Shown piece after piece: positions 1 through 60,910 of a DNA stretch of 60,910 bases (position 1 is its first letter; every line of letters starts with the position of its first letter). Below the pieces are notes generated by a model. That model did no database searches. It had not been told where the DNA came from and was given only the letters and a program-made list of their open reading frames with translations. The translations under genes and the position numbers were made by a program. Source of the stretch: Folioceros fuciformis (Eukaryota); the NCBI GenBank assembly GCA_049999805.1, contig JBNGIO010006095.1, positions 70,393-131,302 of the forward strand. Reading direction: 5' to 3'.

Positions 1-3000
1 GGAAAAGACAAGGGCAAGAAGACACCCACATCTTCTACCTCTTCTTCCAACTTCCCGACCAAATGCAGTGGTAACTGTAATTGGTGTCAGATCCCAAGAC
101 ACTGGGAACGTGACTGCAGGAAAAAGAAAGTGGGTGAGCCTAAGAAGGATTGCAGATCTGAAGCTCACATTACATCAAAGGAGAACAAGACCTCTGGATC
201 TCAGCATAAGAGTAGGAGTACTGTCCTTACAATCTACCTGACTTCTTATAAGGATAAGTCTTCCTCCTGGTTTGTGGACTCTGGCACAACGGCTCATGTC
301 TGCAACAATCATGAACTCTTCTCCACCCTACACAAACAGCTGTCACCTCAACTAGTGTATGTTGGTGATGCTCGCGGTGTTAAGGTAAAAGGAACTGGTT
401 TAGTAAACACACCTCTTTCTGGTGGAACAGTTCTGCATCTGGATTATGTACTCTTTGTCTCTAAGATGAGTAAGAATCGTCCATCCATCAGAGCCCTTGT
501 TGAGAGTCAGAAATATGGCTTTAAGTTTGAGAACAAGAAGTGTAATACCTACCAGGAGTCATTTCGAGAAGTTTCTATTGCTAAGGCTGTTCTAATCAAT
601 GACTTATATCAGTTAGTAACACTTCAAAAATCCAAAGTAAGGGCTCTATTGGCTGCTTACAATGTACAAGCTAACCTTCTGCATGTACGTTTAGGACATG
701 TGAACAGGTCTAAGTTAGATCTTATGTCATCATCTAACTGTTATAGAGAACAGCTTCCTCCTTGCTTTAAGCATCTTGAGGCATGTCTCTCCTGCATATT
801 ATCCAAGCAAAAAGAGTTACCATTCAAGAATAAGACAGCAACAAGGGCCAAATCTGTCTTGGAGCTAGTTCATGCTGACATAGCTGGTAAACTCCCTATG
901 AAGTCTCTTGGCGACGCTGAATACTACCTCACGTTAACTGATGACTTCTTACGTTACACTTGGACTTTTCCTCTGAAGTTGAAGAGTGACGTGTTTGATA
1001 CCATTGCTTCTTGGATTCCAATGGTACAACGTCAAACTGGAAAATTAGTCAAGTGCTTTTGTACAGATAATGGAGGTGAATTTTCAAGTTACAGGTTTGA
1101 CCATCTTTTCCAGCAGTTCGGCATCATTCGGGAGCTATCTATTCCCTACACTCAATAGCAGAATGGTGTTGCCGAGCGTAAGAACCAAACTTTGATGGGA
1201 ATGACACGAAGCATGCTCTTGTGGTCATCCTGGCCTAAAAGCTTATGGGCTGAGGCTGTTGTTGCTGCCACATATATTTTGAATCGTGTGGTCACAGTAG
1301 CTCTCCAGGACAAACTCCTTATGAAGCCTTCTGGGGTAGGAAGCCAAGCCTTGTGCATCTTCGAGTTTTCGGGTCTTCAGTGTTTGCTTATATCCCTGAA
1401 CCCAAGAGGAGAAATTAGATGCGAGGGCTAAACCCCTCATATTCTTGGGTTATTCAGAAGAGTCCAAAGCTTACAAATTGTTTGATCCCCAAACCTTAAA
1501 AATTACACTCTCTCGCAATGTTACCTTCAAAGAATTGTCATCTCCTAAGCTGGATGTAGATCCTTTTGTGGATACCGATCAGTTTGTACATGCACTGCCA
1601 TTCACCTATCCAAGGTCAGATGGTGAACCTCCTTCACAACAGGAACATGAAGATGCAGATACTGCTGTACAGGCTATTAGGGATGACTCTGAAGCTCCAC
1701 CTGGAATTCAACAGGCTGCTTTACTTGTTGACCCTGATCCAGATGATGCTGATATGGATCTTCATGGGCAGGACTCTCATGATGACTTGTCATTACATGA
1801 CACGGAGGATTCCAAGCAAGCTACCTCAGTTATTGGATCGCTGGTTGGTGATTATGCACAACAAAACAAAGGTGAGATTCAGCCAGAGCCTTTGAGATAT
1901 CCCACTCGTGAAAGACGAACAAGGGAGAACTAGCTGAACCCACCCTATCAAGCTGAAGACTTCCGCAAGCCTACTGCTCATGTGATTGATCTTCATGTCC
2001 TTGAAGTTTGACCAAATCCTCAGTCCTATTCAGAGGCTCTAAATGGACCTGATGGAGATCACTAGTGCAAGTCTATAGATGATGAATATAACAGCTTGAT
2101 TAAAAATAACACTTGGTAACTAGTTGACTTGCCACTAGGCAGAAAACCTATCAGTTGCAAGTGGGTTTTTAAAACTAAGCTGAATTTTGATGGTACCATA
2201 GCACATTACAAATCCAGGTTGGTAGCCAGGGGTTTCAGCCAAATTCCTAGAATTGATTTTCGTGATACCTTTTTCCCCGGTTGTAAAACCACCCTCAGTT
2301 CGCATTTTACTTGCTATGGCCGCAAAGTTCGACTTAGAAGTCCACCAAATGGACGTGTGCATTGCCTTCCTACATAGTGAGCTTGAAAAACTCTGTTGTA
2401 TGGAACAACCAGAGGGTTTCGTTAGCAAGAAGTGGCCTAAGAAGGTTTGTAAACTCCTTAAAACTTTATATGGGCTAAAGCAAAGCCCAAGGGCTTGGTA
2501 TAAGCGTATTTTTAAGTACCTTCAGACGCTGGGTTTTCTTCAAAGTCCGGCTGACTCAAATGTGTTCTACCTTGCCACTAGTGCTCTCTTTGTTATCTTG
2601 GCTCTATATGTAGATGATTGTGTCCTGCTCAGCAATGACATAGGGCAGTTAAATAAAATTAAGGACATGCTCAGGCAGGAGTTTGAAATGACAGACCAAG
2701 GTGAACTTTAGTTTTGCTTGGGTATTCAGATCCTACAAAATTGACAGGTAGAACAGATAATCTTACATCAAACAAAGTACTTGAAGGAGATCCTCAAGCG
2801 TTTCAACCTTGATGAGGCTCGTCCTATTTCCACACCATCAGCAGTTGGGGAGAAGCTCACACGAGTTATGTCACCTCAGCTGTCTGCAGACATTGAGGAC
2901 ATGGCCTCTATGCCATATGCTGAAGCTGTGGGGTGTTTGATTTTCCTAGCAAACTGGACACGCTCCGATATTAGTTATGTTGTTAGCTAGGCGTCTCAAT

Positions 3001-3092
3001 TCCTCAAGCAGCCAGGAAGGATTCATTGGGCTACTGTAAATAGAATTTACAGATACTTAAAGTGGACTATCACATATGGTTTGCAATATACC
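1..3092 (+). pseudogene. Copia gag-pol, 5' part (protease, integrase, reverse transcriptase), disrupted
   Basis: ORFs 130-1158, 1192-1431, 1445-1933, 2129-2377, 2253-2711 and 2781-2990 each hold consecutive copia pol motifs, separated by stops or frameshifts. Confidence 0.93.
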
Positions 3093-6000
3093 TGTGGAGA
3101 GGAACTTGCACCCAAGTACCACCAAGGGCCACACTCTCCCCTTCTAATCGTCGTAGTACCAGGATTCGCTCCCAAGGGAGTGAACCGGTGTTAAGGTTTT
3201 CTCAATTTCCCCCACTCTGCCCTAATCTAATCCTATCTATTAGCCGGCTGCTAGACCTAACCACACTACAGCAAAAAGATCAGAACCCTGTCTTCAACAC
3301 TGACTACACCCCAGTTGAATGAAGACTCAGCATCATCTTCAGCCCCCACTCCTAGCTCCGGGTATTAGCCGCCTCAGCAGCTGAGAGGAGGTTCCAGCCC
3401 TGGCCTCAACCTCCACTCTCAGCCCCAAATGCCGACAACCTCAGCAGTTGATTGAGAACTTCAGCACCCAAGCTCCTCACCTCAGCACAATGAGTGGCCT
3501 GGCCCCTTACACCCTTTTGGCCAGGAACCCCCCCCCACTGTCTAAACAGGTCAGCACGCCTCCGACAGAACCCTGCACTCGTCAAAACCCTAAACCTAAC
3601 TCCGACCTAATCCCAACCTGACTCTGACCCAACCCTAACCCTGACTTGTGGCCCTAGTTGCTCTTATCAAAATTAATCAACCTCTCCAAACTACCAAAAT
3701 TCACTAGTACCTCTCGACACCCTTTTCCCTTTTCTGACCCTCTCCTTTCCCTTGGATCACCTGCAATCCTTCAAAGATCTTCCCTCCATTTTGATGGCCA
3801 AGGCCCATGACCCGGCAGATCTACTCATCTAGTGCCCTACAGTTCGTATCCAGACAGCTAACCATCAGCCACGGCCCAGGCACCTTCCCTTGCAGGCACC
3901 TGCTCTTGCATATGCAGTCAGCCGTATCCGCCTGAGACCACAGCCCAAATCCTGCTGACTTTCTTGCTTAGGATCCTGTAGCTAGGCCGCAGGTCGCTGC
4001 GTGGCTCCCAAATCCAGCCCCTAGCCGTCTCACGAGGGCCACCCTTGCTCCCCGCTTGGTAGGCCTGGCCTCGATCCAGCCAACTGTTGCTAAACCAGCC
4101 ACCTATCGAGATTCAGCCAGCCCGTCGACCGGTCACAATTCGACCACCCGCATGGCTGCCTGAGCCCCTCATTCCTGCTTGGATTCCACCGGCATGGTTG
4201 CCTGGATCCTGCCACCCCGGCCCGCTCAGCCCCAGCAATCTGGCCAGGCTTAGATTCTCCACCAACTAGCCAGTCTGCTCGACCGATCCTGGCACCCGCT
4301 TGCTCGGAGCACCGGTCACCTGGAGGCCAGTGCTCGCCTCTAATACCCTGGCCGACCAAGTCCGGCCCCAGCCATCTGGTGCCCCTCCTCCCACGCAGTC
4401 AGCCTTCAGCGCCAGGCCGCCTACACCGAGGCCACACACCGGCCTCTTGCCTTCCGGATCTAGCGAGGCAGCTAGCGTGCCTGGTTGCTTGGTTCCTGCA
4501 GCCAATCACTGCCCGGCTTCCCCAGCCGCCTTGTTGCCTAACCGATCCTGCCCACCACCCGATTGCACGCCACCCACTGCCGCTGCTGGCTAGCCGCCTG
4601 CAGCTCGATCTGCTGGGCGGGGTGCTGCCTGCCGGTCCCCATACTTATGATCGGGCTGCTTGCCAGCCAACCAGCCCGCCGCCTGCCTCCTGGATCAAAC
4701 AGCCTTGCCTAGCTGCCTGCTCCTCAACCAGCTGCTGCTGGGCCAGCCACCTGCTAAGATGCCCCCTAGCCTAGACTTCCCCCAGCCAACTGCTTGCCAA
4801 TTCCAAATCCAGCAGCTACTGATCCGCCTGCCGGCTTGAATTTCCTCCAGCCCCCTCCGCAGCCGGCCTAGTGGCCGTGCCTACCTGCACCCTAGTTGCT
4901 TTGGCCATGATCTTGCCACCCGCCGACTGGCCATGGTGTAGCTGGTCGACCTGGCTGCTGGATCCATTGTCCCCCCAGCCTTGCCTACAGCCCGCCTAGC
5001 TGGCCCCAGATCCCGCTGAGCCACCCGCAAGCCGCTAGGCAGGTACCTGCTCTGGTGGCGCCCCCTGCTCCTCGCCTGGCCGGCCAAGATCTCCTCCAGC
5101 TAGCTGGCTTGCACCATGCGGCTACCTGGTCAGATCCGCCGGCAGGATCGCCTGCCGGTCGCTTGCCAGCCAGCTTGTTGCCGACCAGCCAGGCCACCGG
5201 TGGCCCAGCCACCTTCCAGACCGCATGCCAGGCCGGCCTGTCCTCCTGGATCTAGCCAGGCAGCAGATCCGCCTGCAGGCTGCCACAACCGCCGCCTGGC
5301 TAGCTCCGGGCTCGCTAGATTCGACTAGCAAGGAGGACGTGCCCGCCAGCCAGCCCCTACCGGGCTCTGCCCCGGCGAGTGGATCGCAGGACCGCTGCGA
5401 CTCGGCCCCCTACTCAGCCGCCATGGCCTGTCTGAGTTCAATTTCCTTGCACCAGCCTGGATGCGCGACCTCCTGCTTGCCTTGGTCCCGCCACCTGCCA
5501 GAGGCTTGCCGCCCCTCCGGATCCTGCCAAGCTGCAAGCGCCTCCGGGGGCCTGTCACCTGATCTACCCCGGAGGCCACTTATCCTGCTGGCTACCCGTC
5601 TCAGCCCTAGCGGCTGGCAGCCTAGCTGCCTGGTGATCCGGCATCTGCCAGGCCGCTGCAAGCCAGCCTACCTGCTTGCAGCCCGCCTGGCCTCAGCGCT
5701 AGCCGCCAACTACCTGGCTCCAAATCAATTAGCCACTACCCACTCCACTGCCGCTACCAGACCGCCTAGATCCTCCGACGCCAGAGGCCGCAACCCGGCC
5801 TCCTGCTTTCCGGATCCAGTCAGGCAGCCAGCCTGCCCGACTTGGCTGCCCGCCAGGCTTGTCTGCTTGGAGGCAAGTAGCCAGCTTGCCTGGCTACTTG
5901 GGTGCCTGCATCCAAACACTGCCCAGCTTCCCTGGCCACTAGACCTGCAAGCTACAGCCTGGATCTGGTGGCGGCTGCCTGCATACATCCGCCCCCTGCA

Positions 6001-7270
6001 ACTTCGATCCGGCCAGCCCGTTGTTTGGGCCGTTGCAAGTTGCCTCGCCAACCAGCTTGCCACCGACCAGCCAGGCCGCCGGTGGCCTAGCCNNNNNNNN
6101 NNNNNNNNNNNNNNNNNNNNNNNNNNNNNNNNNNNNNNNNNNNNNNNNNNNNNNNNNNNNNNNNNNNNNNNNNNNNNNNNNNNNNNNNNNNNCTAGAGCT
6201 GGACCCGGTGCTCCCCTACCCCTACTGCCGCTGCGAGGCCGCCTGCCTGCAGTGGCTGGCGGCTTGCAGCCAGGCCATGCTGCCTAGTTGTAGCCAGACC
6301 GAGCTGCCCGTCTGCAGCCGGTACCCAGCTGCTTGCTCGCAACCGTCTGGCAGGATCTGCTCCGCCACCTGCCTCCTAGACCCCGTCGGGACCTCAGCCG
6401 AGCCCCAGCCTGCTAGCTCCTGGCTGGCTAGATCCGGCTGGCAAGGTGGTCGTACCCACCAGCCAGCCCTACTGCCTTGCTCCGCCTCGACCAACCGCCA
6501 ACAAGCCGGCCGGCAGGACGGCCTGTCTTCTAAGCTGCCTACCTGCACTAGTGTCGGCCCGCCACTTGCGCCAGTGTCGGGCCACCTGCCCCTCAGCCAC
6601 CAGCCGCTGCTCAGCTCCAGGCCCTCGCCTAGAAACTTGCACCCCTGCGCCCAATCGTCTAAAACTGGCTCTGACCCTGCCGCGCAAATCCAGCAGCCCG
6701 GCTAGTCTTCCCGTCATGACCCGTCCCGCCTGACCCATCCTCGACCAACCGGCCGGATCCGACGGCCAGGCCCCTGCCATCCTGCCGCCGATGCAACCAG
6801 CTAGTCAGCCCCGCTGGTCGCACGGCCGGGCCACTGCAGGCTCCCAGTTCCGACCAGGCAGCCTTCCCACGAGGCCCAGCCTGCCTGCTCTCAAGATCCT
6901 CAGCCCCCAGCGCACCTTGGCAAGGCCATGGCAAGTCTAAGCACGCCACCCCCATGCCTATGCCCAACTGCCTTCCGCACGCTCCCAAGGCCCCAACTCA
7001 CCCTCACACGCCCGACTTAGGAATCCAGACACACCGGCGTCCCTCTCCACGGGCACACCTACCCCCTACTTCACATTTTCCACCGCCACGGGCTAGTTAG
7101 ACGATTGTTGACTTTCTAAACTGCACCACCACTATCTCTGATCATCCTATTTAATCTAGCCTTATCTAAAATAGTTTCCTAATTACCTCTCCAAGGAATT
7201 CTATCAAAACTCCAAAAAAAACAAATACCACCCATTTTCTAAGGGGCCTATCCACCATGTGGTCTCCACA
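3093..7270 (-). mobile_element. Non-coding GC-rich LTR-type insertion (giant solo LTR or assembly-collapsed element) nested in the copia pol
   Basis: Termini TGTGGAGA (3093-3100) and TCTCCACA (7263-7270) form a perfect 8-bp inverted repeat. It is flanked by the 5-bp TSD ATACC (3088-3092 and 7271-7275). Removing it restores the copia frame YGLQYT-SSGSKSLELISYADADWA. Contains an N gap at 6093-6192. Orientation is inferred only from a motif shared with 11229-11987. Confidence 0.88.
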
Positions 7271-7777
7271 ATACCTCAAGTGGGAGTAAGAGTTTGGAAC
7301 TTATCTCATACGCGGATGCTGATTGGGCGTCTGATGCACACACCCGTCGCAGCTTGTCGGCATACTACTTTCTTCTAGCATCAAGCTCCGTGAGCTGGAG
7401 CTGTAAAAAAAAAACTTTCCTAGCTTTGTCCTCAACCAAAGCTGAATACAAGGCCCTTATGGATGCCTAAAAAGAAGCTGAATGGCAAAGGCAGTTTCTT
7501 GAGTCAGTGCAACAAATGCAAATCGGACCAACTAAGCAATATGGGTGCTATAGCTCTCGTTTCCAATCCCAGGTTTCATGCGAGGACAAAGCATATAGAG
7601 CTTTATCATTACTATATTCGGGATGTGGCAAAACGAGGAGCTATCAAAGTTCAGTACATCAGTACTCACCTGAACACCGCTGATACTTTTACAAAAGGGC
7701 TCCCAAAGGCCAAACATTTTCAGCACATGGCTGCCTTAGGTCTGAAAGAGTTCAGCTACCCTAAGAAAGTAACCTAA
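7271..7777 (+). pseudogene. Copia RNase H, 3' part of pol, frameshifted
   Basis: YADADWASDAHTRRSLSAYYF...VSWSCKK...ALSSTKAEYKAL...AIALVSNPRFHARTKHIELYHYYIRD...ADTFTKGLP. Confidence 0.93.
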
Positions 7778-7964
7778 CTATTCTATGCAGAACCATGGCT
7801 TTTTCCTAGTGAGTTCACTGTTGTCCTGTCCACACATGGGATATGCATCTTAGTGGCCCTTGCCACCGTTCTATTTTGAAACTGCTCCAGGGTTGTAGCC
7901 TCCTTGCTTAGAAAGACAGGTCTTAGATTAGTGTCAAACACATGGACTGTCCAGAGGATGAAGC

Positions 7965-8477
7965 TCATTTCACAAATCCAGTTGTGGACAGAACATAAAG
8001 TATGTTTAGTGTAGAACTCACCTTGTACAACTTCTTCCTGCATAGTGGACACAGTCGGCTACTGTAGGTGCACACGCAACAGTCTCTACCTGCACGTCTG
8101 GTCCTGTTTGCCTCGATGTGATTACAGACTTCATTCGCAGTGCCAACAGCTCGTGCAATAGTTTCTTCAACCAGAGCTGCCTCCTGCCTAGCAACCTCGA
8201 CCCTCTTCACATCTAGGAGCTTCTCCGTCTCGTCAAGCGTGGCCAAAACTGCTTCAACTTGGTCAGGTAGCACGTGAGCAGTGGGAGGACCTATGTGAAC
8301 TCTAGTTCTGCTACGAGGAGCGCTCTCTACCTCTTCACCCATGGAGTTTAGAGTTGGATCCAAATCTGTCAAGCCGGGCCTGGATGTCTCGGAGGAATCA
8401 GAAGACTTCAGCTCTGACACTGGACCGCAAGGGTTGCGAGGAGGCAAAGCAGGTGATGGTGCCACTTCAACTTCCAC
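7965..8477 (-). other. Antisense ORF of unknown function between copia pol and the 3' LTR
   Basis: 170-aa ORF with a Pro/Ser-rich N-terminal part, a coiled-coil-like helix (VEAVLATLDETEKLLDVKRVEVARQEAALVEETIARAV) and a Cys cluster (CCVC...LCPLC). The frame continues upstream through a TAG at 8526-8528. Confidence 0.4.
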
Positions 8478-8806
8478 AGGCGCCGCAGTTGGTTTGGCGC
8501 TTCCGACTTCAGGGCGTCCTTGTGCCTAGCTTCCATTAGCGCTGCCACTGCTGGTCTTCTTCATCCTTGGGCGTCTTGTGGTTGAGGGTGGCGTCGGCAC
8601 TGGATGTGGCCCTTGTGCGCGTTCCTGCCTTTATGTATGTGCCACCTCCCTTTGTAACAGGTAGCATGCACAAGAGGAACGCGGACAAGAGCTCCATGTG
8701 GTGTATCGTGTCACTCATAGGTAGCGGTGGCTTAAGGCTCCTATATGATTACAGTCTATGGGAAGTAAAGTGTGTATGAGTAACCCTCGTTTGGGTTTAG
8801 TGGGAG

Positions 8807-8993
8807 TGTTGGAGAATTAAACCCAACATGAGTTTACTTAAGATAGGTTACTTGAGGGTTAACCTATCTAACTCAAAGGACACTTAAAATTTTTGTATAT
8901 AAGAACATCTGTATTCATTTTTATATACACACACATTACATTTGTATCTTAGTCTTGCTTCTTAGTCTAGGTACTCTAGCTAATTACAAGACA
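8807..8993 (+). repeat. Putative 3' LTR of the copia element
   Basis: Purine tract AGTGGGAG (8799-8806) immediately followed by TGTTGGAG; TATA-like TATATAAG near 8896; ends about ...CAAGACA where similarity to the gypsy LTR begins. Right boundary is approximate. Confidence 0.6.
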
Positions 8994-8996
8994 TAA

Positions 8997-9082
8997 TTGT
9001 CACCGTCCTCCTGTCAAAAAAACAAAACAACCACCAAGTCCCGCACTCGGCAAGGGGATTTCTAAACATTTTTCCGTCTACA
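8997..9082 (-). repeat. Inverted copy of the start of the gypsy LTR at 10978
   Basis: Reverse complement TGTAGACGGAAAAATGTTTAGAAATCCCCTTGCCGAGTGCGGGACTTGGTGG... aligns over about 80 nt with 10978 TGTAGACGAAAAAATGTTTAGAAATCCCCTCGTTAAGTGCAAGACTTGGTGG...; differences are mostly transitions. Confidence 0.85.
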
Positions 9083-11228
9083 ATGCCGCCAAGAGAGAAG
9101 GCTTTTCAGGATCTTTGGACTACTCTCATCACGGCCCCAACCCTCAAGCGACTTGACTAGACGAGAAAACTTCATGTGTGTGGACGTTTCTGCCTTCGCA
9201 ATTGGGACTATCCTCATCCAATGAGATGGGAAGAAGCAGGATCACCCCATCTATTACACAGGGCGATAGCTTACTGAAGCAGAGTGGAAGTATACCACTA
9301 CTAAGAGGGAAGCGCTAGGAATGGTATACTCCGTTCGGAAGTTTCGCCATTATTTGCTCTCGTATGAATTCGTCTTCCATGTGGGCCACTTTGCCCTTAA
9401 GCACCTGGTGAACAAAGTGGATTTGTCTGGGCACATTGCTCGGTGGATTCTACTACTGCAGGAATTCACCTTCACAGTCGAAACACAGGAAGGCAGCAAA
9501 CATGTGAACGCGGACTATATCTCATGCCTGCAAAGAGAAGAAGAACTCAAAGCCAGGAGGATGAGTTCCCCGACGAAGCTCTATTCGCAACGAAGTTAGA
9601 GAAGGAAGCGGCTGCACCAAATCTGAAGCAAAAAAGCAACGAGGGTGTGGTAGAAAATGAGAAGGGGAGACCCGCTTACACCAGTCCTACTTACAAAGAA
9701 GTATTTGAGTTCCTGGAGTTGGGGAACGTTCCCTCGGACCTATCGAAGCAGCAACAACATGCTTTTGTCCACTATGCTTGCCCGTTTATCCACAGCGGCG
9801 ACGACTTGTATCGCGTAGGGCTGAATGGAAGGGAGAGGTTATGGGTAATGGAGGAACAGATTCCCCGAGTGCTGGCTGAGCTACACGAAAGGAGAGGTAG
9901 GAGGACATTTTGCTGCTCACATCACGTGTAGAAAGATCCTGGAAACCGGGTACTGGTGGCCGAATATGCATCGAGACACGAGAGAGTTTGTCTAGCGGTG
10001 TGATGCTTGCTAGAGGGTGGGCAAGCCAACAGCCACCACACAATGGCCTTTGGTTCCAATTCTAGCCTTGGCACCATTTGAGAAATGGAGAATCAACTTT
10101 GTAGGACCTATCCAACCCAAGACAAGGACTCGTTAGAATCAGTATATCCTGGTGGCCACTGATTACTCCACACGCATGGTGGAGGCACAAGATCTTTAGG
10201 TAGACACAACTCATGTGGTGGCCAAATTTCTATACGAGCTGTTGATTGCCCGCTATGGGTGTCCCTTAGAGTTGGTAAGCGACCAAGGTATGCACTTTGT
10301 GATTGAGGTTATTTCTCACTTGAATGAGTACTTCAACGTTCGACACCGAAGGACGACCCCCTATTACCCGAAGGCCTACGGATTGACAGAGAGGGTGAAT
10401 GGGCTCCTGTGCCGGATCCTTAATAAGCTAACGGTAGAGTATGCCTATGACTGGGACCTAAAGCTCCATTTTGCACTATGGGCATTTAGGACTGCGGAAA
10501 GGATCATGACACAGAAGACGCCTTATTACCTTACCTATGGACACCACCTAGTAATGCCAGTCGAATTTGAAGTTCCTACCTTGCACATTCGGGAGACAAA
10601 TTGATGTCTGCAGAAGAAAGTCAATTGGAGCAACTGGTCAGCTCCGTGAGGCACACTGAGGACAGGGAGCAGGCGCTGGATGCCATGCAGGAGGTACAGG
10701 CGAAGCAGAAGGAATGAGATGATCACAGGTTGCGGAAGTAGGAATGGGTGATACTAGGAGATTTGGCTTTACTGTATGATAATAGATACATGCATTTTCC
10801 TGGTAAACTACATCTGAGATGGATGGGACCATACCAAGTGGTCAAACATTTTGTGAATGGATCCATACAGTTGCAGCAGCTGGACGGGCAGCCACTACCA
10901 ACCAGAGTCAACGGTTAGCGAGTGAAGAGGTACTACACGTAAGCTGGCGAGGGCGCCAACAAATGAGAAGGGGAGTATGTAGACGAAAAAATGTTTAGAA
11001 ATCCCCTCGTTAAGTGCAAGACTTGGTGGTTTTTTGTTTTTTTGATAAGATGGATGTGAAAGCAGCTTAAGTTGGGAGTGGGCTAGAGTATTTATGCACA
11101 AGACCTCCTTGGGTCTTGAAGTTTTAAGGTAAGTATAGGGTTGACCAATGACTAGTCTGTGGATCAGGTCGGGGAGGGTGCTACTTGGTCCTTGGGTCTC
11201 GATGTTTGAATAAGTTCCATGAAGCCTA
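9083..11228 (+). mobile_element. Decayed Ty3/gypsy retrotransposon: RNase H, integrase, purine tract and start of the 3' LTR
   Basis: EKAFQDL..LITAPTL; HPIYY..R*LTEAEWKYTTTKREALGMVYSVRKFRHYLL; integrase zinc finger (GGHFAAHITCRKILETGYWWP..CDAC); core RYGCPLELVSDQG..TTPYYPKAYGLTER; GPY motif (LRWMGPYQV). Purine tract GAGAAGGGGAG at ~10965-10975, LTR starts TGTAGACG at 10978. Confidence 0.9.
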
Positions 11229-11987
11229 TGTAAGGACCCCCCCCCCCCCCTACATTAGAATAAGGAGCAACCAGCTGTGGAGGAAGAGTCGTGGACTAAG
11301 GTTGGAAAGAGGTGAGGTGCTTGAGAAAGTGTGTGGGAGCCTGGACGAGATTCCTGGAGGATTTATAAGAAATCATGAAGTGTGTGTGTGAACGGTGGTT
11401 GAGCCTGATTGAAGCTGGTAAAGAGTTGTAAAGGATTGGGCCACGTTCGCGGAAGATCTGCGGCGCCATTCGAAGGTGTGTGTGAGTGCGTGTGAGTGAG
11501 GAAGGGGGGGGCGCCCAGGCCCGTGGGGAAGAGAGCCGACTACGGTGCCATGCTTCCCTAGGGAGTGGCACCCATAGGTGTGCAAAACACCCAACAAAAC
11601 TGGCCTTGTGAGTCTGGAAGCCCGGAGCAGAAACCCACGATGGGAACCCGCGGCGGCGCATGCGCTGGGAAAATATTAGTTAGGGTTTTTAGGGTGGGAC
11701 CCACCACGGTCATGGAACCCACTACCGGTCGTGGGAGCTATTAGTGGTTGTGGAGACCATGACCACTGGCGTTGTGTAGGGACTAGTGTCATAAAGTAGG
11801 ACCCGCGGTAGTTAGGCTACCTGAGGGGTAGTGGTTGGGCGTAGTTGGTAGTAGAACTAGCAGTAGATAAGGCTTGACCTAATCAAGAGTCAGTATTAGA
11901 AGAAACTTGTGTTACTTGGCACAAATCATTCCCTTGGGATTGAATCCCATGGCTAGAATGACATAGAGGGTTTGTGTGGGCCTCACA
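11229..11987 (+). mobile_element. LTR-like segment (possible solo LTR)
   Basis: Starts TGTAAGG and ends CCTCACA (imperfect inverted termini); TATA-like TTTATAAG near 11362; subterminal motif TCATTCCCTTGGGATTGAATCC similar to the reverse complement of ~3161-3183. No matching TSD found. Confidence 0.45.
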
Positions 11988-12701
11988 GTGTCCTCGGACA
12001 CAACATCTTACTCCACAATGGGGTAGCTGTATAAAGGAACCGCGTTGCTGGTGTAAGTGTGTCGGTGTGCACGTCGTGCACTACACTCTAAACCCGAAAC
12101 CGTCAACCACCCCTAATGGCGGTGTCAATCGGTGCATCTCTGAAACCCTACCAAACCCTAACCTCTATGAATCCCCGACATGTTTCCTATGTGTGTAGTG
12201 TATCTTAAAATACTATGTGATGTCCTGATTTTTTACTATGAGGGTGCATGAACCCAAGAAAGGACGCTTGACGTAGCTATGTTTAGCATAGGAATCTGTG
12301 GTAGATTCTACCATATATTCCCGTATAAAATACATACATACATATTGGTATTCCATACATGAGCTAATGACATAGACAAAGTAATGTCGCACCCTTCCCA
12401 AGGCGCTCCAACGTAGCCATGCCATGCCGCTTCTCACTGGCCATCGCGGTGCATACACACTCGGCGTATGTTTCTCCCTCCTAATTCTCTGTCCTCGTTT
12501 TTTCCTTCCCCCTTTTGCCTTCCCTAGCATGAATCCACATGTGCATGATAACTCCTCATTGGTCCTTAAAGTATTGAACAAAAGCGGGTTGCAAACTCTC
12601 ATACCTTGCATAAAACACTTCCAAACACGTACCCAGCATCTACCATTGTTCACCCCTCTTGTTAATGTACATAATGCAACCAAGTAGTGCCATCATATCA
12701 C

Positions 12702-12890
12702 CCTGTATTGATGCATCGTTCACTTTCTTGAGTAATTGCTGCAACATGTACTGATGCATCTTGCTGATGCATCTTGAGTAATTGCTGCAACCTGTACTAC
12801 AACCTGTATTGATGCATCGTTCACTTTCTTGAGTAATTGCTGCAACCACTCATGTTCACTTTCTTGAGTAATTGCTGCAACCACTCATGT
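12702..12890. repeat. Irregular tandem repeat with core TCTTGAGTAATTGCTGCAAC (4 copies)
   Basis: Direct copies of TCTTGAGTAATTGCTGCAAC near 12727, 12773, 12827 and 12862. Confidence 0.85.
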
Positions 12891-13832
12891 CGTACATGCC
12901 ACAAGCACAAGGAAACCAAGGTACTAGAGCCGAATGCTGATTAAATGACATTCATTTCAGACTTGCAGTCATCCATTAGGAAAGTAGTAGGCATCCACAC
13001 ACTATTGCTGTTTTGCTTTAGAGCGGCAAGGCATTTCCCCAGTTTGTAATCACCCTTGATGCAATATCTTAGCTTGTTGCAGAGTTTGTAATCACCCTTA
13101 GGCAGGAATTCCGTTTGAATGGTCATCAAACACCAAATAGGTGAACAATTGAAATGTAGGAACATAGTGGATGACCATGTGTTAAACAAGTGGCCATACA
13201 TTGGAAAACGTGGACCCACAATGCAAAAACATTAATGTCACTTACTTTCCACTTCTTCGTGCCGAAGGTGGTGTTCATGGCGATGATAGACCTATGCCCC
13301 CATTTCAACATCATGTTGTGTTGGAATGGGGTTTGAATTCCAAGAGCAAAGGTGGTAGACCTTGCAGGTGATGAGTAAAAGATGAGATTACTATGCAAAA
13401 CTATCTATATGCGAAGACTATCTATGTCATTTGGATGTAACCTCCAAGTCTCGGCTTGTAGCTTTGCTTCCATGTTTCTCATGTCTTTCATCAACAGAAA
13501 ATTGTCCCGTTCTAATTGACAAGTTGAGTTTGCAAGTTTCTTGGCATGCACACCTGCCATATGTTCTGCCAAAAATGGTATGAGAACTTAACGTACAAAG
13601 CAGGTTGTGTTTTATCCATTCCCTTTTTTGCACATTAGGGGTAGGGGCAAACTGGTATTTTGTTGGCCCTCCAAGATCCAAAATGCTATGACAGAAGTTG
13701 TTTTCTCTGTCCACATGAAACCACCCATGTATGAGCAACTGCACAACAGATTCCCACGATAGCAACCGCTCACAAAAAGGGAAAATTGGCAACCTCGTTT
13801 ATGACTATCACTTGATTTCACAGCAGATTTCC

Positions 13833-14034
13833 TGCTCCCCTTGCCAGCCTTCGATATGTTAGAATTGTCTAGCAGCGGTNNNNNNNNNNTGCTCCCCTTG
13901 CCAGCCTTCGATATGTTAGAATTGTCTAGCAGCGGTCCACCTCCTTTCAACTTGTTATCTTCTGCTCCCCTTGCCAGCCTTCGATATGTTAGAATTGTCT
14001 AGCAGCGGTTCACCTCCTTTCAACCTGTTATCTT
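13833..14034. repeat. Tandem repeat, ~73-bp unit, about 3 copies, spanning a 10-N gap
   Basis: TGCTCCCCTTGCCAGCCTTCGATATGTTAGAATTGTCTAGCAGCGGT at ~13833, 13890 and 13963. One copy may be a gap-edge artefact. Confidence 0.85.
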
Positions 14035-14953
14035 TCATGCCATAAGCACATTCATACCATACGCACATTCATACTTAGAGTACTATGCAAAGCTCCTTGG
14101 TGTTACCATGTTGGATGGCTGGCCTAGCCTTCCCCAGGAATCTCATATCACGAGTCTAGTTGGGAACAAACCATTGGAATCCTCCCCTTGTGGAAATCTC
14201 ATATCACGAGTCTAGTCGGGAATAAAGCATTAGTTTCCTCCCCTAGCAGAAAATCGAGCACCCTCTCAAGCCATGATGTACTCAATTTGACGGGAACACT
14301 TTTGCTCCTCACTGTGTGCACAGACTCAAGCGCCATTGGAGGCCCTCTTTCGAAAAGGAGCCTAGGATTGGATCCTATATACTAAATGGACAGCCGTCCA
14401 ATCCCCCTTGAGGAAGTTGAGTTGGAGCAGTCCTACAGTCGTACAGAATTGTTCCTTCCTTGACATTGTGAAAGGACTCACGAGGTAATCAGTGGTGCTT
14501 TAAGTTACAGACCTGCCATAACGAGTGTTAGCAAGCGAGTACGAAATGCAAATAGTGAAACGCACAGAGGTCAGACTCAAATTCATAATGTTGCTGATAA
14601 GGAACAGAGCATTCGCGCTCCAAAGCCACCTTGATAATCCATTGCGATCAGCTGCAAAGCCAAGTGCTTTAGTCGGGCTCGTGATGGAGATGCTCCACCT
14701 AAGCACGCAGGAAACCGGGGAGAGAGACAGCAGAGAGAGAAAGTGGGGGAGTGAAAACGCGGAAGGAAAAGATGGGATAGNNNNNNNNNNNNNNNNNNNN
14801 NNNNNNNNNNNNNNNNNNNNNNNNNNNNNNNNNNNNNNNNNNNNNNNNNNNNNNNNNNNNNNNNNNNNNNNNNNNNNNNNGGGTGTGTATGCCGGTGGCC
14901 GGTGAGGAGGGGCATGGCAGGCTCCATTGGAGGGCCTTGGGAAGCGCCCGACA

Positions 14954-16869
14954 TTACTTTGTCCGTGTCATTAGCTCATGCCCCGGATTATTAGCATTGG
15001 TGTCCAGGGGTTTGACCTGGACCTCTGCTCGAAACCACGTGGCTTCCTTGAAGAGAAAACCGTTTCTGGGATCCAAAATGTCCTGGAGCTCTCGACCGAA
15101 GCAGTCCAGGCACATGGCAATCCTCTCTCTCACCTCCTTCTTCACTGTGTGCACTCCTTTGTACTTGTGAGCGAAAACACGCAGATTGGAGTCCCACACT
15201 GACACAGATATCTCGACGCAGATCGGGGTTGGCGGGGCACTTAGGGACACGAGGCCAAGGGTGACTCGTTTCTTGTTGCCATCGGTGCAGCCTTGGGGCC
15301 TGATCGGTTGTAGGAGCCAGATGAAGAAGTACCCAGAAACACAGAACCTTTCAGAGCAGAGTGAATTTGTTGCAGTCTTCATCCCATTCCACGCATCCAG
15401 AGATAGGTTGAAGCACACCACTGCATGTGTCACTGGCAGGTCCACTGAAACACATTCCACAGGTAGGGCATGCTTCACCCGTCGCTGAAATCTATGCTTC
15501 TGACTAGCAGCGATTCCAGCGGCCATCATCTGTCTCCCTTCCTCGTTCGAGGCTTTGTACAGCAGTGCCTCCAGGATGAGCTCCTCCACGTACACGGCTT
15601 CCGGGGAATTGCTTAGAGCCCTCAGGCGAGGAGTCTCTATGTGTGGCCATCTGATGAGAGGTCCAAGCCTGGTCCAACAAGCTCTCACGTCATCAGCACT
15701 GTTGCAGTTCACACCAACCCAGCCCCGCACTGCATGGAATACAGCCTCCTCGTGAATTGCCAGAAGCAAATCGCTCTTCAGCAGTAACTCCAGGGCTGTG
15801 ACGGGAAGCTTTTGGAAGTCATCAACATGGTCCCACCGCCCTGGGTTCTCTGCGTTCATCACGGTTATAGTCGTAAAATGACTTGCCAGGAATGAGATGC
15901 TCATGTTCATGAGCACCTTCATATCAAGGGTCTGGTCAACCACTGATGCCAAGTCCAAGAAGTAGTTGCTGCGCTCCACTGTCAACGGAAAGCTCTTCAG
16001 TTGTCGCATGGCGTGCTCCACACACGATGCCACCAGAAACCTCTGTGCCAAAAGCCAAACAGCAGCTATGTCTTCCGCACTGCTTGCATCGGTCTTGCCA
16101 GTGTAAATAAACCGAAGGAGGTCCAGGAAACCCGTCCTCTCTGCAGCCCAAGAAACAACAAGCCCTCCGCCTTAGCATCCAAACCACCATCCTAACCCTA
16201 AACCAGATGCGTGTGCTGCGGAGGAAAACCAAGGTCTTTCTTACCTCCAGCTTTGAGATGGATGTCAATGATCCTCAACTTGGATTCTTGGAAGCACTCT
16301 CCATCGAACAATCTCCGGAAGAAGAGGGACTCCTTTGCCAAAATCACTGAACTGACAGGTACATCTTCTGTTGTCACCGGCTTCACATCCACGGAGGAGC
16401 CGCAATGGATGGTCACTGCCTCCGCAACACAGGCAGTCCACCGTTAGAAACCTAGACACCTCAAATTCCCCTGCATGACCGAACGCAGCATACTTGCTGT
16501 TCGCTAAGCCTGCTGAACATTGCACACAGTTTGAGCCAGCACGATGCACGAGGAGATGCTTTTTTCACCTGTGTCCGATGTTGAGCTTGGAGAAGCCGGG
16601 TTACAGCGGCGCCTTTTCACAGGCCTACGACAAGACTGCTCGGAGATCTCACTTCCGTTTCCTCCCTCGATGCTGCTGGGCTTGGCTTCGCCTGGTGACA
16701 GATGTAGGCGCAAAACACGGTCAGAGTAACGAGGCTGCTGCCATGCGAATTCGAATGAGGCCATGCATGCCAATGGCTGCTGGTCCTCTGCCGCATCAGA
16801 GGCAACAGCGTCAACCGCATCAGAAGCACCAGCTTCAACCGCATCAGAGGCAACAGCATCAGATGCCAT
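14954..16869 (-). CDS. BTB/POZ-BACK domain protein, LRB/POB1-like CUL3 adaptor (divergent, spliced)
   Basis: FEFAWQQPRYSDRVLRLHL; PVSSVILAKESLFFRRLF...ESK; FLDLLRFIYTG; AQRFLVASCV; BACK region LPVTALELLLKSDLL..HEEAVFHAVRGW; C-terminal FRAEVQVK. Start is ATG 16869 (MASDAVASDAV repeats) or ATG 16764 (MASFEF). Stop TAA at 14954-14956. Confidence 0.85.
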
Positions 16870-16974
16870 AGCAGAACGTCCCGTGCTCCGAAAATGGCGA
16901 CCTGAGACGAAAGGAATCAGACGCCCCCTGCTGAGGCACACTTCCTCCGCGCCCGCACCCGCACCCGCCCTGAA

Positions 16975-19435
16975 ATGGAAACCAAGGGGCCAGCGCCGGA
17001 TCCCGTTGCCGTGCTGCGAGCCCACCGAAGTGCCGTCACGGCAGTAGCATTCCACAGCCCCTCTGGCACGCTGCTGTCAGGGTAGATGCTCTCCCGTCTT
17101 GTCCTGTCCCAGTGGTGACGATGCTATTGCTGTCGAATTGACGACCTGATTGCAGAGACGCGGACGGGGAGCTGAAGATCTGGGACCTGCACCGCCACAG
17201 GACTCTGTCGTCCTCCAGGTGGGCGATGCGATCGCTGTTACTCAGCGCATCTCTTTGTTTGTTTGACGTTCCGAGCGGTTGCCGAGCCCGTTCTATGATG
17301 GCAGGGTGCACAGTCCGGCTGCTGGAGTGACAGGAATTGGGACCAACGCTGCCTTGGGCAATTCCGTCTTGAGGTGATTTCCAACGCCTTTGCGGGCTTC
17401 TTGATCCAGCAAGCTAACCACTCCTGGCCGATCTGGTTCACTGCAAAGCCGTTTCACTGCGCGCTCCTGTGTGTGTGTGTGTCAGCCAGGGGCGTGACGG
17501 GACAGTTAAGTGCTGGCATCTGTCAGAAGGGGCTCTGTCAAGGTACTACACCTGCACATCCATTCCCAGCTTCCAGAATCTGCTTCGGCCTTGTGGGTTG
17601 TATGGAACGCACGGCATGACGCCATTGTTCGGTGATGTCCTACATCGTGCAGGCAGCCCTTGCTGACTATCGAGACAGAGTCTTTTCACTTCTGCAAGCT
17701 GTCTCTGATCCGGACGTCTCAGGAAGACGTTGGTACCCAGACAGACCCCGTTGTAGACGATGTGGGTAAGAAGCCAGAGTTAGATGGTCCGGTTGGAGGA
17801 CTGGAAGATGATGACGAACCATCCACCCCATCTCTACACAGGGTACAGAAAAGGACGAGCTCGGTACTTGGGGGTGGCTTGAGGCAACTTCTCGCTTCTC
17901 CCAAAGCACTGTCTGCAACCAGAACTCGACAGACAGGTGGAGTGTTTGCTGTTGGTGTAAACTGTGAGTTATCTCACGTGGGAGTCCGATCGTGATAACC
18001 TGCCCGTCTTGTGCGTCTCTCAGTCAGTGCAGCCCAGGAAAATGTTGGTCGAGGGCGGGTTTTAATGGCAATTGCGGGAGAGGAAACGTCTATGGTAACT
18101 TCTCCTTTTTGCATCCTTTTCTAGCCCACATATTACAGTTCTGGAACCATTCAACTTCCGTTGTAGTCTGGATAATCTGCGGACCAGCCTGAACGTCTCA
18201 CGGGCAGCTTTTGTAATGCCTAGTCTCTGCTTGCTTGGACGAGGGAAGCTTTGGTTATCCCTGAGCAGTCCCGTCCGCTCAGTGGCTTGCTGTGTTGCAT
18301 TTCTTCCAGATAGAATTGTGGGATATTGACAGTGGGAAAAGGGTTCAGCATCTTCGTCGAAGTTCTTCTGAAAGCATGAAGTCGGCAGGTTTCTGTCATG
18401 CTTTGTGCTCCAAGCCTGTACATCCATTTTGTAATGGTACAGATTTAATTGGTGCATAACTGGTCCTCACAGGCATGTGTATGGCTGTGCAACTTTTCTC
18501 GTGCCCCGAGTCCGACAGCAGTCTGATGCTGCTTGCAGGGTGAGTTGTCCTCCGTAGTCTCCTTTTCTTAGTCATGAACATCAGATACTCAGTAGACTGT
18601 GCTCCTCTTCCCCAGATACGAAGATGGGGGTGTCGTGCTGTGGGACCTGCGGAAACTGGATAAACCAATTCTGAAGAAGAGGTTGCATTCAGAGCCTGGT
18701 AAACACTGCAACTTGTTCCTGCTGGCATGACCATGTGGAGTTGCGTTGTCGTTCTAAACCCCGTGTTTTATGAACTGCAGTTCTGAGCGTCAGCCTGGAC
18801 CAATCAGGTCACGGTGGTGTTTCCGGTGCTGCTGATGACAAGTTGGTCTTTTTCAAGTTAGACAATGCACAGGTCTTTTTCAGTAACATGAGCTCTAGAT
18901 ATCTACAAGTCCAGCATGAAACGTCCTCAGTATCTCCTTCCATCATCGTGCTGACCTCTAGTTTTTGCTGTTGCCTCAACAGAACAGCTGTACGGTCACA
19001 AAGGAGATCGTGCTTGATCAGCCAGGCATTGCGGATGTTGCGATACGTGTTGATGACAAACTCGTTGCAACTGCTGGTTGGGACCACCGGTGAGTAGATG
19101 CAGTGCTGTTGATCAGTGTCAGTGCATCAAGATGCCAGCGGACATGATGATCCATGGGGATGTGGTGATGACACCAGGGTTCGCATCTATGAGTACCGTC
19201 GCAGGCGCCCACTTGCAATTTTGAAGTATCATGCAAATGGGGTGAGACACTGGCAACTGCTGCCTCCAGGGTCAGATGTATGAACTGTTTGTCAAAGTTA
19301 GTTGCTGACAGACAACACCCTCTTGTGCTACTACAGGTGAGTGGGGTAACATTTTCAGCTGACAGTAAACTGTTAGCATCATCCTCGAGAGATAGCACCG
19401 TGGCTCTGTGGTCAATATATCCTCCTTCCAGCTGA
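16975..19435 (+). CDS. DSE1: WD40 protein, DSE1/TANMEI/ALT2 (GNB1L/Asa1 family), multi-exon
   Basis: Spliced peptides PAPDPVAVLRAHRSAV, DGELKIWD, SQGRDGTVKCW, TESFHFCKLSL, GMCMAVQ, GYEDG, ATAGWDHRVRIY, LAILKYH, LASSSRDSTVALWSIYPP. An in-frame upstream ATG at 16894 is an alternative start. Confidence 0.9.
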
Positions 19436-19805
19436 GACGATAAGATATGCTCACTCGGTCACTCGGTTACAAACTGCAGTCAGCAGACCTGACTTGCTCC
19501 AACCACGCAGACCTAAAAGGACTGGGTGAGTCTTCTTCGCGGGCCGTGACTGAGCAGCATCGTTTTCCTTTCCTATCTGACTCATGTGTTTCTCTAACTT
19601 GTCAGGCTTTCTCGAGCAACGGGACCGGCAATGTTAGCTTTCAGCGAAGGCCATGGCGGTTTCGTCCTGTCTTCGCTCTCCTTGTTCACTTAGGGCAGGC
19701 GTGCAGAGGCTTCTTATTGTATGAGAACCGTTACAAATGTCCAGTTTGTGTTAAAGCACAAAAAGTTTCGCAATCATAGTTCAACCGTTTCCTGAAGTCC
19801 TCAGG

Positions 19806-22511
19806 CTAGTCCATGGGATCTTTGTCGAAGTATCGTGTAGAGGTATGTCGAGCAGTAAGGAGCAGGAGAGTGCACAGACAGCTAGCAACAAAAATACCGT
19901 CGAACCACTGATGGTAGAAGTTGAATTGATGGTCTGCTCCCAGAACATCGGTGATGATAGACCTACACACAGGCGATAGTCGTCACTTACCAAAAGAAAT
20001 ACGGACATAAACAACCCAGGAATGTTAGTTCACCTTCTTGGTACCTGTAAACACTGCCCAAACTCTTCCTGACGAGAACAATTTGGGAGACGCTGTAAGT
20101 CCCTATCAGCTCCGCCAATATAAGGACAACATTGCTTAATCGAAGGTTGCTGCCGCCAAAGACTGCAAAGAAGACCTGAAGTAGCATCGCAGATATGCCA
20201 CACTGAAGCCGTGACACCATCATGCCTCTCAACACAGATTTGAAAGTCAGCTTACCTTCACATTCGACAAAAAGCCTCGTAGAGATATTGCCATCAGAAG
20301 GCCTATGAACATCATGGAGGTGTACTGCGTGCACATCAGATAAGTGACATGAGAGACAACAGTACCGTTTGATGCAACTGAAAGCTAAGCTGTCCTGGAG
20401 AACCTCGCACACGGGCACAAACATTTCAGGCAGACGCACCTGGTAACAAAGAGGCACATTGATTTCAACACTAAATAAGGCTAGGAATATTCGGATTGCA
20501 GTAGTCACTGGATCAAACTCCTCAGCGCCAACCTGCACATACACACTCGTACGCATGAGTAAGACCACAAGCGTAGTCTGGGGGGGGGTTGGCCTCTCAG
20601 TATTGAGATTCCAGGGTCTACCCCATCAGAAAAGATGCTCCGCGCAGACTGCAGGAACACAAGTACACTACGTTCAGCTTTTTTCCTCTTGCAGCCTAAA
20701 TACAGAGCTCTGTGAACAACCATAGTAAGCAAACCAAACAAACCTTCCACATCTTGTACACACAGTACACAGAAAGCACATAGCCAAGAAGGTTCTTAAG
20801 ATGACCATGCCAAGTCCGTGCGAATCTTGCCGCTTCCTGCACATCAGAGTTTCCACGGCTGTGAAAGTCTGTTCCAGTCCACAACATGCCTTCAGATCGC
20901 AAGCACATCATACACGCTTTTGGACATGGGTGGACAAACACCAAGTAAAGATCAAAGACATGGAACAAAAAAAAAAACCTTTGCTTTACGTAGTTCAGAC
21001 ACCTCCCACTGAAGCTGCTTCGCAAGCTCTTCCAGAGCTTTGGCCTCTACTTTCATGTCTCGGATTTCTGATTTTGCAACACAGAGCAACAGTGAAGTTG
21101 AGTCGATTCCCTCTCAGAAGTCATCATGGACTGCTATGCAACAAGTCAACTTATTTCACCCGGAGGAGGCTTACAAACCTACGTTGCTCACGCTCATCCT
21201 CTTGGACGCTGCGCACAACAACTCCTGCTGCTCGCCTAAAATATGACCTTGAGTCCCCTATCTGATCCAATTGAATAGGTGCCGATACCACGTGAGTCAG
21301 CTTGGAGCTGGAAGTGCATGAGTAGAGAACAGATCCCAAAACAGGTTTTCCAACAGGTATGTGCAGAGGCAGTCTACCTCCTGTGTGCCAATCAATTCTG
21401 CAGTGCATGCAGAGATCTTTTGCTTTTTAGAAGCACATAGGTTAGAGGCCTGCATATGCTGAGCCTCTAACCTCGCAATATCATCTTCTTGAATGTCCCT
21501 GCCAAAAAGCATCTGCATGGTGTACGTACATTAACTGATAAAACAAGCCAAACACAAACATGGACAGAGTTTATCACCATGCTAACGAACTTAAGGTGTA
21601 CTGCAGTCACACCAAACTCATACCCGGAAACGTCTACGACATGACCCATCCTCATAAGAGTACCTGATAAAAAGAGAAAGATAGCTGTAGGGCAAATTCA
21701 CTGCTCCGAACCCAGACAATATGGCCATGAAAGTGACACCGACAAAGCCCATCCGACTAGCCAGCTGCGGAACCGTTAAGAATCCTGCGTACTTGATGAA
21801 AACCACGAAAGTCAAGACGACTACATTGTAGCAAAACACCCAATACCACAGAGAACGTGCAAATGAGGTAAGTCGCCAAAGGGAATCCACCTTCATTCCG
21901 AGCTATTACAGGGACAAGGGCTCCCATTCGCCAAAAAACCAGTAGAAAAGCTACGAGGAGCACCAGTGAACCAACCAGAGCCCTTTCTTTCCTCAAACCT
22001 GTTCACGTGAAAACAGGACTGTGGTCATCGGTGGTAGTGAACCTCCCTCTGGCACCAAGACCCATTATGCAGGGTGTAGAGTGCTCACCGTAACTCTGCA
22101 GCAGGAGTAGACCCTGATAGTAGGGCAGTAGAAACACCAGCAGACTAATCAAGCACCAGACATCCAGCTTCCAAAGGGCTTGAAGTGCTCTGTCGATCAG
22201 ACCAGCAGAGCATTGGAGGCATCCCCGAAACAAGAAACTTTCCAGCCACAGAAGTAAGTAATTGAACTTCATGGATGAAGCACCCACCCATCAGAGAAAA
22301 TAGGCAGAATTCCAAACAACACCAGCTGCATAAGGTGGAGGGAGATAGAGAAGACAGCGGTGAAGCAGATCTGCACCATAATAGGCACCTTCCTCCTCAC
22401 ATTCTCATGCTGTAACAGCTTCCGGTTCAAGAACCACCAGCCACTTCCAGCCAAAACCCACAATGACCCCACTGCCAATGCTCCATCCCTTAAAATTCCA
22501 ACCACGGTCAT
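19806..22511 (-). CDS. GTG: GPCR-type G protein / Golgi pH regulator homolog (GTG/COLD1/GPR89 family), multi-exon
   Basis: [82 protein letters not shown], and the last exon [26 protein letters not shown]...DKDPMD*. Confidence 0.9.
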
Positions 22512-23570
22512 AGCTACGACCGTGTCAACGGACCTCGACGCTCAACCCACGTCGAGCACATGGCTTTCGCTCACAAGCAGGCTCTTAGCTGGGTAGCTAC
22601 AATTCGTTGCAATATAATGCGTTACAACAGCTGCCCATTCTCATAACGAGCTAGGTACGAGGAGGTGTATAAAATCACGAAGCACGTAGTGTGGGTGCAT
22701 AAAATGGGCCTCTAAGAGCTTCAGGCCCACCCTAGGAGAGCACATAGACAGACAGGAGGGAGGGCCGACTAAATCTACGAGGTCAGCACCAACTCTTCGG
22801 CAAGCTCGACTTTCTTTTTCTTTCTTTTATTTTAAGTGAATAGATCAAGATATATGTATATAAGCTCGACTTCGATCTTCGATAAACCTCTAATTATCGT
22901 AGACTCCAATCCAATTCTCCATGCATGCTAGTTGTGCAGAGCTTAGGGTTTAACTCTCTTTGCTTACGTTGCCCTCTCCATAGCCACTCTCCCTAGCGCA
23001 TAGCCACAAAGGTCTNNNNNNNNNNNNNNNNNNNNNNNNNNNNNNNNNNNNNNNNNNNNNNNNNNNNNNNNNNNNNNNNNNNNNNNNNNNNNNNNNNNNN
23101 NNNNNNNNNNNNNNNAAACCATGAAAAGTGTCCAATAACAAACTGTTCTTGGTCCCTCATGCGAGGACTGACTAGCGGCAGGCATTTTGTTTGAAAAAGA
23201 GAGCGTGCTGTCAAATCCCGTATAACGAATTTACCTCACCGGCGGTGGCGGTTTTGTTGTTTATCGGCTTTTGAGGAAGAGAATAAGTACATGTTGTATG
23301 TCGTTGTGGATAGTACCCCGCACCCAGGTGGCAATAGAACCCGGGTTATTAGAGAGTTAATCCGTCGAGTCCGGCAAGAACCCTAAACCTTGTCGGACAA
23401 GAGGGGAGAATGTTGAAGCGTAGTCGATCGCGCTCGGAAACATGGTCTCAGCTTTGAAAAATCCTTGCTAGTGCACACGCCGACGGCGTCATCTCCTCGA
23501 CTTCGATGAAGGCAGTACCCGGCGGGTGAACTGGTGCAGGATCTCCGCTTCCACTCTGCTCTCCAGTATC

Positions 23571-26464
23571 ATGGCGTTCGAAGTCACGCAGATCCTCCTC
23601 AACGCGCAGTCGGCTGATGGCACGGTCCGCAGGCTCGCAGAGGAGAGTCTGAAGCAGTTTCAGGAGCAGAATCATGCGGCTTGGCTGGTCTCACTGGCCT
23701 CGGAGCTAGCCAACGTGGAGAAACCCGTGGATAGCCGGAGACTCGCGGGCCTCATCCTCAAGAACTCTCTGGATGCTAAGGAGGCCACACGCAAGGCAGA
23801 ACATGTGCAGCAATGGGTCGCGTTGGATCCGAGTGCCAAGCTCACAGTCAAGGAGTGTCTTGTGCGCACCTTATCTGCCGTGGCGGAGGAGGCGCGGCAT
23901 ACGGCAGCGCAGGTGATTGCAAAAATCGCCACCATCGAGCTTCCTCGTGGAGAATGGCCCGAGTTGGTGGGCTTGCTGCTGAGCAACATGGGGAGGCCGC
24001 ATAACGAGCAGCCGCCACATCTGAAGCAGGCCACTCTGGAAACCCTAGGCTACGTGTGCGAGGAAATCTCGGCGGACGTGCTTGCGCAGGAGCAGGTGAA
24101 CTCGATCTTGACTGCGGTGGTGCAGGGCATGGTCTCGACGGAAAAGAGCAGTGACGTGCGGCTGGCAGCTACTAAGGCGCTATTGAATGCTCTTGAGTTT
24201 GCTCAGACTAATTTTGACAATGCGCTGGAGAGGAGCTACATCATGCGTGTTGTGTGTGAGGCTGCCACCTTGTCTCCGGATGTTAGGGTGAGGCATGCTG
24301 CCTTTGAGTGTTTGGTCTCCATATCGGCCATCTACTATGACAAGCTGTCGCAGTACATCCAAGACATCTTCACCATCACCTCCAAGGCTGTTCGGGAGGA
24401 TGATGAGCTCGTAGCCTTGCAAGCCATTGAGTTTTGGAGCTCCATCTGCGACGAGGAAATTGAAATCCAGGAGGAGGTAGCTAGGAGTTGTTCGGCTGAT
24501 TCAGAAGTGCCCTTTTTCGCCTTTATCAAACAGGCATTGCCAGTGCTGGTGCCTCTGCTGCTGGAGACGCTGCTCAAGCAAGACGAGGACCAAAATCAAG
24601 ACGATGGAGCGTGGAACTTGTCCATGGCCGGGGGCACCTGTTTGGGGCTTGTGGCTAGAACAGTGGGGGATGATATTGTGCCCCTTGTTATGCCTTTTGT
24701 TGAGGAGAATGTGTCCAAGCCTGATTGGAGATGCAGGGAAGCTGCAACTTATGCATTTGGATCTATTCTAGAGGGTCCTTCTTTGGACAAACTGACATTG
24801 TTGGTGAATGCTGCCTTGGAGTTCATGTTGAACGCCATGAAGGACGAGAATAATCATGTCAAGGACACCACTGCTTGGACTCTCGGTAGGATATTTGAGT
24901 TTGTCCACTCACCGACACTGCATACGCCTGTCATCACCCAAACAAACCTAGCTGGTATTCTGAATGTGCTTCTAGAGAGTATTAAGGACACTGCAAATGT
25001 CGCCGAGAAGGTTTGTGGGGCTATCTACTTTCTGGCGCAAGGATATGAGGAGGCTGGTGGTGCGTCGTCTCCACTTTCTCCGTTCTTTCAGGGTATTGTG
25101 CATCAACTCCTTGCCACCACAGACAGGGAGGATGCTGGTGATTCACGACTTCGGGCATCCGCATACGAAACGCTGAATGAGGTTGTGCGCTGCTCAACGG
25201 AAGATACAGCGCCTGTTGTGTTGCAGCTTGTGCCGATCATAATGCAGAAGCTGAATTATACACTGGAGATGCAAATCCTGTCTCCAGATGATAGGGAGAG
25301 GCAAAACGAGCTCCAAGCTCTCCTGTGTGGTGTCTTGCAGGTCATCATACAGAAGCTCGGGGCTTTTGAGTCCACAAAGTATGGAATAATCCAGCATGCG
25401 GACCAGCTCATGGGCCTTTTCCTGAGGGTGTTTGCTTGCAGAAGTGCTACTGTCCATGAAGAAGCCATGCTGGCAATTGGGGCTCTAGCGTATGCAACTG
25501 TTGTTGAGTTTGGGAAGTATATGTCAGAGTTTTACCGATACTTGGAAATGGGGCTTCAGAATTTCGAAGAATATCAGGTATTTGGGGTCTGCCTTCTTTT
25601 CCCTTTTCCTGTTTATCGTCTGTGTGGTGTGTCAGATCTCCCACTGGTTTTTTAGGATCGGAATGTTGTTTTGCCTTGTGTCTGAGAACTTGTGGAACAA
25701 CTTAAAGGGCAGGGTTTCTGAACGGACGAGTGTTTTCAGGTTTGTGCTGTGACAGTGGGTGTTGTGGGAGATATCTGCCGGGCACTCGATGATAAGATCT
25801 TGCCTTACTGCGATGGCATCATGACACAGCTTCTGAAAGATCTTTCGAGCAGCCAGCTGCACAGGAGTGTGAAGCCGCCAATTTTTTCATGCTTCGGTGA
25901 CATAGCGCTTGCCATTGGAGAGCATTTCGACAAATACCTACCATATGCCATGCCCATGCTTCAGGGTGCGGCCGAGTTGTCGGCCCAGCCAGCGATTAGA
26001 GATGATGAAATGCTCGAGTACAATAACCAGTTGCGGAGCGGAATATTGGAGGCCTACTCGGGCATCTTTCAAGGGTTCAAGAACTCAAAGTCTGATCTTA
26101 TGCTTCCGTACTCAGCTCACATCTTGCAGTTTATCGAAAATGTCTATCAGGATAAGGACAGGTACTGAACTTCAATGCCCAATTGCTTTTGCATTTTCTT
26201 GTGACAGCAGTATGCTTCCTTGCAATTTAACATGACTGGAGGGTTTCCCCGTCTGTCAAACACAGGGATGACGTGGTCACAAAGGCAGCTATTGGGGTGT
26301 TAGGAGATATGGCTGACACGCTGGGTCAGCAGGCCGGTACCTTGTTGCAGCGGTCAGTGTTTTACAAGGACTTCCTCGATGAGTGCACTTCATCTGATGA
26401 CCAACAACTGAAGGAAACCGCAGAATGGGCACAGTCCACAATCAATCGCATTCTTAACCCTTGA
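23571..26464 (+). CDS. KPNB1: Importin subunit beta-1; exons 23571-25577, 25740-26161, 26266-26464
   Basis: MAFEVTQILLNAQSAD, IEFWSSICDEEIE, DWRCREAATYAFGSILEGP, VHEEAMLAIGALA, LHRSVKPPIFSCFGDIALAIG. Two GT-AG introns keep the frame. Confidence 0.97.
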
Positions 26465-27570
26465 AGCTCTTCTTCCATATTTTTTTCTTGTATTGAAGTG
26501 TTGTCTATTCTGATATATAATTTTGTAACAATGATATGTTGCAAACATGGAGGCTCTCTTGCGTTTTATTTATGCCTTAGATGCCTCCTGGAGAAGCTAA
26601 GGTGATAGAACCAAGTTTTGAACTGTGCACGCCTGAGTGCAGGTAGACGATTATTAGAGGTCCAAGTCCTTTTTGTCCGGTCCGCGTCGATAGGGAAAGA
26701 GGTTCCTTGAGGTTTCATGTTGGGTTAACGAGATCAAATCTAACTCTTGTGCTTCTAAGACGACCCAACTGGTCAAATATCGTCCACGAGTGAGGGTCAA
26801 GCAGAGTCGTATGCAATCGTTCTCTCGGAATTGTTGCCCCATATTTTGCCCGTGCTTGACACACACACCTCGTTGGTTTACCAGCTGGTATTCTAGTAAC
26901 TGACGCGCCCATTTCTGGACGGGACGTCTAACAAAATCATGTCTTATGAGCCCTGGATAAATAATATTTAAATAAAGGATCTGGGGTTTAAAATCATCAA
27001 ACACCATCGCGATGCTGTGCTTGTCATTTTCGTCAACATATCACTTGGCCTTGGGTTACCTAGCTAATGCCCCAATATTTGCAATAACAAATATGTCCGA
27101 TTTTGCTTTTGTCCTGACTATGAGCAGCCCGAGTCTGGATGTTACAAGACACGGGATGCTGAAGATGATGGATGTCGTGCTGAAGATGATCCCTGTCTTG
27201 GGTGAAAGACGACTTGCAGTAAATCTGCATCAGCAGCGCCCTGATTGCTGAACAATTTTAGATGTGGTCGCAGCTGCGTGATGCGGAATTGGAAGCAGGC
27301 GAATCCCAGGGTGGAGAAAGGGAATGCCCAGTCCAGAAGCCGCCAGTTGGGGTTGCCCGCAACTGGACCTGGACCCTGGAGCTGGGGTTGGAGTTGGAGC
27401 TTGACAGGGAGGGACGGGTATGGACGGGGTCATCAGGGATGCGTGGCACAGGGGAGCTGGCTCCCGGGCACAAGCTTCGTAACTCCACGTATTGCGTCTC
27501 ATGGCTGCCCGGCATCCTGGTCTCACTCACAGGGTCACCCTGGCTCCAAACTTAGGGCAAGTCCCAGGAG

Positions 27571-29850
27571 GTGATGTGGATGCACAAGCTGTACAAGCCT
27601 GCTTGGCAGCTGGCTGCTCTGGATATTCAGCACATGAGTCGCGGCGGCCCTGCGGCCCAGTGGAGCGTGCCATGGAGGTCTGCAGGGCTTGGAAGGGAAA
27701 GGACGGTGAGTGTCACGGCTGACACCGTCATCAAGCTGTGCGAGCACGGACAGCTCATTCAGGCCGTGGAGGCTGTGGGGATTCTGGTGCAGACTCTGTC
27801 TCATATTTCTCAAGCCCTCTTCTATGGTGTGTTGAAGACGTGTGTAGTTCACAAGAATCTTGTTCTGGGCCGCCGTGTGCACGCTCTCACTGTAAGGCAG
27901 CCTGGGTATGTGTCGGGTACGTTCTTGTGCAATCACATCCTGCGGATGTATGCTGCTCATGGCAAGTTGCCAGAAGCCATGCAAGTGTTCACAGATGTGG
28001 TCGAACCAGATGCGTTCACTTGGTCTGCCATTATCTCGGCTCATGTTCAACTCGGACAAGATGAGCAGGCCATACAGCTGTACAATCGTATGCGCATGTC
28101 AAGCGTGAAGCCAGACAACCATGTGTTCTTGGCAGCACTTCAAGCTTGTGCGAAAAAGGCGGATTTGAAGATTGGGCAGCAGGTGCACGCTGATGTGTTG
28201 GCCGCTGGGGTCGAGCCTGATTCGTTTGTGTGTAATTGCTTGGTGGATATGTATGCCAAGTGTGGCAGCTTGGAGGATGCTCGGAAAGTATTCGACGGGC
28301 TTGGGAAAAGAGACGTGGTGACTTGGACTGCTCTAATTTCAGGATATTCCCAGCAGGGCATGGGTCAGGATGCCCTTCGTGTCTATCGTGCTATGCAGGA
28401 AGAAGGCATGGCTGTTCCTGATTATGTGACGTTTCTGGCTCTTCTGCAGGCATGTGCAACGGTGGGTGCCCTGGCTTTCGAGGAAGGCAAAGAGTTGCAT
28501 GTTCAGATAGGAAGGCAAGGACTTAAGGTTGATGTTGTTTTAGGTTGCAGCCTGGTAAGCATGTATGCGAAGTGCGGCAGCTTAGAGGACGCTCAGGCTG
28601 TGTTCAACAGCCTGGGTCACAAAGATGTGGCTGTATGGACAGCTCTGATGGCAGGATATGCAGATCGGGGCATGGGTCAAGAAGCCCTTCGGCTTCACGG
28701 TGATATGCAAGAAGAGGGCATCGCTGCACCCACTTCAGCGATGTTTGTGTGCCTCCTACAGGCCTGTGCAAGTGTGGGTAGCCTTGCATTGGAAAAGGGA
28801 AGGCAGCTTCATTTACAGATAAGAGAACAAGGACTTGAGCTGGATGTAGTTGTGGGATGCAGCGTGGTGAACATGTATGCCAAGTGTGGCAGCTTGGAAG
28901 ATGCTCAACGAGTCTTCGATGTGCTGGGTCAAAAGGATGTGGTGACGTGGACAGCTCTAATAGCAGGGTATTCCCAGCAAGGCATGGGGCAGGAAGCACT
29001 TCGTCTCTATGGGGCTATGCAAAACGAAGGCATGGTTGCACCCGATTCTGTCACATTTGTGTGCCTCCTGCACGCATGTGCAAATGTTGCAGCTCTGCAT
29101 CTTGGCAGGCAGATACATGCGCAGATTGTCGAACAAGGGCTTCACGCCGATAAAACTGTAGGCAATAGTCTTGTAAATATGTATGCTAAGTCTGGGAGCA
29201 TGGTGGATGCACAGTGTGTGTTCGAGGAGTTGCCTGAAAGAGACGACGTAGCCTGGAATGCACTGATCGCAGGCTACACTCGACAAGGAGACAGTGAATT
29301 GGTCTTCGACTTGCTTCAGAGAATGAGAGAAGATGGCATACACCCAGCCGGCGTTACGTTCCTTAATCTGCTAGCGGTATGCAGTCATACTGGTCTTGTG
29401 AACAAGGGCCGAGAGTACTTTAAGGCTATGAGCAGACAATACGGCGTCACTCCCACTGCCGACCACTACACATGCATGGTGGATCTCCTGGGTCGTGCCG
29501 GACACCTGGATGAAGCAGTAGCTTTGGTGAGGAAGATGCCTGTACTGCCTGATGCTGCAGTTTGGCGCACTCTTTTGGGTGCTTGTCAGAAGTGGAGCAA
29601 CGTGGAGGTTGGACGCCATGCTTTTGATGAAGTAATGAAGCTTGATAGAACAGACTCTGCGGCATACGTGTTGATGGCGAATATATACATAGGTGAGGGC
29701 ATGTTGGAGCAGGCAAAGGAGGTGCAGGCGAGGAGGACAGGAAGTGGGGCTTGGAAGCAGCCAGGCCAGAGTTGGTGGACAGATCTGGAGGGACAGGTGC
29801 ACAGTTTTCTGGTGGGGGATCCACTGCATATGGTGAGTGGAGTCAGATAA
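27571..29850 (+). CDS. PLS-class pentatricopeptide repeat protein with E1-E2-E+ (truncated WW-type DYW); candidate organellar RNA-editing specificity factor
   Basis: About 17 L/S/P motifs (MYAKCGSLEDA, DVVTWTALISGY), then P2-L2-S2 (HYTCMVDLLGRAG), E1/E2, then WKQPGQSWWTDLEGQVHSFLVGD and a stop. No HxE/CxxC deaminase motif. True ATG uncertain (27583 or 27634). Confidence 0.93.
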   Translation: MMWMHKLYKPAWQLAALDIQHMSRGGPAAQWSVPWRSAGLGRERTVSVTADTVIKLCEHGQLIQAVEAVGILVQTLSHISQALFYGVLKTCVVHKNLVLGRRVHALTVRQPGYVSGTFLCNHILRMYAAHGKLPEAMQVFTDVVEPDAFTWSAIISAHVQLGQDEQAIQLYNRMRMSSVKPDNHVFLAALQACAKKADLKIGQQVHADVLAAGVEPDSFVCNCLVDMYAKCGSLEDARKVFDGLGKRDVVTWTALISGYSQQGMGQDALRVYRAMQEEGMAVPDYVTFLALLQACATVGALAFEEGKELHVQIGRQGLKVDVVLGCSLVSMYAKCGSLEDAQAVFNSLGHKDVAVWTALMAGYADRGMGQEALRLHGDMQEEGIAAPTSAMFVCLLQACASVGSLALEKGRQLHLQIREQGLELDVVVGCSVVNMYAKCGSLEDAQRVFDVLGQKDVVTWTALIAGYSQQGMGQEALRLYGAMQNEGMVAPDSVTFVCLLHACANVAALHLGRQIHAQIVEQGLHADKTVGNSLVNMYAKSGSMVDAQCVFEELPERDDVAWNALIAGYTRQGDSELVFDLLQRMREDGIHPAGVTFLNLLAVCSHTGLVNKGREYFKAMSRQYGVTPTADHYTCMVDLLGRAGHLDEAVALVRKMPVLPDAAVWRTLLGACQKWSNVEVGRHAFDEVMKLDRTDSAAYVLMANIYIGEGMLEQAKEVQARRTGSGAWKQPGQSWWTDLEGQVHSFLVGDPLHMVSGVR

Positions 29851-31442
29851 TGCGAGGCTGGAATGGAACAGTTGAAGATCACCCTGATGGTCTATTTATC
29901 TGGCATTAATAAGTAAGATTGTCATACTTCTCAAACACTTAAAACTTCCTTTCGAACTTGTCGAACTTCTCTTTCTTTTTCAATTTCATGTAAGCCTTCT
30001 AACTTCATGGGTTGTTTGACATACGCATCCATGGCACAGGACATGTTGGTTTTGGAGACCGGCTTAGGTCAATTCCACCATATCTAGATAAGCACCGCAC
30101 TGAGGCACCGACACCAAGTTTGTTGGCAACACCGATAGGAACGAACTCCACGTCCAGGTCTCCATACTAACTCCTTATCGTTTCGACTGTATTTTTAAAA
30201 TATAATAATGATACCCATAACGCACCCGAGGATCACTTTTAGTTTTTTTCTTCTTTAATGTCGAAGGAGCTGAAATGGGTGAAGTACTGACAATGATATA
30301 ATATTTTATATGACATGTGCAGAATAAAAAAAACTAAAGGGAAGGTGCGAGAGTGGAGTTCGGAGAAGCGGGGTCGAACACCGGGATCTTGGGCGACACG
30401 CGTGGAGCTGGGAAGCCGGCATGGAAGTTGGAAGCGGTTGAGATTGTACCTGCAGAGGAAAAGGGGGTGTGACAATGGGACCCCACCATCGCCCGTCATC
30501 CGCCGCCCGTCCCGGGGCCTCTCCGCTTGTGAACGAACAGTTTTCTCTTTTCTTTTTACAAACAGGGCTGCATTATAGGAGGTGAGGGGTGTGTGGGCCA
30601 GACGCCCGCCTTTGCCAGGCTTCTTTTTTCCCTCTCCCTTCACGGCGGATGCCGCGCTCGAGGCATTAGGTGTGTTGCGGACAAGTACCTACGACAGCAC
30701 AAGGGTTTTTAGAAACTGGCCTCTACGTCGTCCACATTGTGGACCGAGAGGACATGAATTTTTAAGCTGTTTTGAAGCAATGAGCGTGCGTTGTCGTGGG
30801 GGCGCACCGACATGCCCGCTCTGTTTACTGTGCCCATTTTCTTCTGCTTTTCGCGCACCGTGTGCCCGCAGTCAGGCTTTTTCGCTCACCACAAGGCCCG
30901 AGGGGCCAGGGCTCGGAGGCCTCGGGCTCGGCGTCGTCGTCTCCCTGCACCTTGACCGGGCCCAGACCCCGCAGGCCAGACAAAGGCGTAAACGGTAAAC
31001 GGCTTGCAGCTTGCCGCCACAGATTCTCGGGCCGCAGGCCAATACAACGCCGATGCCGACTTCTATTTGCGCTTTCAATGTTTCTACACCTCTAAGTTTA
31101 GCTTCGCGCGCGGAATGACAGCATTTCACCTCCTCCGGATCTGCTCAAATCACACAAACTTGCGTTTACCGAGCTTCCTGGCCGGTATAAAACTTGCATC
31201 CTGCTGTCTTGAGCTTTCATCCGTCCTGTTTGAGGAATCCTGCACTGCTTAATACCACTGCTGCACTCTGCGCCCGCTCTGCCGATTTTCTGCCCTTCCT
31301 TGGATCTGCTCAGAGCCAGAGCGGTGCAGTGCATTACAGGCTGCCAGGGACCTTGTCGAAGGTGTTGGAGCTTGAAGTTCCTCACCTTCTCGGTCTTTGC
31401 CTGCTTTGCTTTGCTTTTCTGCGGCGTCTTCGATCGGCAGCC

Positions 31443-32711
31443 ATGCAGCTTCTTCTGGTGCTGGTTGTCGCAATAATCTGTGGATTTGCGGCGTTGGGAG
31501 AGGGATTGAGTGTTAATCTTCCCGTGGGATTTAGATCGGGCTGGAAGCCTGCTACAGCAACCTGGTATGGAGCGCCGGACGGGGCTGGCACTGACGGTAG
31601 GTGGATCATGCCCTTGCTATTTCCGCCTGACATTGTACGAGATTCAATGGCTTGTGCGTCCACCTTTTTGGCGGAGTGATCGTCCTTGATGCCGAGAGTG
31701 GAGCTTCAGCTTAGGAGTTGTAGTGTCTGCTGTTTCGCTTGTGTAGGCGGAGCCTGTGGTTATGGTAACCTCATCGGGACACCGTACGGGAAAAGAGTGT
31801 CTGCGGGGAGTCCAGTTTTGTTCAAGGGAGGTCTCGGATGTGGCGCCTGCTACAAGGCAAGTGTGCTTGAAAGAAACAATTTTCAGGAATGAATGTCGTG
31901 TCGTGGAGATCTTGCGTGGAAATTTTCGTCTTTGTGTAATGTTCACATTTGCTCATAGTCTGCATTGAACTTTGTGCTGATGCAGGTGAAATGCTTGATT
32001 CCCAAGCTTTGCGCAAGGAAGGCCGTCAGGGTGGTTATCACCGATGAATGCCCCGGAGGGTATTGCAGTGGTTTGAACACGCACTTTGACCTCAGCGGGA
32101 CAGCCTTTTCCGGCATGGCCAATCCTGGATTGGGCTCTTCACTGCTTAATTTGGGACTTCTGCCTATGCTATACAAAAGGTACGGATCCCGAATGTGTGT
32201 CAACCGCCCCGCAGCTCGTCGCCTTCTTCTCTTCCTTTCTCAATTTCCAGGTCTACGGCGACGCTCATCTGTGTAGCACATGCAGAGTGCCTTGTGTGTA
32301 TCGAAGGCCTATGAAGATCGAAGTTGCCGCTGGCTCCTCACCGTTCTGGTTTTCAGTGTTGATTAAGTTTGTTCGAGGCTCGGGCGAGCTAAAATCCGTG
32401 GAGCTCCAGCAGGTACTGGAGCGCCTTGAATGTCATAGCGCCGTTTAATGCATGTATCATGACTTCCGTATGATCTAACTCTCTCGTCTGTTTACGTTGA
32501 CGTGTTTCAGGGGGGGACAAATTTCTGGTATTCCATGCAGCATATCTGGGGAGCGAACTGGAGTGTGAACGTTGGTTCAGGTTTAAAGGGCCCGTTTACT
32601 CTTCGTCTAACATGTGGGCTGACGGGCCAGCAACTCGTCATCCGGAATGTGATTCCTAGCAATTGGACCCCTGCTACCACTTACCCTGCGAGCGTCAACT
32701 TCCGAGTATGA
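31443..32711 (+). CDS. EXPB: Beta-expansin, 5 exons
   Basis: Signal peptide; [44 protein letters not shown]-terminal domain with WGANW and [14 protein letters not shown]. Confidence 0.93.
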
Positions 32712-33699
32712 GGACGATAAGGTGTTGCCAATGCGTCTTGTGTGGAAGATAGAACTACCGTAAGGTGGAGCCAGTGTTGCGGGTTCAGTCGAGGTGCGTA
32801 GACTTAGAGTTCGCTTGCCTGGTACCCCAGTCCTTAAGGACCCGGATTGTGAGGTTAGAAGGCAAGCCTGCTACCCGACGATGTCCTTGCAACTCAAGTG
32901 CTTTCTCAGTACCTCCGACGATGTTTGACGCATATTACCGTATCTTAATATAACCAATTGAGAAGATACGGAGTTTCTTCAAGAAATTTTTTACAGTATT
33001 TTTTATTGGAAGGACTTATATATTTCCTCTGTACTTGCTAGCGAGGATGATGACAGTAGAGTTTCTGTCGGTACCATGATTCCGTTCACACCGTCTGATC
33101 CGCAGAAGTTTTGCAGCAACGGCGTCTGTCTAGGCACAATAGAATCTGTACTGTTCTATGCGCCCCAACCTTGAAGTCAAAATATACCTATGGAATACTC
33201 TTTCTTCAAAACGTTTGCGTCGTGATATGTACACGATCCATTGCCTGAGTATAACAGGCAAGAGAGACAAGAACTGATTTTGCAAAGCTGCCCAGGTAAG
33301 CAGATTTAAAGAAAGTGCCACGGTCAGTGAACCTTGTTCCAAGGAGTTACAGCTGTTGTTGGTTCCGACCGAAGTACCTCAAGGAGCTGACCTATTAATA
33401 CATTTGATAAGAATACAGATATGTATTATGTATCTGAAAAAAATGAATATTTAATTTTGAACAAAAAACTTGAATTGTCTTAAGTGTTACACCTTTTCAA
33501 ATATTACCCAATGCCCTACTCCCAACGGGTAACATTTAGGGATGTAAGTTCAGCGGTGATGTGGTGGAGCCCATGACCTTCCTTGAACAGACGGAGGTTG
33601 ACGCTGGAGACAAGGCAACCCAAGGATGTTTGAGAGGATTCCAACTTGCAGACCTTCTTACAAACTACATAGATGAATCCTTTCGTGGACACAACTAAG

Positions 33700-34440
33700 C
33701 AAGATTGAGTTCAGTAGCGAGCAACCCTCTACTACTGGTGGGAGGGTTATCTCCTATGAAAGGAACCAAGTGGACTGGAGCACTTTGTCCCACCGCCAGA
33801 ACCCTTCACTACTGGTGCGAAGGTCATCTCCTATGAAAGGAACCAAATGGACAGGAGCTCTTTGTCCCACAGCCAGTTGATGGGGGCAACTGAATCAACA
33901 AGTGCATTATGACATGGGGGCAGTTTGGAGTCACACGCACCTAGAACCTGTTGGTGCCCATGGCATTGCATGCAGGCCCAGGTGAAGTAACAATTGGAGT
34001 GCGATAGGGTGCAGACATTTTCACGGTCCAGCACCCACAACTCCACCCATGGCCAATCATGGGGTTATTTTTCAGATGGTCATGTGATATGACAGCGGAT
34101 TCAGACGGTAGTTTGTTTTGATAGGGGAGCTACCCAAGACGCTTTCTTGTGGGAATGTGTACATCCTGGTTATGATGGAACACCTCTGCGAGTAGGTTGA
34201 GATCGTCGTGCTACCAAACAATTCATAGAGCGTAGTTAAGACTTCCACCCTGCTGCATGTCTTGAACAGATTTGGAGTAGGCACGTCTTGAACAGATTTG
34301 ATGCAGGCCATGCCAATGCATCGCTCAGCACGGAGACTAGTTGAGGTATGCTCACACACACCGACTGGTAGCTTCCAGTCAAAGTTGAAGAAATTTGAGA
34401 TCATGACAAACTGGTCTGATTGTTGTGCTGCAGGTTGCCA
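33700..34440 (+). mobile_element. Heavily decayed Ty3/gypsy integrase fragment with an internal ~77-bp duplication (33723-33876)
   Basis: Frame-broken peptides GQFGVTRT*NLL, ECDRVQTF, HPQLHPWPIMGLFFRWSCD, GELPKT..GNVYILVMMEHL and HVLNRFG follow the integrase zinc finger/core order. Confidence 0.65.
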
Positions 34441-34613
34441 CACCGGACAACACAGCGGGTTCCCACACTACTTTTTTGCTTTCTGCCAATACTCGTTACC
34501 CCAGACCCATGGCCAACGGGTGCAACCTCCGAGCCCGTCACGAGCACTAACTGGATTTTCATGCCTTTTCCTCCTGAACCCTGAACACTTTCTCTCTTAG
34601 TCCAACAAGGTAC

Positions 34614-35170
34614 CTACTGTTGGCCCTTAAAGGAATCCTGCCTCTCATCCCCAACCAAACTGCTATGCACCAGATCCTCTTTGTTCGTCCACCAGGTCTG
34701 ACCTGGCTGATCCCACGCTCTGATCGTTTTTCTCCTTGCCTGTATCGCCTCAGCGTGATTCCACATCTGGACCGCTGTGTATATGTTGGACATCAACACA
34801 TATGTTGCAGCATCTTTCACCTCTAGCTTCACTGATTCGTTGATAGCAAAAGGGCTCACCACGACATTGCCCCAATTTGGACAAGCACCCAAGAGAGTGT
34901 GCCAAACTGTGGCAGAGGGCGTTACAGGCATGGATCTCACCAAAGCTAGTGCCTCATCCAGCTGACCTGCACGGCGTAGGACATCCACTGTGCATACTTA
35001 GTGGTCTGCCGTTGAAGTGAAGCCACAAGTCTCTACTCATGGCCTCAAATACCCCCCACGCCCTCATCACTAGACTAGCATGACTGTACACCGTCAGTAC
35101 CATAAGGAAAGTGATCCCAGTTGGGTGTAAGCAATCCACAGTCATTCTGTGGACCAAGTCCAACACCACT
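34614..35170 (-). pseudogene. PPR gene fragment (P2-L2-S2-E1-E2-E+, WW type), frameshifted and 5'-truncated
   Basis: LHPTGITFLMVLTVYSHASLV / DVLRRAGQLDEALALV..VWHTLLGAC..YVLMSNIY..WDQPGQTWWTNKEDLVHSSLVGD, split over two frames. Collinear with the C-terminus of the PPR at 27571-29850. Confidence 0.88.
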
Positions 35171-35280
35171 TCACTCTCTCAATTTTGCGACAGCGAGGTG
35201 TTTGAAATCCAGCAAGCGCTGACTTTCTGCATAGATGGAGGTGAAAGTTCACCCTGGTCACAACTGTCATGATCTGGGTC

Positions 35281-37993
35281 TCATCGGGTCTGTAACACTT
35301 CTGAATCCCAGCCGGAAGATCGCGTGGTAGTTGACTCGGAATCTCCAAACGAGATGCCATGAGCTTGCATCTCACTTGTCCTCAAATCCGTGTGGAGAAG
35401 ATCCACCTTGTTGAAAAACTCCTCAGCCTTAAGGTTGGATCCCTTGATCCTTTGCAGCATTTCCACGACTTGACTCATCGACGGCCTTGAGGATCTTGAC
35501 AACACCAGGCATGCCACCGCTACCTGCCACCACAGATGCACGGTTAGTTTCCATTCTGCGCTGAGCTTAACTGAGGGTCTCCTCACGGCGACTTGACTCA
35601 CCCCTGCAACTGCCTCAACTGCTTGGAACTCCTCTCGTGACAGAGACGACGACACGCTCGAGTCAATGATTTCACGGACCCGCCCACTCTTGATGAAGGG
35701 GATTGACCACACAGCAAGGTTCTGCTCCCCGACAGGATTTGAAAGGTCAATCGGCTTCTTGGACGTGATCAACTCCAGTAGTACAACCCCAAAGCTGTAC
35801 ACATCTGCCTTGTCCGTAAGCTGGAAGTTGTGGAAGTATTCCGGATCCAGATAGCCAGGGGTTCCCTTCACAAGTGTGGACACATGTGTAGTTTCCAAAT
35901 CCACCAGCTTAGAAAGCCCGAAGTCCGCAACTTTGGCATTGAGGTGGTCGTCTAGTAGGATGTTGGCAGACTTCACGTCACGATGGACGATTTGTGGTGT
36001 TGCCTGAACATGCAAGTACTTGAGTGCCTCAGCTGTTTGAATAGCAATCTTGAACCGTGCTTTCCAGTCAAGCCTGGTTTGGAAGCCCTTCTGTGCTATG
36101 GATAGGTGATCCTGCAAATTCCCATTGGGAATGAACTCGTACACAAGAAGCGGATCCACGTCCGCCTCAACGCAACAACCCAGAAGCTTGACGAGATTCC
36201 TGTTGTTCAATTGTGAGAGGATGGCCACCTCGTTTACGAAGGACTCCACATGACTGGCATGCTTTGCCATTTTAATGGCCACGGTTGTGCCATCATCCAG
36301 AGTTCCTTTGTACACTGTGCCAAACCCTCCTCTCCCAACCTCGTTGTCTGCAGAGAAACATTTTGTTGCTCGCTTCAGCTCATCATAGGTGAAGACGGTG
36401 AATGCGGCGCGGAGTCCACTAGCATGCCCCTTCAAAAGCCCATCGATGGCAGCCGAGGCATAATGAGCCTTCCTGACTTCTTCACTGGTCAGAACACGAC
36501 GTTCTGGATACCTGCCTCTGGGAATAAATCCATACTGCCGCCGACAGTGCCGAAAAGCTATGGCTAAAAGAACTAGCACAAGAAGGGAGATGATGCTGAC
36601 GAAGGTCGCTATCACAACTGCAACCACCGGAACAGATTGCTATATTTCAGTACTGGTCCAGAAAAACCATGGACAGCAAAGCAAGATGGGTCTACCGGTC
36701 AATGGGAACTTCTTCCTCTGCTCCCCCCGACCGGAACTGGGACTGGGACTGGATCCGGGTTCGGGGCTGCCATCTCCTGCCAGAGCCCAGGCCCATCCGC
36801 CACAGAGAGGTTCAGCATACCAATTGCAAGCGTGCAACTTCAGAGGAGAATAATGAGGCAAGGCAAGGAGAGGTGAAAGAAGTTTCCAGAAAACGTACCC
36901 ACTTGCAATTGCACTTTCAGCTTCATGTAGCCATTCTCGCAGTTATCTCCGATTCCATCAATATAATAGTACGTGTCCCCGTGTGCTCCTAGAGGGATGA
37001 TAGTGTTGGGCACGCTGAAGTTGCCAAGCGGCTGACTGGAGACGTTGCAAGAGTCGAAATCAGATTGGCTAACCCAAAGGACGTTGCTCTCGTTCACCTT
37101 GAAGTTGAAGGCTGAAGTGGAATGAGAAAAAGGTGAGCAGCGAGTCCTTCATCAGGCCACCACAAGTACTCTAACTGTGACACCACAAGGGCCAACAACA
37201 ACTTGAGCTTGTTGGGAGGGAGAAAATCCAGACTCGGCCAGGCGCACGTACCAATCGCAGAGGGGTTGCCCATGGGATTCGAGGAGAAGATGTGCTCGTA
37301 ATAGTTGGGATCTGACTGACGTTTCCGTTCAATTGTAGTATAAATGGGCGCCGGGGAATAGTCCACTACAACCGCCGGGGGAGAGCGCCCCATATGACAC
37401 AAACTGCTGCAAGTTCCGGGGCAGGACGGTGGCGGCAAAGCGCATTCCCTGTACGCAGTCTGAACTAGTGTTGGTAGTGGTGTTCCCTTTGCTGGTGAGG
37501 TAAAACATGCCAGCGTCCTCGAGAACAAGCACCACACCGGCGACGTTCGTAACATTGAGTGCGATGTCCGCGATGGAGCAGTTGGCGAGGTCGCTGCGTG
37601 TCCAAACCTGCGTCACGTCATGGTTGGTGCTGTCCATCTGGAAAACTGAGGCCATGGCAACATGAAGCAGCTCCTCATGATCAGAAACCAGCAAAGGCTT
37701 CCACAAGCAGGATAACCAGCTGCAAATTTGGTGCAACAGCGCAACACTGTCTTACGTAAGGAATCGTTCACGTAGAGCGTCAAGCTGTCCGCCCAATCTT
37801 GGTAGAAGGTTGGGTCTTGCTGATGAGGAAACCAGTTAGGGTTCGCTGCAAGGCCTCCGACGGAATACTGTGCAGGGTCCTGTCCACGCACAGGTACCGG
37901 AGCGGCAGCCAACATGAGAGCGAGAAACGCGAGCGCGACACAGCTCCAGCCCCATCTCCGCCTCCAGCTTGAGCCGAACATAGAACACTCCAT
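35281..37993 (-). CDS. Receptor-like kinase: signal peptide, two phytocyanin/ENODL-like domains, Ser/Pro linker, TM helix, WAK-like RD Ser/Thr kinase
   Basis: Exons approximately 37993-37756, 37645-37252, 37111-36899, 36776-36696, 36617-35602, 35523-35281. Domain 1: YSVGG..NW..FYQDW..NDSLLF..HDVTQV..C..GMFYL..DCVQGMRF. Domain 2: NYY..FNF..SNVLWVSQSDFDSCN..GDTYYYI..NCENGYMKLKV. TM: VVIATFVSIISLLVLVLLAIAF. Kinase: GRGGFG, VAIK, HRDVKSANILL, DFGLS, GTPGYLDPEY. A frame problem exists near 37330-37420. Confidence 0.85.
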
Positions 37994-38257
37994 CGCGGGG
38001 CTATGTAGATTACGAGGCAGCCTCCTCCGACGGAACTACGTTCTGGATTTCAGGTGGACGCTTTACTTCAATGCGGAGGTCCGAGTCGTCCTGAGCTGAG
38101 CGGACTGCCTCACGCATTCGTTTCGGGGAACCCCGAGTCCTCTGGTGACACCGCACACCATATCAGGAGAAAGCAAGTCACCACACGGACCATAGGACGG
38201 TGATTCATTGAAAAAGTCAACGCGGCAGAACTCGCCACGCATTGGCCCAAGTGACTG

Positions 38258-39373
38258 CGCGGGGCCCGCCACCTCCATGGCGTGGTGAGCCATGACCCTA
38301 CCGCTCTCCATCTCTCCTCTCTCCTATACCTACGGAGTTCTCCCTTGAATACATACGGCCAGTCCTGTACCGACTTCGTCTCGCGAAACCGGGTTTGAGC
38401 TTTGAACGAAACCGGATCGTTTCGGTGAGGCACTTGAATCAACCCTAAACCGGTTCTGGACGGCTTGAACACGTTTATGCCAAAAACTGAAAGTTGCCCC
38501 GCTGCTTCAAGTCAACTGCTGACAGTGCGGTCTGATGTCTGCCGAAATGCCCACAGATTGCGTTCGTGGTGCAGGGTGTGCCGCCTGGTTTGTTTGCCGT
38601 CACTGCTCTGGATTGAAAATGTAGCAAATACCAACATAGCTCTGCGCCAAGTGTGGAGAAGGAAATGCGGACAGCTTTCATCCCGTGGATGCGTGTACCA
38701 GATTTCATTACGGGGATGGGAGAGCTGTCTCAAGCCCCCACAAGCTATTCAGCTCTCCCAAACCCCCACAAGCTACTCTGTGGTGAGCAGTAAGAAGAAC
38801 GCAATTGTTGTTGGGGGACCTCTATTTCCCAAGCACGCAATTGTTGTTGCGGGACCTCTATTTCTCAAGCCAGATACGACCTGCAAACTCACGACGTATG
38901 ACTCACTCAATCTTGGTGAGAGGCACTTCAGTTGATGCCTTGTTTCTCACAATGTGTGTGAGAAACAATGTGTGTTCTTCTACAGGTTATGGTGTGCTTA
39001 TGGACCTTCAAACTTACGTACCATCATCGCGTTCAAGAGGTCTGTGAAAGAGAACATGTTCTCCCCAATTCCCCAAACATCTTTCCGCCCGGACTCCAGA
39101 AATTACAGCAACCATACCTTGGCACGGCCATTGTTTTTCCCCCGCCCTCACCTCTTGGGAGAATAGGAAACCTCGTCAACCTCGTCCTGATTCTCATCGT
39201 CCGTCTCGAACATTTCCGCTGAGGCAGGCTCAAAACTCAAAACTCAAACCCGGTTTTGCGAGACGATACATTCAACATACATTCAAGGGAGAACTCCGTA
39301 GGTATAGGAGAGAGGAGAGATGGAGCGCGGGAGGGGCATGGCTCACCATGCCATGAAGGTGGCGGGCCCCGCG
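38258..39373. mobile_element. Foldback/MITE-like element: ~145-bp inverted repeats around a ~0.83-kb spacer
   Basis: 38258-38403 is the reverse complement of 39231-39373, including a perfect stretch of more than 40 nt (ATTCAAGGGAGAACTCCGTAGGTATAGGAGAGAGGAGAGATGGAG). No TSD identified. Confidence 0.65.
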
Positions 39374-40053
39374 GCTGGCCAGGCTATTTTAAGCTTCAGC
39401 CGGCCCAAGTCTGGGTCTGCCGGTCAACCTACGAGAAGGAGTTAGGGCGGCACCAGGAAGAAAGTGTGGAAGGGCCAGCCAGGGCTCATGCACGGCATCC
39501 GTAAGCATCAGGTGGCCCGGTCTGGGCCCCACCGATCCACTCGTGGAGCTCTGCCATGCTTAATGTATTACATCCCGTTGCTTGTGCATAAGGATACGGT
39601 GAGTATGTACGTATCGTTTTGCAGGACACCGGCAACCGGTGAAATAGAGGGGCACGGGAAAGCCGTGGGTTATTGCCGCGAAAAACGGGCTGGCAATGCA
39701 GATCACGACCGAACTACCGTCCTTGGTCTACAGCGCAAACTGTTAGATTAATACGAATACACGTATATCTTCAATAAAATAAATATTCACTTGCGCCTGC
39801 CTGGAACCAAGTCCGGCTTCTTCGTCTTGCACGTGCAGAGACAGGTAGGTGTGTGTGGGCGTTCGTGAGCGGAGAAGGTTTGCCATGCATTTGAAATTGC
39901 AGGAGCCTGAGCCCCATGGATTTAAAGGTTGGAGGAATCTAAGGCCCATGGATTTGAAGGCCGCTGGAGCCTGAGCTCCATCCATATAAGCCTGCAGATA
40001 AGAAGATCATGGAGGCAATAAGGCACTATAATGAATGGCAACTAAATGCACGA

Positions 40054-40125
40054 AGAAACATGGCAGCCAAGCCAAGGAGAAACATGGCAGCCAAGCCAAG
40101 GAGAAACATGGCAGCCAAGCCAAGG
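40054..40125. repeat. Perfect 24-bp tandem repeat x3
   Basis: AGAAACATGGCAGCCAAGCCAAGG three times, with no spacers. Confidence 0.95.
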
Positions 40126-40801
40126 TACTCCTGTACAGAGACAAAAACCAAGGAGTGCAACCTTGCCATTGTCCTGGAAAAACGAGGCATGTAATTATCT
40201 ACCCTTGTCCTCTATCCATTCTCGTTGCCACCTCACATTCCAAGTGACTTTCTTCGTTTTGCCCTTGGGAGGGGAAAAGAAAGGCCTCAACCTGGCTGCA
40301 TTGCTTGGTCCTTCAACTGGTATAAAAGGTTACAATGGCCTGCACTCACGCTATCCACCCATCTTTTGCATTTGGGCTATGAGTTACTTCACAACCAACA
40401 AAGTATTCTGCATCCTCAAACATAAGACCTTCGTACATATACACACAATCCCAAATGTTCTTGTATCCTTGTTCCACACTCATTAATCCTTGCATACTAC
40501 ATACGATTCTGTTTGTTCTGTTTGCCTTACCAAGACAAACAGAATGGTGTATAGCATTCAAGGATTAGTGAAGACAGGATGCGAAGAAAACCTTGCATTC
40601 TAGCATCCTGATCAAATGTGCTCCAAAACACAGAAAAAAAAAAAAAAAATCATTTTGTTTACTTTGCTGAGACAAACATAATGGTATATAGCATGCAAGG
40701 ACGAGTGACTACTAGAAAAAGAATTGAACATCCAAAGTTATGATGTGAAAATATTTCATTTGCATTGCCAAGTCAAAATCCATGACAAGTATCATGGATT
40801 C

Positions 40802-40894
40802 GTGGTGCGCAAGGTCAGCTGGGATCACCCTTGTCCGTCTAAGGAATTTGGTGGTACGCGAGGTCAGCTGGGATCAATCTTGTCCATCTAAGGA
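40802..40894. repeat. 49-bp imperfect tandem duplication
   Basis: GTGGT.CGC.AGGTCAGCTGGGATCA..CTTGTCC.TCTAAGGA at 40802 and 40851. Confidence 0.85.
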
Positions 40895-42188
40895 GCGCCC
40901 ATTTGGGGCACCGAGGTGTAAGCAAATCAAGATTTGAAATGAGGTTTCTGTACCTAAACCCTAGTTCCTACAACCCGCTGTCAATGGGCCCCAGACCTGG
41001 CTACTTGATTTATACGGCTAAGCCTCATGCACATCGATGAGAAATAAAAATCACCACATATTCTATTGAGTTTGATGCCTTTTATCAAGTTCTTTCAAAG
41101 CTAGGGAAATATAATAGTGGAATAAAAATCATGACTTGGATTCCATTCCACGTCTTTTGTCTAGCTTATTCAAGTTTGGTTCCTTTCTTTTTCTCAAGCT
41201 CTTTCAAGTTTGTCACCATTTTTGTAGAGATCATGATGTTCCGAAGTTCATAGTTCCAACTATGTATTTGAACATAACATATGAATATGTTGGACACATC
41301 TTAATGATTGTTTAGGTTTATTCTGTTTTATAAAGTTCATTCGTTCCCTTAATTCAAGGCCCTTATGTGTAGGTTTGTAGCACTTGAGCATGTACTTTAG
41401 TGTTAGACATTTTGATTATTGAACAAGGTTTCATGTGTAACATATATAAGATATCATGAATTCAATTTCAAACATGCATTAAGTATCACATGCATCTTTA
41501 ATATCAACCATGGCTTATTATCCAACATATTAAAGATGTCATATTTTAATCAATTTAATTTGATATTATTATTATTATTATTATCATTATATAATATACT
41601 GAAAAAATCTGTTTAGCATTTAGGACAATCCGCTCATAGAGAAGAGCATGGGAGAATAGCTATGTACATGTGTACTATGAGCATGTCATTGAAGAGTTGC
41701 TTATGTCTTGTCTCCTAACCTCAAAGCGGAGCAACTCAAATTGAGTAGAATGAAACATATAGCAAGAGTGCATAGCACTATAGGGTTATTTCATTATAGG
41801 TAAATTTAAATTATCTCATACGCATTAAATAAAGATAAAGGCGAAAAATCATAACCGTGATCTTTTAATTTTAAAAATTAACGGCCGAGGTAATAATCTA
41901 AAACTACTATATGTTTCAAAAATTGCACAGGGAAGGAAACCTTTGGCGCTCCAATGTGACCATCCTATGCCTGTATGAACCGGTAAGGTAGAGAGACTAG
42001 CATTGAGGACTTGTCCAACGTGTGCCTCTCTAATCACCTCACGGCCGACTGACTTGATCTTTTTTTTTTGTTCTGGAACTCCGCAAAACTTTCCACCTTA
42101 GGGTCAGATGTAACTCCAAACCCATCAGAAGACAAAAATTGTTACTCCTTTATAGTGAAGACCCCAGTTGCGACTCATCAGGCATGAC

Positions 42189-44730
42189 TCACAGAATGAC
42201 TTTGGTTACAATACCCACAGCGATACTTCTTCCACCATCTCGAAGAACTACCCTGCCAAGAACTTTTGACACGGAGTATTGTTCTACGCACACTGCCCGC
42301 TCCAGAACTACCTGCATGGGAACCATAAGTGCGTGCCATGCCAATTCACAGCTTACACACAGGGTTCAGTCTGCAAGTCAAAGCTACCTTGAGGATGGCA
42401 CTCTGATTTGCTATTAGACAACGCGGGTGTTGTCTGATGACAGCACCAGTTTTCGAGTCAAGAAGTGACACTATTTCCTCCACCCGACTCGGCTCCGATG
42501 TGTGCTGCACATGCAAGACAACCTGGGCAAGAAGAAGACTGAGCATCGCTCGGCAGATTGCCATGATTGGTGATCAACACCACGAATTATGGCAGGCATA
42601 GGCGGGGACCTTACCTGAGCACCTTTCAGAATTGGTATCTGAACCCCCAGAGTGAGCACTTTCAATTCCAAGTGAGAGGCAACAGGCACAGGGAAATCAG
42701 GATGACAAAGGACCCCTCCTTGGATGAGAGAATTAGGGTCAATTCCGACGAGGCCCACATCCACGCTATCACCAGCAGTTGCCACATCCAACGTTCGACC
42801 ATCTTGCTCTATTCGCTTTATATTAGCAATCTCTCCTGCAGGCATTACCAGCACCTACAAGGTGCATGACTCATTGGTCAGAACAGGCACCGGAGACTGG
42901 TTCCAATTTGGAAAAAAAAATCATCCAGCAAACAGTGCATTGAATAGGAAAAGTTCACGTCTGTCGGTCAGCACTGTGCACCTTGAACCCTGTTTTAATA
43001 GCACCACTTTCCAGCTTGCCACTAAAGGCTGCTTGACCGAGCGTACGGGATTTCATTAGCTCTGCAACCACGAGTCTAAGAGGTTGCGAAGTGAGCCTAC
43101 CAGGTGGCTCCAGCGAATCGATCGCCTGCAATAAGGTTGAACCAGAGAACCTACACAGAAAGAACGAGGCACCACCTGAGCTTATGGTCTCATCCGGAAT
43201 TCCAACACTGAAGTGAACAAAGCTCCAAAATTTGCCCACACCCGTACGTTAACCTTAATGTAAACTTGAAACTAGCACGCTCAGCCCAGACAAAGAAACA
43301 CCGAACACATGCAAAGCTTCACACAAGACTATCACCAGCAACAAGTCTACCAACACTGGACAGACCATGATGTCAAAGATGTCTGAGAAGGGCTTGACGT
43401 CAAATTCTGGTCTTCACTTGCACTCACAGGAATCCACTGCACTGCAGAAGGTTTAAACCCACAACGTCGAAGAAAGGGCTGAAGCACCTGCTGGATGTGG
43501 TCAAACCTCGCTTGGGAGTAGCCTACGACATCCAACTTGTTGACTGCAACGATCAACTGCTCTACTCCTAAGCTGCGCACCAACTGCGCATGCTCCCTTG
43601 TCTGCCCGCTGCTGTGGCCTTCCCCTTCCAGCCCAGCTTCAAATGCTCCTAGGGAGGAGTCAACAACGAGAATGGCGGCATCGGCTGCCGCCGCACCGGA
43701 AATCATGCTGGGAATAAAGTCTCTGTGCCCTGGTGCATCCAGCAATACGACATGCAGCTTTTGCGTATCAAAGTGTGCCATCCCAACCGTCATCGTGATA
43801 CCCCTGGCCCTCTCCTCCAAGCCTTCATCTAGAATCCAAGCATAAGCAAACGAGCCCTTCCCCTGCCATGTGATACGAGTCATGTCTTTGCCAAAAAACG
43901 GCACGTCGTACGACCTCGCTGGTTCAGCCTTACGATGGCCACACGACAAACACCACCTACAATGACAGAAGCAGGAGCTACCTGTTGCTTGGAATCTCGC
44001 TCATTCTTGTGCATATCCTTTGCAGAAACTCTGCCGAGTGACCACAAAATCCTCCCCATCAACGATGACTTCCCTGCATCAACGTGCCCTACCTGCACCA
44101 ATACAAACAAATGGTAACCGACCCTCTCTCGGACCGCTGGCCGCAAACCGGGCCACGACAATCCCAGCTCGCCAAGACCAGAACTCACACCACATGCTCA
44201 CTCACAACTATGAGATGCAGTTGCCTCTTGGCCTGCTCCACGGCACCAAGCATCCACGGCTCCGGTGCGTAATCCTCGGTCGAGCGGGACGAGACACCGG
44301 GAGCTCTGGAGACACCGGCCTGCTGGCTGGTGCTGGCTTCCGCCGTGCTCATATCGTTCAGATCTACTCGACGAATATCGTCAGAAGCATCTTCCTGCTG
44401 CGCTTGCTCGTGCTCGTGCTCCTTCGCCTTTCCCTGGCGCTCCTCTGCCTTTCCCTTGCGTTCCTCGTTCCCCGGCACCATCTGCAATCCCTTTGGCCGT
44501 CCAAGGGTTGCCCGAGGACGATTGCCGTTTTGCTTTACCGACTGAGCCACGAGCTCGGACATTCCAAGGGCCGCCCGAGGCCAATTGCTGTCATGTTTCT
44601 TGACATTCGCCTCTTCTTCTTCTTCTTCTTCTTCTTCTTCTTCTTCTTCGCCGTAGTCACCAGAAGAATAATCGTCGCTGTCAAATCCATCGTCGTAGTC
44701 CTCAAATCGATGCCGCAGCTTCTGGGGCAT
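42189..44730 (-). CDS. HBS1: HBS1-like translational GTPase (eRF3/EF1A family), multi-exon
   Basis: N-terminus MPQKLRHRFEDYDDGFD; G1 VGHVDAGKSSLMG; GKGSFAYAWILDEGLEERARGIT; DAPGHRDF; GQTREHAQL; AVNKLD; C-terminus LGRVVLRDGGRSIAVGIV. Confidence 0.92.
44613..44649. repeat. (TTC)n microsatellite encoding poly-Glu in HBS1
   Basis: About 12 TTC units; reads EEEEEEEEEEEEE on the minus strand. Confidence 0.95.
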
Positions 44731-46283
44731 GGCGTCGCACTATGCAAGAGGCCGGCGCATCATCGGATTGCTGCTCTCCCGGTCGCCCACGAGACCAGGT
44801 CCTCACACACTACCAAGCCTGCGTGCACATGCCTTGGTTGGTTGTGTGGCTAAGCGCATCAGCTCTCTGAGTCGGAGGTGAGACTTGTTTGGGTTGTTTG
44901 GTTGCAGGCACTAGCTTCTGAAGTGAAAGCTTGGTTTTTTTCTTTCTCGTTGTTCCTCCTACAGTGCACACCTCTTGATGTCATGTATTATTTAGGGTGA
45001 ATTTATTTTCCACAAAAATAATTTTACATTTTCATTAAAAGTAATTTTATAGTTTCATTAAAATTAAATCTACATTTGCAATGTTGTTATCAATCTTCCA
45101 AATGTAATGCAGAAGGACTTAGCACGCGAGTACATCATCAACCCTTCATCAGACTATCATGAAGCCTGAACCTCCTCCTGCGGAATCCGACAGCCATCTT
45201 TCACCCTAGCTATTTGAACCCCTTGATGCGCAAACGGAACAAGTTTAACCGCCTTGTCTCCTCCCCTGTAGGAGAACAATCGTCTTCTGAAGGGCATAAC
45301 CTAAACCCTGCAGCACTCGCAGCAAGCCTGCACTGCCTGGCCCTGTACCTCCTCTGCCGGAGTCCCTTCTTCCCCTCTCCACCCTTCCAATCCCACTCGA
45401 TTTCTTTCAGGCAGCTGCATACGCTCGTGCAGCAAACCACTCTTCCACCTCTCCCTCCCTGTCGTATTCACCATACAACGGACCCGCATGCTCCTCGTCG
45501 TCTTCACCAAACAAATACTTTAAGTCCTCCATCAACTCCGGTTCCTCCGCCTCTTCCGCCTCCTGCAGCTGCGCAATTGTTGTTCGAGGACGTCGAACCG
45601 CTGCTGAACAGATTCGCACTGGCTCTGTATGCAGTTCAATTGCTGCTCCGAAGTCTCCACTCCAGGCTGCACACACCCAGACACGCGGCCTTGACGCGTG
45701 CGGAGTGCGTCGACTTCCGCTTGCTTAACCTCATCGACCCGGAGCTATCTTCCCGCTGCCTGGTATGCGTCGAGATCTCGGTTCTGCATTGTCATTCGAA
45801 ACAGCCCCGCTTGCCATCTCCGGGTGATGGGACAGCTGCACAAGCTCTGTCCAGCTTGTATTGCACAAGCTCTGTCCAGAAATTGAGAACCTCCAACACA
45901 ACCCTCCCCTGATAGAAGAAAGCCTCTGTCCGCTCCCAGCCCTCGCGGGAGCCTCCTCGCAGTTTCTTTCAGGACCCCAAAGGGGATGGACACGAAGCCC
46001 GCAGTGGCTCGACACCGGCCCGAATAATAAATAATATAACGGCTAGGACTCCACAACTGGCCATCCAGGCGTTTGCGTTTGTCCCTTGGTGTACCCATGG
46101 CTACAATGAATCATAGCCAATTTGCACAACACAAACGAATTTTGCACACAAATGGGATATTAGGCAGATAGACACCCACATAAACTGAGGTGCAAGCGTC
46201 CCGCGAGCAGACACTGAAGACACGGACTCTGTCTTGGCTGAAATATTTTTGCTCATTGTCCCGTTCATGTGCGATTGGCAGCG

Positions 46284-49200
46284 ATGGTCCTCCTCCTTCT
46301 CTTGTCCGCTCTGCTCCTGCTCTCCAATTCCCAGGCGAGTCTGCCAATTCGATCATCCCGGTCTTATTATCTAGGAATAGAGAGTTCGGACTTGGGATCC
46401 AGACTCAAGCAGTTGGATGCGCCTGGTCTCATTCTGGATTTGTTCTGGACTGCAATTTTTCCATTCGCAGGGTGTTGTAGAGGGAGTGGGCGCACAAAAT
46501 GGAGCATCAGAAGCAGTCCTTACGACACTCCCAACGTCCACTCTGTAGGTTTCCAACTCTCATCGCTTTCTGCTCTGATTTTAACTCAATCACGGTGCTG
46601 ACTTCATTGTGCGGTTCATTGTAGCACGGCAACACATGCCGAGGACTTTTGTGCCATGTATGGCATTTGTGGGTCGCTGAAAGATGGAAAAGTCCTCAAT
46701 TGCCCCTATTCTACGTCGGCTGTTATTGTAAGCTGTCCGGTGTAGCAATCCGCTGTTCCTGCAAGTTGGTGTATGTGCAGAATTTCGAATTTCATGAGTG
46801 AAGTTGTGACGTGTTTGGCAGCCTAGTGATCGGTTCTCGTACAAAATTCAAAGCCTGTGTCCGAGTATCACGGGTTCTGTATGCTGTACTGAAGAGCAAT
46901 TTGATGTGCTACGGAGCCAAGTTCAACAGGTGCATTGCTCCGATCGCTTGTGTATTAACAGTGTTGATACTTTATACTCCGCTGAGCTTTCTGTGTTACT
47001 TGAATTTGGCCTTCTCATTCGCTAATGGCTGCTTGCTGTGCAGGCCGTCCCTTTCCTTACGGGGTGTCCTGCTTGCTTGCGAAACTTCCTCAACCTTTTC
47101 TGCGAGCTTGCCTGTTCCCCCAACCAGAGCCTTTTTATCAACGTAACTTCAGTTGACGAAGTATGCATCTCGTATCGGAGGAGGATGAATTTGTCCCACA
47201 GGCTGATGGCAGCAAGAGAATTTCGTGTTGTTGATGGACCATGATTTGTTTTGCTCTGCAATATGCAGCAGGTGGGTGGTGCAAGTACTGTACAAAGTAT
47301 TGACTTCTACGTGACAGATGAATATGGGACAAAGTTTTACGACTCATGTAAGGATGTAAAATTTGCTGCCATGAATACTCGTGCCATGGACTTCATTGGT
47401 GGAGGCGCTAAGAATTATGAGGGTAAGCAAAGAATTCTCATTCAGAGAGTAGACCCTGAACAGGCCTGGTGTTCTCCTTTTATTGCGTGGTGGTCCAATG
47501 AGTTTGCCCTTGCTTGCGGTGCAGACTGGTTCAGATTCATCGGGAGGCAAGCCGGACTGTATGAGCCAGGCTCCCCCTATGCAATCAACTTCATAACAAC
47601 TCTGCCTGATCGTTCACCCATGAAGCCTCTCGATGCTCCAGTAGCTCGTTGCTCGGATCCATCACTATCTTGTTCTTGTGGTGACTGCCCTTCAGCAAGC
47701 ATCTGCTCTGAACCACTGCCACCTTCTCATAACGCCACTGAGGGCTGCTCTTTCAAGATCGGAACTTTCAAGGTAGGAGCTGGCTGCTGTTGTGTACCTG
47801 TCCTTATCTGTCTGATACATTGTGTTGGCGCTGTTAGGTGCTAGGTGGCCACTCGCACACTTGTGATGGAACAGCCAGTCTCGCTGTGGTGGGTGTTGTT
47901 CGTTTCTTCTAAATTTTGACAAACCATGATGCTTCTGGTTCAGGTAAGATGTGTGGATCTGGCGGTGGCTATCTTATTCGGGGCAATCCTTGTGGGAGTA
48001 TTTTTCTGGTGGAGAAAAATGGAACGTGATCATCCTACAGCGCAATATGGTGTGTCTGAGCGATTGCTGGCGGCTGGAGCGTCCAGTGAGCTCCAAGGTA
48101 TTAATGGAGCGGCTGTTGAAATCTCACCAGCAGAGGTAGTCACTGTCTGTCATCAGACATCTGAAACCCAGACCTTAAATCCCATGCTCTCTCCGACTTC
48201 CCTGCAGCAGATTGGCGGTTGAACAGTTGAACGCTGTTTTCTTACAGGATAACTGCGTTGAGGACAAGTCTTCTACAGACGTTCCACTTTTGGAAGCATT
48301 TCTCTCTGATTGGTTCCGGTAGGTATCTAGCGAGCCTCACCTTAACTGGAAGCTTCTCTTGACACTGAGATGTCTCGAGTGTCTTATGAATGTTTCGTTT
48401 ATTTCAAATGCAGCACTCAGGGCCGATGGATAGCTCAAAATCCCGGAAAAGTGCTGATTGCATCACTTCTTGTTACCATTGTGATGTGCCTGGGATTATT
48501 CCGCCTTGAGGTGGAGACAAGCCCCATCAAGGTAAGTGGGGACAATTGTACCATCTGAGCCTGAGCAGTCCTTGTTGCCAGTGTCTTGGTATTGTTCATG
48601 GTTACTCATATGAGATGTGTATTGCAGCTTTGGGTGAGTCCTGGGAGTGTTGCTGCTGAGGAGAAAGAGTTCTTTGATAATCATTTGGCTCCATTCTATA
48701 GGATTGAACAGGTAGATTTTGGCAATCACTCCTAGCCTTGTTTCATATTGTTCTCCTTCTGATTTGGTGATAGGGAATGCCTGCCCTACTGTGCTAATTG
48801 TTATGTGAATGATCTTTTCAGCTTATCTTAGGGACAATACCGGCTCCTGGAGAAAAGTCAGCTCCAAGTATTGTGACCCAGAAAAATCTGCTGCTCTTGT
48901 TTGATATGCAAAAGAAGGTGGTATTGTTGATTTCACGTCCTTATGTTCCACTCTACCTTACTGCTGCTTGAGCTCACATTACTCAAATCATGCATGTACT
49001 GTGCAGATTGATGAGTTGCGAGCAAACTACTCAGGAACTACTGTGTCCCTACAAGACATCTGCATGAAGCCTTTAGGCACTCCCTGTGCATTTCAGAGCA
49101 TTCTGCAGGTGTCTGTGGGCTCTTCGTGCCGTAGAAAGAAAGCTGTTGAGTTTGTTAGAGATTCTTAGAGACGTGGTACTCGGACTGGTGGATACAGCAA

Positions 49201-52200
49201 GTGTTTTGTGAGCTCATGCAGTCGTGGTCATTCCTTGCAGTACTACAAGATGAACCGTGATTTTTATTATGAGTATGAAGGGGCATCTCATGTTGACTTT
49301 TGCTTTGCGGTAAGCACTTTGGAGAGTTCCTTCAATCTGTTTTATGTATCTCATGCTGTAGGAAGACCAGGAAGCACTTTCTATGCCAGAGTTGTGTTTT
49401 GCTTTCTCTCCACCATCCCTCACAGATGTCTGTGTTAGTTCAGCGTGTAGTGGATAACGATCTTATTTGATATGTACAGCACTATTCAACATCAGAAAGT
49501 TGCCTCAGCGCTTTTGGAGGTCCAGTAGAGCCAAACGTGGTTGTTGGCGGATTTTCTGGTAACAATTACTCTGAGGTCAGTAGAACGGCATGAATTATCC
49601 CAATGGCCATCTGCAATTTAATGGCTCAGAACTTCTTACAGAGACCTTGTTATCACCTCTGTTGCAGGCTACAGCCTTTATTGTAACATTGCCTGTAAAC
49701 AATGCTGTTGATGAGTCAGCAGAGGCCAACGGGGCAGCAATAGCCTGGGAGGAAGCATATATTCGCTTGGCAAAGGTTACTGTTGGCCGGTGCTTTATGT
49801 TGTGTCAGGCGGGGTTTCTGTGGCATGATGAATTTGTCTACTAACAGTGATTCCGCACATATTGATAGGAGGAACTCACTGCAATGGCTGTGGCCAACAA
49901 TTTGTCCATCTCATTTTCTTCAGAAAGTTCAGTTCAAGCCGAACTTGAGCGTGAGAGCACAGCGGACGCCCTCACTATTCTGGTATGGTACTTAACTGCT
50001 GCGCACTTTTCTTTTTCCTTTCTTAGCACTTGTAAGCAAGTAGTACTTCCTGACTTATAACTTTCTGCAGATAAGCTACCTGGTGATGTTTGCATACATT
50101 TCATTCACCCTAGGCGATTACTCAAATTCTTCAGGGCCCTTTTTTGTGGCATCAAAGGTTATCTCATCCACGTCCTGTATCATGTCCTTGATAATTGCGA
50201 GTTTGATCCAAAAAATCTCAAACATCCCCAGCATGCTATTTTGACTGACACTGGGAGGTTTGCAGGTTCTCTTAGCCCTGTCTGGTGTTTTGATTGTTGC
50301 TCTTTCGGTACTCGCATCTATCGGGCTATTCAGCGCCTTTGGTGTCAAGTCGACCCTTATTATTGTTGAAGTGATACCTTTCCTTGTCCTTGCGGTAGGT
50401 GCACAAAGCCAATAACGCCTTCCACTTTGGATATCTCAGTGCAGCATAGCTTGCCACGTGTGATTGTAGTTGTGTCACAACGGCATGCCACCGGTTGCAG
50501 GTAGGAGTTGACAATATGTGTATCTTGGTGAATGCGCTTAAACGGCAAAACAAGTGCCATGCCCTGGACAAGCGAGTTGGGAATGCGCTGGCTGAAGTTG
50601 GGCCTTCTATTACGCTTGCAAGCTTGGCAGAAGCACTCGCGTTTGCAGTTGGAGCCTTTACTCCGATGCCTGCTTGTCGGGTCTTTTCCATGTTTGCTGG
50701 TCAGTGCACAGCCTTTCTCAAATTCTGTAAGCAGTCTTGTCCTGCCGTGGAAGAAGGAAGTAGGTGCAGGCACTGACCCTGTTTTATGGCTGCGACTGCA
50801 GCTGTAGCCGTTCTGGTGGATTATTTTCTGCAAGTGACAGCATTTGTGGCTCTAGTAACCTACGATTTCTGGAGAGCAGAAAACTATCGAGTGGATTGTT
50901 TCCCGTTTATTTCAGTCACTGCAATAGATGAACCTCAGGATTTTGTCCAAGATGAGTCCATCAATGGTTCGTTCCTGCTCACGTCTGTAACCGTGATGCA
51001 CTGTTGTGTGTGAGGATGTATATTCGACTTGGACCAGATTGATAAACTGGACAGAGTTGATTGTGCAGGAGGATACAGGAACCGTCATGAACCCGGATTT
51101 ATTTCTCGCTACATGCAGGTACTTGTATGTAAGGCACTTGGTCATGGATTAGTGCAAAGCTGAAGGAAAGCTCATGTCTAACTTGGATGTTGCACTGTGG
51201 TTTGTAGAATATCCATGCTCCTGCTCTTAGGCAGCCACGGGTGAAAGCTCTGGTGGTGGCATTATTTTCTGGGCTTTTACTTGCAAGCATAGTAAGAAAG
51301 TCCACATAGTTTTCGCGTTTTGTCCCAATTCTGCATGTGATTGAATTCTGGAAAATGTCTGTGGATGCTCGATGTTACAGCTCCGAACTCAATTTGAGGT
51401 TCTGTTAGCTTTTCTCTGCAATGAAAGTAATGTTTTGCAGGCATGGTCCACACGCCTCAGTCCAGGACTGGATCAAAAGGTTGCACTCCCTCGTGATTCT
51501 TACTTGCAGGTTAGTGATCTGAGCTTCATTAGATGTAGCTGTAACTTTTGTTGCAAACTGAGTCTCGCAACAGACAACAGTGTTCTGTGATTTCAGGGTT
51601 ATTTTGACAACATCACAGAGTACCTTCGGGTTGGACCACCCGTTTATTTTGTGGTCAAAGACTTCAACTACAGGTTGGGTGGACATTGGCTGACAGTGGA
51701 AAGTGCTTTTGGCCACAACGCATAAATGTTGGATCACAATGGAGCGCACCATGTGTGGTACATTGTTTGACGACGTCTTTTGTTTCATCAGTTCATCAAG
51801 CAATCAAACCAACCTACTGTGCTCCATCAGCCAGTGTGCCCCAAATTCTCTCCTCAACCAGGTAGTCTTGCGTTCCGAGTAAGCCGCTCAAACAAGAATG
51901 GGGCAGATCTTACAAGGGAGGTTATGGTGTAACGTTTTTGGGCTGTGCAGGTGTCAGCAGCAGCGTTGACTCCCAGCTCCACCTTTATTGCAACTCCTGC
52001 AGCATCCTGGTTGGATGACTTTCTAGTATGGCTGTCACCAGATGCTTTTGGGTGCTGCCGGAAGTTTCCCAATGGTGAATATTGCCCTCCCGACGATCAG
52101 GTTTGTCCTTGCAGCACACTCCTCAAAGATTATTAGAGTATTGTCTTCTAGAATGCTGAATGGAGGCCCCTCGGGGAAATGAAGGTGATTACTGACATCA

Positions 52201-54343
52201 CAGTGTTGGTTGCGATGATTAGCCTCCCTGCTGTCCTGCTAGCGAAGATTTCTGCGGCCAGAGTGAGTTTTGTAAGGATTGCACAACGGTAATAGCCTGT
52301 TCCGTTGCCTGTTTTCTTGGTGGCCAAAACGCGGAGTCTTGTTTTGTGGAAACCTTCATTCCAGGGACGCATTTAACTTGTAGTCTACGGATCCCGCACA
52401 AGTGTGATTTGATTTTCTGCAGTGTTTCTTGAGGACGGACCTTCACGAAGGTCGACCCTCCACAGAACAATTCAAAGAGAAACTTCCTTGGTTTTTAGAA
52501 GCGCTCCCCTCGGCTGACTGTGCGAAGGGTGGTCATGGTGCTTATACGAACAGTGTTGATCTAGATGGTGAGTTTGAGAGGCTGCAAACTGCTGTTGTCC
52601 TGTGGATCGAAGACTTGAGCTATGTAGGCATCTCCATACCTGGCTGACGGTTTCAGTGTCAAAAGGCATGTACTGACAAATTTTCGGAGTTGTAGGGTAT
52701 GAAGGCGGGATTATAAGAGCATCAGAATTCCGATCCTACCATACACCTTTGAACAAGCAGGTTGGCTTCGATGTGAAGGTGAAATCGTAATCTAATGCAT
52801 GTTGGAGAGGGTCTGTCCTGAATGATCGGTACTTGGTTGTGCAGAGTGACTACATTGACGCTCTACGGTCAGCTAAAGATTTTGCTCGGACCGTCTCCCT
52901 TTCCTTGAATGTAAGCTTCGTTGGTATTTTGGGTTTGAAGTCTTCGTTAAGAAGCATTGGGGTGACTTTGTGTGCGGTGTGCATACTTCAGATCACGGTT
53001 TTCCCATATTCCGTGTTTTACATTTTCTTTGAGCAATACCTGGACATATGGAGGATGACCGTAACCAGTCTGGTAGTAGCACTCGGTGGGAATCTGAACA
53101 CCAGACTGCCTTTATTTTGCGCTCTAAAAGCTGATTTTATGCTTTTTAATGGCTAATGGACAATGTGGGTTTTGATACGCATGTGGAAGCAGCTACTGTA
53201 TTTTGCGTGTGTGCTGCAATAACGAACAGGTATAGCATCTCCACGGTCCCTTGGAACTTGTTTGTTCTGGCATCTAGGCTATAAGGTGATTGGAAGTGGT
53301 CGGCCAATTGTGCATTTGGAGAAGCTTCAACTTGTGGTTGGATGTGGCTGGCAGCATATGGACGGCGACCATCATCGTGCTTGTTATCTCCATGATAATC
53401 GTTGACATGCTGGTAACTCCTGGCTAGCGAGGAAGCTGTTTACTTCCCTTCCATGTCCCATAGTGACGAAACATCTGCGAGTCTCAATTGAAGTGTCTGA
53501 CGTCTGAAGTACACCGAATCGATGTGGCAATCTTGCAGGGCTTTATGGTACTATGGGGTATTCAGCTGAATGCTGTTTCGGTCGTGAACCTTGTGATGTC
53601 TATCGGCATTGCAGTGGAGTTTTGTGTCCACATCACCCACGCCTTTGCGGTTAGAATTCCTTGAACACCGTGTCAGAGCTGGCCCCCAGATCTATATTCC
53701 TTCGATCTAAAAGTGGGGACTGGCATTGCAGGTGAGTAGTGGGACCCGTTCGGAGAGATCAACGAAGGCACTTCTGACCATGGGCGAGTCGGTGCTCAGG
53801 TGAGGCATCCACATACAGTGTGGAAACCTTTTGGGTTTCTCACAGCTCTATCCACATTGGACGAGCCTGGATCTCTCGTCTTGTGACTGGTACTGTGCTT
53901 AACATGTGAGCAGCGGAATCACTTTGACGAAGTTCGCGGGTGTCCTGGTGCTGTTCTTCTCTCAGTCTGAAATATTTGAGGTGAGTGTCGTACAATTATC
54001 AGGGATGTACATTCATGTGCGGTCACCCTCTGATGGTCTTGGCACGCTACTACTGGCAGGTGTACTACTTCCGCATGTACTTGTTACTGGTTCTGCTGGG
54101 TGCATTACACGGCCTCGTCTTCCTGCCGGTATTTTTTAAACAAGACAACAACCTTTGCACGCTCTGCACCTCTCAGTGAGGCCATGTCCTATGTTTTGAT
54201 TTCATCCTGCGCTTCGTGTGTGCAAGGTTCTGCTGAGCATATGTGGGCCGCCGTCAATCTCTGTAGAGGGCATGGAGGACATTGGATTGTTAGCAACCTC
54301 CGGTGAGACAAGGAGGTCTGAAGCATTGAAAGCTAGGTCTTGA
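46284..54343 (+). CDS. NPC1: Niemann-Pick C1-like sterol/sphingolipid transporter, roughly 40 short exons
   Basis: Signal peptide; [53 protein letters not shown]; sterol-sensing domain ([37 protein letters not shown]); [57 protein letters not shown]. Confidence 0.96.
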
Positions 54344-54489
54344 GGGAGCGGGTAGCAACAGCAGCAGTGCAAAATCAGCACTGTATGTCTCATAGGGATG
54401 TCAACAGTGATCAGCCGCGGCTGCGTCCCACCTTTGGACTTTGATGTCATCAATTTGCGTCCCATGCCTTACCATGCATGTCGAAAGGC

Positions 54490-56378
54490 TTATCCCGTCC
54501 CACCCTCCTGCACGGCAAGAGAGCAGGATTTCTCGTTCCAGACGAGCTGCAGCCCGCCTTCCTGATCCTGACAGGCGTGTACATGGCTGTCCATCCAGTC
54601 CTGGTGCGGTGGAGTAATAGGGTTTCCGAGACTGGAGTTGGGGCAGTTGGGATGCGCCATTGGGAAGTGTGTGCAGGGCTCGCTCGAGACCCCACGGGAG
54701 CAAGCTTCACCGGGCTCCAGAGTCTCCCCCCTGACATTCATTATGAGAGGACGCAGCCCAGCCAGGCCGTGGGCCACGTACCCAAAGGTGGAGTAGGCGG
54801 AGGTGGCTATGGCATCGCTCAAGCTTAGCAGCCACATCTCCAGCAACGCCGTTCGGGCCTGGCGCATTGTCTCGTCCTGCTGTCCGCCTTCTCCACACTG
54901 CTTCCATGACCAGCAGCACGAGCATGGATGGATCAGGATGGCGTGATGTAGCCACAGCAGCAGGTGCAAGAGCAGCAGTCGGAGGAAGGGCATGGCGAGA
55001 TGACGTACGGAGTGGATGCTGACAAGGCGACCGTCGTCACTGGCTCCCTCGCTGTACTCCCGCTTCATCTCCTGGTAGTACCTCTGTTGCAGAGACGCCA
55101 CCAGCACGGCCACGCTTCCGCCATCCCCAGCCGGCCGGGAAGATGAAGGGGAGGAGGCATTGGGAGAGGACAGCCTGGGGAGCAGGCGGTGCTCCTGCAG
55201 GCATTGCAAAACCCTAGCGTGGACCGCGCTGTCGAAGGCGGCCAGATCCCATCTTCCGTGGAGCCGGATCTGGACTCCCACGCGAGCTCCGGAGGTGGAG
55301 AGGTATCCCTTGTACACGCGCAGCAGTTGCTTCCAGATAGGATTTTGCGGCACGACGATTAGGCGGGCCAACTGTGTGAAGATGGAGAAGTGCGCGTCGT
55401 CGGGGACAGCAGCGTCTCCCTGGCCTGGACATCGTTCCTGCTGCTGCCGGGGCGGGAAGAGCGGAACAAGGCGGTGCCAGAAGGAGGGCAGCGTGAGCAG
55501 GCGGGAGGCGTAGTACTGCGTGCTGCTCCAGGCCAACCACGTCACGTCTGGCGTGACCGCGTGGTGCGTGGAGTCACAGAAGAAGGACTGGTCGCCGGCG
55601 CTCTGGATGTGCTCCAGATGCAGGTTCACCACAGGGGGCACCGCCCGGGCGGCTGCTGCTGCTTCCCAGGCGGCGCCTAGAGCGGGAGCCTGCCGGACCG
55701 CGTCGTAGGGGAAGTCCTCCGGGAGCAGCCAGGAGGAGCCGGGGAAGGGCTGGCAGAGCAGGCTGCCCAGCTTCTTGCCCCCTCCCGTCTCCAGCATCAG
55801 GACCCTGTCGGTGGCCAGGGCGTAGAGGAATGCCGACACCAGGGCCAGGATCTTGTTCCCCAGCCCAGCCGAGCCCTCCATGACGATGAGGTACCTGCAT
55901 GAGGAGGTAGATGGCGCAGGACCCCTGACGAAGGCCTCCGTCCAGTTGCTGATCCGGGATGAGCAGAGCCTGCGCAGGCTCAGGTACCGCTTCCAGCTCT
56001 CCTCCAGGGCAAGGGACGGGGGGAAGCGCTGCTCCGGCCTCCGGTACTGGTGTTGTTCGTTGCGAGCCAGGCAATCCGCGTCACGCTCTGCATACACCAT
56101 CCACACCACAGTTTCTTCAACAATTTCCTCTCCTCAGGTCTGTGCTCTCTCTTTCTCTCACCTTCTTCCTCCAGATAGGTAGACACTGTCGTCGTCGTCC
56201 TCCTCGCCCTGGATCCTGCAGGCTCGGGCTGGAGCCTGGGCTCCCTGTTCTTTCCCCTTCCCCACTGCCACTGCCACTGGCGGAGCAGCTGCGACTCCAC
56301 GTAGAGCAGCACGCACACCAGGAGCAGCGCCGTGCAGATGGCCCCCCCTATGGTCAAGAGCTTGTGGGGCTTGCCCAT
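54490..56378 (-). CDS. GT37 alpha-1,2-fucosyltransferase (xyloglucan FUT1/MUR2-like), type II membrane protein
   Basis: N-terminal TM helix; intron 56088-56161 joins to ERDADCLAR; CRYLIV..AGLGNKILALVSAFLYALATDRVL; LLCQPFPGSSWLLPEDFP; VGVQIR; ALLEMWLLSLSD..TSAYSTFGYVAHGLAGLRP; SSEPCTH. Confidence 0.93.
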
Positions 56379-57283
56379 CACTCCCCAGACTCATCAACCT
56401 TGCTTGCCTCACCCTCTCCCCAGGGGGGCGAGCAAGTTTTTGGTGGACCGGATATCATGCGACCTGCAATGCCAGGTATCTGTGGGTCCTGCTGCCTTTG
56501 GGTTGCCAATCTCTCAGCGAAGGAACTTGGGCCTGCTTCGTGCTGGCATCCTCGATGGTTGCATTGTTCCCTCCCTAACAAGAAAGCCAGGACTTCTTGG
56601 AACCCTTCGTCCTAACGGACTTAACGGTTGCTACTGTCACGCTACCAAGACGCAACGCCTTTTGGTTCCATACTCCTTGCACTGTAACATACGCACAGGA
56701 CAAATTGGTCCATTTTCCCTGAAACACCGAGAGCAAAGTTAAACGGGACAAGTGCTTTGTTTTTTCAAAGAAAAACCGAGAGTAAAGTCCAACAATGATG
56801 TGGACATGAGAAGAGTGCATTAAGTATGTACAGAGGTGAAGAAGCTAGTTTGAGATATTTCCCAAGGCTAACCAAAAAACTACCTACTGGATACTTGCCC
56901 CTGTCCCGCGGTGATTCTTCACACCGTAAGGGGTGTGTAGCTTTTCGGCAAAAAAAAATGTGGACGGACCAAAAAAAAAGTCATTCAAGTTCTACAGAAC
57001 AGCTTAGAATTATACACATCTACAATTAAATCTCTTTTCTATGCTATAAGTAGGGATGGATGACCGACTAAGTCAGGACATGAGGCCATCCATACCCATA
57101 ACCATACCCATGCCCTGCTCCCAGGCCCTCTAGAGTCTCCCCCTCTTCCACATAGATAAATATTACACGTCGACGAGGGATTGAGCAGCAGTCGTCTGTT
57201 ACAAAGGCACGTCTCTCCGGTTGCCAAGTTTCCTGGCCCTGAACTTGTTGCGAGTGATGCTCCGACTTCACTCTATCCTGGAC

Positions 57284-58394
57284 TTAACGACGGGTGAAGG
57301 ATGAGCCCACCTTGCGTGTCTGGCTTCTACTTCTTGCTTCGTTACTGCAAGCCACCACATGATCAGTTCAAAAGCCAAGCCATGAGAGGAAGCGTCCAGA
57401 GCCGGGACCATACTCACCTGTCAGCTCAGCAAAACTCACCTGGCAGCATACTCCATCCTCGCCTTCTTCATGAGTCTTCCTCTGGTAGACGAGGAGCTTC
57501 CAGATCCTGCACTGCCTCCTCGCCCAAAAGATGAGGGACCATTCTTCCTCTTCCTCGAAGCCGGGGGAAGCTTCTCACACACGACTAACTGCCTGCTTAC
57601 CTTTTCTGCACAATTGCACACAGTCCAGTCCTAGTAGCTCAACAAACCCGCAATTTGTGTTTAGCTCAACAAATCCACCATGTGAACCTAGCTCAACAAA
57701 ATTCATTCATGTCACCCTAGCTCCAGTAACGAAGTTAGCAGCGGGAAAGCAAGTGCAGTAGAAAGCAACTTGCCACCCACCTTGCTCCGCCTTCTGGTAC
57801 AGCTGTTTCAGCCGGCTCACCCCGGCCTGCTCTTCCTTTTCTCGATCCCTCAGCTTAGCCTGAGAGGAAAAAATCCACGACAGCATCGTGAGTGTCAGCA
57901 AAGGAAACTAAACCTCGCACACCAAATCCCCGTACAATCCCCGCTTCTCCCTACCTCATACAAGCTCCTCCACGTGTAAACCTTGTTCAGCCGCTCCATC
58001 TTGGCCATGGCGGCCTTCACCCGGTCCTCCCCAAACCTTCGCTGGTAGATTTTTCTCCATAGATCGTTCGTAATGGGAGTGAGATCTCTGCCCTGCGCAT
58101 CCAAAAATGACAACAATTCCTCAATACGGACACGGCCGCCCCGCCCGCCCGGTGCCAGGAAAGAAACAAACACGTAGCTGGCACTCTCAGACAGCCAGCC
58201 TTAGGCTACCATACCTTGGTGCACGTTTCGATGCGCAAGAGCTGATCCTCCGTGCAGTGCGGCAGGATCACGGCCAGCAAACTGGCATCAGTGTCTCCAA
58301 CATCGCTTAGGTAGGCTACGTTATCGATAGCTCTCTGGACGCACAGCTGCTGCAGCTTCGGGGCCATCGCGTCTTCGTCAGACTCTGCGTCCAT
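57284..58394 (-). CDS. Elongin A-like (RNA polymerase II elongation factor SIII subunit A), about 5 exons
   Basis: BC-box-like PKLQQLCVQRAIDNVAYLSDVG; ILPHCTEDQLLRIE; DLTPITNDLWRKIYQRRFG; WRSLYE; RLKQLY; LMKKARMEY. 3' end is tentative. Confidence 0.85.
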
Positions 58395-59671
58395 AGTGCT
58401 GCGCAAATTCCGCAATTCTACCTATTGTTCCTCTCCAGTATTACTTATATTAATTGTATTTTTAAACTACGACGATGGGTGATAAATAAGGCAGCATTCC
58501 CAAAAAAGCTCTAACCGAAAGCGACCTAGAGCGAACAGTAAGCGCGAGGAGCGGATAGGCCGACATACCATAGGGAAATATCCTTTGAACCCCACATGAC
58601 CGACTAGGTATGTACGCACTGTACATGCATTCGGCAATTTCCATTTCGGGCTACACAGCCGCTGCCACCCTTTGGACCTTTCACGGACACAGCTCTCTGT
58701 TCGTCTTCGTCCCGTTGAGGGACAACTGGTTGTTGTTGTTCCTCGTTCTCTGGCGACGGTCGCCGCGGACTCTCCTCCGTGGCCATGGTATCAAGATTGG
58801 CTCACTGTCCAGGTCCCTCCCTTGCGAGGCCTTTTGTTTCTGTTATGCGTCGTCCTGTTCGTCAGGTGGACGGGCTCATCCCAGAAGGAAGGGGATCCGG
58901 CAAGAGCAGACGGCCGGCATATCGAGGAGCAAACCAGGTCACTCACCAAGGTCCAACTGCGCTGTGTTTTCATTACCGCGAGCAGGGCTGAGCGGCTCCT
59001 CAGCTTCATGCTCTTGGATCACACTGGTCAGACTGGACTTTAGGGTTTAGTGTCGGAGGACTCGGGGCAGGGGCCGCGTTCTGGTGATCCTGTCCCTCAG
59101 CCGTCGAAGCCTGCGATCTGAGGCTGGTCTGGTGAACAGAGTTGCCCCGCGATGGACGACGGGCTTCATCGCAAAAGGTAACAAGAGGCGCCTGGTGCCG
59201 GGGCGTCTGGGGCTCCCTCGTACGGATTGCATTCTAACGTTGTGTGGAACCCTGTCCTGAGCGTTTGCGGAAATTGCTGGTCCCGTGCGGGTGTCCTCCT
59301 TGAGGGATTTGCAAAGTATCATATTTTATTTTCTCGTTAATTATAGCAATTAATTTATAAAGTAGGTAATATAATAGATATTACATAATATTTAAATGCT
59401 TGAATAACTGATTTTAGTGACTCTTGGTTTCTATGTTAACGTCTCCTGGGTTGCAACCCCTAGGTTGCTCTTGTGTTTATGGTATGAAAGCCTAACATCT
59501 TTGATTAGCTGCAAAGTGAACACACTAATGTTCATGTTTGTGCTTGCGTATGCAAATTGGCAATCATATCCAGAATTGAACAAGCATGAAATACACATTG
59601 GTTGTTTTATGTCCAAGAATCTCTGAATACATTTTGATCAATTGGATTTTGGAGAGAAGCTCTTTCCTTAC

Positions 59672-59850
59672 AGAAAGTGTGTTGTTTCTCTATGGTTTGA
59701 AATGAAGAAAGTGTGTTGTTTCTCTATGGTTTGAAATGAACAGAGTCCTAAGACTCAAAACATTTATGATGTCCCCTTGAGACTTTAGAACGTAGGAAAG
59801 ACAAGATATTGAATCTCAGAACGTAGGAAAGACAAGATATTGAATCTCAA
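59672..59850. repeat. Two short tandem duplications (35 bp x2 and 31 bp x2)
   Basis: AGAAAGTGTGTTGTTTCTCTATGGTTTGAAATGAA twice; AGAACGTAGGAAAGACAAGATATTGAATCTC twice. Confidence 0.85.
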
Positions 59851-60727
59851 ACGATCAAGATTTATCGAAGAATGTTGATAGGGTGAAGGATTGGCTTGAA
59901 CATCAACTAAGCACTAATCAAGACAATCTTGCTTCAAGACGGCATGGGTTGTGTGGCATCCAAGGAGCCAAAGAACAGAGTAGCAACTCTAGAGAGATGG
60001 ACGTGTTGTAGGAAAAAAAGGCATTGGGGTGATGACCCTGCGCACGAGGGAATGAAACCCATTGCAATGCCTATCTATGCGACGCCAATTCAGAATGCAA
60101 ATTCATCTTACCCTCACGAAGGAGAGTAGACGATGACTAAACCATGGATTAGAATAGGAAAGGTTGTGAGCTCGGTATGGACAAGAGTTCCACAATTGTT
60201 GATTGGGAAGAATAGGTGCTACCCAAAAATGTGTGTCCCAACCTCATTGCAAACAAGAAAGTTGCAAGCACCAGGCACCAAATATTTTTAATACAGTGCT
60301 GTGCAATGCCATTGTGATGCACAAACACTTAACTCAAGGATGTGTTAAAGCATGAATGAATATTGCCCTTTGAGGCTCTATAGTTGTTGTCATGTGTAAT
60401 TATAATGATCATTTGTGTGCTTCTTTTGTTTTCCCCTCTACTAGTTTTGATATGCCACTCGCTGAGTCTCATAACTTTTTTGTGTAACCAACATCTACAC
60501 TTGATTTGAGTTTGTCCAGCTGGTTCTTAGAGTTTTGTAAGAAAAAGTCTACACAAAAGTTGATCTTTTTTGTGACATATGTTTCTACCTCAAGGTTTTA
60601 CTTGAAATATCTCAATTTAAGTAAAATTTTAATAATCATAAGTAAGTATCAACTAAACCTAAATTCTAGCACACCTTTAGGCATAGCACATATTATAAAC
60701 AAGTATATCAAGGTTCCTCTATGTGTA

Positions 60728-60825
60728 GAGTTACATTTATACAATAATTATAATATGAAGTTAAAAAATCATGAGTTGCATTTATGCAATAATTATAACA
60801 TGAAGTAAAAAAAACCATGAGTTCA
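60728..60825. repeat. ~45-bp AT-rich imperfect tandem duplication
   Basis: GAGTT.CATTTAT.CAATAATTATAA.ATGAAGT.AAAAA.CAT twice. Confidence 0.8.
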
Positions 60826-60910
60826 TCCATGTAATTGATTTCATCATATGTTACAAATGTTACAATGGTCAAGACCATTTTTGTTTTTTTTTCTCAACTA
60901 CATTCTTGTG

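Follow-up and report, generated by a model that had tools for sequence, protein, structure and literature searches.

Receptor kinases are classed by their ectodomains, and each type that has been characterised has opened a signalling field. WAK, WAKL (e.g. WAKL20) and LRK10L proteins are RD kinases of the RLK/Pelle type, and the ectodomains of WAK and WAKL carry GUB_WAK_bind and/or EGF domains. Blue-copper phytocyanins (stellacyanin 1JER, mavicyanin 1WS7, umecyanin 1X9R and cucumber basic protein 2CBP), which gave the best sequence-profile and fold matches to the locus described here, are soluble single domains holding a type-1 copper through His, Cys, His and Gln or Met; such a site requires the Cys thiolate, and the phytocyanin Cys pair forms a disulfide. 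ENODLs (e.g. Arabidopsis ENODL14/15) combine the phytocyanin fold with the disulfide pair, an S/P-rich glycomodule-like linker and a secretory signal, and lack the copper ligands. They have been reported to be important for pollen tube reception, and we know of no ligand for the phytocyanin/ENODL fold in plants. ENODLs are single-domain and mostly GPI-anchored (the available part of a review, PMC6726743, lists them among GPI-anchored proteins), and the same part reports ENODL14/15 in direct interaction with FERONIA. On phytocyanin-type receptor kinases, our literature search found one line, in the available part of a 2023 preprint on metaRLK (10.1101/2023.12.21.572927), which lists Cu_bind_like among unreported RLK ectodomains and suggests that it marks metal-binding ones.

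The window analysed here (the whole 60,910-nt stretch of Folioceros fuciformis DNA) is a scaffold with four runs of N. On its minus strand lies a six-exon gene that starts with an ATG from 37993 and stops with a TGA at 35283-35281, exactly the coordinates proposed by the initial annotation. Our reading, to which as a whole we assign a probability of roughly three in four, is that this gene specifies a type-I membrane receptor kinase with an ectodomain of two ENODL-like domains, and that it belongs to a land-plant family that is small, conserved and uncharacterised. Transcript joints, after cut corrections of +1 or +2, place the exons at 38122..37756, 37645..37252, 37111..36899, 36776..36696, 36617..35602 and 35523 to 34946 or beyond, and each of the five introns (110, 140, 122, 78 and 78 nt) has GT..AG borders when read along the gene. 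Within the 5' UTR stretch 37994..38122, ahead of the start codon, no further ATG was seen, and tblastn of four homologues against the window returned no locus besides this one. The features, in the direction of transcription, are as follows.

37994..38122, minus strand: 5' UTR, minimum extent (X1 record 2 starts at 38122)
37883..37993, minus strand: ATG and predicted signal peptide of about 37 residues (hydropathy; cleavage site placed by eye)
37756..37882, minus strand: rest of exon 1, N-terminal half of phytocyanin domain 1 (aligns with the opening strands of that domain in P0015, P0022 and P0026)
37646..37755, minus strand: intron 1, 110 nt, GT..AG, phase 1 (X1 record 2 joint 37756->37645)
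37425..37645, minus strand: first part of exon 2, C-terminal half of phytocyanin domain 1 (PF02298 and own-HMM scores)
37301..37436, minus strand: patch in exon 2 covering the inter-domain linker and the first strand of domain 2, with the frame break inside (assembly versus X1 record 2)
37252..37350, minus strand: last part of exon 2, sharing the exon-3 frame and coding for the first strand of domain 2 (orthologue alignment)
37112..37251, minus strand: intron 2, 140 nt, GT..AG, phase 1 (joint 37252->37111)
36899..37111, minus strand: exon 3, C-terminal two thirds of phytocyanin domain 2 (PF02298, mavicyanin 1WS7)
36777..36898, minus strand: intron 3, 122 nt, phase 1 (joint with cut +1)
36696..36776, minus strand: exon 4, juxtamembrane linker rich in Ser and Pro (in X1 record 2 an 80-nt piece with a joint on either side)
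36618..36695, minus strand: intron 4, 78 nt, phase 1 (joint 36696->36617)
36553..36617, minus strand: transmembrane (TM) helix, its first codon from 36696, followed by a basic stop-transfer stretch at 36552-36535 (hydropathy)
35602..36393, minus strand: kinase domain, main exon (PF07714, PF00069)
35524..35601, minus strand: intron 5, 78 nt, GT..AG, phase 0, inside the kinase C-lobe (X1 record 1 joint, cut +2)
35281..35523, minus strand: coding part of exon 6, with kinase subdomain XI, C-terminal tail and stop 35283-35281
34946..35280, minus strand: 3' UTR, minimum extent (X1 record 1 reaches 34946)

Both phytocyanin domains were recovered by profile searches, at different strengths depending on how the sequence was presented. 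In a Pfam scan of unspliced pieces, exon 3 (domain 2) scored 36.3 bits against PF02298 (E 5.8e-09; Pfam gathering cut-off 20.8), and the exon-2 part of domain 1, taken alone, reached 13.4 bits, below that cut-off; of the two PF02298 hits that the initial annotation had expected, Pfam thus returned the second outright and the first only as a subthreshold fragment. Against our own phytocyanin HMM, built from 60 single-domain phytocyanins, spliced domain 1 scored 66.8 bits and domain 2 60.8 bits (best of 1000 shuffled controls, 6.7 bits), so that two phytocyanin domains are indeed present. In searches of the PDB, exon 3 matched mavicyanin 1WS7 (E 4.2e-06), and A1, a profile of the family ectodomain, matched stellacyanin 1JER through domain 1 (E 9.4e-18) and mavicyanin in two stretches, one for each domain; a phmmer search started from the exon-2 portion of domain 1 returned no PDB match at E<=10. 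The phytocyanin Cys pair occurs in both domains, aligned to the Cys columns of mavicyanin and stellacyanin. In an AF2 model of the ectodomain of the orthologue P0015, the two domains have pLDDT >90 and the linker <50, and the best PDB matches of this predicted orthologue fold are umecyanin, stellacyanin and mavicyanin (TM-score 0.86-0.90). The ectodomain bears eight N-glycosylation sequons, and in four pieces of it (about 300 aa, most of its length) neither GUB_WAK_bind (PF13947) nor EGF (PF07645, PF12947) was detected at E<=1, which sets it apart from WAK and WAKL ectodomains.

The rest of the protein has the features of an RLK/Pelle receptor: a signal peptide, a single TM helix and a cytoplasmic Ser/Thr kinase with Gly-loop, VAIK Lys, HRD and DFG. 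As judged from hydropathy only, the N-terminus comprises a basic n-region and a hydrophobic core (mean hydropathy 2.2), as in the orthologues, and the TM helix comprises 22 residues of mean hydropathy 3.05, contains the highest 19-residue window of the protein and is followed by a basic stop-transfer stretch. The kinase, about 290 residues on the same transcript as the phytocyanin domains, scored 158.2 bits against PF07714 and 149.7 bits against PF00069, and its motifs lie at 36336-36304 (Gly-loop), 36282-36262 (VAIK), 35985-35977 (HRD) and 35925-35917 (DFG). The S/P linker, the lone TM helix and the RD kinase with intact catalytic motifs described earlier for this locus are therefore all in place, and its label as WAK-like also holds: among the best 120 matches sampled, the nearest named relatives are WAK, WAKL and LRK10L proteins, including MpRLK-Pelle_WAK_LRK10L-8, and the kinase groups with such proteins in trees, in a clade of its own outside the WAKL20 group.

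PF02298 occurs in four of the best 120 kinase relatives. Three proteins carry two PF02298 stretches plus a kinase and align with the window protein over both domains.

P0015: Calypogeia fissa (liverwort) CAM6096037.1, 737 aa, tandem-phytocyanin receptor kinase
P0026: Calypogeia fissa, 658 aa, tandem-phytocyanin receptor kinase
P0022: Adiantum nelumboides (fern) MCO5591003.1, 706 aa, tandem-phytocyanin receptor kinase

All three are hypothetical proteins with no assigned function, and their parts follow the same order as in the window protein: signal peptide, two PF02298 domains, P/S linkers, TM helix and kinase. The predicted length of the window protein (736 aa) is close to that of P0015, its inter-domain linker is much shorter than theirs, and identity is 54-66% over the kinase (best 66%) and about 25-29% over the ectodomain. 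The four kinases form a clade with SH-like support of 99 in a tree of 121 rows and of 100/100 in a more careful tree of 44 of those rows, where the clade lies among WAK/WAKL/LRK10L-type kinases; the window protein thus belongs with the tandem-phytocyanin group both in its ordered parts (two PF02298 domains, TM helix, kinase) and in its kinase clade. Single-domain Cu_bind_like receptor kinases also exist, namely P0046 (Ceratodon purpureus KAG0617494.1) and P0188 (Calypogeia fissa CAM6114917.1), which likewise combine PF02298, TM helix and kinase; Pfam sees one domain in each, and our own HMM finds two weak stretches in P0188. Since the kinase of P0046 falls in a different, moss-specific clade, this moss protein may represent a separate fusion or a diverged branch. 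A homologue search for longer proteins, which is weak evidence, returned no match with exon 3 and P0015 only with profile A1, and the Atlas holds a 65-member cluster with the Cu_bind_like RLK architecture. The tandem-phytocyanin RLK architecture is accordingly catalogued but uncharacterised, and rare yet conserved. The initial annotation had suggested a little-described RLK class, which fits the single line found in the available part of the preprint (10.1101/2023.12.21.572927); the class is not unique to this locus, given the liverwort and fern proteins, the moss single-domain form and the Atlas cluster.

The transcript data support transcription as one gene, in which a pair of phytocyanin-type domains is fused to a TM helix and a WAK-like RD kinase. 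The principal source, X1, consists of assembled contigs that are not on record as RNA; we read them as transcript, their kind being guessed, and as contigs they demonstrate no single molecule. They splice out all five introns at GT..AG, with intron bins at depth 0 to 2. X1 record 2 (1687 nt) spans 38122 to 36012, from the 5' UTR to just short of the HRD motif, so that one contig links the 5' UTR, both phytocyanin domains and the TM helix to the kinase exon, of which it includes the first 606 nt. The mRNA is made up of two X1 contigs, and the 89 nt between their listed pieces (35923-36011) all lie within one genomic exon. Runs X2 and X3 gave short kinase-like pieces only.

The assembled window itself cannot be translated along this model, a frame break that the initial annotation overlooked when it proposed one spliced model. 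The assembled exons total a CDS of 2185 nt (mod 3 = 1), exon 2 is frameshifted, and the ATG frame meets a stop at 37331-37329, within exon 2, after 184 codons. Exon 2 measures 420 nt in the X1 contig against 394 nt in the window, and these 26 extra nt restore the frame: 238 + 420 nt put the exon 2/3 border in phase 1 and yield a CDS of 2211 nt, or 736 codons. The difference lies in the patch at 37301-37436, where X1 record 2 departs from the window by 20 listed substitutions; its version is stop-free over 57 codons (eight codons are unread, two insertion events being unlisted) and brings back a Trp that is kept in all three orthologues and replaced in the window. About 20 candidate introns (GT/GC..AG, at least 20 nt, stop-free, within 37300-37480) could bridge the two frames, none of which leaves domain 2 whole or is used by the transcript; each is either shorter than 45 nt or costs domain 1 its end or domain 2 its first strand. 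RNA editing was rejected as a cause, given C-to-T changes on both strands and 26 inserted nt. A blastn search against the window for a source of the patch found no second copy.

The break most likely reflects a local defect, of assembly or haplotype, and not the state of the expressed gene, and two other explanations were weighed against this. The premature stop could be taken to mean that a secreted phytocyanin gene and a kinase gene were merged only by a faulty model, an idea to which we give almost no credence: a single X1 contig is spliced from domain 2 through the linker exon into the TM/kinase exon, continuing to 36012 where separate genes would have transcripts ending before 36900, and the orthologues have the identical layout in single proteins. 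More serious, though still unlikely, is that the sequenced accession carries a real frameshifted allele, whose ATG frame would give a 184-residue secreted, single-domain phytocyanin-like protein, and that the intact receptor in X1 derives from another allele, strain or near-identical copy. The window sequence itself speaks for such an allele, as do the 13 transitions among the 20 listed substitutions and a divergence of about 12-14% outside the indel core, which resembles diverged DNA more than random error; contigs also drop rare variants, so the window version could be hidden in X1. Yet elsewhere the pieces listed for X1 records 1 and 2, both UTRs included, show no difference from the window, ordinary allelic variation does not take the form of a 136-nt island at about 15% divergence, the Trp present in all three orthologues is replaced in the window version, and the N runs of the scaffold make local patching plausible. 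For the Folioceros fuciformis genome, this flags a 136-nt patch at which the assembly contradicts the transcript and breaks a gene.

What the ectodomain might do turns first on its copper ligands. At the positions that in solved phytocyanins we take to be His, Cys, His and Met/Gln, domain 1 has His, Thr, Asp and Met, keeping the first His and the axial Met, and domain 2 has Ser, Asp, Asn and Tyr/Met. Domain 1 thus has Thr for the ligand Cys and Asp for the second His, and domain 2 has Asp and Asn there; P0015, P0022 and P0026 likewise lack the copper ligands. Because the Cys and second His of a type-1 site are absent, both domains are, on their residues, ENODL-like, as had been proposed for this locus, and not blue-copper redox centres.

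That the ectodomain is instead a copper or redox sensor is suggested by the Pfam family name and by the remark in the available part of the metaRLK preprint (10.1101/2023.12.21.572927), and domain 1 does retain two of the ligands; with Cys and second His replaced in both domains, the first His turned to Ser in domain 2 and the ligands missing from the orthologues too, we consider this very improbable, and the ligand analysis corrects the preprint's suggestion, as far as its available part states it, that phytocyanin RLKs sense metal. A different proposal, that of a Rosetta-stone fusion, would see here an ENODL and a receptor kinase, partners in trans in seed plants, joined in one protein, whose own ENODL module would offer another receptor or a peptide ligand a co-receptor or chaperone surface. 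The ENODL14/15-FERONIA interaction reported in the available part of PMC6726743 and the conservation of the fusion across deep land-plant lineages lend it some appeal, but the kinase falls among WAK/WAKL/LRK10L-type kinases, away from the rows that their sources name CrRLK1L, and RLK domain fusions are frequent and need not mirror trans partners. We hold this to be a rather doubtful reading, and the link from ENODL-FERONIA to the present fusion, an analogy only, was overstated. A long shot of similar standing is that the tandem ENODL-like receptor represents the ancestral cis form of the ENODL-receptor pair: phytocyanin-fold modules wired directly to a WAK-like kinase would sense a wall or apoplastic cue in non-seed plants, and seed plants would have lost or split it, their GPI-anchored ENODLs acting in trans on receptor kinases. 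Were this so, it would open a first direct route to the binding partners of ENODL domains.

Under the reading that we prefer, that of a type-I receptor kinase with ENODL-like domains, one spliced transcript encodes a signal peptide, two phytocyanin-fold domains with a disordered S/P-rich linker between them, a second S/P linker after domain 2, a single TM helix and an RD kinase in which no catalytic motif is missing. The phytocyanin domains are putative ENODL-like binding modules, not redox centres; unlike ENODLs, they are tethered as a pair by the TM helix to a kinase, with no GPI signal. The ectodomain, predicted from its eight sequons to be N-glycosylated and probably O-glycosylated as well, may bind an apoplastic or cell-wall partner, and occupancy would be relayed to the cytoplasmic WAK/LRK10L-like kinase, probably via dimerisation or co-receptor recruitment, as in other RLK/Pelle proteins. 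A conserved receptor with two phytocyanin domains and a kinase that looks active from its motifs would offer a tractable read-out of the fold's ligand, through kinase activation in transformable plants.

The exon structure bears on how the tandem arose. Introns 1 and 2 are both phase 1 and occupy the same domain position, as first noted from the sequence; each falls a single residue ahead of a Phe that both domains conserve. This coincidence had been taken as a pointer to internal duplication, a step that does not follow: according to the available part of PMC4499708, most phytocyanin genes (ENODLs included) have a conserved phase-1 intron within the phytocyanin domain, so that it is not a specific sign of duplication, the agreement with the window's introns being one of phase. 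In a tree of domains, the window's two are not sisters, at deep-node support of 25-52, too weak to choose between duplication and fusion. The pattern A-intron-(B+linker+A')-intron-B', with introns 1-4 all in phase 1, suggests that two phytocyanin units were fused head to tail and that the pair was then joined to a TM-kinase unit, a fusion that probably predates the split of the Folioceros fuciformis, liverwort and fern lineages.

The minus-strand receptor kinase gene is real, and its initially annotated extent, with an ATG reading from 37993 and a TGA ending at 35281, proved exact; the one important flaw in the observation is a frame break in the assembled exon 2. Transcript-level evidence came from a public run, X1, whose kind is a tool's guess, which contains 0.70 of the words sampled from 35200-38100 and whose contigs we compared over 34900-38400. 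These contigs behave like a transcriptome, since all five joints are spliced GT..AG on the gene strand (CT..AC on the plus strand), introns are near-empty (depth 0 at 37123-37239 and ~2 at 36772-36888) and exon bins are deep (~60-80). After cut corrections, the joints define six exons, with introns 1-4 in phase 1 and intron 5 in phase 0:

38122..37756, minus strand, exon 1
37645..37252, minus strand, exon 2
37111..36899, minus strand, exon 3
36776..36696, minus strand, exon 4
36617..35602, minus strand, exon 5
35523 to 34946 or below, minus strand, exon 6

Contig record 2 (1687 nt, 38122 to 36012) crosses four joints and connects the 5' UTR, by way of both phytocyanin domains, the linker exon and the TM segment, to 606 nt of kinase exon, while record 1 (899 nt, 35922 to 34946) crosses the fifth. 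Because record 2 links the phytocyanin domains to the TM/kinase exon and reaches 36012, the transcript does not end before 36900, and the proposed single fused transcript stands. The 89 nt separating the listed pieces of the two records lie within a single uninterrupted genomic exon, on the most conserved kinase motifs, where contigs of other kinases also land.

The X1 joints thus bear out one spliced model linking all parts, but the assembled window is frameshifted in exon 2. Its coding exons total 2185 nt, a length not divisible by three; reading from the ATG meets a stop at 37331-37329 after 184 codons, and the second phytocyanin domain (domain 2) lies in another frame. We enumerated every GT/GC..AG interval of at least 20 nt as a possible frame-joining intron; every candidate deletes conserved strands or is implausibly short, and none is used by the transcript. 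In exon 2, record 2 carries 420 nt against 394 nt in the window, with all differences (20 substitutions listed and 26 inserted letters counted) inside 37301-37436; two unlisted insertion events (10 nt) are placed between 37409 and 37421. With the X1 version, 238 + 420 nt put the exon 2/3 border in phase 1, matching the requirement of exon 3, and lengthen the CDS to 2211 nt (736 codons and a stop). From 37407 to 37253, with the listed changes applied, 57 codons are stop-free; this covers the patch except for eight codons. The linker encoded by this version is S/P-rich and repeats a short motif, and the Arg codon at 37327 becomes Trp, a column conserved in the alignment in all three tandem-phytocyanin orthologues, P0015, P0026 (Calypogeia fissa) and P0022 (Adiantum nelumboides).

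Since the other listed pieces of both X1 contigs show no differences from the window, we read the patch at 37301-37436 as a local defect of assembly or haplotype (probability about 60%), in preference to a real truncating allele, which would take the assembled stop at face value and appears unlikely. RNA editing does not explain the patch, because it includes insertions and its C-to-T changes occur on each of the two strands. Four N runs (6093-6192, 13880-13889, 14781-14880 and 23016-23115; three of 100 and one of 10) mark the window as scaffolded, which bears on the suspect patch.

The expectation of two PF02298 domains was upheld by Pfam for exon 3 (36.3 bits; cut-off 20.8) but not for the exon-2 part of the N-terminal domain (domain 1), which scored only 13.4 bits by itself; the kinase matched PF07714 at 158 bits. 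With our own HMM, built from 60 single-domain phytocyanin representatives and controlled with 1000 shuffles, spliced domain 1 reached 66.8 bits and domain 2 60.8 bits (top shuffle, 6.7). The family ectodomain profile matched stellacyanin over domain 1 (9.4e-18) and mavicyanin in two stretches, one for each domain. The AF2 model of the P0015 ectodomain comprises two domains with pLDDT >90 and a connecting linker <50, its best PDB matches being umecyanin, stellacyanin and mavicyanin (TM 0.86-0.90). In the alignments, both domains of the window's protein conserve the disulfide Cys pair, and the copper-ligand positions hold His, Thr, Asp and Met in domain 1 and Ser, Asp, Asn and Tyr/Met in domain 2. 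Judged against the ligands of the solved phytocyanins, the copper ligands are replaced, so both domains are, from their sequence, ENODL-like (early nodulin-like) and predicted to have no copper centres. This contradicts, for the window's domains, the 'metal binding' suggested for Cu_bind_like RLK ectodomains in a passage of the metaRLK preprint (10.1101/2023.12.21.572927).

The ectodomain carries eight N-glycosylation sequons and is followed by a 22-residue TM segment with a basic stop-transfer and a kinase whose Gly-loop, VAIK, HRD and DFG motifs are all intact. The protein is probably a type-I receptor whose partner, in the apoplast or wall, would be bound by the copper-less, glycosylated phytocyanin modules and whose signal would be relayed via a WAK/LRK10L-like RD kinase. 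The ENODL14/15-FERONIA interaction, as reported in a review (PMC6726743), serves here as an analogy only.

The phase-1 intron shared by both domains had been taken as a sign of internal duplication. That argument falls, because PMC4499708 describes a conserved phase-1 intron within the domain in most phytocyanin genes, which makes the matching introns a family mark. Domains 1 and 2 share 22% identity, and a domain tree with weak support does not place them as sisters. A head-to-tail fusion of two phytocyanin coding units, whether duplicates or different genes, is consistent with the exon layout, A-intron-(B+linker+A')-intron-B'.

Four of the 120 best-ranked kinase relatives listed contain PF02298. 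P0015, P0026 and P0022 each have two PF02298 stretches plus a kinase and align to the window's protein across both domains, whereas P0046 (Ceratodon purpureus) and P0188 (C. fissa) have a single Pfam stretch; all five are unnamed or hypothetical. FastTree on all 121 rows placed the window's kinase in an eight-row clade with the tandem-PF02298 proteins (SH-like 99), recovered at 100/100 by IQ-TREE on 44 rows selected from these; the moss kinase P0046 falls outside it, and the adjoining groups are WAK, WAKL20 and LRK10L-type kinases. Three C. fissa models within the clade (P0001, P0033 and P0034) are kinase-only or tandem-kinase and could represent additional family members whose gene models were split or merged.

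A profile search over 1.84 billion representatives (E<=1e-3) gave 1668 matches; among the best 150, 14 were at least 450 aa, and of the 13 scanned, P0022, P0027 and P0188 had a kinase, against none of nine shorter matches scanned. Other matches (P0212, P0267, P0197 and P0245) include fusions of phytocyanin-like domains to a 5'-nucleotidase C-terminal domain (751-778 aa) or to thyroglobulin-1 and fibronectin-II repeats, and a choanoflagellate protein, from Salpingoeca rosetta and 564 aa long, that also has such a domain. P0153, from a Logan contig, is an unspliced reading of a homologous locus, an ORF that runs through its intron 2 and exon 3 (59% identical). An Atlas cluster of 65 streptophyte members has Pkinase in 100% and Cu_bind_like in 80%. 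The literature searched yielded no characterisation of a tandem-phytocyanin RLK class beyond a one-line listing in the metaRLK preprint. The suggestion of a little-described class therefore holds: the architecture is rare and conserved, yet had been catalogued before, in that listing and in the Atlas cluster.

Directly upstream of the gene, two further X1 contigs, one of 3051 nt and one of 552 nt on the opposite strand, align to 38258-38400 (7 and 12 differences, respectively) and diverge from the window thereafter, which suggests a transcribed repeat. A degenerate PPR fragment lies immediately downstream on the same strand, and the X1 contig with the kinase 3' end reaches into it, to 34946. 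Other ORFs in the window with plant nuclear domains include a BACK-domain ORF and the following features:

1-1158, plus strand, Ty1/copia-type retroelement pol fragment (Pol_BBD, gag_pre-integrase, rve), continuing past the window start
23472-25655, plus strand, importin-beta/HEAT repeat, 727-aa open frame (domain match), beginning right after the 100-N gap 23016-23115
27556-29850, plus strand, PPR protein, 764-aa open frame (E motif; PPR_2, 251 bits), apparently intronless
34614-35178, minus strand, degenerate PPR fragment (E motif PF20431, 33.7 bits), in two frames
54490-56133, minus strand, xyloglucan fucosyltransferase, 547-aa open frame (PF03254, 226 bits)
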